Positions 1 to 64,000 of a DNA stretch of 64,000 bases are shown piece after piece. The notes beneath the pieces were generated by a model that was not told where the DNA came from, made no database searches, and saw only the letters and a program-made list of their open reading frames with translations. How positions within the stretch are numbered: position 1 is the stretch's first letter; each line of letters opens with the position of its first letter. The DNA is from Monocercomonoides exilis PA203. Taxonomy: Eukaryota; Protista; Preaxostyla. A program made the position numbers and the translations under genes. The stretch covers positions 1,240,001 to 1,304,000 of the forward strand of contig LSRY02000014.1 of assembly GCA_001643675.2 (NCBI GenBank), in the 5' to 3' direction.

Positions 1-3000
1 CTGCTTCCTGGCCTTAGAGGAGAACAATAAGGTGACGATCCACTGCTGCTTGTGGAAGGGCGACTGGAATGGAGTGGAGGAAGGCGCATGGACGAAGAAG
101 GAGATGAGATTATGGATCCTCTCTTGTTCGGAGGAGTCGCTGTGGAAGAGTCCTGTGACGCCTGTTCGGAAATCTTTTCGTATTCCTTTTGAGAAGTTGA
201 TTGAGAAGATTTATTAAATGTTGTTTGCTCACTGCCTTTACCAGTTTTTATTTGAGAATCAGAAGGAAAACCTGAAGATTCAATGTTTGCTCTTTCATTC
301 TCTGCCTCATTCACTTTTGTATCACTATTTTCTCCAATCTTATCTGTTTCTTTATTCTTTTCCTCATTCTCTACTTTCTCCTCCTTTTTCTTCGCCTCCA
401 TCTCTTCCATCTCCCTCTCCCTCTGCTCTCTCTCCGCTCTGTTCTTCATAATCCTCTGCAGTTTCTCTGCCCTCAGCCTCTTCTCTTCCTCCTCATACTG
501 CGCTGTCTCCTGCGCCACTCGTGCTGACAGATAGCTCCACCGCCGGCTGATCGTGTTCAGCAGCCAGTCGATCCCTCTCTCCAGCCCTTCGTCTGACTTC
601 TTCACACTGAAACTGTACATCGCATTGCTGTCTGGTTGTTGTTGTTGTTGTTGTTGTTGCAGTAAGTTTGAAGAAGAAGAAGAAGAAGAGGAGGAGGAGG
701 AGAAGGAAGATTGAGATGAGGATGAGGATGATGAGGCGGACGAGGAGGAAGGGGAAAATGAAGACGAGGATGAAGAATAAGATGTAGTCAGCAACGGCGA
801 CGGTACAATATCTGATTTTGTGCTTGTATTTGAATGGGGGTTGGATATAAATGATACAGAACACTGTGCAGAAAGCGGAGAAACGGAGCCTTCGACGACA
901 GGCGTGGGTGATTCAACAGGAACATTCGCTGGCGTCACAGAAGAAGGAACAGCAGACGAAGGGCATTCGTCTGAAGAAGGGTGGATCTTCTGTGTTGTCT
1001 GGCGTATTCCCTTTCTCCTTCGGTGGCTGCTTTGTTGATGTGAAATGCCCTTCAAGTTGTCAGAAGAAAGCGACAAAGAAGAGGAAGAACGAGAATGCCC
1101 TGCCGATGTCTCTGACGACGATGAGTCGTCTGCCTCGCTTTCTGACTCCATTTCCGTCTCCACTCCATTCGAAGCACCTTTCTCAGCCAAAACCTCAAAC
1201 CCGCCTTGAACAAACGCACCCTTTGCTGAAAAGCTGAGTGCCATGTCGTTTTCGCCTGTGCCGTGTGGGACAGGGGTGTTGGCAGAGGAGAACTCGCTTG
1301 CGACATACGGAAGAGGCGAGCTGGAAAACTGCTTGGGGTCTTCTCGGCACTCGGGATATGAGTGAGTATGCGAGGGAACAACAGATAGAGAAGATTGGGA
1401 ATTGGCATGTGAAGATGATGAGGATGATGAGGATGATGAAGCAGGAACAGCAGAAGCAGCAGCTGACGGTGTGAATGCAGCAGAGTCAATGGAGAAGTGC
1501 ATCAGCGCAGACACAGGCACAGTCGACGACGAAAGCGCGCCAGACGATCCGTATTCGCTGCGTGCACCGATGTCTGGTGATGTGATGGTGTAGTCAGGGC
1601 AGAACAGATGCGGGGTTGTTGGGCACGGCACGTTCATCCCGCGCGGCTGTGGCTCCTGCAGCGGGAGGGAGAGCGAAGCAGAGCTGTGTGTTGAAGCGTT
1701 GCCTGTGGATGCAGTGAGGGCTGTTGAGGGAACAGGAGACGAGGCGTCTGTGGGGGAGACGGTGCGGGTGGACGGCTGGAAGGCGGAGTCTGGGCGATGT
1801 GAGAAGGTGACGGCCAAATGGCTGCGTGATGGGGAAGAGAATTGCTCTGCAGGCGGTTGTGATGGATGCTCTGAAGTGTGGGAAGAAGAAAGGGAGGAGA
1901 AGGAAGAAGAGGAAGAAGAAGAGGAAGAAGAAGAGGAAGAAGATGATGATGAATGAAGTGTGGTTGTTATTGATGATGATGACGACGACGACGACGAAGA
2001 AGAAGAAGAAAAAGCTTCAGAAAGAGGAGAAGCTGCTGATGAAGAGTCGTATTCCTGAAGTGACAGAGGTGTTGTGTTTGTTCGAGATGAAGCGAAATGA
2101 TTCGGAGTCACAAACAGATCCACAGAAGACACATTCCCCAGCTCAGCCTCGTTGTCTTGCCGGTTCCGAGGCATAATGGGCGTGTGGTAATCAATCTCTT
2201 CCAAGGACCTTTCGCGCACCACATTTTCTGGCGTTGCTGAAATCGTTTTGTGGGCCAGCTTCCTTGATTTCCGGCGGTGTGGCCGACGATGCACTTCGCT
2301 GTATGGGCGGACTGGAGTTTGAGGTGGCTGTTCAACCTCAGTTTTTTGTTGAGAAATAGCTGGCGTCTTTTCTCCATTTGCAATAGGTACCATCTCATCT
2401 TCAATTTCGTCTTCTTCGTCCATAAATTCTCTTGTGGCAGATTTTATTGAGCCAACATGAACGGGATCTGTAATTCCAATTGCTATCGTTGGAGCAACAT
2501 AAAAAATGTCTTTCATTTGCATTACAGTGTTTAAGTTGAGGATAGTGGAAACTTCTTCGCACGACTTGGCACCAACTATGTCTTGTTTGTTTGCACATCT
2601 GATTTTTGAATAAATAAATCAATATAAGAAAAAATAAATCATACACAAGCACAGGCTTTCCTTTTAAAAAGGGTGTTGAAAGATTTTTTGTAAAAATATC
2701 TCTCACTTCATCCATTCTTCCAATGTCTGTGCTATCAACAACAAAAATAACTCCATGAACCTGAAAATGATTTTAATTTGAAATAAATGATCATGAAAAT
2801 AAAAATATTTGAATTTTCCCCAGCACAACGAATCAAAACCTCCGCATAGTATTTGTTCCATATTCCTCGAATTGTTCTGCCTCCTCCAACATCGTAGAAT
2901 GTGATGTCTGCATTGCCTCTTTGAAGCTGAAGCCTGTTAAATCCAAATGTTGGAACTGTCTCTCGAAAAGCTATTTACCAAATGATTAATTATATATACA

Positions 3001-3160
3001 TGTTCAAAATTGAAAAAGAGAAATAAATAGACATACTTCCCATGAGAGACGTTAAAATCGAAGATTTCCCTGCATTATCGATTCCAAGAAGTATTATGCA
3101 TATGTTTTTCCTGTTTTTGAGCTTAACATAATTGTATAGATTTGATAACAGTCCAAACAT
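1..3160 (-). CDS. ARL13B: ARL13B-like ciliary Arf-like GTPase; 4 exons visible (3160-3037, 2970-2840, 2760-~2645, 2598-<1), 3' end runs off the window
   Basis: Manual spliced translation: MFGLLSNLYNYVKLKNRKNICIILLGIDNAGKSS (G1), TVPTFGF, FYDVGGGRTIRGIWNKYYAE (G3 with Gly replacing the catalytic Gln, typical of ARL13B), VHGVIFVVDS, GKPVLVCANKQD (G4). At ~620-440 the same frame reads GLERGIDWLLNTISRRWSYLSARVAQETAQYEEEEKRLRAEK (alpha5 plus coiled coil). Introns are GT-AG. Confidence 0.88.
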
Positions 3161-3784
3161 ATTTCGATTATTTACCCTTAATTAAATTATTTTCTCGCAC
3201 AAACTTCAATTTTTGAACTTTATTCATGTATTTGTTGGTGTGTATTTTATTTCGCAACGAATGGGAGAGGAGACATTGATGCGAACGCAATACAAAGCGA
3301 TTTTCAATGAATAATGTTGTTTTTCAATAAACGATTGAAAGAAATATTTGTCGGTAATATAGGTTTCTTTTTCGAAAAAAGATCATTATGTGCTATGCTT
3401 TTCATGAGGAAGTCATTGTATAAAGAATCCCAATTGGTATCGTTTAAACGTAATTCAAACCAATATCAACCAAATCTCAGCCTTATTAAATAAATATATG
3501 GATTCAATTCCAATCTGTAGGTGATAACAGAATTCAATATTTTCAATTCTACCATAGTCTAGGAATCTCTCGATTTTTGATTTGTGAATGATTGTTTAAA
3601 AAAGCTGCTTTGTGAATACTAAGCTTATGTTTTATAATTTTTTATCAACTCCAAATCAAAAAAAATCAGAATATATAAAAATAAAGTTAAGCAATGAATA
3701 CTAACACCGAATTACAATAAAACAATATCGACAACAGAAAACAAAAATATTTGTAAGTTGTAAATGCATATTCTACGAACAATT

Positions 3785-4567
3785 CTATATGCATGTCCAG
3801 CCACCGTCGATTGTTAAGAGTTGCCCGGTTGTATAAGTTGATGCATCGGATGCGAAATAAATTAAAGCACCATCAAGTTCTCCATCACGTCCGGCTCTTT
3901 TCATGGGCACTCTGCTTTCAATAAATTTTTGAAATGCATCCACTTCAAGAGCATCTTTTGTCATTTCTGAGGGGAAATAAGCAGGGCCAATTGCATTTAC
4001 TGTTATGTTATATTGTGCCCATTCTGCAGCAAGAGCTCTTGTCATCAAATGAACTCCTCCTTTTGATGTAACATAAGCAGAAATATGTTCGACTTGTGCA
4101 GATATTGCAACTGAACTATGAATAGAACCAATGTTAATAATTTTTCCATATTTCTGTTCAATCATGTATTTTGATACTGCTCTAGCAACATAAAATACTC
4201 CATTCAAATTAGCATCGATCACAGCTTTCCAATCTTCAGTTTTTGTTGATTCTGCAGGAACATCTCTTGCAACTCCAGCATTATTCACAAGAATATCAAT
4301 GCGACCAAATGCATCGTGAGCCTGCTTCACTGCTGCGTCCACTTGCTCTGGAACAGTTACATCACATTGAATGGCAATTGCACGTCCACCCATTTTTTCG
4401 AGATCTTCCACCACTTTGTCCAATCTATCTTTTCTACGAGCAAAAAGTGCAACAGCTGCTCCTTGTCTGACCAACGCATGAGCAAATTGGACTCCTAGTC
4501 CGGATGATGCACCAGTTACTATTGCAAATTTGCCTTTCAGATCGAAAAGAGATTTATTCTCTGACAT
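3785..4567 (-). CDS. Classical short-chain dehydrogenase/reductase (gluconate 5-dehydrogenase/FabG-like), intronless
   Basis: TGASSGLG (TGxxxGxG), NNAG, catalytic S...YVTSK (YxxxK), NAIGPAYF, C-terminal TGQLLTIDGGW; 260 aa. Confidence 0.92.
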   Translation of the reverse strand: MSENKSLFDLKGKFAIVTGASSGLGVQFAHALVRQGAAVALFARRKDRLDKVVEDLEKMGGRAIAIQCDVTVPEQVDAAVKQAHDAFGRIDILVNNAGVARDVPAESTKTEDWKAVIDANLNGVFYVARAVSKYMIEQKYGKIINIGSIHSSVAISAQVEHISAYVTSKGGVHLMTRALAAEWAQYNITVNAIGPAYFPSEMTKDALEVDAFQKFIESRVPMKRAGRDGELDGALIYFASDASTYTTGQLLTIDGGWTCI

Positions 4568-5576
4568 GATAACTTATGATCTAATATTGTAATTTATTTT
4601 TTCTTCAAAAAAGATTATGTTTTTATTTATTTTTTCAAGTTCTGCATTAAAAACAAGTGTTGTGTAAATGTAATCATTATAAAAAGTAAATTCATTTTAC
4701 TGGTAATGTTAGAGGAAAATGAAAATAAAAATGATTATTTTTCAAAAGTAGATTTTTCAAACTCAATCTCTAGGAAAAAAAAAAAAAAATAAAACAAAAT
4801 AAATAAATGAATAAATGAATAAAAAAAATAAATACTCAATTCCAAAAGTGTATGATTTCAATTATTTTTTCACAATCAAAAATTCGTTGAAACAGGATCA
4901 AATTCGAAGATCCTGATTTGAAAGAAACACTGTTAAAAGAAAAAAATACACGTTTCATTTATTTCAGAAAGCGACAATACGTTGAATAATCAAATATTTT
5001 TTTTCCATATTTCTAAATACATATTGAAAAGTCAACATTTTCCAAAAAGAGTTTCTTTTTTTTCATTTTTTTATCCAAATACCACATTCAACTATTCATT
5101 TCAGTTTGATTCTTTTCTGAGTTATTCAATAATCTTTCAGTAAAAATATCTATTTTAAACGAAATTCAAGATGAAAAAAGTTTGATTTAACATTTGAAAT
5201 GATGAAAGAATAAGGAGAAATATCGTTCCTCCAATAACCGCATTTTTCACTTTGAGTAACAAATGTACTTAACATTACAAATAAAAAGAGTCTTTTTTTT
5301 TTAAAATGCAAAAAATTTTCTATTTTACATACTTTAATGCATTTGAGATGAGATTCAAATGCACATCATTTGAAAATGTTCAAATGCAAAATAAAACAAA
5401 ATTAAAATTAAATTAGTAATAATCGATTAAATCCTCAATTATTTATTAGAATAAATCGAGATAAACACAAGATAAGAGGGTGAAAAAATTCAATTTTAAA
5501 TATGTGATTTTCCTTTTTCAACAGTTTTCATAGCTCGTAAGAACATTTCATTCATACTCAAATGAAACATTTTTAT

Positions 5577-8500
5577 TTACTTTTTATTTTTGCCACGTTT
5601 TGGCTTCGCCATTCTTTTTGCTTTTGGTTTTGGCTCTGCCGAAGCTGACATTTCAGAAGCATTTGAATCACTTTCTTTATCTTCCTTTTTCTCATCGTTT
5701 TTGCTTTGCTGGCTTCGAAGACTGGTTCGTCGAGTGTTTCCTTCAGCATCTGCATCCTCTGATTTATCTTCCAATTTTTGTTTGCTTGCATTTCCCTCAT
5801 CTTCACTGCTTTCACCATCGTCATCGTCTTTGATAGAAGGCTGGCGTTGCTGGCCTTTTTGCTTTTTCTGCTGACCACTTGCAGTCCGCTTACCTTTCTC
5901 GCTTTGTTGCTCCCCCTTTTTCGCACTTGATTTTCTTTCTTCTTTTTTCTCCTCCTCTTCTCCTTGCTCTTTTTCTTGCTCAGCTGAATTTGTCGATTCA
6001 AGGGAATCATCACTTTTCTCCACAGCCATCTTTTTTTTGTTTGTTCGTTCATGCTTCAGATTCCTTTGCTGAGGCTTTTGAGATTCTCCATTCTCATCTT
6101 TCCTATCCTTTTGATCTGGTGCTTCGGATACATTGTCTTTGGATGAACTGTCTAAGTTTTCTGCATCAGCATCATCATTTCCATTTTTTCCTTCAGTTTT
6201 GTTCTCCTCTTCATTTGCCTCGCCTTTGTTGTCATCCTGATAGAATAATATGGGCGTCAAATAACGCGAAGGCGGGGAAGAAGCGCCCGCTTCATTGTGA
6301 AAGCTTTCGTCTCTGTCTTTTTGTTCCAACGAAGCCATCTCTGATTCAGCTGCATGCTCAAGTGATGACCCAGACAGAGGTGATATGCTCCATCCAGAAC
6401 CGCTCGTGTTTGCTGGAGATGCTGCAGAAGCAGAGGAAGCAGACGAAGAAGAAGATGCTGAAGCAGCCGCTGGTGAATAAGAAGAAGGTTGTCCAGCTGC
6501 TGATTGTAATGATGGCTGAATGAATGGCGCTTGAGAGAAAAGCGGTGATCTTTCATAATGCTCTGGAAACTGTGTTTGAAGTGGAGATCCCGAAGGTAAT
6601 GAAGAAGAGCCAGGCGCAGCAGAATTTGCAGAAGCAGGAGAAGTTGGATGGAAAGAACCAGCCTGAAGGCCATTTGCAAGCTGTGCAAGTTGTGCAAGCG
6701 GAGAAGAAGCGTACTGAGAAGAAGCACCAGGAGGAGGTGCTGCGGGAGACTGGGGAGATGACTGCTGTTGATGCTGCTGTTGCTGTTGCTGAACAGGAAG
6801 CATCTGATTTGGCATGTGCATCATTGGAGGATAAGGCTGCTGAGGATAAGGTTGCTGTAACGGTTGTTGTTGTTGTTGCTGCTGCATTTGAGGCGGAAGA
6901 GGATGAGGATAAGCGCCATACGGTGGATGCTGGAGCTGATACGGTGGAACGCCATTGGGTGGCAGCGATCCAGGAGATGGCTGTGGATAAGGCGGCTGCA
7001 CCATTCTGCCAGCCTGTGGAGGAATCTGACGTTGTTGTTGTTGTTGCTGTGACTGTGCATGCTGCTGCTGTTGTTGAGGCGGAGGCATCTGAAGAGGATA
7101 AGTGGGAGGATAAGGAGGTCTCTGATATGGTTGATAGTATGGTGGATAGTTCGGAGGTCCCTGGAACTGATGTCCCATTGGTGGAGCCATCGGAGGTGCG
7201 GGGCCGCCAGCAGGAGGATATTGCTGATACATTGCATATTGCGGTGGCTGGTGTTGTTGTTGTTGCTGTTGTTGCTGTTGTTGTGGCTGTTGTTGAGATT
7301 GTTGAGGTTGCTGAGGCTGCTGTTGAGAGGAATACTGCATTGGCATGGCACCGTGTTGTGGAGGGTACAGTTTGTAGTACTGCTGATTTTGGTAGGATTG
7401 ATGTGCAGATTGTGGTTGGTTGCGGTACGATGCTTGCTGCTGTGATGAAGGGTATCCTTGTGATGGTGGATAAGGCGCATTGAAACCAGGAACAGAATTG
7501 GAGGAGGAGGAGGAGGAGGAAGCTGAAGAAGAAGAAGAAGACGATGATGATGATGGATAAGGAGCAGATGAACGAGAATAAGCATCACTTCTTTGAGACT
7601 GATATCTCGAGTCTAAACGTGAGCGAGAATTGGAGCGAGAGTTTCTCGATGAGGAAGAGGGGGAGCGAGAGTGCGATAGAGAACGCGAACGTGAACGCGA
7701 ACGTGACAGTGAAGCACTGGATCTTCGTGATCTTCTTGATCTTCCTGATCGAGAGCGTGAGCGGGAACGGGAACGAGAAGGAGAACGGGAGCCAGAGCGA
7801 GAGCCGTAGCGAGAGCCAGAATGATAGCGAGAACGAGAATGAAAGCGAGAGTCAGAGCGAGAGCGAGAACGAGAACCTGTTTGAGAACGGGAACGAGAGT
7901 GTGAATGAGAACGATAGCGAGAATTAGATCGAGACGGAGAACGCGAATTAGAACGAGACCGATTGTTATAGTGAGACTGAGAATGCGATTGAGAAGGACG
8001 ATATTTATCATTTTCATAAGCATTGCTAACCGAAGTGTTCTCTGAGGAAGTTGAAGAAGAAGAAGAAGAAGATGCTGCCATTTGCTGTTGCTGTTTCTGA
8101 GGCTGTTGAGAAGCATCACTAGAAAGTGTTCCGTCTTGTGTTATTTCAGATCCTCCATTTGCTCCTTGCAATTCGACCTTCTCTTCTTTCGAATTATCAG
8201 ACGTTCCATCTCCAACCTTTTCTTCAGCATCATCTTTCTGAACACCACTTTCATTTTCTGTGTATTCTTTCTGGTTGTTTGATGCATCTTCATTTGCTGT
8301 GGACTGATATTGCTGCTTTTCATTGGAATTAGAAGCATCTGAATGGGTGTGGGATGAATGGGAATAAGAGCGAGAATTAGAATGGGAGCCACGAGAAGGC
8401 GAGGCAGAATGTGCAGAACCCGAAGAAGAAGGCGAACGTGAGTGAGAATAAGAACGAGAACGAGAACCCGAATGTGAATGAGAAGTTCTTTCACGAGATT

Positions 8501-10199
8501 CCACTGAAGAAGCTCTCGATGAATGAGAAGGATGGCCATGCGACTGGCTTTGTCCACTGTGATGAGAGTATTGTGAGTGATGACGAGTATTTGATGAGGA
8601 ATACTGCGATGGCGAATGGGAATGGGAATGAGAATGTGAATGAGAATCAGATTGAGAACGAGAACGAGAACGAGAATTCGATGTTGAACGTGAATGAGAG
8701 TGAGAGTGAGAGCGCGAGTGTGAATGAGAAGGAGATTGTGACTGATCACTTGAACGATGATGTGAGCGGTCATATGAACGATAGCGATCTGAGTGTGACA
8801 TTGAGGATTGGCCATAGTGGCGACGAGAAGTTGGATACCTGGATGAACGATAAGAAGAGGTCTGTCTGTGAGATGGTGAATGAGAGCGGGAATGAGAACG
8901 ATGGGAAAAGTCAGGTGAAGACGAGGAAGAGGAAGAAGAAGAGTCAGAAGAACGAGATCGATGATAGGATCTGTGATGCCCGTCGCGATGGCGATAGCGA
9001 TGATAGGACGAGGATGATGAAGAAGGCGAACGAGAGGACGAACTGGAAGGCGAGCGAGAACGGTCAGAGCGGCGGGACTGATGGTTGTAGCTGCCTGCTT
9101 CACGGGAGCGATCGTAAGAGGAGCCTCCATTGCGAGAAGAGCTGTAGTAGTCAGAGCGATGGGACGGATATCTGCGATAGTCTGCCACTGAAGAATAGCG
9201 TGATGAAGAGCCGGAGGCAGACGAGCGGCCGGATTGAGATCTGGAATAGCCGAATGACGATGAATATGACTGAGAATACGGCTGCTGTCTGGATTGGTCA
9301 TTGCCACTGTATTTTGAGGAACTTTCAGAACTTCTCTTTTCGGGACGCATGTGGCGAGATGCTGCATCATACAAGTTAAGACGTTCAGACGCTCCCGATT
9401 TGCCATTTGTTTCGGATGATCCGGAACTTTTTTCAGTTGTCTGCTTTTTGGGATTTTGCGATTGTCCATCAGATGATTTTGATCCTTTTTGATCTTCTGA
9501 TGATGCTTGTGGGCTTGACTTTGAAGATTTTTCGTCATCAGCGTTGGTTAGCACTTTATTTTGAGACGCATCAGTCTTAAATTTATCGCTTTGTTGACTC
9601 TGTTGAGCTGTTGAGATTAAAGGTGATTTATTCCGTATTCTTCTTCTCGATTGATTGCCTTTACCGACAGCTGAATAATCAAAAAACGTGTTTCTATCTA
9701 ATGGAGAAGATAACAATTTTGCTGGGCTATTAGCCTGCTTTTCTTTTAGGAACTGCTTTTGCCTAGCATTCCATTCAGCTTCTCTCATTTCACGCGTCTT
9801 TCTCATCCTGGAAGATATTAAAGCTGATGAAAAATCCTTAGGATTATCCAAAAGAGGATCTCTGGCACCTGTCACAATTAACAGTTTCTTGGATGCAATG
9901 TCATTTTCAAATCCTTTCCCTTGAATTGCTTTCTTTTCTGGGTTTTGCAGTATTTGAGATGGTTTTGCTTGTTGCACAGCAGCATATGGTTGCTTTACTA
10001 ATTTATTTTGAAGGGATGGTTTGATTTGTTCAACTTTTTTTTGTTGTGCTGTCGAAGACTTTTGTTCTGATTGCTGAGATGCTGTCGAAGAAGTCTTTTG
10101 ATTCACAGATGTTAGCTTTATAACTCGTTTTGGAACTGGTTGTAGTGTGTTCGTCTTAATAAGTTTTATTGTTTTGCCTGGGTTATTTGAAGAGATCAT
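5577..10199 (-). CDS. 1540-aa low-complexity protein with RS/SH-dipeptide regions and a Q/P/Y-rich prion-like region; possibly an RNA-processing factor
   Basis: Uninterrupted 4.6-kb ORF flanked by AT-rich DNA; SRSRSRS and SHSHSH tracts, polyQ, PPYPQ repeats, basic C-terminus KPKRGKNKK. No recognisable folded domain. Confidence 0.75.
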   Translation of the reverse strand: MISSNNPGKTIKLIKTNTLQPVPKRVIKLTSVNQKTSSTASQQSEQKSSTAQQKKVEQIKPSLQNKLVKQPYAAVQQAKPSQILQNPEKKAIQGKGFENDIASKKLLIVTGARDPLLDNPKDFSSALISSRMRKTREMREAEWNARQKQFLKEKQANSPAKLLSSPLDRNTFFDYSAVGKGNQSRRRIRNKSPLISTAQQSQQSDKFKTDASQNKVLTNADDEKSSKSSPQASSEDQKGSKSSDGQSQNPKKQTTEKSSGSSETNGKSGASERLNLYDAASRHMRPEKRSSESSSKYSGNDQSRQQPYSQSYSSSFGYSRSQSGRSSASGSSSRYSSVADYRRYPSHRSDYYSSSRNGGSSYDRSREAGSYNHQSRRSDRSRSPSSSSSRSPSSSSSSYHRYRHRDGHHRSYHRSRSSDSSSSSSSSSPDFSHRSHSRSHSPSHRQTSSYRSSRYPTSRRHYGQSSMSHSDRYRSYDRSHHRSSDQSQSPSHSHSRSHSHSHSRSTSNSRSRSRSQSDSHSHSHSHSHSPSQYSSSNTRHHSQYSHHSGQSQSHGHPSHSSRASSVESRERTSHSHSGSRSRSYSHSRSPSSSGSAHSASPSRGSHSNSRSYSHSSHTHSDASNSNEKQQYQSTANEDASNNQKEYTENESGVQKDDAEEKVGDGTSDNSKEEKVELQGANGGSEITQDGTLSSDASQQPQKQQQQMAASSSSSSSTSSENTSVSNAYENDKYRPSQSHSQSHYNNRSRSNSRSPSRSNSRYRSHSHSRSRSQTGSRSRSRSDSRFHSRSRYHSGSRYGSRSGSRSPSRSRSRSRSRSGRSRRSRRSSASLSRSRSRSRSLSHSRSPSSSSRNSRSNSRSRLDSRYQSQRSDAYSRSSAPYPSSSSSSSSSSASSSSSSSNSVPGFNAPYPPSQGYPSSQQQASYRNQPQSAHQSYQNQQYYKLYPPQHGAMPMQYSSQQQPQQPQQSQQQPQQQQQQQQQQHQPPQYAMYQQYPPAGGPAPPMAPPMGHQFQGPPNYPPYYQPYQRPPYPPTYPLQMPPPQQQQQHAQSQQQQQQRQIPPQAGRMVQPPYPQPSPGSLPPNGVPPYQLQHPPYGAYPHPLPPQMQQQQQQQPLQQPYPQQPYPPMMHMPNQMLPVQQQQQQHQQQSSPQSPAAPPPGASSQYASSPLAQLAQLANGLQAGSFHPTSPASANSAAPGSSSLPSGSPLQTQFPEHYERSPLFSQAPFIQPSLQSAAGQPSSYSPAAASASSSSSASSASAASPANTSGSGWSISPLSGSSLEHAAESEMASLEQKDRDESFHNEAGASSPPSRYLTPILFYQDDNKGEANEEENKTEGKNGNDDADAENLDSSSKDNVSEAPDQKDRKDENGESQKPQQRNLKHERTNKKKMAVEKSDDSLESTNSAEQEKEQGEEEEKKEERKSSAKKGEQQSEKGKRTASGQQKKQKGQQRQPSIKDDDDGESSEDEGNASKQKLEDKSEDADAEGNTRRTSLRSQQSKNDEKKEDKESDSNASEMSASAEPKPKAKRMAKPKRGKNKK

Positions 10200-10498
10200 T
10201 TAACTTGAGTGAAGTGATCAAAAAGAAAATTGTTCAACAGCAAAAAACAGAAATACATCAAGAAAATTATCGACAACATATACATCAAACATAAAATTAA
10301 AAATAATTACGAATAGAAACAATTTATTTAATTGTTAACGAAAACACCTTAAAAAACGCCACCTCACAAGATAAAAGCCGCGACTATTGGGAAGAGATCA
10401 TAAAAACGACAAAAATAAATTTTTGCCAAAGAGCAGTTGAGTCTATAGCTACCATTCTTGCTAGCTCAGAAAGTACAAAGCAGGAAAAATGGAAGTTA

Positions 10499-13400
10499 TT
10501 GCGACAAATACCTCAATTGTTTGTTTCTTTCCGAAAGCAAGAAACGATACAAAACGTTCGCCATTGCCTTTTACAAGTTGGAATGCCATATTTACAGAAC
10601 GACGGCGAAGATAAACGTGGATTGCCTCTATTCTGCTGTGCTTTTACAAAAGAAATTGTTCGTTTATTTTGGCATTTGCTTCCTTTAATTGGAATTGACT
10701 TTAAATATAATGATCGAAACAGATGCTTCGCAATATCAACATTGCAACAACAGCCAAATTTGATGAATATATGTGCAATGGATTCATGTCTTTCGTGCTT
10801 AAGCTTTTTGGCTTCAATTGCAAATAATATCGATGATTCCAAAGATGCATCTTCTGTTGAAGGAATAACGGAATTCTCAAGAATTCGACTTTTCATTTGG
10901 AGAATACTTCCTATCATCGACGGTATTCTATTAACGATACAAAATTGGAATTTGAACACACGCGAGATATTGAGCATTGCTGCAAGTGAATGCAGAATTA
11001 CTTTATCTATTCTTCAGAAGGAAATGGACTCTGCAACAAGGACAATGGAATGGATTGCAGTTCAAGAGGTGAAGAAAAAGACTGAAAAGAAAAAAGAAAC
11101 AGATATTTCCATTCGCTACTTATCTTGGCACATTGTTTCATTCTCGAAATGGATTGAAGAAATTCTAATGGGCTTGATGGAACACATAACAACTCGAATG
11201 AGTGAAGAAGAAAATTATGACGAGGAAGAGGAAGAGGATGAAGACGAGGAAGAAGAAAATGAGGATCAAAAAGAAAACAAAGAAACATCCAAATTCATTG
11301 AAGAAGTCAGACCACACAACACCAAAGACAATGCAACCAAAAGACATCAAAACAGAAACACCACAGAAATGCCTCAGTCAACAGAGCTTGCTGAAGCCGC
11401 ACATTTGAGCGATCTGCTGCGTCAGGAGGTCGAACTGGGCATTTCATACGGCGTTTCGTCTGACGGGTCGCCGTTTGCCTCTGTTCCGCTTCTGCTGCTG
11501 ATGATGTTTTTTGGGAAAACCAGCAATCTTCCCCCCAAGCCATCAATCACAGAATTCGCTCGCATCGCAGCCAGAAAGGAGGCTGCGTCTGCGTCTGCGT
11601 CTTCTTCCTCTGCAGCGTCTGATCTTTCGTCCTCTGCGCTTCTCCCTTACACGGCATTTGAGTCACTTGCCCATCAGATCTCTGTTGTCCTTGGAGCTTC
11701 GCTGTCACAGCCACTTCTGTTGGTGCTGCAGACGCAGACGGCAAAGAAGAAGAGCGTTGCACAGATGGTTGATGAGTACAGAAAGGAGAAGGAAAGCGAC
11801 CGAGCGCTGTTTCGTGAGCTGTCGAAGCACAGTTTGGCTGAAGAGGAACTTTCAAGCAACAGACTAAGCACATCTATGTTAGAAGAAGATGATTCAGATG
11901 ACAAGAATTTTGCATTCCATTCATCTTCCTCAAGGAATTCCTCCTCACACACCGCCGATTCCTCTGACTCCTCGTCTGAAACTGTCTCTTCCTCTTCCTC
12001 AGCGCGTCGTGTGCCGTCTTTGCTGAAGAGAAACCAGCAGATGGCTGTGACGCTGCTTCAGATGCTGCTGAAGATGGGGAGCTCAAACAACAACACAGAG
12101 ACAAGGCAGGGGCCGATGGACGAAGCAGAGCTGATCAACATCGACTCGATGGCAGATAACCTGTTTGACTTGCTGTCCAAACAGGATTTTTCAGTGGAGA
12201 AAGAAGAGGAATACAGAGTTAGTTCTATGACATCATCATCATCATCTTTATCTTCTTCATCTTCTCTTTCTTCAGTGACTCTTCCTGACAGTGCATCGAT
12301 GGGTGCAATAGGACTGATTTGTGATCTTATTATCCGATCGCCTTCACGTTTGATGCCTCGTCTGTTCGCATTGTTGGATTCTCCTTTGCCCACAGCAAGT
12401 AATAATGCTCTGTATGTTCTGTCAGAGATTGTGAAGAAAGAGGAGAAAGCTCAGAATGAAGAGGATGAAGAGGAGGATGATGATGATTCGGAAAGCGAAG
12501 AAGAAGAAGAAGAAGAAGAGAAAAAAGAAAGCGCTAACTCTCAATCAAACAACTCAGAATCAGAAAGCAAAACAACCCCCAAACCAACAAAGCCATCAAA
12601 GTCATCCTCTTCCTCGCAATCTTCCTCCTTTGCCCGCTCCACTCTTCTCCTCCGGCAGCTTGCCGTCCGCCTGCTCCCTCGTCTCAACGACAGCCACCTC
12701 TTCACTGTGACTGCCACCTCGCGTCTATTTGGGCTGCTGGATCCCATTGACATCCAGCCAGTGCTTGTGAGAGCTCTCTGCCAGAGACTAACACAGAACA
12801 CGGTGGATAGCTACAAGGAAAGAGGGGCTGGTGGGCAGAGTGAGCTGCTGCACCGGACTGGGGCAACTGAGGCGCTGGTGGCGACGCTGAACGGGAAAGG
12901 GAAGAAGCAGTGGCTGGAGAACATCACGAGGCAGAAAGAGGAAACAAGAGAAGATGGAGTGAAATCATCGTCATCTTCTGCTTCTGCATTGTCATTTGGA
13001 GGTTTGTCTTATCCAGGCAGTAACAATGACACCTATAACACCAACAACAACACCATCAGTCTCCACACCATTGAAAGATATCTCCCTTTCCTTTCATTAC
13101 TCGACTGCGGATTCCATTCTCCTCTTTCTCTGCATCGCCCATCCACATTCGATGTGCCGTTGTCTCCAGCAGACATTGGAGTTATTCCCCCTTCTCCAAA
13201 TCAGAGCGACGCATCCTCTGCATTGAGTGGTGTGCTGTTGGTGATCAACAAGTGGATGATGAGTGCAAGTGCAACAGATGTGGCGAGTCTGTTCAAGTTT
13301 CTGCTGGATTATGTACTGCCTCAGGTGATTAGAGAAGAAATGACTGTGGAAAATAGATTGGGGATGATATCATCATCATCATCATCATTAACATCGTCAC

Positions 13401-16400
13401 AGTTGATTGAACAACAAATATCTCGACATACACAAGCCGCTTCAACAACAACCACAAAACCAAATGCAACTTCTTCTTCTTCTCTTCCTCCTCCCCAATA
13501 TTTCACCGGGATCTGCTCTGCTTCCCCATTCATTTCAAAGCACTCTTCCACTCTTTTATCACTTCACCAGAGGAGTCTGCTTCCTCCTTCACTTCCAATG
13601 CTCCACTGGCAGTCTCAATCATCAGCTGCATCTTTCTTTCTTTTGCTCTCCTTTTTCAACCAGAACGATTGTTCTTCTTTTCTCAAGCTGTTCAAACTGA
13701 TCCTTCCTTTTGTGCAATCACAACGTGGTGCATCTTCTGCTTTTTCTGCTTCTGAATTGCTTTCTCCTCAATCTGCCATTTCATCCATTATTGTTCCTAT
13801 CACTTCAGTTCTTCGTTCTTCTATGGCTTCTCTTCAATCTTCGCGTCTCAACTCTTCAAGTAATTCTTCTCCTTCTCCTTCCCCTTCTCATCCTCCTTCT
13901 TCTCCTTCATCTTCTCCACTTCCTGTTCTCTTTCCTCTGCTTCTTCTTTCTGTTCTTCCTCCAAATTTGTTCAATTTCTCTTTCGAATCATCATCAACTT
14001 CTTCTTCTTCTTCTTCTTCTTCTTCCTCCTCTTCTTCTTCCTCTTCAGAAGAGGAGTATTCGAATCAATGTGCATTGTGTGCTTCTCAACCGCCAGCACT
14101 TAATTCTCTTTTCGAACTATTGAAACAACTTCTTTTTGCAAACACTGTTTCTTCTTCTTCTCCTTCTTCTTCTTCTTCTCCTTCTCCTTCTTCTTCTCCT
14201 TCTTCTTCTTCCTCCTCCTCTTCTCCTTCTCATCTTCCTTCCCCTTCCCCTTTTCATTCACCAGAGATCATCCACATCGCTTCCAGACTCCTCGGGAGAT
14301 TTGGCATTCATCGTCTGTTTGTTCACCAAAGCTGCTTTTCTTCTTCTTCCTCCTCTTCATTATCACCTTCTTCTTCTTCTCCTCCTTCTTTTTTCCCTTC
14401 TTGTTTCACCCAATTTTGCAATCCTGACTCTGTTTCATTCCCTTTTCATTGGATTTGTTCCAATTCAATTCCAATTTCGACTTCACAGAAAGAATTACAG
14501 AGAACAAACGATGAGACAGACACACGATTAATTCGCTCTGTTTCTTCTGCTCTCAACAATGTTCGTCCTTTTGTGCTTGTTTTATGTCAGCTGTGTGGAA
14601 TAGAGAAAGAGAAAATGTTTTTTTCTTGTGCGAAAAAAGATGAACGTTCTGCAAGTGATTCATCATCATCGTTTTCTTCTTTGTCTTCTTCTTTTGCTTC
14701 CTCCTTCTCTTCTTCTTCTTCTTCTATTTCTCCGAACCTTTCTATTTCTCCGAATTCTTCTTCTTCTTCTTCCTCCTCTTCTTCTCCTTCTTTTCTGCCA
14801 GATCTTCCATTGTCTCCTTCTCTGATGATGACACTGAGATGGATGCTGCAGATGCTCATGTGGACAGGATGCGTGGAAAGCCAAATAATTGATATGATTT
14901 CTTCTGGTTCTTCTTCTTCTTCTTCCTCTTCTTCTTCTTCTGCTTCCTCTCAATCATCATCATCATCTTCTTCTTCTTGTAAAAATTCTTCTTCCTCTTC
15001 CTCTTCTTCATTATCATTATCATCATCTAATAACACATCATTCCTGTCACACATAACCAATCCGAATGAAATGCGTGTTCTGTCTGAACAGATCTCAAAG
15101 ACGAAGATGGCATGCCTTGATTCTCTTGCTTCACTTTTAGTAGCGTCTTTCAGCAAAAACATAGAAGAAGATAAAGAATTGGTTGATGATGATGAAGATG
15201 AAGAAGATGAAGATGAAGAGAGGAAAAGAAGGGAAGAAGAAGAAGAAGAAGAAGATAATGATGATGAATATCAAAGAAGAGGAGAAAGAAAAAAGAATGA
15301 AAAGGAAAGCCACACCAGATTTCGGAAGATTGTTGAGATTTCATCAGAGCCAATTGCAAGCAAAGAAGAAAAGAAAAACAACAACAAAAAAAGTTCAATG
15401 CAAAACAATGAACATTTGGCGAATCAATTTAAAGAATGGTTTTTGAATGCATTTCTTGTTTCTCATATGAAAATAACAGGCTTGTATGATGTGCTGCCTT
15501 CATCCTTTATGAAGGACATGTTTTATTCTATCACAGCACATGGACAAGATTCATTGTCATTATTGTCAACATCTTCTTCTTCTTCTTCTTCTTCTTCTTC
15601 TTCTTCTTCTTCGTTTTCTTCTCCTTCTCCTTCTCCTTCACCCTCTTCATCCCCACCACAACTGCCTCATCCTCATCATCTCCTCTCTCATTCATTCAAT
15701 TGCTCTGTCTTTACTCTTCTTTCGCGCTCTATCATCCTGTCAACCACATGCCATCGCAATGTCTTCCTCTCTTTGTTCACCCGCTTTGCCGATCTGCTCA
15801 TTCAGATTGCTCTTGAACAGAACTCTTCTTCTTCTTCTTCATTATCTTCTTCTTCTTCATCGCCTTCTTTGTCATCTTCATCAACCTCATCAACATCTTC
15901 TTCTTCTTCTTCTTCAAATTCTTCTTCCTCTTCTTCTTCTCCCTCTTCCTTCTGCTTCTGCCGCAGAGCCTCTGCTGTGCAATGCTTAATTCTCTTCCTC
16001 AACACTTTCAATGTCAGTCTTTCTCCTTCTCTTTCTCAGCACATTTCTTCTTCTCAATCACAAAATTTCAATGAACAGAAAGGAAATCCCACTCAAATGC
16101 AGCTGATTTCCCCTATTTCTGGTCTTTCCTTAAGCCATTTCGACCCATTTGCCACAGAAATACAAAGTTTTATTCTTTCGCTTTTCCGGCAATCTCCTGA
16201 AAGTTATGTGAATGGATCAAAAATTAACATAACTTCTTCTTCTTCTTCTGATAATGCTTATGATCAAAATTGCTGTCATTTTTCAAGATGTGCTGAATTT
16301 TCTCAGCTCCGTCGCTTAACACTCCAACTAGCTGGTCTGTTTTTGATCATTTCGTCACATAACAACCCAACACCTGGAACAAATCCTCTTTCTGCGATTC

Positions 16401-16615
16401 TCAATGAAGAAGCTTATGCTATTCCTTCTGTATTGAAATTAGACCCACAACAAAATAATGATGATATTGATGATCCAGTCAAAAGATATGGAAACTTGGT
16501 GATTGGAATAAAGAGACTGTTAACGCAGCTCTCAAGCACAGATAAAGATCCTGAAATTGTTTCAATGTCTATGAAGTTTTTGAACGCTTCTGGTTTAATA
16601 AATGTTAGCGAATAA
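10499..16615 (+). CDS. Large helical (HEAT/ARM-like) protein interrupted by poly-Ser and poly-Glu tracts; start uncertain
   Basis: 6.1-kb ORF; amphipathic segments such as LMPRLFALLDSPLPTASNNALYVLSEIV and LAVRLLPRLNDSHLFTVTATSRLFGLLDP look HEAT-like. First in-frame ATG is at 10583, but the frame is open from 10307. Confidence 0.7.
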   Translation: MRQIPQLFVSFRKQETIQNVRHCLLQVGMPYLQNDGEDKRGLPLFCCAFTKEIVRLFWHLLPLIGIDFKYNDRNRCFAISTLQQQPNLMNICAMDSCLSCLSFLASIANNIDDSKDASSVEGITEFSRIRLFIWRILPIIDGILLTIQNWNLNTREILSIAASECRITLSILQKEMDSATRTMEWIAVQEVKKKTEKKKETDISIRYLSWHIVSFSKWIEEILMGLMEHITTRMSEEENYDEEEEEDEDEEEENEDQKENKETSKFIEEVRPHNTKDNATKRHQNRNTTEMPQSTELAEAAHLSDLLRQEVELGISYGVSSDGSPFASVPLLLLMMFFGKTSNLPPKPSITEFARIAARKEAASASASSSSAASDLSSSALLPYTAFESLAHQISVVLGASLSQPLLLVLQTQTAKKKSVAQMVDEYRKEKESDRALFRELSKHSLAEEELSSNRLSTSMLEEDDSDDKNFAFHSSSSRNSSSHTADSSDSSSETVSSSSSARRVPSLLKRNQQMAVTLLQMLLKMGSSNNNTETRQGPMDEAELINIDSMADNLFDLLSKQDFSVEKEEEYRVSSMTSSSSSLSSSSSLSSVTLPDSASMGAIGLICDLIIRSPSRLMPRLFALLDSPLPTASNNALYVLSEIVKKEEKAQNEEDEEEDDDDSESEEEEEEEEKKESANSQSNNSESESKTTPKPTKPSKSSSSSQSSSFARSTLLLRQLAVRLLPRLNDSHLFTVTATSRLFGLLDPIDIQPVLVRALCQRLTQNTVDSYKERGAGGQSELLHRTGATEALVATLNGKGKKQWLENITRQKEETREDGVKSSSSSASALSFGGLSYPGSNNDTYNTNNNTISLHTIERYLPFLSLLDCGFHSPLSLHRPSTFDVPLSPADIGVIPPSPNQSDASSALSGVLLVINKWMMSASATDVASLFKFLLDYVLPQVIREEMTVENRLGMISSSSSSLTSSQLIEQQISRHTQAASTTTTKPNATSSSSLPPPQYFTGICSASPFISKHSSTLLSLHQRSLLPPSLPMLHWQSQSSAASFFLLLSFFNQNDCSSFLKLFKLILPFVQSQRGASSAFSASELLSPQSAISSIIVPITSVLRSSMASLQSSRLNSSSNSSPSPSPSHPPSSPSSSPLPVLFPLLLLSVLPPNLFNFSFESSSTSSSSSSSSSSSSSSSSEEEYSNQCALCASQPPALNSLFELLKQLLFANTVSSSSPSSSSSPSPSSSPSSSSSSSSPSHLPSPSPFHSPEIIHIASRLLGRFGIHRLFVHQSCFSSSSSSSLSPSSSSPPSFFPSCFTQFCNPDSVSFPFHWICSNSIPISTSQKELQRTNDETDTRLIRSVSSALNNVRPFVLVLCQLCGIEKEKMFFSCAKKDERSASDSSSSFSSLSSSFASSFSSSSSSISPNLSISPNSSSSSSSSSSPSFLPDLPLSPSLMMTLRWMLQMLMWTGCVESQIIDMISSGSSSSSSSSSSSASSQSSSSSSSSCKNSSSSSSSSLSLSSSNNTSFLSHITNPNEMRVLSEQISKTKMACLDSLASLLVASFSKNIEEDKELVDDDEDEEDEDEERKRREEEEEEEDNDDEYQRRGERKKNEKESHTRFRKIVEISSEPIASKEEKKNNNKKSSMQNNEHLANQFKEWFLNAFLVSHMKITGLYDVLPSSFMKDMFYSITAHGQDSLSLLSTSSSSSSSSSSSSSSFSSPSPSPSPSSSPPQLPHPHHLLSHSFNCSVFTLLSRSIILSTTCHRNVFLSLFTRFADLLIQIALEQNSSSSSSLSSSSSSPSLSSSSTSSTSSSSSSSNSSSSSSSPSSFCFCRRASAVQCLILFLNTFNVSLSPSLSQHISSSQSQNFNEQKGNPTQMQLISPISGLSLSHFDPFATEIQSFILSLFRQSPESYVNGSKINITSSSSSDNAYDQNCCHFSRCAEFSQLRRLTLQLAGLFLIISSHNNPTPGTNPLSAILNEEAYAIPSVLKLDPQQNNDDIDDPVKRYGNLVIGIKRLLTQLSSTDKDPEIVSMSMKFLNASGLINVSE

Positions 16616-16978
16616 ATAATTGTTTATTTCGATTATTTATTTTTGAATTTTTTGTGAATAAGTTTTTTTACCTTCTTTTGAAATATTTACTAAAAATTTT
16701 TAACAAATGATATTTTGGGGAATAAAATACATTAATTTGTTGCGGAATATTATTTATTTCCGACTTTAAAATATTTTGGAAAAAACTTTAAAAAGAAAAT
16801 ATGTTTAATGATCAATAATCAAAAACAAACTACTCTGAGCACATTCATTTTTATAACATTGCATTATGTTTGCACCATACATACTGTTTTTGTACACCCT
16901 GTAGTAATATTTTTTTGAATTTTAATTGCTATTTTTAGCGTATTTTTGCTGTAAGTTTTCTGAATCTCTTTCGCATTG

Positions 16979-19900
16979 ATGGCCGACCATCCATTACTTG
17001 GTCAATCATCAATTAAAAATGAAACTCGAGATGGTCATTTCAACTTAAGTCTTGCTGATGATCAACTTTTTTCCTCCGCTATTCACGACTCTCAGCAAAA
17101 CTTTAATGGTCAGAACTTCCAGCTTGAAGTTGATTCTTCGCACTACGCTCATTATGCATATCACAACGACGATAAGTCTTCTTTGAAACTTCCCGAGCTT
17201 CGTTCCACTCCGCCTGTCTTTGATTTGAACTTACCACAATCATCATCTTTTTGGCCCATTCCGTTTTCACCACTTCATTCAAATACTGCTGTTGGTGCGA
17301 ATGAAACTCACAATCAAGTTAACAACGATGAACTTTCCGAGGAAACAGAAAACCAGCAGGCGAAAACAAACGAAAACGAATCTCTTTCTTTAAAGACTTC
17401 CAAACTTCCACAAACGTATTCATTTTTGAGCCACTTCGAAGGACTTCCTTCTTTAATTCCATCATTTGCAGATTCTTTTTCACCACATATGGGTAATGGT
17501 ATATATTCGCCACATGAATATGTCCCAACATTAACTGCACGTCAAGTGACAACTCCAGATGGGATGTGTGTGCCAATAAACAGTGAACAGGCAAGTAGCC
17601 ATCATGAAAAAAGTGAATTACCTTTTCAAAATGCCGACGGAGAGAAAACGAGCAATAAGAATGATGCTTCAAACGTTACTAACACATATAACCGACAATT
17701 GAAAATCGAAACAATTATGTGTTCTCAAACGCCACCTCCAGATCAACTTTTACGGATCAACGAGCATCTCCGCACGAAAGAAACAACTCCACACTCTTCT
17801 CCTTCTGGCTTGTCTTTGTCTTCTCCGTCACCTCATGAGCCGCTGCATTCCTCGTCATTGATTCATTCCATACCTAATCTCTCACCTTCTTATTCGCACT
17901 CACCAGGATTTCTATCAACTTCCCCGCTTCTCTCTTTCTCCCCCATCACACCTTCCATCGCTGCTGGAGAGCCCACAGCGTCGCCTGCAGAGGACACGAT
18001 TACTTCATCTTTGACCTCCCTTTCACCGAGTGACGGCTTGGCAGTCACTGACAACACAGATATTTCTTCGCTGATGCCTAGATTATCTCCGTTGCCAGGC
18101 GAAGATTCCGCTCCGGACTTGGGAAAATTGCAAAGCGACAAGTTTTTCAAGTTTAAAGCGCTTGGGATGGACGAGCCAGTGTCTACAATGCAGTCAGAGC
18201 AGTCGTATTCAGACGATGCATCAGAAATACAGCAGAAGCAACAAAATCAACAAAAGCAACAAAAGCAGGAAGGAAAATTAGCGAATTTATATGAAGAACT
18301 TTCTCCATCAAAAGACTCAAATAAATCAGATGAGCACAACCCAAGTCCGGAGTCTGATACTAAAATTGATTCTTCTTTGAAACAACCAAGCAATAATATC
18401 AGAAATTCTTCTTCTTTTTCCTCTTCTTCTTCTTCTTCCTCCTCCTCCTCTTCATCTTCTCAGTCACCTCATTCCTTTTCTCCTCAATACACTTCTGCTC
18501 AACTTCCACATCATCACACACGGACACGCTCTGATGTGCATATGCAATCGCATGCACGCTCATTCGTTGATTCTGTTGATTATCCTCATCCTCATCTTCA
18601 TCCTCATTCACACATTCATTCCCATTCTCATTCTCATTCTAATGTTCCTTCAAACACACATTTGAATGCTTATTCTAATATAAATACTGATATTCCCTGT
18701 AATAAACAGTCAAATGCTGCGTCTTCTAACACTCATTCTGATATTTCCTCTGATATCCCTTCTTATTCTCGCTCTTATATTCTTCCCCATTCTCATTCAA
18801 ATTCACATTCGCATGTTCATTCACGCACCCACTCCGACCTTCCATTGCTTGGCTTGCCTTCTGCCGATGATCATTCCAGAGGAAAAGGCAATAATCAGCT
18901 GTTCCTTGCACTTCATTTGCCTCAACATCAAAATTCTTCTTTCTTTTCTTCTTCTTCTTCTTCTTCTTCTTCTTCTTCTTCTTCTTCTTCTTCTTCAGAT
19001 GTTATTCCTTTCTCCTGTAAATTAACTGATTCTTCTGATTCTGTTGATAAAAATCCACTTATTCCCATTTTATCATCTTCATCATCATCTTCTTCCTCTT
19101 CTTCCTCTTCCTCCTCCTTTTCCTCTTCTTCCCCCTCTTCTTCATTCAACCCACATCCACCTCAACATAACAACAAAGACTCTTTTAATCAAAAACACAG
19201 TGTTCATCTGATTTCACTAGAAGCAGATGAAAACATGAAAATCGAAGAATTTAAATCTAATTCAAGAATAACATCAACATCATCAACATCTTCTTCTTCT
19301 TCTGCTGCTTCTCAGAACAATGCTGCAGCACATCATAACACTGAAAGTTCTATAAAGGATTCTTCTTCTTCATCCTCTTCTTCTTCTTCCTCATCTCCAT
19401 CATCATCATTAACAACAGCATCATCATCAAAAAGTTCTTCTTCTCCTCATACTCCTCCTCCTCCTTCTTCTTCTGCTGCTGCTGCGGTTGCTTTGCATCT
19501 CAGCCATTCACATAGAGAACAAGTCGACTCATCTTCCCCTTCTCCATCTTCATCTTCCATCTCTAAATCTTCTCCTTTTTCCCATTCAACACATTCTTCT
19601 TCTCTGTCTCCTCCTTCTCCTTCTTCACCTCCTTCTCCTTCCTCTTCCACTTCCACTTCCACTTCTTCTTCTTCTTCACATGTCAGTGTTGACATGGGTT
19701 CTTTGCCTGATTTGCCATCACGTGATGAATTGCCAGATATCACAGATGAACAAATAATGATGAAGATGAAAGACGAAGAAAACAAAGAAGCAGATGAAAA
19801 AGAAAAAGAAGGGAAAGAAGGGAAAGAAGAAGTATCCAGAAAAGAAACAGAAGAAGCTGAAAACAAAGATAAAGACAAAGAAGAAGAAGAAAAAGAAAAA

Positions 19901-22900
19901 GAAGATTGTCAAATAGAGTTAGAAAGAAGAAGCAGAAGCAGAAGCAGAAGAACAAGACGAATTAACAAAGAAACCACTCAATCTCAACCTCCATCCAAAA
20001 CAAGAGCAAAGCTGTTAGAAAGAAAGAGAATGGGCCATCACAAAAAGCAGAAAGAAAACCGTTCTGTTTCGTCCTTCACCCTCTCCACAATCTTGTCTGC
20101 CCCTTCTCATTCATCTTCTGATAGATCTGGCGATATTCATTCAGGAGCTGCTTCTTCTTCTTCTTCTTCAAATTCTCCTTCTTTTCCTTCTCCTTCTCCT
20201 CCTTCTTCTCATTCTTCTCATTCTCCTTCTTCAAATTCTCATTCAATTTCTCCTTCTCCTTCTCATTCTCATCCAAACAACAAAAACACTCATATGTCTT
20301 CAAGTCATTCATCATCAGCATCATCTTCTTCTTCTTCTTCTGGTGCTGCTTCTTCTTCTCCCTCACCATCTCCATCTCCATCTCCATCACCATCATCTTC
20401 ACATTCTGCCTCTCCTTCTTATTCCCCTTCTTATTCCCCTTCTTATTCCCCCTCACCTTCTCCTTCTGCTTCCCCTTCTTCTTCTCCCTCTGCTTCTCCA
20501 TCTGCCTCTAACTCAGCTTCTTGCTCATCTTCGCATTCTTCTCGTTCTTCTCGTTCTTCTCGTTCTTCTTCATCTCGTTCTTCTTCATTGTCATCTTCTC
20601 AATCTTTATCTTCTTCTTCTTCTCATTCTCATCCTCCTTCTCCTTCTCCTTCTCCTTCTCCTTCTCTTTCCTCTTCTTCTCTTTCTTCTTCTTCTTCTTC
20701 TTCTTCTTCTTCTCTATCTTCTTCTCTTATTTCTTTGGTTGAGACTGTTTTGGCAGCACCAGAGAAAAGTGTGTTTTTAGACAGAAATGCAGCACAATTG
20801 AAGAAAAGCTTGGGAACAAAGAGAAATAAATTCCATAGGAATAATAATAAACACAAACTTAATCAGAATAAAGTGCAAAGTCTTAATGATGTTAATGATG
20901 ATGTTGATAATCATAGAAGAACTGATAGCTATGATGATGGTGATGGTGATAAAGATGAAGGCGATGATGATGATGATGCTGTTGTTGATAGAAGAAAGGA
21001 TAACAAAAAAGAAGAAGAAGAAGAAGAAGAAAGAAATGTAGTGGATAAAAAAGAAGAACAAATTAAAAAGAACAAGGAGGAGACAAAAGAAGGAGGAGGA
21101 GGAGGAGAAGAAGAAGAAGATAAAGAAGAGCAAAGAGAAGAATTGAAAGAAGAAGAAGATGATGATGACGAGAATGAATGCAATGAAGACAAAGAATCAT
21201 CCCCCAATGACTCAAACACAAGAATAAAAAGAGATCAAATCCCCAAAAAGCAATGGAAGCTGAGCAAGAAAGAGCAGATGCGACTGCGAAGATTATATTT
21301 GAAGCACCACTTGAAGCAGCAGCGCCTTCTGAGGCAGTTTCAGATGCAGAAGCAGGCAATTGCTATTGCACAAGCGCAGGCACAGATTCATGCGAAGATT
21401 CAGGCTCAAGCTCAATCACAGGCTCAATCACAAGCTTATTCATTATCTCGTTCTCATTCAAATATTGTTCCTCATTCTCTTTCTGTTTCTGTTTCGAGTT
21501 CTCTGTCTGATTCTCTTCCTCGTGCCAGTTCTGTTTCGAATTCTCTTTCTCTTCCACATTCTCTCTCTAATTCTCTTCCGCATTTGCTTTCACGCACACA
21601 ACAGCCAATGGCAAATACACACAGACAGACAAATATGCTCGTACACTCACAGCAACATGTTGCACATGAGATACAAGATTCAAAAGAAGGAGAACAAGGG
21701 AAAGAAAACAAGGAAGGAAAAGAAGGAAAAGGAAATAAAGAATTCAAAGACAATAAAAAGGGGAATGAATCTAAAGACAATAAAGAAATCAAAGAAATCA
21801 AAGAAACCTCAAATTCTCCTTCACAAGAACCCAGCCCTCCCAGACAAGCCACCACGACCCCGAAACCACAAACACCACTGGAGAGATTGCAGAGGCAGTA
21901 TCAGATGATGCTGATGATGAAGCAGCAGCAGATCCTGCAGCAGCAGCGGAGCATCACACAGAGCACTCATTTGCAACAAGCGCAGATGTCAATGCAAATG
22001 CAAATGCAGATGCAGATGCAGAAAAACACACAAACGTCTTCACAGAACATGGAAGTTGCAGAGAAGCGATTGCAGAATGAGCAAGACGGGTACAACCAGC
22101 ACGGCTTTATCCAAACACGCTCAAACACAGCAGAGTTGCAATTCTCCGAAGCTGCTGGAATTTCTCCGATGCCGAACAAAGGTGACCTTTCAGCTGCTGC
22201 TAATGCTCCCTTTGCTTCTTCCGAAGGTATATTTGAAGGCGGAACCGGAATTGGAGGAGGAGGCAGCAGTAACAACAACAATAATAATAACACTATTAAC
22301 AGAGCAGATTATCCCAGCTCTTATCTGCGGCTGGTGCGAAGCAGGCGAATTTCTCCGATTGAAGGCGAAGACGGCACATTCAACGGATTCATCCGTACTG
22401 ACAGCAGGGACAGCAGCAACACTGGCACAGGAACAGGAGTTTTCTCTGGTATTGGCAAGGGAGAAGGTGATGGCAGCGCTGAAGATCAGCATCTCCGTCT
22501 CCTTCCGGCTGCCTCTCGCTCATTCGGCATGCTTCCCTTTGCTCGTTCTGAACAGCCTTTTGTTTCCGCTGCTGTTTCTTCTTCTTCTTCTTCCTCTTCT
22601 CCCCCTTCTTCTTCCTCTTCTTCTTCTCTTCCTCCTTCCATGTCTCCATCCGTCCCCCGGTCCCTCACTCAATCCTTGCCCCACCCTTCCCCTTTCCCTT
22701 CTCCATGTCCGCAGTCCCTTGAATCTCTTGACTCAGACCTGAAGAAGGCGATCGAGCAGATACACGTGCTCAGCCACAAGACACCTCAGCCTTCTTCTGA
22801 CTCTCCCATTGAGAGGCCTATATCTTCACCGCCGATGCCTCCAAGAGCGCAGTCGGTTGATTCACTGCCGGAGGAATGCTTGATTGATCCGGCACTGCTG

Positions 22901-25337
22901 GATGTGTCTTCTTCGTCTGAGGATGATGATGATAATGAAGTAGAAGAAGAAGAAGAATATGATGAAGGTGAAGGTGAAGGTGATGATGGTGATGATGAAC
23001 AGAATAATGCTGAACATCATAATCATCGTCGTCGCCGTCGTCATCATAATAACAAAAATAAGAAGGATGGAAGCAAAGAAAATGAGGAAGAAATGCCAAA
23101 TCCAAAGAAAAAATGCGCAAAGGAGAAAGAAAACGGAGGCGCATTCCGTTTTGACAGCGGAGCCATGGGTTGCTTGTCAGACAGTGACGAGGAAGATTCA
23201 CGTCCTCCTTCATCAGCGTCTGCTCTGCTGATTCAGCAGTCAGTGAAGCTCATCCGGATGAAGAAGCTGAATGTGTCATTGAGACAGCTGGCTCATAAAT
23301 GCAGTTGCGGTGTTAGCAATGTGAATGCAAGTGTTAGTAATAGTAATAATAATAATAATAATCTCAATAATTGCATAAATAACTCCTCCTCCTCCTCCTC
23401 TGCTTCTGCTTCTGCTGCTCCTTCTGCTTCTGCTTCTGCTTCTGATATTAACAAGCGCATTCAAAAGCCTCTTTTCTCTTCTTTTCCTTTGCAGCAGCTT
23501 CAGCTTCAACAGCAACAGCAACATCAGCAGCAATTGCTTCAATCCAGCCATTTGCAGACACTCAACACATATCAGGCACATTTGAACAAAGGATTAACAC
23601 AGATTGAGAATAGGAAGAGCGGTGCTAATGTATTATTGGCTAATTCTTCTGGTTCTTCTTCTTCTTCTCCTTCTCCTATTTCTGCTGCTGCTGCTGTTGC
23701 AGAAACAACTGTTGTTCCTTCAACCTCATCTGCAATGCAATCTCATACAACAACGATGCCAACACATTCATCTCCCTCTTCTTCTTCTCAACAATTAGTG
23801 TCTCAGCCTCTTTTGCCATCTATTTATCCTCTTTCTTCACAACAACTTGCAATATCTTCTTCTTCTTCTTCTTCTTCTTCCTCCTCTTTCCTTTCTCCTC
23901 AATCTTCTTCTCTTTCCATTCCCACAGCATCTCCGCCTTCTTCGTATACTCATATATCTCCTGTGAATGCAGATGGAGGGAATAAAATGAATAACATAGT
24001 GAATGATGCTAATACTAATGCATGTACTAATGATGTTTCCAATACAGGTGATAAAAGCAATGATGCTGGAGTTACTTCTTCTTCTTCTTCTTCTTCCTCA
24101 TCCTCTTCTTCTTCCTCATCTTCTCCTTCTGCTGCTACTGCTGCATTAACAACCACAACTGATTCCAGGCGCAAGACATACACACTGAACTACAAAGCAG
24201 CGCCATTTATGCCAACAAAGAGGGTGTCGAAGATTGTTGTGGGGAGAAAGGAAAAGGAGAAAGAGAAAGAGAAAGAGAAAGAGAAAGAAAGGCATAAGAA
24301 CAAAGAGAAAGAGAAGGATAAAGATAGAGATAAAGATAGAGAAAAGGAGAAGGAGAAGGAGAAGGAGAAAGGGAAAGGGAAAGAGAAAGATAAAAGTAAC
24401 AGCAAACGTATCACACGCAAACTGACATGGAATGTGGATTCAAAGCCATTTGTGCCTCAGAAGAAAGAGGCAGCTCTGAGCATTCTGCAGACATCACAGA
24501 AGAAACAAGAATTTTCATCGTCTTCTTCTTCTTCTTCTTCCTCTTCCTCTTCTTCTCCCACCAAAAATGATACAAAAAATCGTCTTTCCTCTGAAAATGC
24601 TGCTGCAGCTGTTGAAGGGAATTCACAACAGAACAGAATCACATCTCTTTCACAGCCATTGCCAATAACTTCTTCTTCTGCTTCCTCTTCTTCTTCTTCT
24701 TCTTTCTCTGCTCCTCTGATGCATTCAAAACAAAAAGGAATTGCAACATCTTCTTCTCTTCCTTCTTCTCTAATCCCATCATCTTCACAGTCAGACCAAC
24801 AAAACAACCCCAAAACAGGCAAAACCCCAAAAGAAAGAGCATATTCTGACAGACAAGGGAAAGAAAAAGAAAAAGAAAATTTCAAAAGAGAACAACATTA
24901 TCAGAAAAAGCCTGCTCAACCTCCTCCTCCTCCTGCTCCTCCTCCTCTTCTTCCTCCTTCTTCTCTTCTTTCTTCTTCTCTTCTTCCTTCTTCTCTTCCT
25001 CCTTCCCTTCCTCTTCCATTAGATCACTCTCAATTGCCTCATGGAATTCCATACTTTTCACAATATCCCTCTTCGTTGATGCAACCACCGCCTTATCACA
25101 ACCTTTCCCAAGCTCCTCAAATACCACCTCCTCCTTCTAATATTCCTGCTTTTTCTTCTTCTCTTCCTCCTTCTCTTCCTTCTTCTTCTTCTTCTTCTTC
25201 TTCTGCTTCTGCTTCTTCTTCCTCTTCCTCTCCATCTCCTTCCTCTTCCTCTTCTTATCCTCCTCAGGGATACCCCATACCTATACCACCGATGCAAATC
25301 TCTCCTTATCAGATCCCTCCTCCTCCTCCTCCTCTCC

Positions 25338-25368
<31 letters not shown>

Positions 25369-26978
25369 TTCCACTTATCCCCTCAGCACTCAACAGCTTC
25401 CATTTGTTCATCCTCTTCCTTCTCATCCTCCTCCTCTTCCTCATTTAGGCTCTCAGATGATGTATCCAATGCAGATGTACCCGTATCCTCAATATACCAT
25501 TCCTTCTTCTATACCCCAGGATGTTCCTGGTCATATTCCTGCTATTTCTTCTTCTTCTTCTTCTGCTGCTGCTTCTGCTTATAATTCTTCTGATTTCAAT
25601 ACTTTTAATGCTGATGCTATTGCTGATGAAGAAACAGTTGATTCTCCTCCTTCGTCTCCTTTATCACCTTCATCGCCTTCATCACATTTATCACATTTAT
25701 CGCATTTATCACATTCCTTGCTTTTATCGCATCCTTCTCTTTCTTCTTTTTCTTCTCGTTCTTCTTCATTTGATTTGTCCCCTCCTTCCTCTCCGCCTTC
25801 GATTGAGCTGCCTTCTTCGGTTTCTCTTAGCTCTTATTCGCTTATTCGCTCTGTTAGTTCTCGTGTGAAGCAGAAGAAGCATAGATACAGAGAGAAGGAG
25901 AAAGGGAAGGAGAAAGAGAAGGAGAAGGGAAAAGATAGAGATAGAGACAGAGAAAGGGAAAGAGAGAAAGAGAATGAGAAAAATGATAAAATACATAGAA
26001 GGAGGAGGAAGGAGAGAGAAAGAGAAAGAGAAAGAGAAAGAGATAAAGAACCAGAAAGAATCAGACGTAAAAAAGGAAAGAAAGAAGGGACAAGAGCTAA
26101 AAGAAAGCGAAAAGAAAGAGAAAGAGAAGAGAAAGAAAAGAAAGAAGAAATTGAAGAAAGAGAAGAACTTGAAGAAATTGAAAGAAAATTGGCAAATGAG
26201 GATAGCGAATATGAAGCTCATAGAGAAAAAAGACATAAAACTGATCATTTTCATAGTGATGAAAAAATGCCAGCGAAGAAGAAGAAGAAGAAAACAGAAG
26301 GTTCTTCAGCAATTAAAAGTGGTAAAGTGAAGAAGAAAGTGAAATCTAGACATGTTGCATTAGCATCTTCTTCCTCTTCTTCTTCTTCCTCTTCTTCTTC
26401 TTCCTCTTCCTCTTCTTCCTCTTCCTCTTCCTCTTCAGCGCCTTCTTCTAATTTTCCTGATGATATCAATTTATCAGACAAAGCAGAATACATAGAACAA
26501 ACCACACAAGAACACGAAAAAGAACAAGAACAACAGTTTCAACAGCAGCAACCGCTGCATAATATTCCCTTTGATCTGTCTCCTTTACCTCCTCTTCCTT
26601 CATTCACTCCACAGCCTTCAATGGAATTCCCAGCAGATGTAGAGATGGTTCTTCCTTCTGTTGATTCTAAGGAAAGAAGAATTGAAGAAGAAGAAAAAGA
26701 AGAAGAAGAAGAAGAAGATAATGATGATGATGATTATGATGATAATGATGATAACGATCATTTGCTTGGCCATGCACATAATCATGTGCTTTCTCACTCA
26801 CATAATCTCAAATCACATTCAGATGACACAAGAAGTAGCAGAAGCAGAAGCAGAAACAAAAGTGGAAACAGAAAAAGAAGAAGAAATAGCAGTGGCAGTG
26901 GTTGTAGCAGTAGTCACAGTTCATCAGATGATGATATTGAGTTTGGAGGAGGAGGAGGAGGAAGAGAAAGTGGTGGTG

Positions 26979-27010
<32 letters not shown>

Positions 27011-27388
27011 GGAGGAGGAAGAGGAAGAGGAGATGTTGGAAGTGGAGACAAACGTATTGTCAAAAGGAAATCACATACACGAAAGAAAGAAAGGGGTCTA
27101 TCACTCAGCGACAGCGATTGCTCGTCGCTTCATTGTTCTTCTCCAGTTAAGCCATCAATGATGGCATCTTCTTCTTCTTTGCTTCCCTCTGATTCGCATG
27201 CATCTCTTGCCAGCCATTCATCAATTAGGTCAAAGGATGATGAAAAGGTTACTGTTGGATTGTCAAATGCAAAGCATCCATTGCCTGCTATGCCTCTTCT
27301 TCCTTCTTTGCCTTCTTTGCCTTCTTTGCCTTCACTTCCTCCTCTGCCTGATGATGATGCTGATATTGATATTGATAACGCCCCATGA
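16979..27388 (+). CDS. ~3470-aa intrinsically disordered protein with two PAM2-like motifs
   Basis: 10.4-kb stop-free ORF; poly-S, poly-E, KE/RE repeats, H-rich and P-rich tracts; YTLNYKAAPFMP and KLTWNVDSKPFVP. Confidence 0.75.
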
Positions 27389-28012
27389 TGTATATACACA
27401 CCACTCATTCATCTCATTATTTTATTTTATTTTTATTTTTAATTCTCATTCAGATCATTCACATACACAATCTTAATTTTATGAAAAAATGAAATATGTT
27501 TTTTTTGTGTGTATTTTTTCTTTTTCTTTTTTCTTTTTTATTTCTTTTCTTTTTCTTTTTTCTTTTTTTTTTTTCATTCTCTTCTTTTTCTGTCATTTTT
27601 GTATTAATAATTGATTGATAGCTTTTTTTTATCCTTTTCATTTTATTCAATTATTCTATTCCTCTTCTGCTGCTTATAATTATTTTTTGAAAAATTCTTT
27701 TGTATCATGAAAATATCTACTCTTAAGCTCATATTTTATGTATATTTCTGTTTCTGCGATTTCGCTAAAAACAAGTCGACTCAATTTTTTTATATTTATT
27801 TCATTTATTATTAGCTTTACAATCGTTCATTCACTTTTTCATGGAAATTTTTTTCTTCAAAAAAACATTTTTATGTTTGGTTGCGTAATATTTATTAAAT
27901 ATATTTTTATTTATCATATGCCAATAATTAAAAATAAAGATCTAAAAATCAATTTGATCTAAATATTAAAAATTTGGGTAGAAAACCACTTATTTAGCAT
28001 CACGGGTTCAAG

Positions 28013-29837
28013 ATGACTAGACCAATTAGAGCTGTTTGGATTCATACATATTTATGAATTTTTATATGTGTCTCGAAAAATTCTTTTCATTTTTTTAGGG
28101 TTATCGCCAAGTTCCAAAATCCGGTTTGTTCAACTTGCTTTAAGTCATTTTTCAGGATATGATCTATATTATTTTCAGATCCACTTGATGTACCGGCACA
28201 TATCACGCCTGAATATTGCAGTATTTTCCTTTTAGAATTTATTATCTATTCAAATTATCGATGATAATTTTGCATTATTCATTTGTAATCATTTCTTTGC
28301 AGAAACATTAATGGATGCGCTAAAGGCACAAAAGCAATTGAAAATATCTCAAGTCAATGCGATTTTATCGCAAAGCAGGAAACTTTTGGAAACTCTTCCA
28401 AATATTATTGATGTTACTGTTCCAGAGGGAAAAGAACTAACTCTTGTTGTTTGCTTATAAGTGCTAAATAATGCATTACAACTAAATTATATGTATTTTA
28501 TTATATGTTGGATATTTATTTGTTATTTAATGTCCTAGGGAGATACTCATGGGCAGTTTTATGATGTACTAAATATTTTCAATTTGAATGGTCCTCCTTC
28601 AAATGAAAATCCATATTTATTCAATGGAGATTGGGTGGATAGAGGCTCATTTGGAACTGAAGTATTTTTTGCTTATTTTGCTTTTTATATTTCTTTGAAA
28701 TACATTGATATATTTAACTTGATATCTGAAAAATAATAAAAAGCTTACACTTGTCCTCCTTGCTTACAAGCTTGCATATCCAAAATCCGTTCATCTTCTA
28801 CGTGGAAATCATGAAAGTGCAATGTGCACAAAGGAATACGGATTCAAAAACGAGGTTGAGGACAAATACAATGCTGCCGTTTATCAAAACTTCCTCTACA
28901 TCTTCAACGCTCTTCCTATTTGCGCGATTATCAACAAACGAATATTTGTTGTTGTTTGTCTTTGCTTTGAGGATTATAATTTATTGTAATCAATTTTTTT
29001 CATCTTATTGTTTATTATTATCAATTTTTATTATTGTAAATAAAAATCAATTGAAAACCAACTTTGATGCCTGACAGCACGGTGGCTTGTTCACGCGCAT
29101 GTCAGTCCGTCTGGATGAGATTCGAAGAGTGAATAGATTTACTGAACCTGGCGAAGAAGGAGGTGACCAGCTTATGGCACAGATGCTGGTTTGCGATTTT
29201 GACGATATTTTTAATTTGCTAACATTTACAAAATTTTTATTGTTAACTTTCATATTGTTTTTTAAAACTCTTATTGCTATAGTGGAGTGATCCAATGGAG
29301 ACTCCCGGACAAAAAGCTTCTCTTAGACCTTTTGGCTGTTCATTTGGCCCTAATGTGACTGATGTGTGCAAATTTTTCATTTCTTTTATTTTCAATAGAA
29401 GTTTTTTAATTTATATGTTTTTTTTTTAAAATTATTGTTGTGTGTGATTAGGAATTTTTGGAGAAAAATGGTCTTCAGATGATTATTAGGTCACACGAAG
29501 TGAGGCAAGCAGGCTACTCGGTAGAGCATGGTGGAAAACTTGTATGATGCATTACTATTGATTTCTTTTATTAATTATTGATATTTATGGTATATATATA
29601 TACATATATATATATACAATTTCTATTTTCTCAATTTTCCTATATATCGAACACCCTACCTCCTCCTATCATCAGATTACTCTTTTCTCTGCCCCTTGTT
29701 ATATGGGCGACACTAACAAAGGAGCGTATCTTCGTCTGTCAGGTACCAATCTTGAGATCCGCCCCTTCCAATTCACAGCAGTCACCTCTCCGCCAGCCAA
29801 GCTCTATTACGACCCCAACTCTTGTCGGTCTATGTGA
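28013..29837 (+). CDS. PPP-family Ser/Thr phosphatase with a PP5-type catalytic domain, about 10 exons
   Basis: Spliced translation: MTRPIRA|GYRQVPKS|[14 protein letters not shown]|[14 protein letters not shown]...ELTLV|[41 protein letters not shown]|...LRGNHE...|HGGLF...|WSDP...FGPNVTD|...IIRSHEV...|ITLFSAPCY...M*. Closely parallels PP5 ([26 protein letters not shown]). Confidence 0.9.
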
Positions 29838-30099
29838 GAAGAGATTGGGATTCAAGAGATGTGTAGAGAGAGAGAAAGAGAGAGAAGAGGGGAAGGGTAT
29901 TTTTTTTTGTGGGGTGTGTGTGATGGAGGAGAGAGAGAAAGGAAGGGAGAAACCGTTTATATCTTTATTTAACATAATTTCTATTCCTTTTTATTGAAAT
30001 AAAAAATATGAATTGAACCAGAAATTTTTTCGTTCGATTTTAAATAAGAAATAAGAAAAGTTATCTGAACTGAAAAAGAAGAGACTCTCTTTTAAACAC

Positions 30100-31630
30100 C
30101 GCGTTTGGTACGTCTTTTTAAATGCTATCCTTTGTTTTGTTTCAGTTAGTTGGATGCTTGCATTCAGTCATACCATTTTGCCTTTCTCAATGAACTCTTT
30201 CCATTCGTCTTGTATTTCTAAGTAATTTTCTTTTAATATTAAATTTTGTCTTTTTCTTTGATTGCATCCAATATTCGTAACTCACTTCTCCAGATTTATA
30301 ACAAAACAACAAAAACAAATTATTTTTTTATTTTTTTCCTATCCCGATGATGCATCCCTTTTTCTTAAAAACCCATCTCTTTCACATTCCGTTCGAACAT
30401 TTAGTCTTTACAAAAGTGAAGGAAAAATGTATCAGAAATAATCTGCTTGCTCATGTGCTGATGCTGGCCCATGAAGTTCCTTTGATAGAAGTTCGGTGAT
30501 TTCAGTGCATTCTTTTTCTGATATTTATTCTTGAAGAGTTGAACATTCATTTATGGCTATTCCAATTCCATTTTTATTCAATTCGAATGGAAAGTGAATG
30601 AGTCCAATAAATGCATTGCATTCTCTTCTTCTCAATTTGCATAAATAAAAAATACATCTTTAGTGCTCTGAACCGTCAACAAATTATCCATTTTGGTTTC
30701 ACCTCTTCATTATTACTCGCGTTCATGAATTCTTCAAGCACCTTCACTTCTCTTTCAGCTTCTCTCGGAAAATGCAGCTTATTCATGATTACTGTTTCCA
30801 ATTCCTCTTCGTTATGAACTCTTTTAATGATGCAATCATCAATAGATCTACAGGTGAGATGAAAGATCGATAAATTTCTGATCACGTTTGTCGGTTCGTT
30901 AGATTTCAGTCAAATAATATTCTTTTTTTTATAGTCTGCAAGCAAAAATCACAAGCAAACAAATTTGAGAATGCGAATGAATAAACGCAATCTTTTCTCA
31001 TTTATGCTCCTTAACATCATCAAAGCATATTTCTCATCTTTTCGTGTTTCTTCATTATCATATTTTCTGAAATCTTCTTCAATTAAACAAGAAATGTATG
31101 GATATGCCTTATCTTCCGAAAAAACAAAGATTCGACGAATAAAAAGACAGCACCCCCACAGAAAAACATGAACTTTTCGTTTGTTTCGTTATTTCTATTT
31201 TCTTCATCAAAAATCAATTTCTCAATCCTCATGCGAAATAAAGAATTTCCACTTTTTAAATACATATCTTTCAATAATCTGAAGTGTTCGACAATCTTCA
31301 ACTGTTAAGTGCAACTTTCCAATGTAATTCTTTTTTCTACAATCTCTCTAATAAAAGGTGTAGCTCACCTTTTTGTGTAAATTCCAACTCTTTCACTTCC
31401 ATCTATCCAGAAATTCGATTTATCTTCAATTTTCTGTTTTTGTTCTTGAAAGAGAAAATTGCAGAGTCCAGATTTCAGTTCAAAGCAAAAATGATTAAAG
31501 AAGCATTCGTTGTGCGTAATCCTTCTATTATTCAAGAGTCAAAAGAAACAGAGATGTTACATTCAGTAATTACTTTGCTTCATAAACTATTGGCAAATAA
31601 TCAAAAAATGCACATGTCAAATCAATAATT
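30100..31630 (-). pseudogene. Degenerate coding-like relic, family not identified
   Basis: Several short protein-like ORF fragments (30676-30885, 31083-31301) broken by stops and frameshifts, slightly GC-richer than flanks, no motif recognised. Confidence 0.3.
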
Positions 31631-32905
31631 CACTACTTTATTAAAACAACAAATAATGTTTTCGCCAATGATAAAAGCATCTTCTTTTTATTTCCTTTAA
31701 CATTTTTTACAAAAAATTATGATGATTTTTATCTAACACAAAATCACCAAATTAATTATTTCTTGAAACATATACAATTGCAAACCTATTTTTCAAATGC
31801 ATTTCATACAAATAACAAATCATGTTAAAAATTTGATAATAGAACTTTAACAATTTTATTCTATAAATTTTCAAGTATTAAATCAATTTGAATTTTATCC
31901 AACTTTTTTGAATTGACAGAATCAATTCTGATTTGTCTCAATCTTGTTTATGATCAATGAATAAAAAATTATAAAACAAATTTGATCATATTTGTTAAAT
32001 ATTTTACTTGTATTTTGATGCTAAGCAGTTTGTTTTTATCAACATTTTTATCATTTATTCGCATGGCAGTTCGCTATATATAACTGGTATGCATTTAGCT
32101 CTTCAATGTGAAAAAGTCCGAAAATATTGATGTTATTTTTATTGTTTTAACGTGCGAAATAACAAATTGCGAATGTTTTTGCTCCTTCAAACTTTAATAG
32201 TCAACGTATTTTTTCAAATTCTCCTAATCTGATATTTCTCCTTCGCTTTAATTATGTTTGAGAGAATTTTTTGATGTTTCAAAAAAATTTTCGTTGCAGA
32301 CAAATTTTTAAAAAACTATTTTCGTTATCTATTAACATATTTCTTATTATGAAAGTTATTAATAGCATTGCAAAGTTTATATAAATATCAATAGTGATTG
32401 TTTTTTGGATTTCTGATGTATTTTAAATTTTGTTTTATCTGTTACGATCAATTACCTTAAACATTTCAAATCTATCATCAATAAAGAATAAAAAAAGAAT
32501 ATCCTTTTATTTTTGTGTTTTTATTGTTTGAACAGCAGCAAATGTTGAATATCGAATTTTGAAAACGTGGAATCGGTGAAACTTCGCTTTTTGAAAAAGA
32601 AATCACAAATTTTTTGATTCAAATACATTTGAAATGCATGGTTTTATGGAAATCTTTTGATAACTTAGAGTCGAAAAACAATCAAAAAATATGATCACTT
32701 TCCCAGAAGTGAATCAATCTGCATTGACTCAATCAATTCAAATAAAAACAATTCATTTCATATTTTTGTCTTTCTTTTTGGCTTTGTTTAGACAAATACC
32801 ATGTGATTTATTCAAACTGAAAAAGGTCTAATGATTTTAAATTTTTCAAGAAAATTAAAAAAAAATATATATCTTATAAGTTCAGATCAGAAATAGAAAA
32901 AGGAA

Positions 32906-34971
32906 ATGGAACAAATTTATTCAACACAGGAGAAAGAACGAGAACAAGCAAAGAACGAATCGACTCGTGTGCAAGGTTTGAGATATTTCTAATGTTTTTG
33001 AACAATGTAACTGTTAACTTGACGGATTGTTTGAATATTTTGCATTTTTGGATGTTTTGCATGCTGTTTGATGGCTGTACGGCTGATGAAATGATACGGG
33101 GCGTGAAATATGCAGATCTTGTACGTGAGTACGAGTTACTAGTGCGACGTGCAGATGAGCTGGAGCGAGGACTTTTACGCCAGAACGAGCAGATTGAAGC
33201 GCTACGAGGGCTGGAGCCGATGGGGCGACTTTCATATCGCTTGAGTGAGTTGATACTAGCAACAAGCGTGGTGAGACTTAACGAACAGGCAGTAATTGGC
33301 TTGCGAGCGGTTAGCGAGGCGCAAACGCTAATTCCTCTTGCATCTCATCTTCGGAAGAGCGCATTCAGGATCCATGTGACTTGCTTCCAAGTTGACGAAA
33401 CAGGAACACAGATTGTTCACCAGCATGCGGTCGGCTTCCGTGTGTTGGATCGAAATGAGGCAGCCAACCGCGGGATTGATATGACAAGATCTGAACTTGC
33501 AGATTCACACTTTGTGGTTGTGTTCACAATGGATACGACTGGGACATACAAGGTAAGTGTGTACAAGCCAAGCAGACGGGAACGTCGTAGTGTTTGGGGA
33601 GCAGACGGAAGCGGACCAACTACACCCGTGTCACTTGGAGAATCTCCACTGATTGGGTGGGGATTAAGTGGTGGAAGAGGGATCGGAGCAGGAGCTGGTG
33701 TGGGATCGATGGTTGGGGCTGGCAGCTTTGGCTCGAACATGAGTGCGGCTCCTGTATTGAGGGGACCAGGAGATGATGGAAGGGGAACTCCAGACTCGCA
33801 GTTGTCTGGATCATCTTCAATAGAATCACCATTGCTGGGCCATCTTGGAGGAGATGGCATTCCGTTTGTGCCAGGTGCAATGTCGACTTCATATGGGACT
33901 GGGGGAGCAGCACCAGGGAAAGTGACCTCGCCTTCGGTGTTTCTGCCAGGATCGCCTACTCCCGCTTCATCATCAGCATCTAATCCAGCATTGGCATCTT
34001 CGTTTTCATTGTTGTCAGGTGCTGCAGGAACAGTCACAATGCCAACAACTCCACCACAGCCACCTCAGCCTGGTTCAGCAGCATCTGTAATGCCAGTGCT
34101 GCCATCTTCTGCAGGGGTGTTTGGAAGGGGAGAAGTGTCGCCTCTGCTCGGAGATCAAGTGAGCCGGACACCAAGTCCGTATGGGAGTGGAAGTGTATCT
34201 TCAGAGAAAAGAGATGAAAATGGAGGAACGAGCGCAGGTGGGAGCACGCATGGGAGTGTTCACGAGCATTTGCATGTTCATGTGAAAGGATCACCAATGT
34301 ATTTGCGAAACGGGTTTTCGTTTAGAGAGGATGAGGTGAGTAAAGGACTGCGTATAGTGAACGCGGGAATGGGAGTGGAGTACTGCAGCCCTGGTGTTGG
34401 ATTCCAGCAGGGTAAATGCAACTTCGCTATGAAAGGTGGGCGATTTATGTGGAGGTTTATTATCGATGAGTGGAACGGATGGTCGCCTCTGGTGGTTGGG
34501 GTTGTGGATGATAAAGTGTGGATGCCAGGGCTGTCGCTGACACAGACAGTGGGCGCGGTGGTTGTGGATGTTCTGGACCTGCGAGTGTATGTGAATGGGG
34601 AGGAGAGTCGAGTGTTCAGACGTACGGAGAAGTATGCATTGGGGAAGGGATCGACAATAGATGTGTATCTCGACTGCCTGCGGGAGCGTGTGTTGCTGTC
34701 ACTGGACGGAGCACCGGCTCGTGAGGTTAGAGATATTAGCCCGTTTCCAGAATCTCTAACAGCGTGCGTGCAGCTGTATGCAGAGAAGACAGGCGTGTCT
34801 GTTGGATTCCCGTTCCCGAAGACTATCATTGATAAAGAGGATGATGATGAAGAGGATGATGATGACGAGGAGGAAATGGAAGATGAGGAGGAAGACAATG
34901 AACTTGGAATTTCTGGAGGCGGAAAGGATGTGTTTGCACGTCCGAAGCAAGTGTTCAATTCAGGTTTTTGA
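32906..34971 (+). CDS. Coiled-coil, split filamin-type Ig repeat and SPRY/B30.2-like domain, acidic tail; 2 exons (32906-32975, 33116-34971)
   Basis: ATG 32906 MEQIYSTQEKEREQAKNESTRVQ, GTTTGA donor at 32976, TGCAG acceptor at 33115 joins in phase to DLVREYELL. Filamin-like VVVFTMDTTGTYKVSVY...HVKGSPMYL; SPRY-like GRFMWRFII...LVVGVV...GSTIDVYLD...LSLDG...ACVQLY. Confidence 0.7.
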
Positions 34972-35729
34972 GGAACTGAAAAATTACTGAGACGTATGCA
35001 ATTTCTTATTAACTTTTGCTGACTTTTTTTTATTTTATGTTTGATGATGTAAATGTTTTGTTAGGAAAGGAAAATTATTTGTTTTGAGTTTAGCATTTAA
35101 GTTTCTTTAAGACAATTAGCAAATATTTATTCAAGAAATGCACAGCAAAAACATCAATATCGATTGATATTTGTTAAAGAGAAAGAGCATGGTTTGACAT
35201 GAAGAAGAGCTTTTGCAAATTGCATCTCATTTCACGTTAATATTTATTTTGATTGAAACAAGTATGTAACTTCGCCTTTGATACACTTTTTTTATTTCAT
35301 TTATCATTTCACGATATATAAGTGAGAAATAACTAAGACTCTAGATATTTGTTGAAATGCTTTTGCACATTTTCTTTCTTGCAAATAAATTCAAAACATT
35401 AACACTTAAAAACAAAAAGTAAATGGAAACAAGCTTTTAACGAAAAAATACTAAAAAAATTCAAAGAAAAATCGAAAGCAATGTGATATGACAGCTTCAG
35501 TCCTGTAATCACGATTAAAAAATAAATATCAGCAAAAATTAAAATTTAAAAGAAAAAGTTAATTTCAAAAACTGCGGACTGAAAAATGAAAATGCAACTT
35601 AAACCACAATCTTAAAATGCAAAATCAACAAAGTCGTAACTCAAACAGAATGCTTTAATTGCATTCTCAAAAATGTTAACAACATCTTGAATAATTCATA
35701 CAAAATAGCGAAAATACATAACAAATTTC

Positions 35730-36561
35730 TTACAAAACGGTGCAACATCCACTTTTTCTCGCTTCTGGTTGAATGTTTTTCGAAATAACAGATCTTGCAG
35801 CCATCTCAAAAACAGTGGACAAGTTCACCTGAGTTCTAGCAGAACATTCAACATATGCAGTTAGTCCCAAGCGTTTAACCATTTGCTCGGCCTAAATTAA
35901 GAAAAAGAAAAAGAAGAAAAGATATTCAATATTAATTTCGTTGGAAAGCAAACATCTGCTTTTTGAACCAATTGAATGCCTTTTGGAGGCGCATCTCTAA
36001 AATCACCCTTTGTTCCAACAAGAATGACTGGTACACCAATAATAAATTCTCTAATCTCTGGTAACCACTTCAATTCAACAGGAAAATGTTAACTCTTTAT
36101 AAAATGAAAATCAATAAACCTTCACTTCAATATTTTGAAAAGAAGCGGGATCAGAAATTGAGAAGCAAATAAGAAAAACTTCAGTATCAGGGAAGCTAAG
36201 AGATCTTAATCTATCGAATTCTTCTTGCCCTGCAGTATCCCAAAGTTGAAGGTGAACTGTCTTTCCATCAACAACTTGCAAAGATTCATAGTTATCAAAA
36301 ACAGTTGATATATAGTCATCTGGAAATTTGTTTTGTGTGTAAGACATAAGCATGCACGTCTTTCCAACAGCACCGTCTCCTATGACAACACATTTAACAT
36401 CCTACAAGCAAATATTAACCATTCATTTGCATTCATATCAAATAATTATTCAATAATTAAAAATAGTTTGACAAATAACATAAATGAATAAATAATATGT
36501 AGATTATTATAATATATCATAAAAACAAGATAAGATTACTGCAAACTGTAACAGCAGACAT
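35730..36561 (-). CDS. Rho-family (Rac-like) small GTPase, 4 exons
   Basis: MSAVT|[16 protein letters not shown]...YISTVFDNY...[21 protein letters not shown]...|WLPEI...LVGTKGDFR...|...YVECSART...RKSGCCTVL* (CAAX box). Confidence 0.93.
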
Positions 36562-37352
36562 CTTTATTTGTTATTTTGATAATATCAACAAAATTATTTA
36601 ATGGTTAGATCCATTTGACTTTTGGTGTTGCAGTATTTAAATGTTATGGTTCGCTCAAATTTTGTTCATTTCAAATTTTTGTTTTCAAAAATTTAGTTGT
36701 CAAGAATACCGAAAATGTCTCACCTTCGTATAGATATTTTTTTTTTGAACCATTAACATCCTTATTTTTGTTGAAGAATAAAGAAAAAATGAAAACCAAA
36801 AAAATTTATTTTTGAAAAAACAAATAAAAGATCTTTTTTTGTTGTTGTTTCCTTTTCATTTTGTTTCCTTTGTTTTGTTTTTTATTTATCATCAAATGAT
36901 TGAGAATGAACAGACTTTTAAATGATTGTGAAACAAAAAATATTTATTTTTCTTAAGAATTTTTTTTTTATTCTGAAGTTTAAAGAGCAGTTTTGATGAA
37001 GGATAATAACGAGAAGATTCAAAAAAAAACCCAAAATATTTCAAAAATGTATTCGCAAATCCAAATGATTATTGTTGAAGATATTTTTAAAAGAATTTCA
37101 TTGTTTCATAAAGAACTTTCAATATTATTGTTTTTGATGTGTGTCTATTGTTGAGTTTAACACGAACAAAAAGTGTGACATGCAGGGGAAAAAATAAATT
37201 AAAAACTATTTGATCAAATTCATTTTTATATTTGAAGTAATTCTTGCTCAAATAATCATCATGATGAAAGCTATAACATTGTTGTTGTTGCAGTTTTAGT
37301 AGCTGTTGTTCATATATGTTTTTTTTTATTTATATTAATTTTTTATCTTTCT

Positions 37353-39910
37353 TCATATCTTCCCTTTCCCTCTGTCTATATCCAGAATGGCCTGCTCTGC
37401 AAAGAACTTCACATCCGTGTCCTTGTCGTGTGTCAGCTGCTCCAGTGCCGGGCGGATCTTCTGCATCAACACAGCAGGCGACACACGCGCCGAGAGAATG
37501 GCGAGTGTCTTTGCGCAGACAAAACGGGCGTTGGGGACAGAGTCGTGGGTGAAGTTGAGGGCGATGGGGAGAAGATGCTGCTCCACTTCGCTGGGCTCGA
37601 AGACGGAGGAGAGAGACTGAGTGGATGTGGTTGGAAGGGAAGAAAAGAGAGAAGAGGGTAAAAACGAAATGAAATTCAGGGAAAAAAAAGAAAAGAAAAG
37701 AAAAGAAAAGAAAAGAAAAGAAAAGAAAAATTAATAAATAAAAGGTATGATAAAGAAAAATTGTTAATAAATTAAAATAAATGTTGAGTTTCAATAAAAC
37801 CAAAAAAAAATTTTAAATATTCTTAAAAAAAACAAAAAGGCAATTTAACGTTGTATTTCGCAGGGGTATTTACCATTCTCCACAAAACCACTTCATTAAA
37901 AAAAAAAAACCAACATTCAAAACCGCTCCACCAACCTTAACACAAGAGAGTGCGGGCAGTCTGCTCAAGTAGTTCCTTTCCTTTGCCAGTGTCTGGATGG
38001 ACGGCACAATCACATTGATCGCCCACTCGTTCGACATCAGCAGCGCCAGCTCCTTCAGATTCTCCGCCGCTGTCTCTCTGACTACACACACAGAATCTGA
38101 CAACAGAGAAAGCAGCAGCTTCAGCAGCGTGTTGCTGAAGAAGTCCTGTGTGAGTATCGACAGCTCCTGCATCTGCCGCGCAATCTTCGGGATCAGCCGA
38201 ATAACTGCCTGCCGAATACGCCACTGCCTGTTGTTTGCGAGTGAATCAATCTGCCCTGTCAGCAGCTCAACTGCCTGCGTCCCGTCGACTGCGGCGATCA
38301 GCGTGTCCACTTTGTTCAGCAGCGCCAGCTTCACCTCACCGGCCTCTTCTGTCCGGCTGAGGATGTCCTTTGCCAGCGGGATGAGTTCAGAGAGCGTTTT
38401 GAACGGGGCGAAGGAGGAAGCTAACAGCGCCACTTGCTCAGCGGCTGCTTCTCTGACACGGAGGATGTCGTCGTGGGTGAGGGAGCGGAGGATGGGGCAG
38501 ACCTCGCGGTAGAACAGCTGCTCCACAGAGGAGAGGGTGGAGGGGGTGGGCGCTGCGGCTGCTGGAGATGCGGAGGATGCAGAAGAAGAGGAAGAGGAAG
38601 AGGAAGAGGAAGAGGAAGATGAGGATGAGGAGGAAGAAGATGATGATGAGGCGATGTGAGGAGGTGTTGGAAGAAGAACAGATGCGACTTTATTCAGCTG
38701 CGCTGTAGCCACAACTCGAACTTCAGTTTCATCATCCTAAAACGAGTTGTAAAATATTTTTTTTTCCAAAAAAAAAAAAAAAAAAAATGAATGAAAATTA
38801 CAAAAAAAAAGTTTTAAGTTTGAAAAAATATATCAGGAACAATCAGAAAGACTCATCAAACCTTCAGCAAGCGCACAACAGCGTTTATTATCTCGTTCTT
38901 CAGAACATCCGTCTTTGTGAGTTCACCCAGATCATTCAATGACTCTGCCACTCTCTGCCTGACTCTCCATGACTTGTCTGTCCAGAGCACTTTCAATTGC
39001 GGAATAATTGAATTGGCTATATCATCAGGAGATACAACACGCGCAATGGCAACACACACAGAAACACTCCAGATTCGCACAATGTCCACTTCGTCTTCGC
39101 TAAGCTTCTTCATCATAGGAAGCGCTTGCTGCTCCAGACCTGGTCCATCAAGGAATGGAATTAAATTCTAAGTTGCGTTTATGATTCAGATAATAACATT
39201 TTGAACTTTCTCATAAAATATGGAGAGTCACACAATAAGATTTTTTGCAGCTGCTTGCCTAATCATTGGAGTTGGATCTCGAGAAAGATCAACAAACATG
39301 GAGATGAGTTTTTCTCGCTTACTTGGATATTGCTGATATAGAGCAACGATCAGTGCACAGCAACTGATTTTTGAAGAATACCATTCTCCACCTAAAATTC
39401 TCCCAAGCATTTCCATAAACAAGCGCTCCAAAGTAACTGAAGTGGAAGCTCGTATTAAAAGAGTCAGAGACGAAACAGCCTGTTATTAAAAAAAAATTAT
39501 TCCATTTAAAATATGATACAACAAAATGGAAAAAACCTTCTCTGTAACACATAACTCTTCTACAAGACATAGCTTTTCTAGAGGAGTTATAAGAAAACGG
39601 AAATATTCTGGACCGCCAAGAAAAGGAATCATGGATCCTAATTCTTCTGCAATGATGCAAAGAACTTCATCATCAACGTCAAAATAATCTAAAGATAAAT
39701 GAAATTCAAATGATGACATAAAAAATTTTAAATTTCAATGTATAAACCCGGAAGGACAGTCAGAAGTTCATTTCTTGTTCTTTCCGGTCCAATCGCAAGA
39801 GCAATTGTCGTAAGCCTTTTTGCACATGACAATTTATATTCAATAAGCTCTGAACGAAGATCCCCTAAAAGCAGTTGAACAGAGATGTTTTCATCTCCTG
39901 CTGTGTCCAT
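37353..39910 (-). CDS. PPP2R1A: Protein phosphatase 2A scaffold A subunit (PR65), 6 exons, 15 HEAT repeats
   Basis: LTTIALAIGPERTRNELL, DDEVLCIIAEELG, DPTPMIRQAAAKNL, DKSWRVR, DDETEVR, QWRIRQAVI, NYLSRL, DSVPNARF, DKDTDVKFFAEQAI are colinear with PR65/A HEAT repeats. Confidence 0.93.
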
Positions 39911-40000
39911 TTTTAAAAATGAAACTTTCTTTCGATCTTTTTCGATCAAATAAACCAGAAACAATATATAAGTGTTTTTGTTTTGCAAATTTTTAGTTAA
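39911..40000. promoter_or_regulatory. Putative bidirectional promoter/5' UTR region between PP2A-A and KATNIP
   Basis: Only 90 bp separate the two divergent ATGs (39910 on -, 40001 on +). Confidence 0.5.
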
Positions 40001-43000
40001 ATGGCCGTTGAGCAACATTCATCGGTCACGCCATGCCTTTGGGAAATAAAAATTAAAATATATACAAACTGGGGTCATCCTACGGAAGTTGGATTGACTG
40101 AAATTGATTTGTTTGATGAGTCAAGGAACCCTATTCGCCTTTCTTCAAACATGCTATCCCTTCAGGTTGGATCTACGAAATTTCCACCTGCTCCATCATT
40201 GGAAGTTGCTTCACATTTGGTTGTTCCCACATTTGGAGCAGTTTCGCTTCAAGTTGCATCAACAACATTGTCTCTTCTAATTTCTGGAGTTGCAAATACA
40301 ACCAATGAAAAACATATGTGGAGAGCACCATTCAAAGATATTCCAAGAACTCCAATAGAAATTGTGATTCGATATCCTTTGACTTCTCAAACTGCTTTTA
40401 TTTTACCAAAAACTTTGAAATTGTGGAATTATAACAAGACTCCGCTTGATACAAAGAAAGGTGTTCGAAAGCTGGAAGTGATCCTTAATGGTCATTCCCA
40501 TTGGATTGGAGAAGTCATTAAAGCAACTGGAACTGTAGTTGGTGACTTTACAACATCTATTTCACTTCCGTCATCAAAAGAATGGCCTCCTCATCTATCT
40601 TCAGGACTGGGAAGGACTCAACCTCTCTCTTTTAATGCTGATTTGAAAAGGCCAGCATCGCCATCAAAGTCAAAACAAGCTTCATCAGAAATTCTCCCGA
40701 CAAAATCTTCTTCCACTCGTCCGCTTTCTCCATCTTTGAGAAAACAATCAGGAGCAACTGTTATCGTGCAATTGCCTCAGCAAGAAAGATCAAAGTCTTC
40801 ATCTCCATCTTCAATTATCAAACCCACTTCACTTTCAACACCTTCTGAAAAGGTTGGATTGAAGAAAGCATCTCCACAATCTTCTTCAATTCAAAAACTT
40901 AATCCCAAAGACATTCATTCCTCCAGACCTAATTCCGCATCTGCATCATCTCAGCTCAAAGACCTGCAAAATGCAAATCAACCACACCTGAGGCAGCTAA
41001 CACCTCCATATCGCAGTTCTCAGGGAAAGTTGCTAAGGATTGCTGATTCGCCAGCACCTTCGTCATTTCAACAGTCTTCTTCTGCTTCTGCTTCAGTTTC
41101 CGAACCAGCTTCTCAGCAAGTGAAGCCCCGCTCTGCATCCAAAATGGAACACTACACATCATCCGCACCCAAAGCACACACCCCACCTCACAGAAACCAT
41201 CTCTCCCCGACTCCCTTCAATTCAAACCACAATTCAACCTCTCAACAGAAACTCAATCATTCCATTTCAAAATCTATCACTCCACCACCGCCTTCTCTGT
41301 CTGCTTTATCGTCGTCATCATCTTCTTCCTCTTCCTCGTCCTCGTCTTCTTCTGAAGCCATCTCCCCCAAAACGCCGTTCCGTACTCCTCCTCCTCCGTC
41401 GCGCATTCCTCGTCTTATGCACCCAAAGAACAGGGCAGCTGTTCGATCGCCCCACTCTCGTCTTCTTCTGAACACACTGCGGCCAAATGGCCCAACAAGG
41501 TTCATGTTTGGATGGCACCAGCACAAAGGAGAAAAAGGGAAAGAAAGAGAAACACAGCAAAGTGAAGAATCAAAAACCCCATTTAAAAAACCATCTCCTT
41601 TCACAAACAAAGAGGCGAAGCGAGAAACAGAGATGAGTAAGATACCTCTTAAACCAGCTGAAGGAGAGAAGAAACGCGGAGGAGCTGGCTCAGGAGCCAC
41701 GCCAAGCGACAAGAAACGGAAGATGGATGTTCTTGTGGATGTGAAGGATCTCAATCACTATGCTCGCTATGGAGATGACAAGAGCGAGGAAGCGCTGTCT
41801 GAAGAATGCACAGAAGCAGAGCATACAGAAGGAGCCATGTTTGAAGAGCCCCCAACTCCACCCCCACAGTCGTCTCAGCCTTTCTCCTCTCCGTTCTCTT
41901 CCACGTCGCGTATGCCATTTCAGTCCACTTCTCTTTTTGCTGCCACTTCTGCTTTTGCTCCTTTGTCTCTCTCCACTTCGCCAGCACCGCAACAGCTGGG
42001 GGCCACTTCCTCGTTCCTTGCCTTGCACACAATGAAGCCTGAGCCATTTGTCGTATCGTCTGGAGACACACAGCTTCCCCATCAAACACTAAGATCTCAG
42101 CAAACAGCGTATTTTGTGTCTCCCTTGATGGAAAGCACAGGTTCGTTTGCTTCTTCTTCTTCTTCTTCTTCTTCTGTTTCGTCGTCTTCAGCTGCTGTGG
42201 TATTCAGCAGGAATGGAGATGTGATTGCTTCGGAGAGGCCAATTACGCGTGGACTTTCTGATGAAGGAGAGGAAGAAGAGGAAGAAGAAGATCTCAAAGG
42301 AGATGATGATGAAAGGAATGCTATTGAATCACATAAAGCTAAACGAAAAGGAGAAAAGGAAGAAGAAGAAGAAGAAGAAGAAGAAGAAGAAGAGCAATTA
42401 CTAAAAGAAATTGAAGGAATCGAGCAAGAACGAAAGAAAGAGACAGGAGCAAACGATTCTTCACTTCTCAATGAAGAAAGCAACACATCTGAAACACACA
42501 AAACACACAAGATATTCACTTCTCCTTTTGATGAGGAGACAATTGACGATCGAATCAAATGGAACAGCCAAGTCAGTAAGAAACCCTTGACCGACACACA
42601 ATTCATTGCCAAGCAGCTTCAGAAGGTGATGGGGCGAACTAGCAACAATGATGCTTCCTTTGCTGAAAGCAACGAAGAACAGCAAGATGAAGCAACCGAA
42701 AGCACTTCTGAAGAGCCGAAGAAGCAATTTGCTTCTCGGTCCCATTTACTTGCGACGCTCAACAAGCCAATTCATTCTCCAATTGACGAATCACAGGGCA
42801 CTGAATTTATGCACCCGTGCCGTCTAACCCGCTCGCTCTTTGGATTCACAGTGCAAAATCCAGTCTTGCCGTCTGCGTCTTCCATCTCCATCCACATCCA
42901 CTCCAACTGGGGCGACCCGTCTCGCGTCGGACTCACAGCTGTCTCGCTTGTTGACAGCAGCGGATGCGATATACAGCTCTCGCCACACAACATCGCTACT

Positions 43001-45103
43001 CCAATGCAGGAGCTCTCGTTGTTTGAACCAAGTGAATATGAGGACGATGAAGATGAAGGCGAAGATGAAAACAATGGAGAATATGCATCGAATGAATATG
43101 GAGAGTGTGATGAGACAGGAATTTCAAAGACACAGGATGGATCACTCTGCCTTCCGAATCATTCTTCTGGTTTGCAAGCAACAGGAACGCTCCGTTCAAA
43201 GCCAGGTAAGCTTTGGATTCATCGCCTGCTGCATCTGCCGATCGACGGCGATCCGATTGGCTCTATTGACGGGAAGCAGATGTGGCTGGCGCCGTTTGTG
43301 CAAGGCGATCCATCGATGACTATCACACTGCAATTGAACAGACCCACGCAGCTGGCTGGGCTGCGCCTGTGGAACTACAATGCGAACAGGCACGGGATGA
43401 ACATGTACTGCCACATTATGCAGAAGCAAGGCAGTGGTAGAGCAGAAAGAGGAGAAAACGGGAATTCTGAGGAAGGAGATGAAGAAGGGTACAGAGAAGG
43501 AGGAGATGAAAGTTCACAAAATGCCATTGATTCTACCGACGATTCAGAAGAGGCAGAAATGCTTCTGAAGCGGTCAGAAGGCGAAGGCTACGAAGAGTCG
43601 TTCAGAGGAGTGAAAGAATTTGCAGTGTTTCTGGATGACAGCTACTTTGGCACATTCATCGCCAGAAAGGGAACAGGATTGGGGTGGCTGCCTCTCTCAC
43701 AGTACATCTCGTTTGAACGAACTGAGACGGGCTCCGAGAAAAGAGCTGAGAAAAATGGAATTGTTAGCATTGGAAAGGGTGATGGGGATTTGAAAGTTGG
43801 TGCAACAAAGAAGAAAGAGTCAGAAGTGAAAGATGCAAATGGCACATTTGATTGCTTTGCTGATAATTCTTCAGAGCGCCTGAAGATGATCAGTAACTGC
43901 GGTGGCAAGCACCAACATGCACGTTTTCCTGCACCATCCTCTTCTTTGGGATCTTTTGATTCAACTTCTTCTTCCTCTCCTTCTCACGATCCATCTCGAT
44001 TTCAGCAGGATTACGACACAGTGACACTCCCAAGTGGCTTTGTGTGGTGCATCACCATTCATTCAACGTGGGGCGATCCGTTTTACGTTGGCTTGTGTGG
44101 CATTCAGTTCTGCGGTGCAGATGGAACCCCTTTGGATTTGCAGACACAGAAAGAGAGGAGCTGCGATCCAGCTGTCAGAACAGGCACATTGAGCGAATTT
44201 GTGCAGATGGGAAACAAGTCATCGAAATCATCGAAGTCATCGAAGTCATCGAGTGGGATGGCATTCAATTGGGGTATTATGAACTCCACACAAACGCTCT
44301 TGAATGCGTCGATGCGATTGCGGAACAGCGATTTGGAAGGCACGCTGCGCAGTCACCGTGCAAAGGGATCCATTCCTGGTTCAACACATGCTACAGCCTC
44401 AACATCTCAGTCATCTCAGCCATCTCCTCGTCATTCCCTCAGCAGCCCCTCCGCCAAAAGTGTGTTTGTTCCGTTTGAGCGCTTTCCGTCTTCTTATCTG
44501 TGCTGTCTGCCGTGTGATGTGACAGACCTGCCTGGAATGGAGGACGACCCGCGGACGCTAGCAAACATCACCACGCCTCCCTTTGCCACCCATGTTGACC
44601 GATGCATGTGGCTGGCGCCGTTCACGCCAGGCACAACGAACAAGATATTTCTGGTGTTCAATGAGCCCCAGTGTGTTTCAATGGTCCGCTTCTGGAACTA
44701 CAGCAAGACGCCTGAAAGAGGAGTGAAAGAGTTCAGCCTGAGTGTGGATGATGTGCTGATCTACAGGGGTTACTTGGCAAAGGCGCCGCCTGCTCGGCAG
44801 AAATTATTCCGCAAGTCGAAAAAAGGAGGTTTTAAAAAAGAAGGTGATAGGAATGTTACTTGCGAAAGAGAAAAGAATGGAGGAAAAATGGAAGAAGAGC
44901 AGGCTGACTTTGGGCAGACCATATTCTTTACGAGAGATTCTGATTTGATTGCGAGAGAATACGAAAAGGGACGTGTGAAGACTGTGAACGAAGAGCAAAA
45001 CGTGGCATTAATTGACAATGGAGTTGTGCTGTCGAGACCCATTTCACATAACAACGCGCAAAAAAAGACAGTGGAAAGACCTAAAACAGCTGCATTAAAG
45101 TGA
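40001..45103 (+). CDS. KATNIP: Katanin-interacting protein (KIAA0556/JBTS26, DUF4457 repeats), intronless
   Basis: Three repeats I(Y/H)(T/S)(N/T)WG(H/D)P..VGL(T/C).I...MW(R/L)APF...L(K/R)LWNY(N/S)K...RGV(R/K)E(L/F); C-terminal DFGQTIFFT and ERPKTA. Confidence 0.88.
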
Positions 45104-45362
45104 GAGACAATGCTTAATTGTGTGAATTGAAGTTGTTATGAAATATTCAATATCTGCTACCAATATTAGATTTATCTTTATTGATTAGCTTGTTTGTTAA
45201 TAATAGTTATTTATTTGTGAAGCCAAATATTTTTTGTGACGTCGTAAATAGATATTTTAATTTATATCTCTATTTATTTGGTTTTTATTAATAATTTTTT
45301 ATCTTCTTTTAAATGAAATAATCAAATATTTTTCTCCCATAAACAGAATCATTCATTTATTC

Positions 45363-46196
45363 ATGGGTTGTTGCATCAACACTGACAAAAAAACAAAAAC
45401 TGATGGAGAATCTTCAAAACCAATAAAGGTTGAATCGGTGACGTTTTACAGGTACCACAAATTTATAGTGGAATTATTTCATCACTTTCATGATAAATAT
45501 CATTTTCTATTTTATTTGAGATCTGACGCAAATGGAGCACCTAGCGAACCCGTTGATGGAGTATTTTTCACAACAGGTTTGAGTGAAATGTTCATTTTAA
45601 ATTTATGATATATTTGTTTCAGACAATAAAATACATGCTCGTTGCGTTCTTTCGCACGTTTTGGTATGCTTTATGTTAGTAAAAATTGTTTATAATTAAA
45701 TTTTCTAAAGGTTGGATCATATGGTCGAGTTGTCTGGGTCTGCAAGTATGCAACATATTTTATTAGACTATTTTTAAGGGTTTTTTTATTATATAAATAA
45801 TATTAATTTCAAAGTGATTCACGAGGTGTTGGTATGTGGTTGCTTGCACTTTCTCGATTTCTTAATTATGTATTCATTAACGCATAACTGGGGATTGAAT
45901 TAACACATTTTTTTAGCAGTATGCCTTGATTTTTTAATTTGTTGTTTTGTTAGATTTTTCTTTTCTTTAGCCACCAAATTATGAAATTGTTGCTTGTAAT
46001 CTGACTAGCTTATTGATGAATATTATTGATACACATGCTGAACTCCCGAGGTTTGTTTTGTTTGTGTGGTGCATTTTAATCAAATAATTATTAATTTAGG
46101 CCGTGGCCTGTTGGAGAATATGAACTTCGCTTGTTTATAAATGATCAGCTTTTGCATCAGGCTCAATTTAAAATTATTGAACCTCCGACAAATTAA
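45363..46196 (+). CDS. 138-aa predicted N-myristoylated/palmitoylated beta-rich (Ig-like) protein, 8 exons including 17-nt and 2-nt micro-exons
   Basis: Exons 45363-45451, 45521-45576, 45623-45663, 45711-45745, 45815-45831, 45917-45918, 45971-46050, 46100-46196 total 417 nt, all GT-AG, giving MGCCINT...VWVCNDSRGVAPPNYEIV...LPRPWPVGEYELRLFINDQLLHQAQFKIIEPPTN*. Confidence 0.72.
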
Positions 46197-46773
46197 ATAT
46201 TATTTTTTTTGCAATATTCACATCAATATTTTAAATGCATTTCTTTGAATATTTCAAGTTTTTATTTTCTTATAACTTTGGACTGCAAATAAAGTATTTA
46301 TGTTCTTGACAGTATTTGTTCCATTGGTAAATTTTGTGTAATTTATTCAATGTTTTATGAATCAATACTTCTGTTGTTATTCTTTATGTATCGTTGAATA
46401 ACTGTCAAATTGTTGATGAATTTTTTGAAAATCTAATGAATTATGTTCAGTTTAATATTTTAATGGACATATCAAATTGAATTTCATTTTAAGCAATATT
46501 TGATCTTCTATTTGCAAGTTCAAAGTTTAAAAAGAAATTTTCTAAAAATTTTTTCTTTCTCTTTTTTTTAAGAAATGCACAAGAAGTATTTTCATTCGAA
46601 AAAAATGCTCAAGATGTATGAACATTTTGACATTGTTCAATAATAACTAAATTACCTACCAAAAAAGACAATATTATAAAAAACAAACTGAAATTGGCCC
46701 ATCATGCAAAAGATTGAAATTTGATCAGTCTTGGAATTATTTTGATCGAAAAGATTTATTAACATTTGATAAA

Positions 46774-48225
46774 ATGTCTAGCGGAAAAAATTCGGGATTT
46801 ACCGAATCTTTGGATGAAGAAGAAAGAAGCATCGAGCAATGGAGAATTAAAAAATTGGTTAAAACTTTGGAGAATGCAAAGGGAGAAGGAACAAGCATGA
46901 TTTCTCTCATTTTAGCACCAAAAACTCAACTATCACAAACTCAAACAATGCTTACAGAAGAGTATGGTACAGCGTCAAACATCAAAAGTAGAGTCAATCG
47001 ATTAAGTGTTCTCGAAGCAATTGTGTCAACTCAACAACGTTTGAAGCTTTATAACAAATGCCCACCAAATGGACTGTGCATTTTCTGCGGAACAATTTCT
47101 ACAGATAAGGGACCAAAGAAAATCACAATTGATTTTGAACCATTCAAACCAATCAACACTTCTCTTTATTTGTGTGATAACAAATTCCACACTGAACCTC
47201 TCGGAACTTTGTTGGAATCAGACGACAAGTTTGGTTTCATTATCATGGATGGTAATGGTGCGTTATTTGGTACATTGCAAGGAAACACACGAAACATCAT
47301 CACCCAGTTTACTGTTGATTTGCCAAAGAAACATGGGCGAGGAGGACAGTCTTCTGTTCGTTTTGCACGTCTGAGAATGGAAAAGCGTCACAATTATGTG
47401 CGTCGAGTTGCAGAAGTTTCAGTTCAATGCTTTATCACAAATGACAAAGTTAATGTTGCTGGACTTGTTCTTGCAGGTTCTGCTGATTTCAAGACTGAAC
47501 TTTCTCAGAGCGAGACCTTTGATCAGCGTCTCCAAGCCAAAATTATTAAGATTGTTGATGTCGCCTATGGAGGAGAGAACGGATTTAATCAGGCTATTAA
47601 TTTGGCTTCTGATACATTATCAAACGTTCATTTTGTGCAAGAAAAAGCACTCCTTCAACAGTATTTCGACGAAATCGGACAAGATACTGGAAAGTTTGTG
47701 TTTGGAATCCGTGATACAATCGCAGGACTTGAAATGGGCGCAGTTCAAAAATTGATCGTATGGGAAAATTTGGATATTGATAGAATTGAATTTCGCCATC
47801 CAACAACTGGTGATGTTTCGATAGTGTATCTGACACCAGCTCAGCAGAAGGATCCTTCATACTTTCATGAGAAAGGAGTGGAGTTGATATTAGTGTCAAA
47901 AGAGCAGCTCACAGATTGGTTTGTGCTAAACTACAAGAAATATGGATGCACTCTTCATTTTGTGACAAACAGAAGCAGTGAAGGTTCTCAATTCTGCAGA
48001 GGTTTTGGTGGAATTGGTGGGTTGTTGAGGTACAAAGTTGATTTTTCAACTCTTGATGCACATGAAGCTGATGGGTTGATGGAGGATGATGAAGCTATTG
48101 GTTCTTCAAGCTCTTCTTCTTCTTCTTCTTCTGTTGCTTCGTCCACTGCAGCTGATGCAGGCTTCTTTGGAGACGAAATTATGGAAGAAAACCCGTTTGA
48201 TGATGATATCTCTTCGTATTTTTGA
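46774..48225 (+). CDS. ETF1: Eukaryotic peptide chain release factor 1, intronless
   Basis: GTS, TASNIKS, YLCDNKF (YxCxxxF), HGRGGQS (GGQ), [11 protein letters not shown], acidic tail ending SSYF-TGA. ATG at 46774 (the ORF track starts at an upstream TTG). Confidence 0.98.
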
Positions 48226-48810
48226 TGCTACTCTGACACAAATGATGCAAACAGAGCAGAAGGAGGAGAAAAAGAGAGGCGCACAAAAAGAAGAAGGGAG
48301 AAAGAAAAGGGAACAAACAAGCAATGCGATGGGAACGCCTTCTGCTCTTTCTTTGGAGCCAAAGAAAAAGAACCAAAAACAGCCATCGGAAATAAAAGAA
48401 AAGGAAAGAAGCATCAAAGCAGAATTCGACAAGGAAAAGAATCGCTATTAAAAGAAAGTATGCCAAAAAAGCCCGAAAGAGAAACTCAAATTACAACCAA
48501 GAAAATAATTGAATCATCGAACTTTGCCGATGAATTGGTAAAAGAACGATCAGTTTACCAAAGGTTGGAGAAGCAGACTGTAGAAATTGAAAAGCAATTT
48601 GAAGTCATCTTCAACCAAATGCGTTTGAACGGTCAAATGATGAATTCATTTTTCTTCGATTGTGATGAGTTATCTGGGTTGTACAAAAAGTGCATGAGTA
48701 TTGCACAAAAATTTAGAAAAGTCTGGAGTAAGAAGAGATATAGAAAGAAAGAAAGAGGATTTCTTGGAGGGATGAGAAGGAAAAAGAAAAGAAAAAAAGG
48801 AAGGTGCTAA
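48226..48810 (+). other. In-frame 194-codon extension behind the eRF1 TGA, with an overlapping 75-codon +1-frame ORF
   Basis: Codon-by-codon reading of 48226-48807 shows no stop in the eRF1 frame (next stop TAA 48808-48810). The +1 frame is open 48224-48448. Confidence 0.6.
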
Positions 48811-49449
48811 TGTATTTGTGCGATGTATTGTAAATTGTAGTTATAATTTACTCAAATTTCTTTGAATAATCAAATTGTGTTCTGAATGAAAGTGCATTTA
48901 GAAATTTTATGGAACATTTATGAAACATTTATGAAAGACATTTGGCTCATAAAGATGTCTGAGTTAAGTTCATTCCATTTGTAGAAAATATCTCTGTCCC
49001 AACATAAAAGAGATATGAACATATATTTTTTTAACTTTTTTTTGACTTTTTTTTTCATTTATTTTTTATAATTTTATTGCCCCAATGCAAATATTTTTTT
49101 ATTTGGCCATTTGAAAGTTATTTTTTAAAGATATGGAGCAAAATTCTTGCATTAATGAAAAAAACAACGATTTATTCCAAACTTTTTTCTGTTGTTATGT
49201 CATTATTTGTATTTCATTCCTATGGAAAAGATTTTTTAGAAAAATAAAAAAATCGAGGAAAAAATTATATATGCTGAAAATACGGGAATGCTGGAATTCC
49301 TTAATTTCTTGTATATTGCAATTGTTAATATGGAATAGTGTTGATTTATGCATTTCTTTTTTATTGGAAATAAGTGTGTGATGTGGGGGTAAAAAACCTT
49401 AAAAAATGAATATATTATGGGAAAAAATTACAAAATAAATATTAAAAAA

Positions 49450-50490
49450 TTTTTAGAGTTCGTAATCAGAAGTTTTTTCTTCTTCTTGTGACAGGCCCGA
49501 TGTTTCTTCTTCGCTGTTTTCTGAATCATTTTCCACTTGCTCATATTTTTCATTTTCTATCTCGTATTCACTGACAAATTCAAATATTTCCTAGAAATTA
49601 TATTCTTACGAGGCTTTGACCAAAACCATTGCAAGGTGATCTGCAATTAATGATTTTCGAACTCCGTTCGGTGGAAATGCTTTTCGCAAAGTTCCCCATA
49701 AACCTTCGATCGTGTTTGTGCATGCTTTTGTAACCGGCTCAACGAAATTCCTTTTGTGGCACACTGTTCTGTGTAGATATCCATACGTATTTAAGCATTC
49801 ATATGCCTTCCACTCATCGCTCATGATGATGGCTTCAGGCTTAATGTGTTCAAGAATAATTGGAAGAAGCGTTTCTTTTGTTCTGTTGTGGACAATCATC
49901 ACAAATCGAGGTCCTGCTCCTCCACCATCAAGCCTTTCCACTCCGCCAAACAAACAAATTTGCTCTTTTCTTCTTCCCCTTCAATTCTTTCTTCGACGCC
50001 AGACAGCTTCATCGATTTCGACGATCTTTCCTTTTTCTCCAATATGTATTTGCTTCAAATTCCACATCTTCATGCACACTGCCCTAAAAATGCCTGCACA
50101 AAATGCAACTGTATTGCGATAAATGCCTATTAATTCTGCAGTTTTGTTGATAGAAATTCCAACCCATTGTCACAAATGTGTTCAAAAAGTTTTTCCCAAT
50201 CCTATTTTTCTCTTTGAACACATAGTCCCATCAAAACAGATTTTTTGATTTTGCGGCAAGAACAGTTCCAATATCAAGAGTTCTTATCGTTCATTTGGAT
50301 TGTCATCCGTCTTCGGCATTTCTTGCACACAAAAACCTCGCCTTTGAAAAAACCATGTGAAACCAATCCCACGTCAAATCTTCGTTGTGAAATATGGCAA
50401 AATTTTTTTGAAAAGTTCCATGACTTTAATTTTGTCCCACAAAAGATCAAAAAAGATCACAAGATTTCGATCATTCCGTTCCCATTTTAT
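49450..50490 (-). mobile_element. Merlin/IS1595 (ISXO2-like) DNA transposase pseudogene
   Basis: Zn-ribbon relic CKKC...WNCSC; IGEKGKIVEIDEAVWRRRKN*RGR...FGGVER...NRTKETLLPIILEHIKPEAIIMSDEWKAY...HRTVCHKRNFV...TNTIEGLW (D-D-E triad); in-frame TGA at 49981-49983 and further lesions upstream. Confidence 0.88.
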
Positions 50491-51049
50491 ATTATATTTA
50501 TTATTGTGTTATCTTTTTTTGCTCCTATCAACAATAATTGAGTTTCTAATATGCAAATATTTCGTCAACATTTATATTTTTCGTCGTTTGAGCGTTGATA
50601 AATATCATTTTTCTGTTCATTTGTTTTTAATTTATTATTTGTCTTTGTTTTCATCTTTTTCATTGCATTCGTTTGAATATTCGTTTGATTTTTAAAAATA
50701 TAACGAAATTTTTATCATTTATACTTGTTGGAATAAGAATAGATGAAAAGTTGCTTGATTTGTCTTTTTCCTTGCGTTTTTCATTAAAAAAATATATCAA
50801 TTCATGGAAGGAAAAATTGCTCTAGATTTAAACAGGTGTGTTCAAAAAACAATTAAAAATCCAATAACAAAAATATCAGACAGAATATTATATTTAACTG
50901 ATGTAACATTTAAATTATGAAGGTTTAAAAGATTACTCATATTTTGTAATAAAAATTCTTTTCTTGAGTCACATTTATTTTCGCTGTTATTTTGACATTG
51001 GTTGATAAATAACTGATTGATCTTTCAGATGCTTCTGTTACAGCCGAGA

Positions 51050-54000
51050 CAAATTAATTGGAATTAGAGTCTGACAATGATGCTGAGATGTGCTAAGGGA
51101 TTGAGATGCCTGATGTTGCTTGCGTGCATACATAGCAAATGTTATTGCAATAGCGCGGTGGGCGATGCTTTCTGTTCCGCAAGTGGAGTCGCTTCTGTAG
51201 CTTGTTGCATTGAAGGGCATAATGTCGGGGAGTAAGAGGATCTTTACAGTTGTGGATGTGATTGCGTTTCAGTTGATCTTCGATCTGTTTGACTTGTCGC
51301 TGCTGTGGAAGGCGAATGAGCTGTTGGTTTCACGATCGCTGCAGTTGAGGCGTGTGGTGGAGAAGCTGTTCAACTAAGTGATAGGGCGAAATGCTGCAGT
51401 ATGCAAAGTGGGAGAGAGAGAAAGAGAGAAAGAAGAAGTGAGGAAGGCGCTAGTGACTGCTGAGATAATAAAAGAGGATATATCATTATCGTCAGTGGCA
51501 ATTGATTTTGCATCGCTGAAGGAGCGAGAAAAGGCGGAGGAAGAAGGAGAAATAGAAGAATTCAAGCAGAAGAGCGGAGGACTCGTTGCTGTTTAATCTG
51601 TTGGTAAGCTGAAGGGAAGTGTTCTGATCCAACAAGGCAGTCAACGAATAAGGTGTGTGTTGAGCGGATAAGCGGCCTGCGACTGTACTGGACGAACTGA
51701 ACATGCTGCAGCCAAGAAGTCGGGCAGCTGTGGAGGTCAACTGAAAGAGATTCACCGGAAGCACAATACCGAAGAGGCGCTCTGCGCTAAAGCCGTGCAA
51801 GATTTTGGTTACATATGCAACAGTGTATGGCAGGGATGAAGCAGGCGATTGTGGAAGACTTGGCATACGAGTTTTGTGTTCTTGCCGAACGATTCGTGCA
51901 CAAAGCAGAGGAGCGCAAGTTTGGTTGTGGTATCTGCATCGATTGAAAGGAGCTGATTCTCCATGCTTTTCATGCTTCTTACAGCATACGCACAAGTTGT
52001 GCAATGGAGTGGCAGCGTAGGTTGGAATGGTACATAGATGATTGCGAAAATGTTAAGTTAAAAACAGCGGAGTGTGTTGAGAAGACTTGGGTACCAAAGA
52101 AGGAGCAGAAGCAGGAAATCTGGTAGATTTTGAGTAATTACAAGGTGATGATGTGAGTATAGACTATTGTGAGTGTGTTTGATCGCGCGTCTGAGGCGGA
52201 GACGCAGCTAACGGGGTTGGATGAGGGGAGGAAGACAAGGTTTCAGATAGCAAAGGTAGCGGTGTCGTTCTTCACTTCGGAAAAGAGGCTGGACACAGAT
52301 CAAGAAAACATCCAGTGAAGGCAGTCGTCAGTAGCGCCGCTGGGAAATACGATGGATTCGCAGTCTGAGCAGATACATAGGGTTGTGATGCAGAAGACTT
52401 GGAGGAAGGAGGTGAGCACAGTTGTAGGGGATACGATCTGTGGAGGAGCAGCAAGCGGAGAGAAGATGGCAGTCTCGATGGAGATGAAGAGAAATAAGAT
52501 GATGAACAGGATGATGGGAGAGGGAATGGGATGAACGCAGAACTGAAGAACATCTTTTTTTGGGGGGAGACAACAACGGTTGAGTTGAATGAAGCTACAA
52601 TGGAATTGAAGAGGAGGTGTGTGGTTATCTCGACGGAGGTGATTGCAGTGAAGGTAAGGAATTCTGTTTCAGTGGTGACAGACGATGAGCATGTGGCGGC
52701 GAAGGTGGTGGAGGTGGATCTAAGTCTGTGAGGCGGGAGATCGAAAACGGATGGAAGAAAAGGAGAAAGGAGGAGGAGGAGGAGGAGGAGAAGAAGAAGA
52801 AGAAGAAGAAGAAGAAGAAGGAGAAGGAGAAGAAGAAGAAGAAGAAGAAGAAGAAGAATTAAAAGGAGAAGAACGAGAAGAAGTGGAAGAAGAAGAGGAA
52901 GAAGAAGACGAAGACGAAGAAGAAGAATGAGGAGGAGAATCATGAGGCTAAAGTGAGAGCATTTGAAGAGTGTTGAGATGTGTTTGAGGAGTTGAGCAAG
53001 TTGCTTAAAGAAGAAGAAGAAGAAATTCTGAGAGCTTGGCGATCGATACGGCGAATTTTTGTGTGAGGAGATGACTGTTTCACAATTCAAAAAGGATTAG
53101 AAATTTTCTGTGAAAGCCATTCAGCTGAGTTTGGCAAGGAAAAAGAAGTTGATGATTAACCACAATTTTCTGGGCGCATATGATGTGAGGCTGTTTGAGG
53201 AATAATTCAGAGCCGGCTTTGTTTGCTGGGCCGAATGCAGTGGAGCAGGTGCCTGTGCCAGCAAGACTGGTGGAGTTGGGGCAGAAGGCGAAGAAAAGAG
53301 GAGAAGGAAGAGGAGAAGGAAGAGGAGAAGGAAGAGGAGAAGAATTACTAAAGAGGAGTGTGAGGATATGTGTGGCGCTTGTGGAGAATGTGAAAGTGAA
53401 GATGAAGAAGCAAGCGAGATATAAGAAAGAAGAGGAGAAGATGTTTGAGACAGTGCTTCGATCGGGATTGGATGTTGAGGGGTTGATTGAGGCAGAAGAA
53501 GAAGAAGAAAGAAGAAAGAGCAGTGTGAAAGGAGCATCGGCGCAAGCATTCAACGAAAGAGGGGTTTTGTCACAAGATGAAAGTACATATCAGAACGATG
53601 GAAGTGAAGATGATTTGAGTTTGCGTTTCGAATGAGACGGCAACGATAAAGCTAATGGAGCTTGTGCAGAATAAAGAAGGGATTCTGCCTGACATGCAGA
53701 AGATTATTTTCAACGATGTGCAGCTGAGTGACATGCGCGCAATGGGCGGGTGAAACATTCGGAACAATGACGAGCTGAAGCTGATGCTGTGTCTGCTTGG
53801 AGGTGCAACAGAAGCGAAATAGCAGATGAGGCAGACGAAGCAGATTGAAAGAGAGGTGAGGTTGAGTGGTAGAATGGCAATGTCGATGGTTGAGACGGCA
53901 GGAACAGGTGTATTGGCAGTGTTGATGCTGATAACGTTGATACAATCGAATGCAATACAGAGGATGAGCAAGCAGGAGCGATGCCTCGAAGAGCATTTCA

Positions 54001-55520
54001 GATTGTCCACTCTTTTTGAGCTGATGTTCAGTTAAGTACTAAGAAGTTGTTGAATATGGTCACAGAGAATAAGCATTATGACTTTGGTTTTGCTTCTTTT
54101 AACTCTTTTGCAGATGGTGGTGGAGGTGATGTTGAGGAAGAAGAAGAGATAGCACCAATTGCAAAGTTTCAGTTGGATGAACATTTGAAGGAGGAGAGGG
54201 AGAAATAATATCATCACGTAGCTTCTTTTCTAAATGCTCTAATTGAGTGGAGCCATTTCTGTCTGGGTTATTTGTGGAATCTGCTTGGATGTGAGGGACA
54301 AGATGTGGGAAGCGATACGTGTAAGTGGGAGATGGCTTTTCCTTTTGAGTCAGCGAATATGATTGAAGGTACTGATACGTTTACGTCAGCAGCGTTTGAA
54401 GCCGCACTGATAGATGTTTGTGCGCTGCAGGTTTGCATGGAGAAGGCATAAGAGACGAGTTGAGGAAGGGGATGTTCTTCAATTTGGAGAATGAAAACAG
54501 CAGCTGTGCTGTTTGTGAAGTAGATGAATTCGTTTGATGAAAAGAAAGAAGAAGTGGGATAGGAAGGAGAGAGAGAATGATAAATGCAAACAAGGTAACA
54601 CAGATTTTGGTTAAATGTGCCAGGCAAATGCTTGCAGATGAAGTCGGTAGTTGTGAAGGAGTTTGTGTATGATGCGAGCGAAGAGTGGGAGGTGAATGAG
54701 GAGGGCAAAAGGTGAGGAAGGATGGAGAGTGGGAGAAGATGCGAGCCGGGTTAGTATGTGTGTGTGATGTGGTACTGAATAACACGATGAGAGTGAAGAG
54801 TTCGGTGATGGTGCAAATACAAGCGCCAGGAGAGTTGATCCTGCAACAAATGTGCAGCGAGACAAGAACACAGAGCATTGTTCTAAAGGTGTATGGTACG
54901 CAGATGTCGTTGCATGAATTCTTTTTTCCAATGAGACAAGTGTATAGCGCTATCCTGTGCGTGCGGCAATGCGGGAGCATGACGTGTGTTGCAGACGAGA
55001 GGGAGGGAACCGAGTGAGGGCAGAAACAGAAGGAACAATGGATGAAAAAGTTCGAAGAGGCTGCTCATATTTGTCGCAGGAGGAAGAGAAGGAAGTTTTT
55101 TTCAAGTATCAGGAAAAGGAGAATTATTACCGAGCAGATGTGGAATTTTCAATGAAATTGTTACGGATGGATGTGAAGAATGTGCTTGAGAGAGTGATTG
55201 TGTGATGTTTCCTGCGTGTGAAGATGCACGTGGTGAAGGGAGATGTGTGTGCAAGAGTATCCCCAGCTGATCAATGTGCAAACTTTTGTGTTTGTGCCAA
55301 AGGAAGAAGTTATCAAGTTAGTAGATTTTTATTCAATTATCGAAGAAGGATTCATCCCTCAAATCCGTTGGATTACAAACAAAAGAAGCTATCAAAAGAT
55401 CCTCCATTCACTTTCACTTCGTTTTCATTCCCTGCACGTAACATCATCAAGCCTCATTTTGACTTCATTGTGCTTCCACATCCTGGAAATGCGCTCGAAT
55501 TCATATCTTTGTCTGTTGCG
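51050..55520 (+). pseudogene. Heavily decayed large gene, possibly VIT-vWA (VWA5A-like), containing a ubiquitin-like domain
   Basis: GC/purine-rich coding-like composition with many stops and frameshifts; clear ubiquitin-like block at 53577-53804; only faint VIT/vWA-like fragments. Confidence 0.5.
53577..53804 (+). pseudogene. Ubiquitin-like domain with two in-frame TGA codons
   Basis: MKVHIRTMEVKMI*VCVSNETATIKLMELVQNKEGILPDMQKIIFNDVQLSDMRAMGG*NIRNNDELKLMLCLLGG is exactly 76 codons and aligns gaplessly to ubiquitin. Confidence 0.8.
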
Positions 55521-57220
55521 TAATTGATGAAACAAAAGTTGGCTATTAACAACAAACCTTTCAATTCAAAAATATGTTCAAATAATTAATTTAATTATAA
55601 AATTTATGGTCTAAACAAAATGAAAACCACTAAAATTATACAATTTTCATATGCATTGAACATGTGGAGGCAAATTTTATTTCAGAGAAAAGTTCAGATA
55701 CAGATTGAACATAAAAAAACTTCTGATATAACAAATTACTAAATAACATGAGAATAAAAATTTTTCGAACAAAAATTATTAAGGAACACGTTGTGAACTT
55801 TATGTATCAACAATTTCATGATATACCAAAAATTATTATCGCATATTCATCGAAAATTCTCAATTTTTATTTTGATCCAAATCTTGGATATATTATTTTT
55901 TGTTTCAAAAATTTTTTCCTTATATAGAGGTTTGTAATGAACCAACAAATATCATTATGAAAGTTTGATATATCCATTTGTATAATGGTAACGGAATGAT
56001 TAAAAAATAACTTCCATGGGTCAGATTTTTGATCTGATGTCACTTTTCAAAAAAATTTAGCCATATGTCTAATAACTCACCAGTTAAGTGTATCTCTCAT
56101 TCTGGAGCTGCCATCAAATTAGAAAATTGAAGATCACGAACTAATTTTTGAATAATAAAATGTATAGATCAAAATTTGTATGTTTTTTTATTTCGGTGCA
56201 GAACGAACTCCGATCAATATTGTTTGCTATCATTGCATAATTATTTGTTTTGCATTTGTTTAAACCTGGTTTTTTTCAATTATTCACATTCCCGTATAAT
56301 AAGCATATGCCGAAAAAATTAGTGAACAATATGTGGAAAAAAATCCAAAAAACAAAAAACTTACGTCCTATTTGATGTGATTATGAACATATAATGCTTC
56401 TCAAAACTTTAAAAAATTATATGATAAATTATTGAACAAATGGAGCAGAATATTACACTTCAGGCATTTTCATTGAAAAATTATGTAAATTGAATGAATA
56501 TTTTGTGATCCATAAAACTCATTTGAAATAGATTAATTGTTTTTCACACTTGTGAGATCGCAAAAGTTTCAGAAATTATATAAATGATGTTTGCTTTAGG
56601 AGATGAAAATACTTTTTTTTGAAATCCGGTGAAGTTATTGAAAATTATGAGTGTAATAAATATTTCTTGCACAGTGCATAAAATGCTGATAGTTCATATT
56701 TTCTTTTAAATTTCGAAATTTCCTTCAAAAAAAGTCTCTCGGTTTTTTCATGTGAGCAAAGCCTCTACTCCACCCTTGATATCAAATGCGTTCATCTATA
56801 ACTTCATCACTTCTTCTTCTTCTTCTTCTCCTTCTTCTTCTTCTTCTTCTTCTTGTTTTCATTAGGAATATCATCTTTTCAGTGATTTTGTGGAAAGAAA
56901 AAGAAAAAGAAAAAGTGAAAAAAGTTTGGAGTCTTCTTTCTTCACTGTTTAGCCTTCTGGTTCCTTTGAAATATTTGAAATAGATTTTCTTTTATTGTTT
57001 TTTAATTCTCATAATCCAATTTGTCATCGTCCTTTGAATCTCGTCTACTCTCAGATCAATAAATAATAAACAAAAATCATCTTTATTGTTCATCTACTTT
57101 TTTTATTGAGAAAATTTTGTTTAACCAAATGAGTCAAAGCAAAGAAATCATTGGATCATTCTTGAAATATTTTCTGGCGTTTTGCAAAACAAATTTTGAT
57201 TAAAACTTGATTTTCCATTA

Positions 57221-59916
57221 CAAAGTCTTGGACAAAACTTTGAAAAGGGACAAAACCCGAGAATGCGTATCGAAAAACTCAAAAAAAAAGTGAAAGAAAT
57301 AAATACTGAAAAAAGGAAACATCTTCCTTTTGTTCTTCAATGGAACTATGTTTGACTTTTTATGTTATGATGAAATTATTGAACAAATTCAATTTGATAA
57401 ATGGATCACAAAGTTATAATGTTGGCTTTTTCCTTCGATATGTGTGTATTATGTTTCAAAACATATTTTTTCATTCATAATTTTCGATTTAAAAATTATC
57501 CTTGAATGCTGTGTGTTGAACGCTGAAAGGAGAACAGGCATATTCAAGAAATCATCTCCTTTATTTCAGTGAAAACATTTGTTTTTCAAAAAGTTGTGAT
57601 GAATTCAGCGTTTGAATTCAAAATCTCTTACCAATGATTAACAACCTTTGAAAAATTTATACCCAGAAAAAAGTTATGATTTCAAAAATAATCACCCATG
57701 TCTCCTCTTCCTTCGCCTTCAGAACTTTTGAATGTTTTTGCAACTGCAGAATTTCGAAGATAAAAATCAAAAGTTGAAATCTTGAATTTTCTTATTTCAA
57801 GAAAAGAGATTTCACACCAAAGCATAATATCAAAATGCTTAGTCTTTCATTCCACACTATATCGACAAACATCATCTTTGAAACAATGAAGAGAATTCCA
57901 ACATAATGGCAGACAGAATTTGTTCAATATCGAGAAACAAGAAGAAATAGAAGAATGTGCCAAATCTCTTTATCTTTCAACAGATAAAATGACATTCAAA
58001 GACATCATTAAAATTGTTTGGTTTTTGTTTTGAATTTTCTATTATCTTTTTTGATGTTGTATTTTCAGGCTGAACATGTCATGCAAAGAAAAAACAGAAA
58101 TAAAAATGATGATGGAAAATTAACGGATATTAATGAAAAATGGTCAAGACTGAACAAAAAAGAAGCAATGCTTTTGAAATGGAAAAACCAAAATCTGTTG
58201 TTGTAAAAAGGTTGCAAGCATCCTTATCAACAAATATTTTTGCATGGTTTCCATAACGGTGCGATATGGTTCGAACAAAATTTGCGCCGATCTGATATTA
58301 AATATAGACGAAACAGGAGTCAGTTTGTGTAAAAAGGATGACAATTTCGTAATCAAACGACAGATCAAGAAGACTAAATGTTACACTCCCAACAACATCA
58401 TCCCAACGCAAAATTGGTATTCGGAGTTTTTGCAGATGGATCTTCCATAGATCCAGTGATGATTTGGCACTCAAAAACTGTTCCAAAAGATCTTGCAGTT
58501 TTTTAATATCAACGAATTGAAATTGTGGCAAACGGAAGCGGATGGATAACAAAAAAGAACTCTGAAGAAATCATGCTGAAAAACGTTTAATCCGCTGTTA
58601 ACAAAAAAAGAATTGAACTGCATGGATCGGAAGCATCTGCACTTATTACAATGGATGGGCATTCATCGAGGCTTTGCTGGCCTGTCATAACATGATGTCG
58701 TGAACATTATATTGAAATGGTTTTTCTTCCTTCGCACACCACACATTTGACACAATCGCTTGATCGCTATGTGTTTGCCCAATTCAAAAAAAGACAGCAT
58801 TCATCATTTAAGCCTCCAACAGAAAGTGGAATTTCATCATATCGAAAAGCACTTGTGCCAGCATTGGCAGATGCTGTGAGTACTGCGCTTGACACAAGAA
58901 CGATTAAACAATCCTTCTTCGCTTGCAACATAGAGCCATTTGATCCTTCCATTGTTTTTGACCGACTGCTCAATCAGTCTTCAATTACAAAAATATCTTC
59001 AATAAATTCATCGGACTATGCTTCAAATGGTGTTTCAAACATGAAAGTTCTAACATGCAATGATTTTGTACAGGACAACGAACCAAGTGAAGAAGGCTTG
59101 AAAAATTTTTTCAATATTGGAATGGAATGAGTATTTTTTTAATTAAATTTTATTTTTCCGAGAAAAAAAAGCGAATCCAGAACCTTGAAAAACAATCTGC
59201 AAAATTTTATTTCCTAGAAAAAAGCAGATGACGACAAATGTGATCGGTGAATAAAATGCAAAATGCCCGAATAATCTAAAGAAGAAGAAATGAATAAATT
59301 TTCTTTGTTTTCAGGAGAATAACGAAAAAGAAGACAAGTGTATGATACAAAATGGGGGAAACAATTGTATTTCAGCTAAAAGTGACTTTTCTTTTCAAAC
59401 ATTTTTGTTTTGCAAATTATTGTTAGAATTTTTTTCATTTGGGTGATTCTTTTTAAAAAGTCGCAAATGTTCAATTTTCAAAAAAAATCAAAAATTTCTA
59501 ACTTTGCTCAAATTTCTGTTTCTGCTTACGAATCTTCTAAAGAATGTTTGAAATAGCATTATCCAGAAATAGATTCCTTATTAGAGAAGTTTGGTGTATG
59601 CAAACAAAAATTTGAACAAAATATGAAATTTTCGATTTATTTGAAAATTAAACATTTGCGACTTTTCAAAAATAATCACTTATTTTGTTCGATTATTATC
59701 ACCTAGTCTCATATAAGTATGTGTTTCTTTTCTATTTTGATTTTGAACGCTCGTTTCATGCCATGATCAAGAAAACTTTTCAAAAACATTGTTTGAGCGT
59801 TTTTTCAAATAAATATTTATTTTTCTTGATTCATTATAAAAGAAATCAGGAAGTGGAGTCAATCGTTGAAAAACTCCTCAAATGATAAGGCATTCCAGGG
59901 TTTTGTTCACGACTTT
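57221..59916 (+). mobile_element. Degenerate pogo-like (Tc1/mariner superfamily, DDE_1) transposon with candidate TIRs
   Basis: Frameshifted fragments LILNIDETGV (~58290), MDGHSSR (~58652), MVFLPSHTTHLTQSLDRYVFAQFK (58717) match the pogo D-D-D triad. Imperfect inverted repeats at 57222-57266 and 59890-59916. Confidence 0.75.
59440..59682. repeat. Imperfect ~240-bp foldback palindrome
   Basis: tgggtgattctttttaaaaagtcgcaaatgttcaattttcaaa...ctttgctcaaatttctgttt is the near reverse complement of gcaaacaaaaatttgaacaaaa...ttgaaaattaaacatttgcgacttttcaaaaataatcactta. Confidence 0.75.
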
Positions 59917-60153
59917 AAATTCAGAATAAATAAATGCGGAAAATATACTCTTAAAGACTTTGAACTTTTATCGCAAATCTGAAACCAAAGAACTTCAATG
60001 GAAGACTTTTGCTGATCTGTGTCGGAAATTACAAACAAGCTTTTTGAAAAAAAATGAAAAAATTAAATAATTGATGAAAAAATATACTCATTCAATCAAA
60101 GATGATGTGCATGATGGCAAGCAAGAAATACCAGTGAAGAATTTTTGCCAAAG

Positions 60154-60190
<37 letters not shown>

Positions 60191-60730
60191 AAAGTTAGAT
60201 TTGTGAAATGCATGTTTGGAAAAGAAATGAATTAAATAAAGTTGAGAATATTAAGAAAAATAAATCAAGAATAAAAGTGAACAAAAACATTGAAGTTGGA
60301 AAATACTTCTGAGAAAAAAAATGTATCAGGTGAAATGATTCCTTCTATTCTTCCGGTTGGAAAAAGATGCAAATGAAGTAATTGCAGGAAAAAATAAAAT
60401 AATTGAATTGAATTGAAAAATGAATATAAAAGATTTTGAGAAAGGATGTGATACAATTTCAATGGTAACAATATGCACGTTAAAAAATTGGAAAAGTTAT
60501 TTCAATTCTTCTCTTTCAGAAGATGCAGCAAAATGTTCAATTCGTAGAGTCTTTCATTTAATAAATGAATGGATTTTCGAGCAATGCAGTCCCATCAGCG
60601 CTTTAACCATTTGAAAGCTCTTTCATATTATTATTCTTTCTGATTTCTGAGCTTCATTCTCCCCTTCCTTTCATCCTCCTTCGTTTTCTAAAGCAAGCAC
60701 ACAATATTACCTGCCCTGTTCAATAGTCTT

Positions 60731-63700
60731 CTATCCCGCATCAAGCAACCCCATTTCAGCATCATCCAGAATAATTTCTGATTTCTCTTCCATTTTCTGA
60801 TTTCTCTTTTTCTTTTTCTTTCTCCTCTTTTGCTTCTCTTCCCCTATTTCTTCTCTTTCTCTCTCTTCCACCACTTCCGTTTCTTCTTCCTTCATCCTCT
60901 TCATCCCTTGCTCTTCTGAATCCTCTCCAATCATCGAAAAATGTCTACTTGGGTCAGAAGATATCCCAACATAATATTCTGCTGGATTTCCTTTTCTTCC
61001 ATCATCGGCAGCAACCCCACCATATTCCTCTAATCCAATCTTGGATCCGCCCCTCTCATCCCGAATTTCATCAACATCTTCCATTTGTTTTCGTTTCTTC
61101 CCTTTCCTTCTCTTCCCCTTTTTAGCTTTTCTATCTCTTTTTGGCATATTCACATCTTCCTTTCCATATGCACAAGCACCATTTTCCATGCTTCCGTCAT
61201 CTCCGCTGCTCATAAGCGTGGCAACTGTCTGTATTTCAATATAATTCACTGGCACAACCTCGATCACTTCCTCATAATCAAATCCACTCTCCACCATTTC
61301 TTTGTTTTCACACTCCTCCAGCTCCCCTCCTTTATCTGATGACACCCTCATCTCATTCCTCATTTCTTCTGTCAATAATGTTTGCATCTCCCCCTTTTCT
61401 TCCTCTTCTTCCTCAACTCTTTTTGCAACATCTTCTTTTCTCCATTCCCCTTTCTCCATATTCGTTGATTCTTCATAATCTCCATCTTCATCTCTCCTTC
61501 CGCCTCTATGCTGTTTCTTTCTCAGTTGCACAGCAATCATAACAATTACAAATAATAGAATCGCAATAACAACAATGCATGCGATAAATGCAAATAAACT
61601 CCATTCAATTTTATCCCCTCTTTTGTTGATATTATCATCTCCTTCTCGTTCATTTTCATTCTTTTCATTTTCCGGCTCACTCTTGTTTATCACAACCAAC
61701 TTATTTGTGGACGACAAGATCCCTTTCCCAAACAGGATGCTCATGCTCACTTCTGTTTTGTTCTCGATCACTTTCACCAAATCCGACGAGATTACAGAAT
61801 GAACTTCGTTTTCTGTAATGCACTCATTCTCTTCTATCTTTTGTGTTTGGATACGCTCAACTTCCCCGTCTTTCATGCTTATCTTCAGCGACAAGTTGCA
61901 CGGAAGAAGCAGCTTCCCCAGAATAATCAAATCCATGCTCCCACTCGCCTGTGTTGTGTTCTTCACTTCTTCCAGAATCGAGATGAAATACGATGATCCT
62001 CTTTCTGAAGCTATCCCTCCCAATTGGCATCCTTCGTCCAATATCCAAAGCGATGAGTTATCTTTCAGTCCATCTCCTCCTTTCACGCTCGCGACATTCA
62101 GTTCGCTGTTCCCTGTGCAAATCACATTCCTTCGCGCTGATCCGTATCCCTCAATAGAAGGGTTGTTGTTCTCAAATTCACCTTTCTCAATCTTCACATT
62201 CCCTCCACCCACCCACAGCCCACCTCTCTTGCTCTTCATAATCGTTGTTTCCCTCATCACCACTTTGCTATCTTCAATATCAACCAATGACCCATTCCAT
62301 TCACATAATCCTTCTTTTCCTTCAACCTCTTCATTGATAATCTCCCCTTCTTTTTCTCCATCAAACACACATATCTCAACCTTCACGTCTTTGCACTGAC
62401 TCACCCGCATCATGCTTCCCTTCTCCACCGAATTCGCGCTTTTTTCAAACGAGCAGTTCAGCACACTCACCTCTTGCTCGGCATCTTCCATACCAATCGC
62501 ACACTCTTCAGACAGTACAGTTACATTCTCTATCGTCATGATCTTCATCACCACTTTCGCTTTTCCTCCAACACTCACAACATCTCCCTCACTTTTGATA
62601 TTTGAAATGCTCGTTTCAAGCAGCGTCACATTCGATTCTCTGTTGAATAATAGTATCGATCCTGCTGAATGCAAATCTTTAAATGTTGAATCAAATATCC
62701 TCAGCTCTCCGCTTTCCACACCCACAACCGAACTGTTCAGCTTCATATCAACCGTTGTTGCTGATGAGTAGAACTCGCATTTTTGGATCTCCATTGACCC
62801 GTTCTTCACTTTCAGGATGTAGCTGTGAGAAGCCTCAAACGTATCTTCAAACTCGAATGAGCACCTCTCCACAGCGCTTTCGTTTATAAACTCCATGATG
62901 CAATCCTTTTCTTCCGATTTCTCAATCTTTGATTTCAACCTCACAATCGCCTGAGACTTTTTGAACGATCTGACAACCAGATCTCCAATCACACATTCTC
63001 CCGAAACCACTCCTTCTCCGTCAATCAGAATCGCATTCATCACTCCTTGCTCAATGTGGTCAATGGCACCATTGATGCTGCTGCATGGATTGCCCTGAGC
63101 CCCGCATCGTCTGCTGTCGTTCCCTGACCCATTCAAAAACACTTGAAGACCTTTGAAGTATGTGATCCGAGGAATAACATCCATGTCAGTATTCCCTTTT
63201 AAATCGCTCCCGCAGATGGAGTTGTTTGTGCCCAATGACTCCTGGTTGTAGTTCAGCGAGAACAGCGTTTCGTTGATCTGGTCATAAATTGAATGGCATT
63301 TGATGAATATGTCTTTCCCCACATGTGCCTCGTTCAGCCTGAACAAGATATTCACAATCTTGAAATTCAGAGATGGAATCTGACTTTCATCATCAATGTT
63401 AACATTTGGATCGGCTCCATCGATGAACAGCCCTCCGCCGCGCCCTGACTCCATCGAGCATCTGCATGTCGAAAACGTGCTCCCATTCACCTTCAAAACC
63501 GATTCTTCACTCTTCAGCACCACTTTCATTCCTCCTCCTTCTGTGTTCAAATCGCTCCTGCACGTGGACATTGTGCAGTCCTCGATCGTGCAATCTATCG
63601 CATTCTCAAACGATCCCAATTCAATGACGCTTGCACTGCTTCCTTCGTTCTTGATGGTTTCAAACCAACAGTACACAACTTTCAACACAGGCTTGTTGCC

Positions 63701-64000
63701 ATTCAAATGAGTATTTTCATTTCCATTCATCTGGTTTTCCTCTTCTGTCATCGAAATCAGGCTGTTTGCTGTCAAAGTGGCTGATGAAATGTTCACATTC
63801 TGAATCGTCACCTGGCTCGCACTTGGGCTGAAAGCAATGAACCCTTTCAATTCGTTGATCTTATTCAACGTGCTGCTCTGAATTGCAGCGCTCCCTCCGT
63901 TCACTTTTATCACGCAATATGCAAAACTTTCAACCGTCCCACTCGATGACCCAAATGAGCAGTCTGTGACCGACAAGACTGTATTCGTTCCTGACGATTC
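60731..64000 (-). CDS. Large single-pass membrane protein with predicted parallel beta-helix (pectin-lyase-like) ectodomain and K/E-rich cytoplasmic tail; 5' end beyond the window
   Basis: Repeats such as CSFE, CTMSTC, GRGGGLFI, EGGGMKV, CGAQGNPCSSI; TM helix WSLFAFIACIVVIAILLFVIVMIAV followed by RKK; frame open to the window edge. Confidence 0.75.
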   Translation of the reverse strand, partial: ESSGTNTVLSVTDCSFGSSSGTVESFAYCVIKVNGGSAAIQSSTLNKINELKGFIAFSPSASQVTIQNVNISSATLTANSLISMTEEENQMNGNENTHLNGNKPVLKVVYCWFETIKNEGSSASVIELGSFENAIDCTIEDCTMSTCRSDLNTEGGGMKVVLKSEESVLKVNGSTFSTCRCSMESGRGGGLFIDGADPNVNIDDESQIPSLNFKIVNILFRLNEAHVGKDIFIKCHSIYDQINETLFSLNYNQESLGTNNSICGSDLKGNTDMDVIPRITYFKGLQVFLNGSGNDSRRCGAQGNPCSSINGAIDHIEQGVMNAILIDGEGVVSGECVIGDLVVRSFKKSQAIVRLKSKIEKSEEKDCIMEFINESAVERCSFEFEDTFEASHSYILKVKNGSMEIQKCEFYSSATTVDMKLNSSVVGVESGELRIFDSTFKDLHSAGSILLFNRESNVTLLETSISNIKSEGDVVSVGGKAKVVMKIMTIENVTVLSEECAIGMEDAEQEVSVLNCSFEKSANSVEKGSMMRVSQCKDVKVEICVFDGEKEGEIINEEVEGKEGLCEWNGSLVDIEDSKVVMRETTIMKSKRGGLWVGGGNVKIEKGEFENNNPSIEGYGSARRNVICTGNSELNVASVKGGDGLKDNSSLWILDEGCQLGGIASERGSSYFISILEEVKNTTQASGSMDLIILGKLLLPCNLSLKISMKDGEVERIQTQKIEENECITENEVHSVISSDLVKVIENKTEVSMSILFGKGILSSTNKLVVINKSEPENEKNENEREGDDNINKRGDKIEWSLFAFIACIVVIAILLFVIVMIAVQLRKKQHRGGRRDEDGDYEESTNMEKGEWRKEDVAKRVEEEEEEKGEMQTLLTEEMRNEMRVSSDKGGELEECENKEMVESGFDYEEVIEVVPVNYIEIQTVATLMSSGDDGSMENGACAYGKEDVNMPKRDRKAKKGKRRKGKKRKQMEDVDEIRDERGGSKIGLEEYGGVAADDGRKGNPAEYYVGISSDPSRHFSMIGEDSEEQGMKRMKEEETEVVEEREREEIGEEKQKRRKKKKKRNQKMEEKSEIILDDAEMGLLDAG

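Follow-up and report, generated by a model that had tools for sequence, protein, structure and literature searches.

A transcribed open stretch of 194 codons in frame with the stop codon of an eRF1 gene of Monocercomonoides exilis

In one of the two eRF1 genes of Monocercomonoides exilis, the reading frame of the release factor stays open past its TGA for another 194 sense codons. This stretch occupies positions 48226-48810 (+ strand) of the window, by which we mean the 64,000 nt of DNA that were analysed (C8:1240001-1304000 of the M. exilis PA203 ONT assembly, 82.3 Mb, 101 contigs; PMC8767320). The reading that we consider most likely, at a probability of roughly 0.45, is that the stretch holds an unannotated separate small gene or downstream ORF, which lies in the eRF1 frame by coincidence. 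According to this proposal, eRF1 would terminate normally at its conserved TGA and the next 585 nt would be transcribed contiguously with it. Within them, a young, M. exilis-specific ORF of 116 codons, beginning at ATG 48460 and predicted to encode a helical hairpin and a polybasic tail, would be translated separately, whether from a transcript beginning within or overlapping the 3′ region of eRF1 or, as a downstream ORF, from the eRF1 mRNA; its sharing of the eRF1 frame would be a one-in-three coincidence. This ORF exists, is of non-random length, is transcribed, is unique in the genome and is absent from relatives, and it is its translation from its own ATG that we infer. A sequence-only reading of the same DNA had proposed that ribosomes reach the stretch by reading through the eRF1 stop codon; it had itself named a separately transcribed gene as a refuter of that proposal, and a separately translated gene is a live possibility.

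The eRF1 gene, its paralog and related mRNAs

The eRF1 coding sequence lies at 46774-48225 (+ strand), from ATG 46774 to the TGA at 48223-48225, and encodes 483 aa, with no intron in this stretch. All three Pfam domains (eRF1_1, eRF1_2 and eRF1_3) were found in the ORF with E values between 3e-23 and 2e-45, and the NIKS, YLCDNKF (YxCxxxF) and GRGGQS (GGQ) motifs could be read in the translation and did not vary in the alignment. By these domains and motifs, the gene is an eRF1. The nearest named protein was M. exilis eRF1, and the exact 483-aa product is present in NCBI, UniRef and EukProt. Its ending, ...NPFDDDI(S/T)SYF followed by the stop, is common to other oxymonad eRF1 proteins, and both the C-terminus and the position of the stop codon are conserved across oxymonads. 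The C-terminal tail also carries a Ser/Ala-rich insertion, which is present in the closest oxymonad eRF1 proteins and missing from those of Blattamonas and Paratrimastix. Inside this insertion there is a (TCT)n serine run (48108-48140) that differs by one codon between the two M. exilis paralogs and that broke one RNA contig.

The second eRF1 gene (C5:531791-533230; L004:1495-2943) is annotated as KAH7827679, a protein of 482 aa. The paralogs share 97% identity at the protein level and 92% at the nucleotide level, with 92 of the 109 differences between their coding sequences falling at third codon positions (dS 0.38, dN/dS 0.04). Nucleotide homology sets in ~13 codons after the start of the coding sequence and breaks off exactly at the TGA. 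The pair is one of two things, an old duplicate of which the coding sequence alone has been conserved, or a pair in which gene conversion has been confined to the coding sequence. Past the TGA of the paralog, GC content is 0.25 and the next in-frame stop comes after 10 codons; the TGA here too is set in UUU-UGA, and the +1 frame beyond it runs for only 6 codons. A same-strand ORF begins ~260 nt downstream of the paralog stop, showing that tight tandem spacing occurs, and this speaks for a separate small gene at the window locus as well.

Two eRF1 mRNAs from related oxymonads encode proteins that are 78-79% identical and have the same ...DDDITSYF C-terminus. One of them ends in UUC-UGA and reads TGA-GGA-TGA, with the next stop after 1 codon, and the other ends in UUC-UAA and meets its next stop 19 codons on. 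Their 3′ regions, of 375-480 nt or more, did not resemble the extension. The sequence-only reading had looked to related eRF1 loci for evidence of a functional extension, and the comparison turned out against it: neither the 97%-identical paralog nor either of the related mRNAs carries the extension, and no homolog was found anywhere among 1.84 billion representative proteins. On these comparisons the 194-codon stretch is specific to M. exilis. A conserved eRF1 end, together with the lack of the extension in all three other eRF1 3′ regions (0/3), would favour a separate small gene.

RNA across the stop codon

Four metatranscriptomic RNA runs from one study contained 78-84% of the sampled words of 46600-49400. 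By exact-product look-up of small ORFs we recovered seven Logan contigs from seven ERR1241xxxx runs, and all of them matched the genome across the TGA with 0 mismatches, no gap and no splice. Six cover 47698-48776 (+ strand), colinear with the genome over the stop and with ragged ends at 48751-48776, and the seventh (48112-49160, + strand) spans the stop, the entire open stretch and 350 nt past the TAA. The contig comparisons, like the later searches, covered the window outside positions 49039-49075. Exact-product look-ups of the 483-aa eRF1, of P0002 in full and over residues 309-482, and of an 82-aa ORF at 49133-49378 returned nothing. The metatranscriptomic listing, the small run size and the transcript-like ragged contig ends suggest that the ERR1241xxxx runs are RNA, and all seven contigs probably come from a single study. 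The common start of the six contigs, 47698, marks the first 31-mer to set this copy apart from the paralog (the last identical run between the paralogs is 47662-47727); the seven contigs belong to the eRF1 copy of the window. Both eRF1 paralogs are expressed.

Because the seven RNA contigs agree with the genome across the TGA, this stop codon is real, and an assembly error, one of the outcomes that would have undone the readthrough proposal, is ruled out. The same holds for a poly(A) site right after the TGA, since the contigs run 526-935 nt beyond it. In the dominant RNA, 47698-49160 is retained whole, with no intron spliced out. Each of the seven RNA contigs passes unbroken from eRF1 coding sequence to the 116-codon ORF, a point against a separate gene, and contigs of this kind cannot distinguish one mRNA from two overlapping ones.

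With regard to the 3′ end of the transcript, AAATAAA at 48390-48396 (+ strand) matches the published M. exilis poly(A) signals (PMC8767320), has no U-rich flanks and is run through by the RNA contigs. The variant AATAAT at 48865-48870 (+ strand), 55 nt past the TAA, does have U-rich flanks and is a candidate for the main 3′ end. With the TAA at 48808 and AATAAT at 48865, one RNA contig yet reaches 49160, and there is no poly(A) junction in the contigs.

Composition of the open stretch

Translation of 48226-48810 in the eRF1 frame gave 194 sense codons and then the TAA at 48808-48810, and the peptide quoted in the sequence-only reading was identical to this product. Its statement that coding-like composition continues past the stop was also borne out, GC content being 0.34-0.43 through 48226-48800 and 0.21-0.28 after the TAA. 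The whole 194-codon frame was open in 0 of 5000 dinucleotide shuffles (chance below 2e-4). Coding potential was scored with a 3-periodic Markov model, for which 48 long open frames, taken from 260 kb of the M. exilis genome, were the training set (coding median, 25; noncoding 95th percentile, 6). The sequence beyond the TAA scored −53 and is clearly noncoding. Thus, composition turns UTR-like exactly at the TAA of the 116-codon ORF, and this argues that the ORF is a gene in its own right. The open stretch is a composite of two parts, a linker of 78 codons and the ATG-started ORF of 116 codons.

The linker (48226-48459, + strand) is a low complexity tract, purine-rich (72% A+G) and T-poor (12%), that is open in the eRF1 frame. 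It was open in that frame in 249 of 5000 shuffles (5%) and in any + frame in 958 of 5000 (19%). The only stop in the +1 frame comes at its very end, at 48449, and one minus frame is free of stops, so that the linker is open or nearly open in three of six frames; stops are rare in most of its frames because the tract is purine-rich and T-poor. Purine-rich, T-poor tracts like this one are common in the M. exilis genome, where they lie mostly, not exclusively, within long ORFs. That the openness extends to several frames and that such tracts are common are both in favour of a separate gene behind the linker. On the other hand, the spacer is unusually coding-like for such a gene: its Markov scores, +23.7 (eRF1 frame) and +19.5 (+1 frame), are unlike those of a UTR, and its GC content is 0.40, compared with 26% in published M. 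exilis 3′UTRs (PMC8767320) and 0.25 in the paralog spacer. AlphaFold2 predicted the linker to be disordered. Inside it there is an alternative +1-frame ORF (48242-48451, + strand; 69 codons and a TAA), Lys/Glu-rich, for which no Pfam match was found. The +1 frame after UUU-UGA-U as a whole is open for 75 codons, with ATG at 48242 and again at 48245. A further ATG shares bases with the eRF1 stop (TGATG) and opens a frame of 3 codons only.

The orphan ORF (48460-48810, + strand) comprises 116 codons and a TAA and is not in the public gene set. It was open in 3 of 5000 dinucleotide shuffles (0.06%), an improbable openness when set against the remaining two + frames, which carry 8 and 9 stops, and this argues for a separate gene. 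Its Markov score of −11.9 lies at the 5th percentile of coding and in about the upper tenth of noncoding sequence, which, with the lack of a homolog, counts in the opposite direction. AlphaFold2, run on the single sequence, predicted, for the 194-aa stretch, disorder over residues 1-84 followed by long helices at 85-134 and 146-190 whose pLDDT reaches 93. Since the Met of ATG 48460 is residue 79, the sole predicted fold directly follows an available start codon, beginning 6 residues later. A fold predicted right after ATG 48460, with disorder upstream of it, would be consistent with an ORF that has its own start. Among 1.84 billion representative proteins, the 116-aa product had no relatives besides itself, and the only source of that sequence was a Logan contig; there is no second copy in the genome assembly, and Foldseek PDB, ESM Atlas and PDB sequence searches gave no usable match. 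The public annotation, which is based on ONT cDNA, includes the 483-aa eRF1 and has no protein for the 116-codon ORF, a further point against a separate gene.

Other identities for the stretch were considered and rejected. A dispersed repeat, which the sequence-only reading had foreseen as a possible objection, is ruled out, as the open stretch is single copy in the genome. A tandem partial duplication of the eRF1 3′ end was set aside as well, given three short non-colinear peptide matches only (best E = 0.097) and no nucleotide similarity. The best of these aligns extension residues 30-45 (48313-48360) with eRF1 residues 398-413 (47965-48012) over TN..G..FC..FG, with 7 of 16 residues identical, and the two shorter ones fall in the same eRF1 region; the resemblance is probably due to chance. 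There was no Rfam match for a selenocysteine or other RNA element in the stretch. A COG3 N-terminal domain was rejected because the match to PF04136 (COG3_N) reached 14.8 bits (E = 0.028), below the gathering threshold of 27.9 bits, and reading the ORF as a first exon of COG3 failed because the downstream exons and a paralog were absent. The phmmer match P0122 is a protein of fn3 repeats, and its similarity is by chance. About 800 nt downstream of the open stretch there is a transposon fragment, a 115-aa ORF at 49606-49953 (− strand) that carries an ISXO2-like DDE transposase domain (PF12762, E 1.3e-16).

A count of stop codons followed by long open frames was confounded by two things, T-rich introns whose frame remains open and the shadow frames of low-complexity genes, and does not serve as a base rate here. 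Read in the frame of their flanking exons, such introns may show no more than a single stop, for instance in GTATGA at the 5′ splice site, and yield very long apparent patterns that mimic readthrough candidates; an example lies on the minus strand at ~3084-4982 of L025 (C8:960001-970000).

Readthrough, frameshifting and a separate small gene

Programmed readthrough of the stop codon, which we regard as unlikely, would operate when eRF1 is scarce: ribosomes would pass the UGA, add 194 codons and stop near the 3′ end of the mRNA, with the result that a long 3′UTR would be shielded from UPF1-dependent decay or that an inactive, relocalised eRF1 isoform would be made. This would constitute negative feedback in one paralog, the other keeping an ordinary 3′ end. 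UGA is generally the leakiest stop codon, and UPF1 is encoded in the M. exilis genome; gene content is therefore no bar to a model coupled to NMD. Readthrough is also in line with a frame that shuffling never left open, a linker that scores as coding, no annotated separate gene at 48226-48810, and RNA that is contiguous with the eRF1 coding sequence, unspliced and without an early poly(A) site. Furthermore, strong conservation of the paralog coding sequences next to wholly different 3′ regions echoes plant eRF1-1 and eRF1-2 (PMC5397192). Plant eRF1-1 has an autoregulatory 3′UTR that acts through readthrough and NMD (Nyiko et al. 2017, PMC5397192). Its stop codon is followed by CARYYA, in the form of a conserved CAATCA, and preceded by A at −1 and −2; NMD is induced by an intron more than 50 nt past the stop or by a 3′UTR longer than ~350-400 nt; the next in-frame stop lies near the poly(A) site; the arrangement is conserved in orthologs; and the second paralog has a canonical 3′UTR (PMC5397192). 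In the plant circuit, eRF1 dosage also governs both readthrough and the level of the mRNA. The M. exilis locus resembles this system in that the gene is eRF1, that UPF1 is in the genome, and that there are two paralogs with conserved coding sequences and very different 3′ regions, one long and with a distant next in-frame stop, the other with a nearby one.

The likeness does not extend to the stop codon itself. The context in the window, UUU-UGA-UGC-UAC, has U at −1 and −2, and no CARYYA motif (CAATCA in plants), no A at −1 or −2 and no CUAG were found at the eRF1 stop. In the 120 nt from the stop, no RNA structure was found either (MFE −12.5 kcal/mol, mean of shuffles −12.6, z = 0.04), so the locus also differs from structure-stimulated readthrough, which relies on UGA-CUAG or on a stem-loop or pseudoknot in a range of ~10-60 nt. 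The absence of both a leaky context and a downstream structure is evidence for a separate gene. In contrast to plant eRF1-1, the RNA contigs show no 3′UTR intron over the 526-935 nt past the stop, the stretch amounts to 194 codons with a predicted folded domain and its own ATG, and the extension is missing from related species, without homologs. The locus lacks the two defining features of the plant circuit that can be examined in sequence, leaky stop context and conservation. Readthrough must also treat the ATG at the start of the sole predicted folded part as chance.

We hold it similarly doubtful that the open frame is non-functional, that is, that the eRF1 mRNA has a long 3′UTR of ~0.6-0.9 kb, partly made of expanded purine-rich low-complexity DNA, in which a young or relic ORF goes untranslated. 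This would suit an orphan stretch that has no homolog and no annotation, a 116-codon ORF whose coding score is marginal, and a genome in which low-complexity tracts open in many frames are abundant; related eRF1 mRNAs likewise have 3′ regions of 375-480 nt or more. It is difficult to reconcile with a chance of openness of 6e-4 for the 116-codon part and below 2e-4 for the whole stretch, with the abrupt change in composition exactly at the TAA, and with a GC content far above the 26% typical of 3′UTRs (PMC8767320). In addition, at the dS of 0.38 between the paralogs, a neutral frame of 585 nt would be expected to have gained stops. Pure chance in a noncoding 3′UTR fits poorly with both the shuffle statistics and the sharp composition change. 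Much less probable than any of these is a fusion of eRF1 to the downstream sequence through a +1 frameshift at UUU-UGA-U or through a minor splice isoform that removes the stop. For the latter, a 39-nt GT..AG segment (48216-48254) would keep the frame, but 39 nt is far below the published mean intron length of 119 nt (PMC8767320), and the seven RNA contigs are unspliced here. As for the frameshift, UUU-U could let tRNA-Phe slip forward by one base and pair again, the +1 frame stays open over its 75 codons, and the linker scores in that frame as well as in the eRF1 frame. Yet an open +1 frame is expected, because the linker is T-poor; the paralog has the identical UUU-UGA with a +1 frame that soon closes, and the relatives have UUC before their stops. 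In bacterial prfB, which encodes RF2, a UGA lies early in the gene after the slippery CUU-U, and a +1 shift is needed to make the factor. The M. exilis locus is similar in being a release-factor gene with its own UGA after a slippery codon (UUU-U here) and an open +1 frame. It differs in that its paralog has the same site without an open +1 frame, and in that the +1 frame would merely add a 75-residue tail behind a conserved natural end; since the protein ends naturally at this UGA, the locus is not a sensor of the prfB type.

A separate small gene or downstream ORF accounts at once for the ATG, the fold boundary, the missing conservation and the missing recoding signals. Like downstream ORFs in 3′UTRs and orphan (de novo) small genes, the 116-codon ORF is short, starts with ATG, has no homologs and is transcribed as part of a conserved gene's 3′ region or in overlap with it. 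Unlike typical downstream ORFs, it shares the reading frame of the upstream coding sequence, and no stop separates linker and ORF. This coincidence weighs against it: being in frame (1/3) and having an open linker (0.05) combine to ~2% (roughly 2-10%), at one of only two eRF1 genes. On this reading, the best supported one, the locus is an ordinary orphan small ORF in or next to a 3′UTR.

Bacteria (RF2 frameshift) and seed plants (eRF1-1 readthrough and NMD) are known to autoregulate release factors, and the same has been proposed for giant viruses. It is possible, though in our view improbable, that one M. exilis eRF1 paralog senses termination capacity at its own UGA: ribosomes that read through, or that slip by +1 at UUU-UGA-U, would continue along a 194-codon frame to its end close to the 3′ terminus of the mRNA. 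If true, such sensing would stabilise the message or make an inactive isoform with a polybasic tail, and it would represent a recent, independent origin of release-factor autoregulation in an amitochondriate metamonad, without the plant cis-motif and on newly born coding sequence; it would also mean that a circuit of this kind can arise quickly after gene duplication. On the likelier reading, that of a separate small gene or downstream ORF, the locus would call for caution with sequence-only readthrough calls in the M. exilis genome, as a clean example of purine-rich low-complexity DNA making long in-frame open stretches past real stops, and the annotation of M. exilis would gain an unannotated, transcribed orphan ORF.
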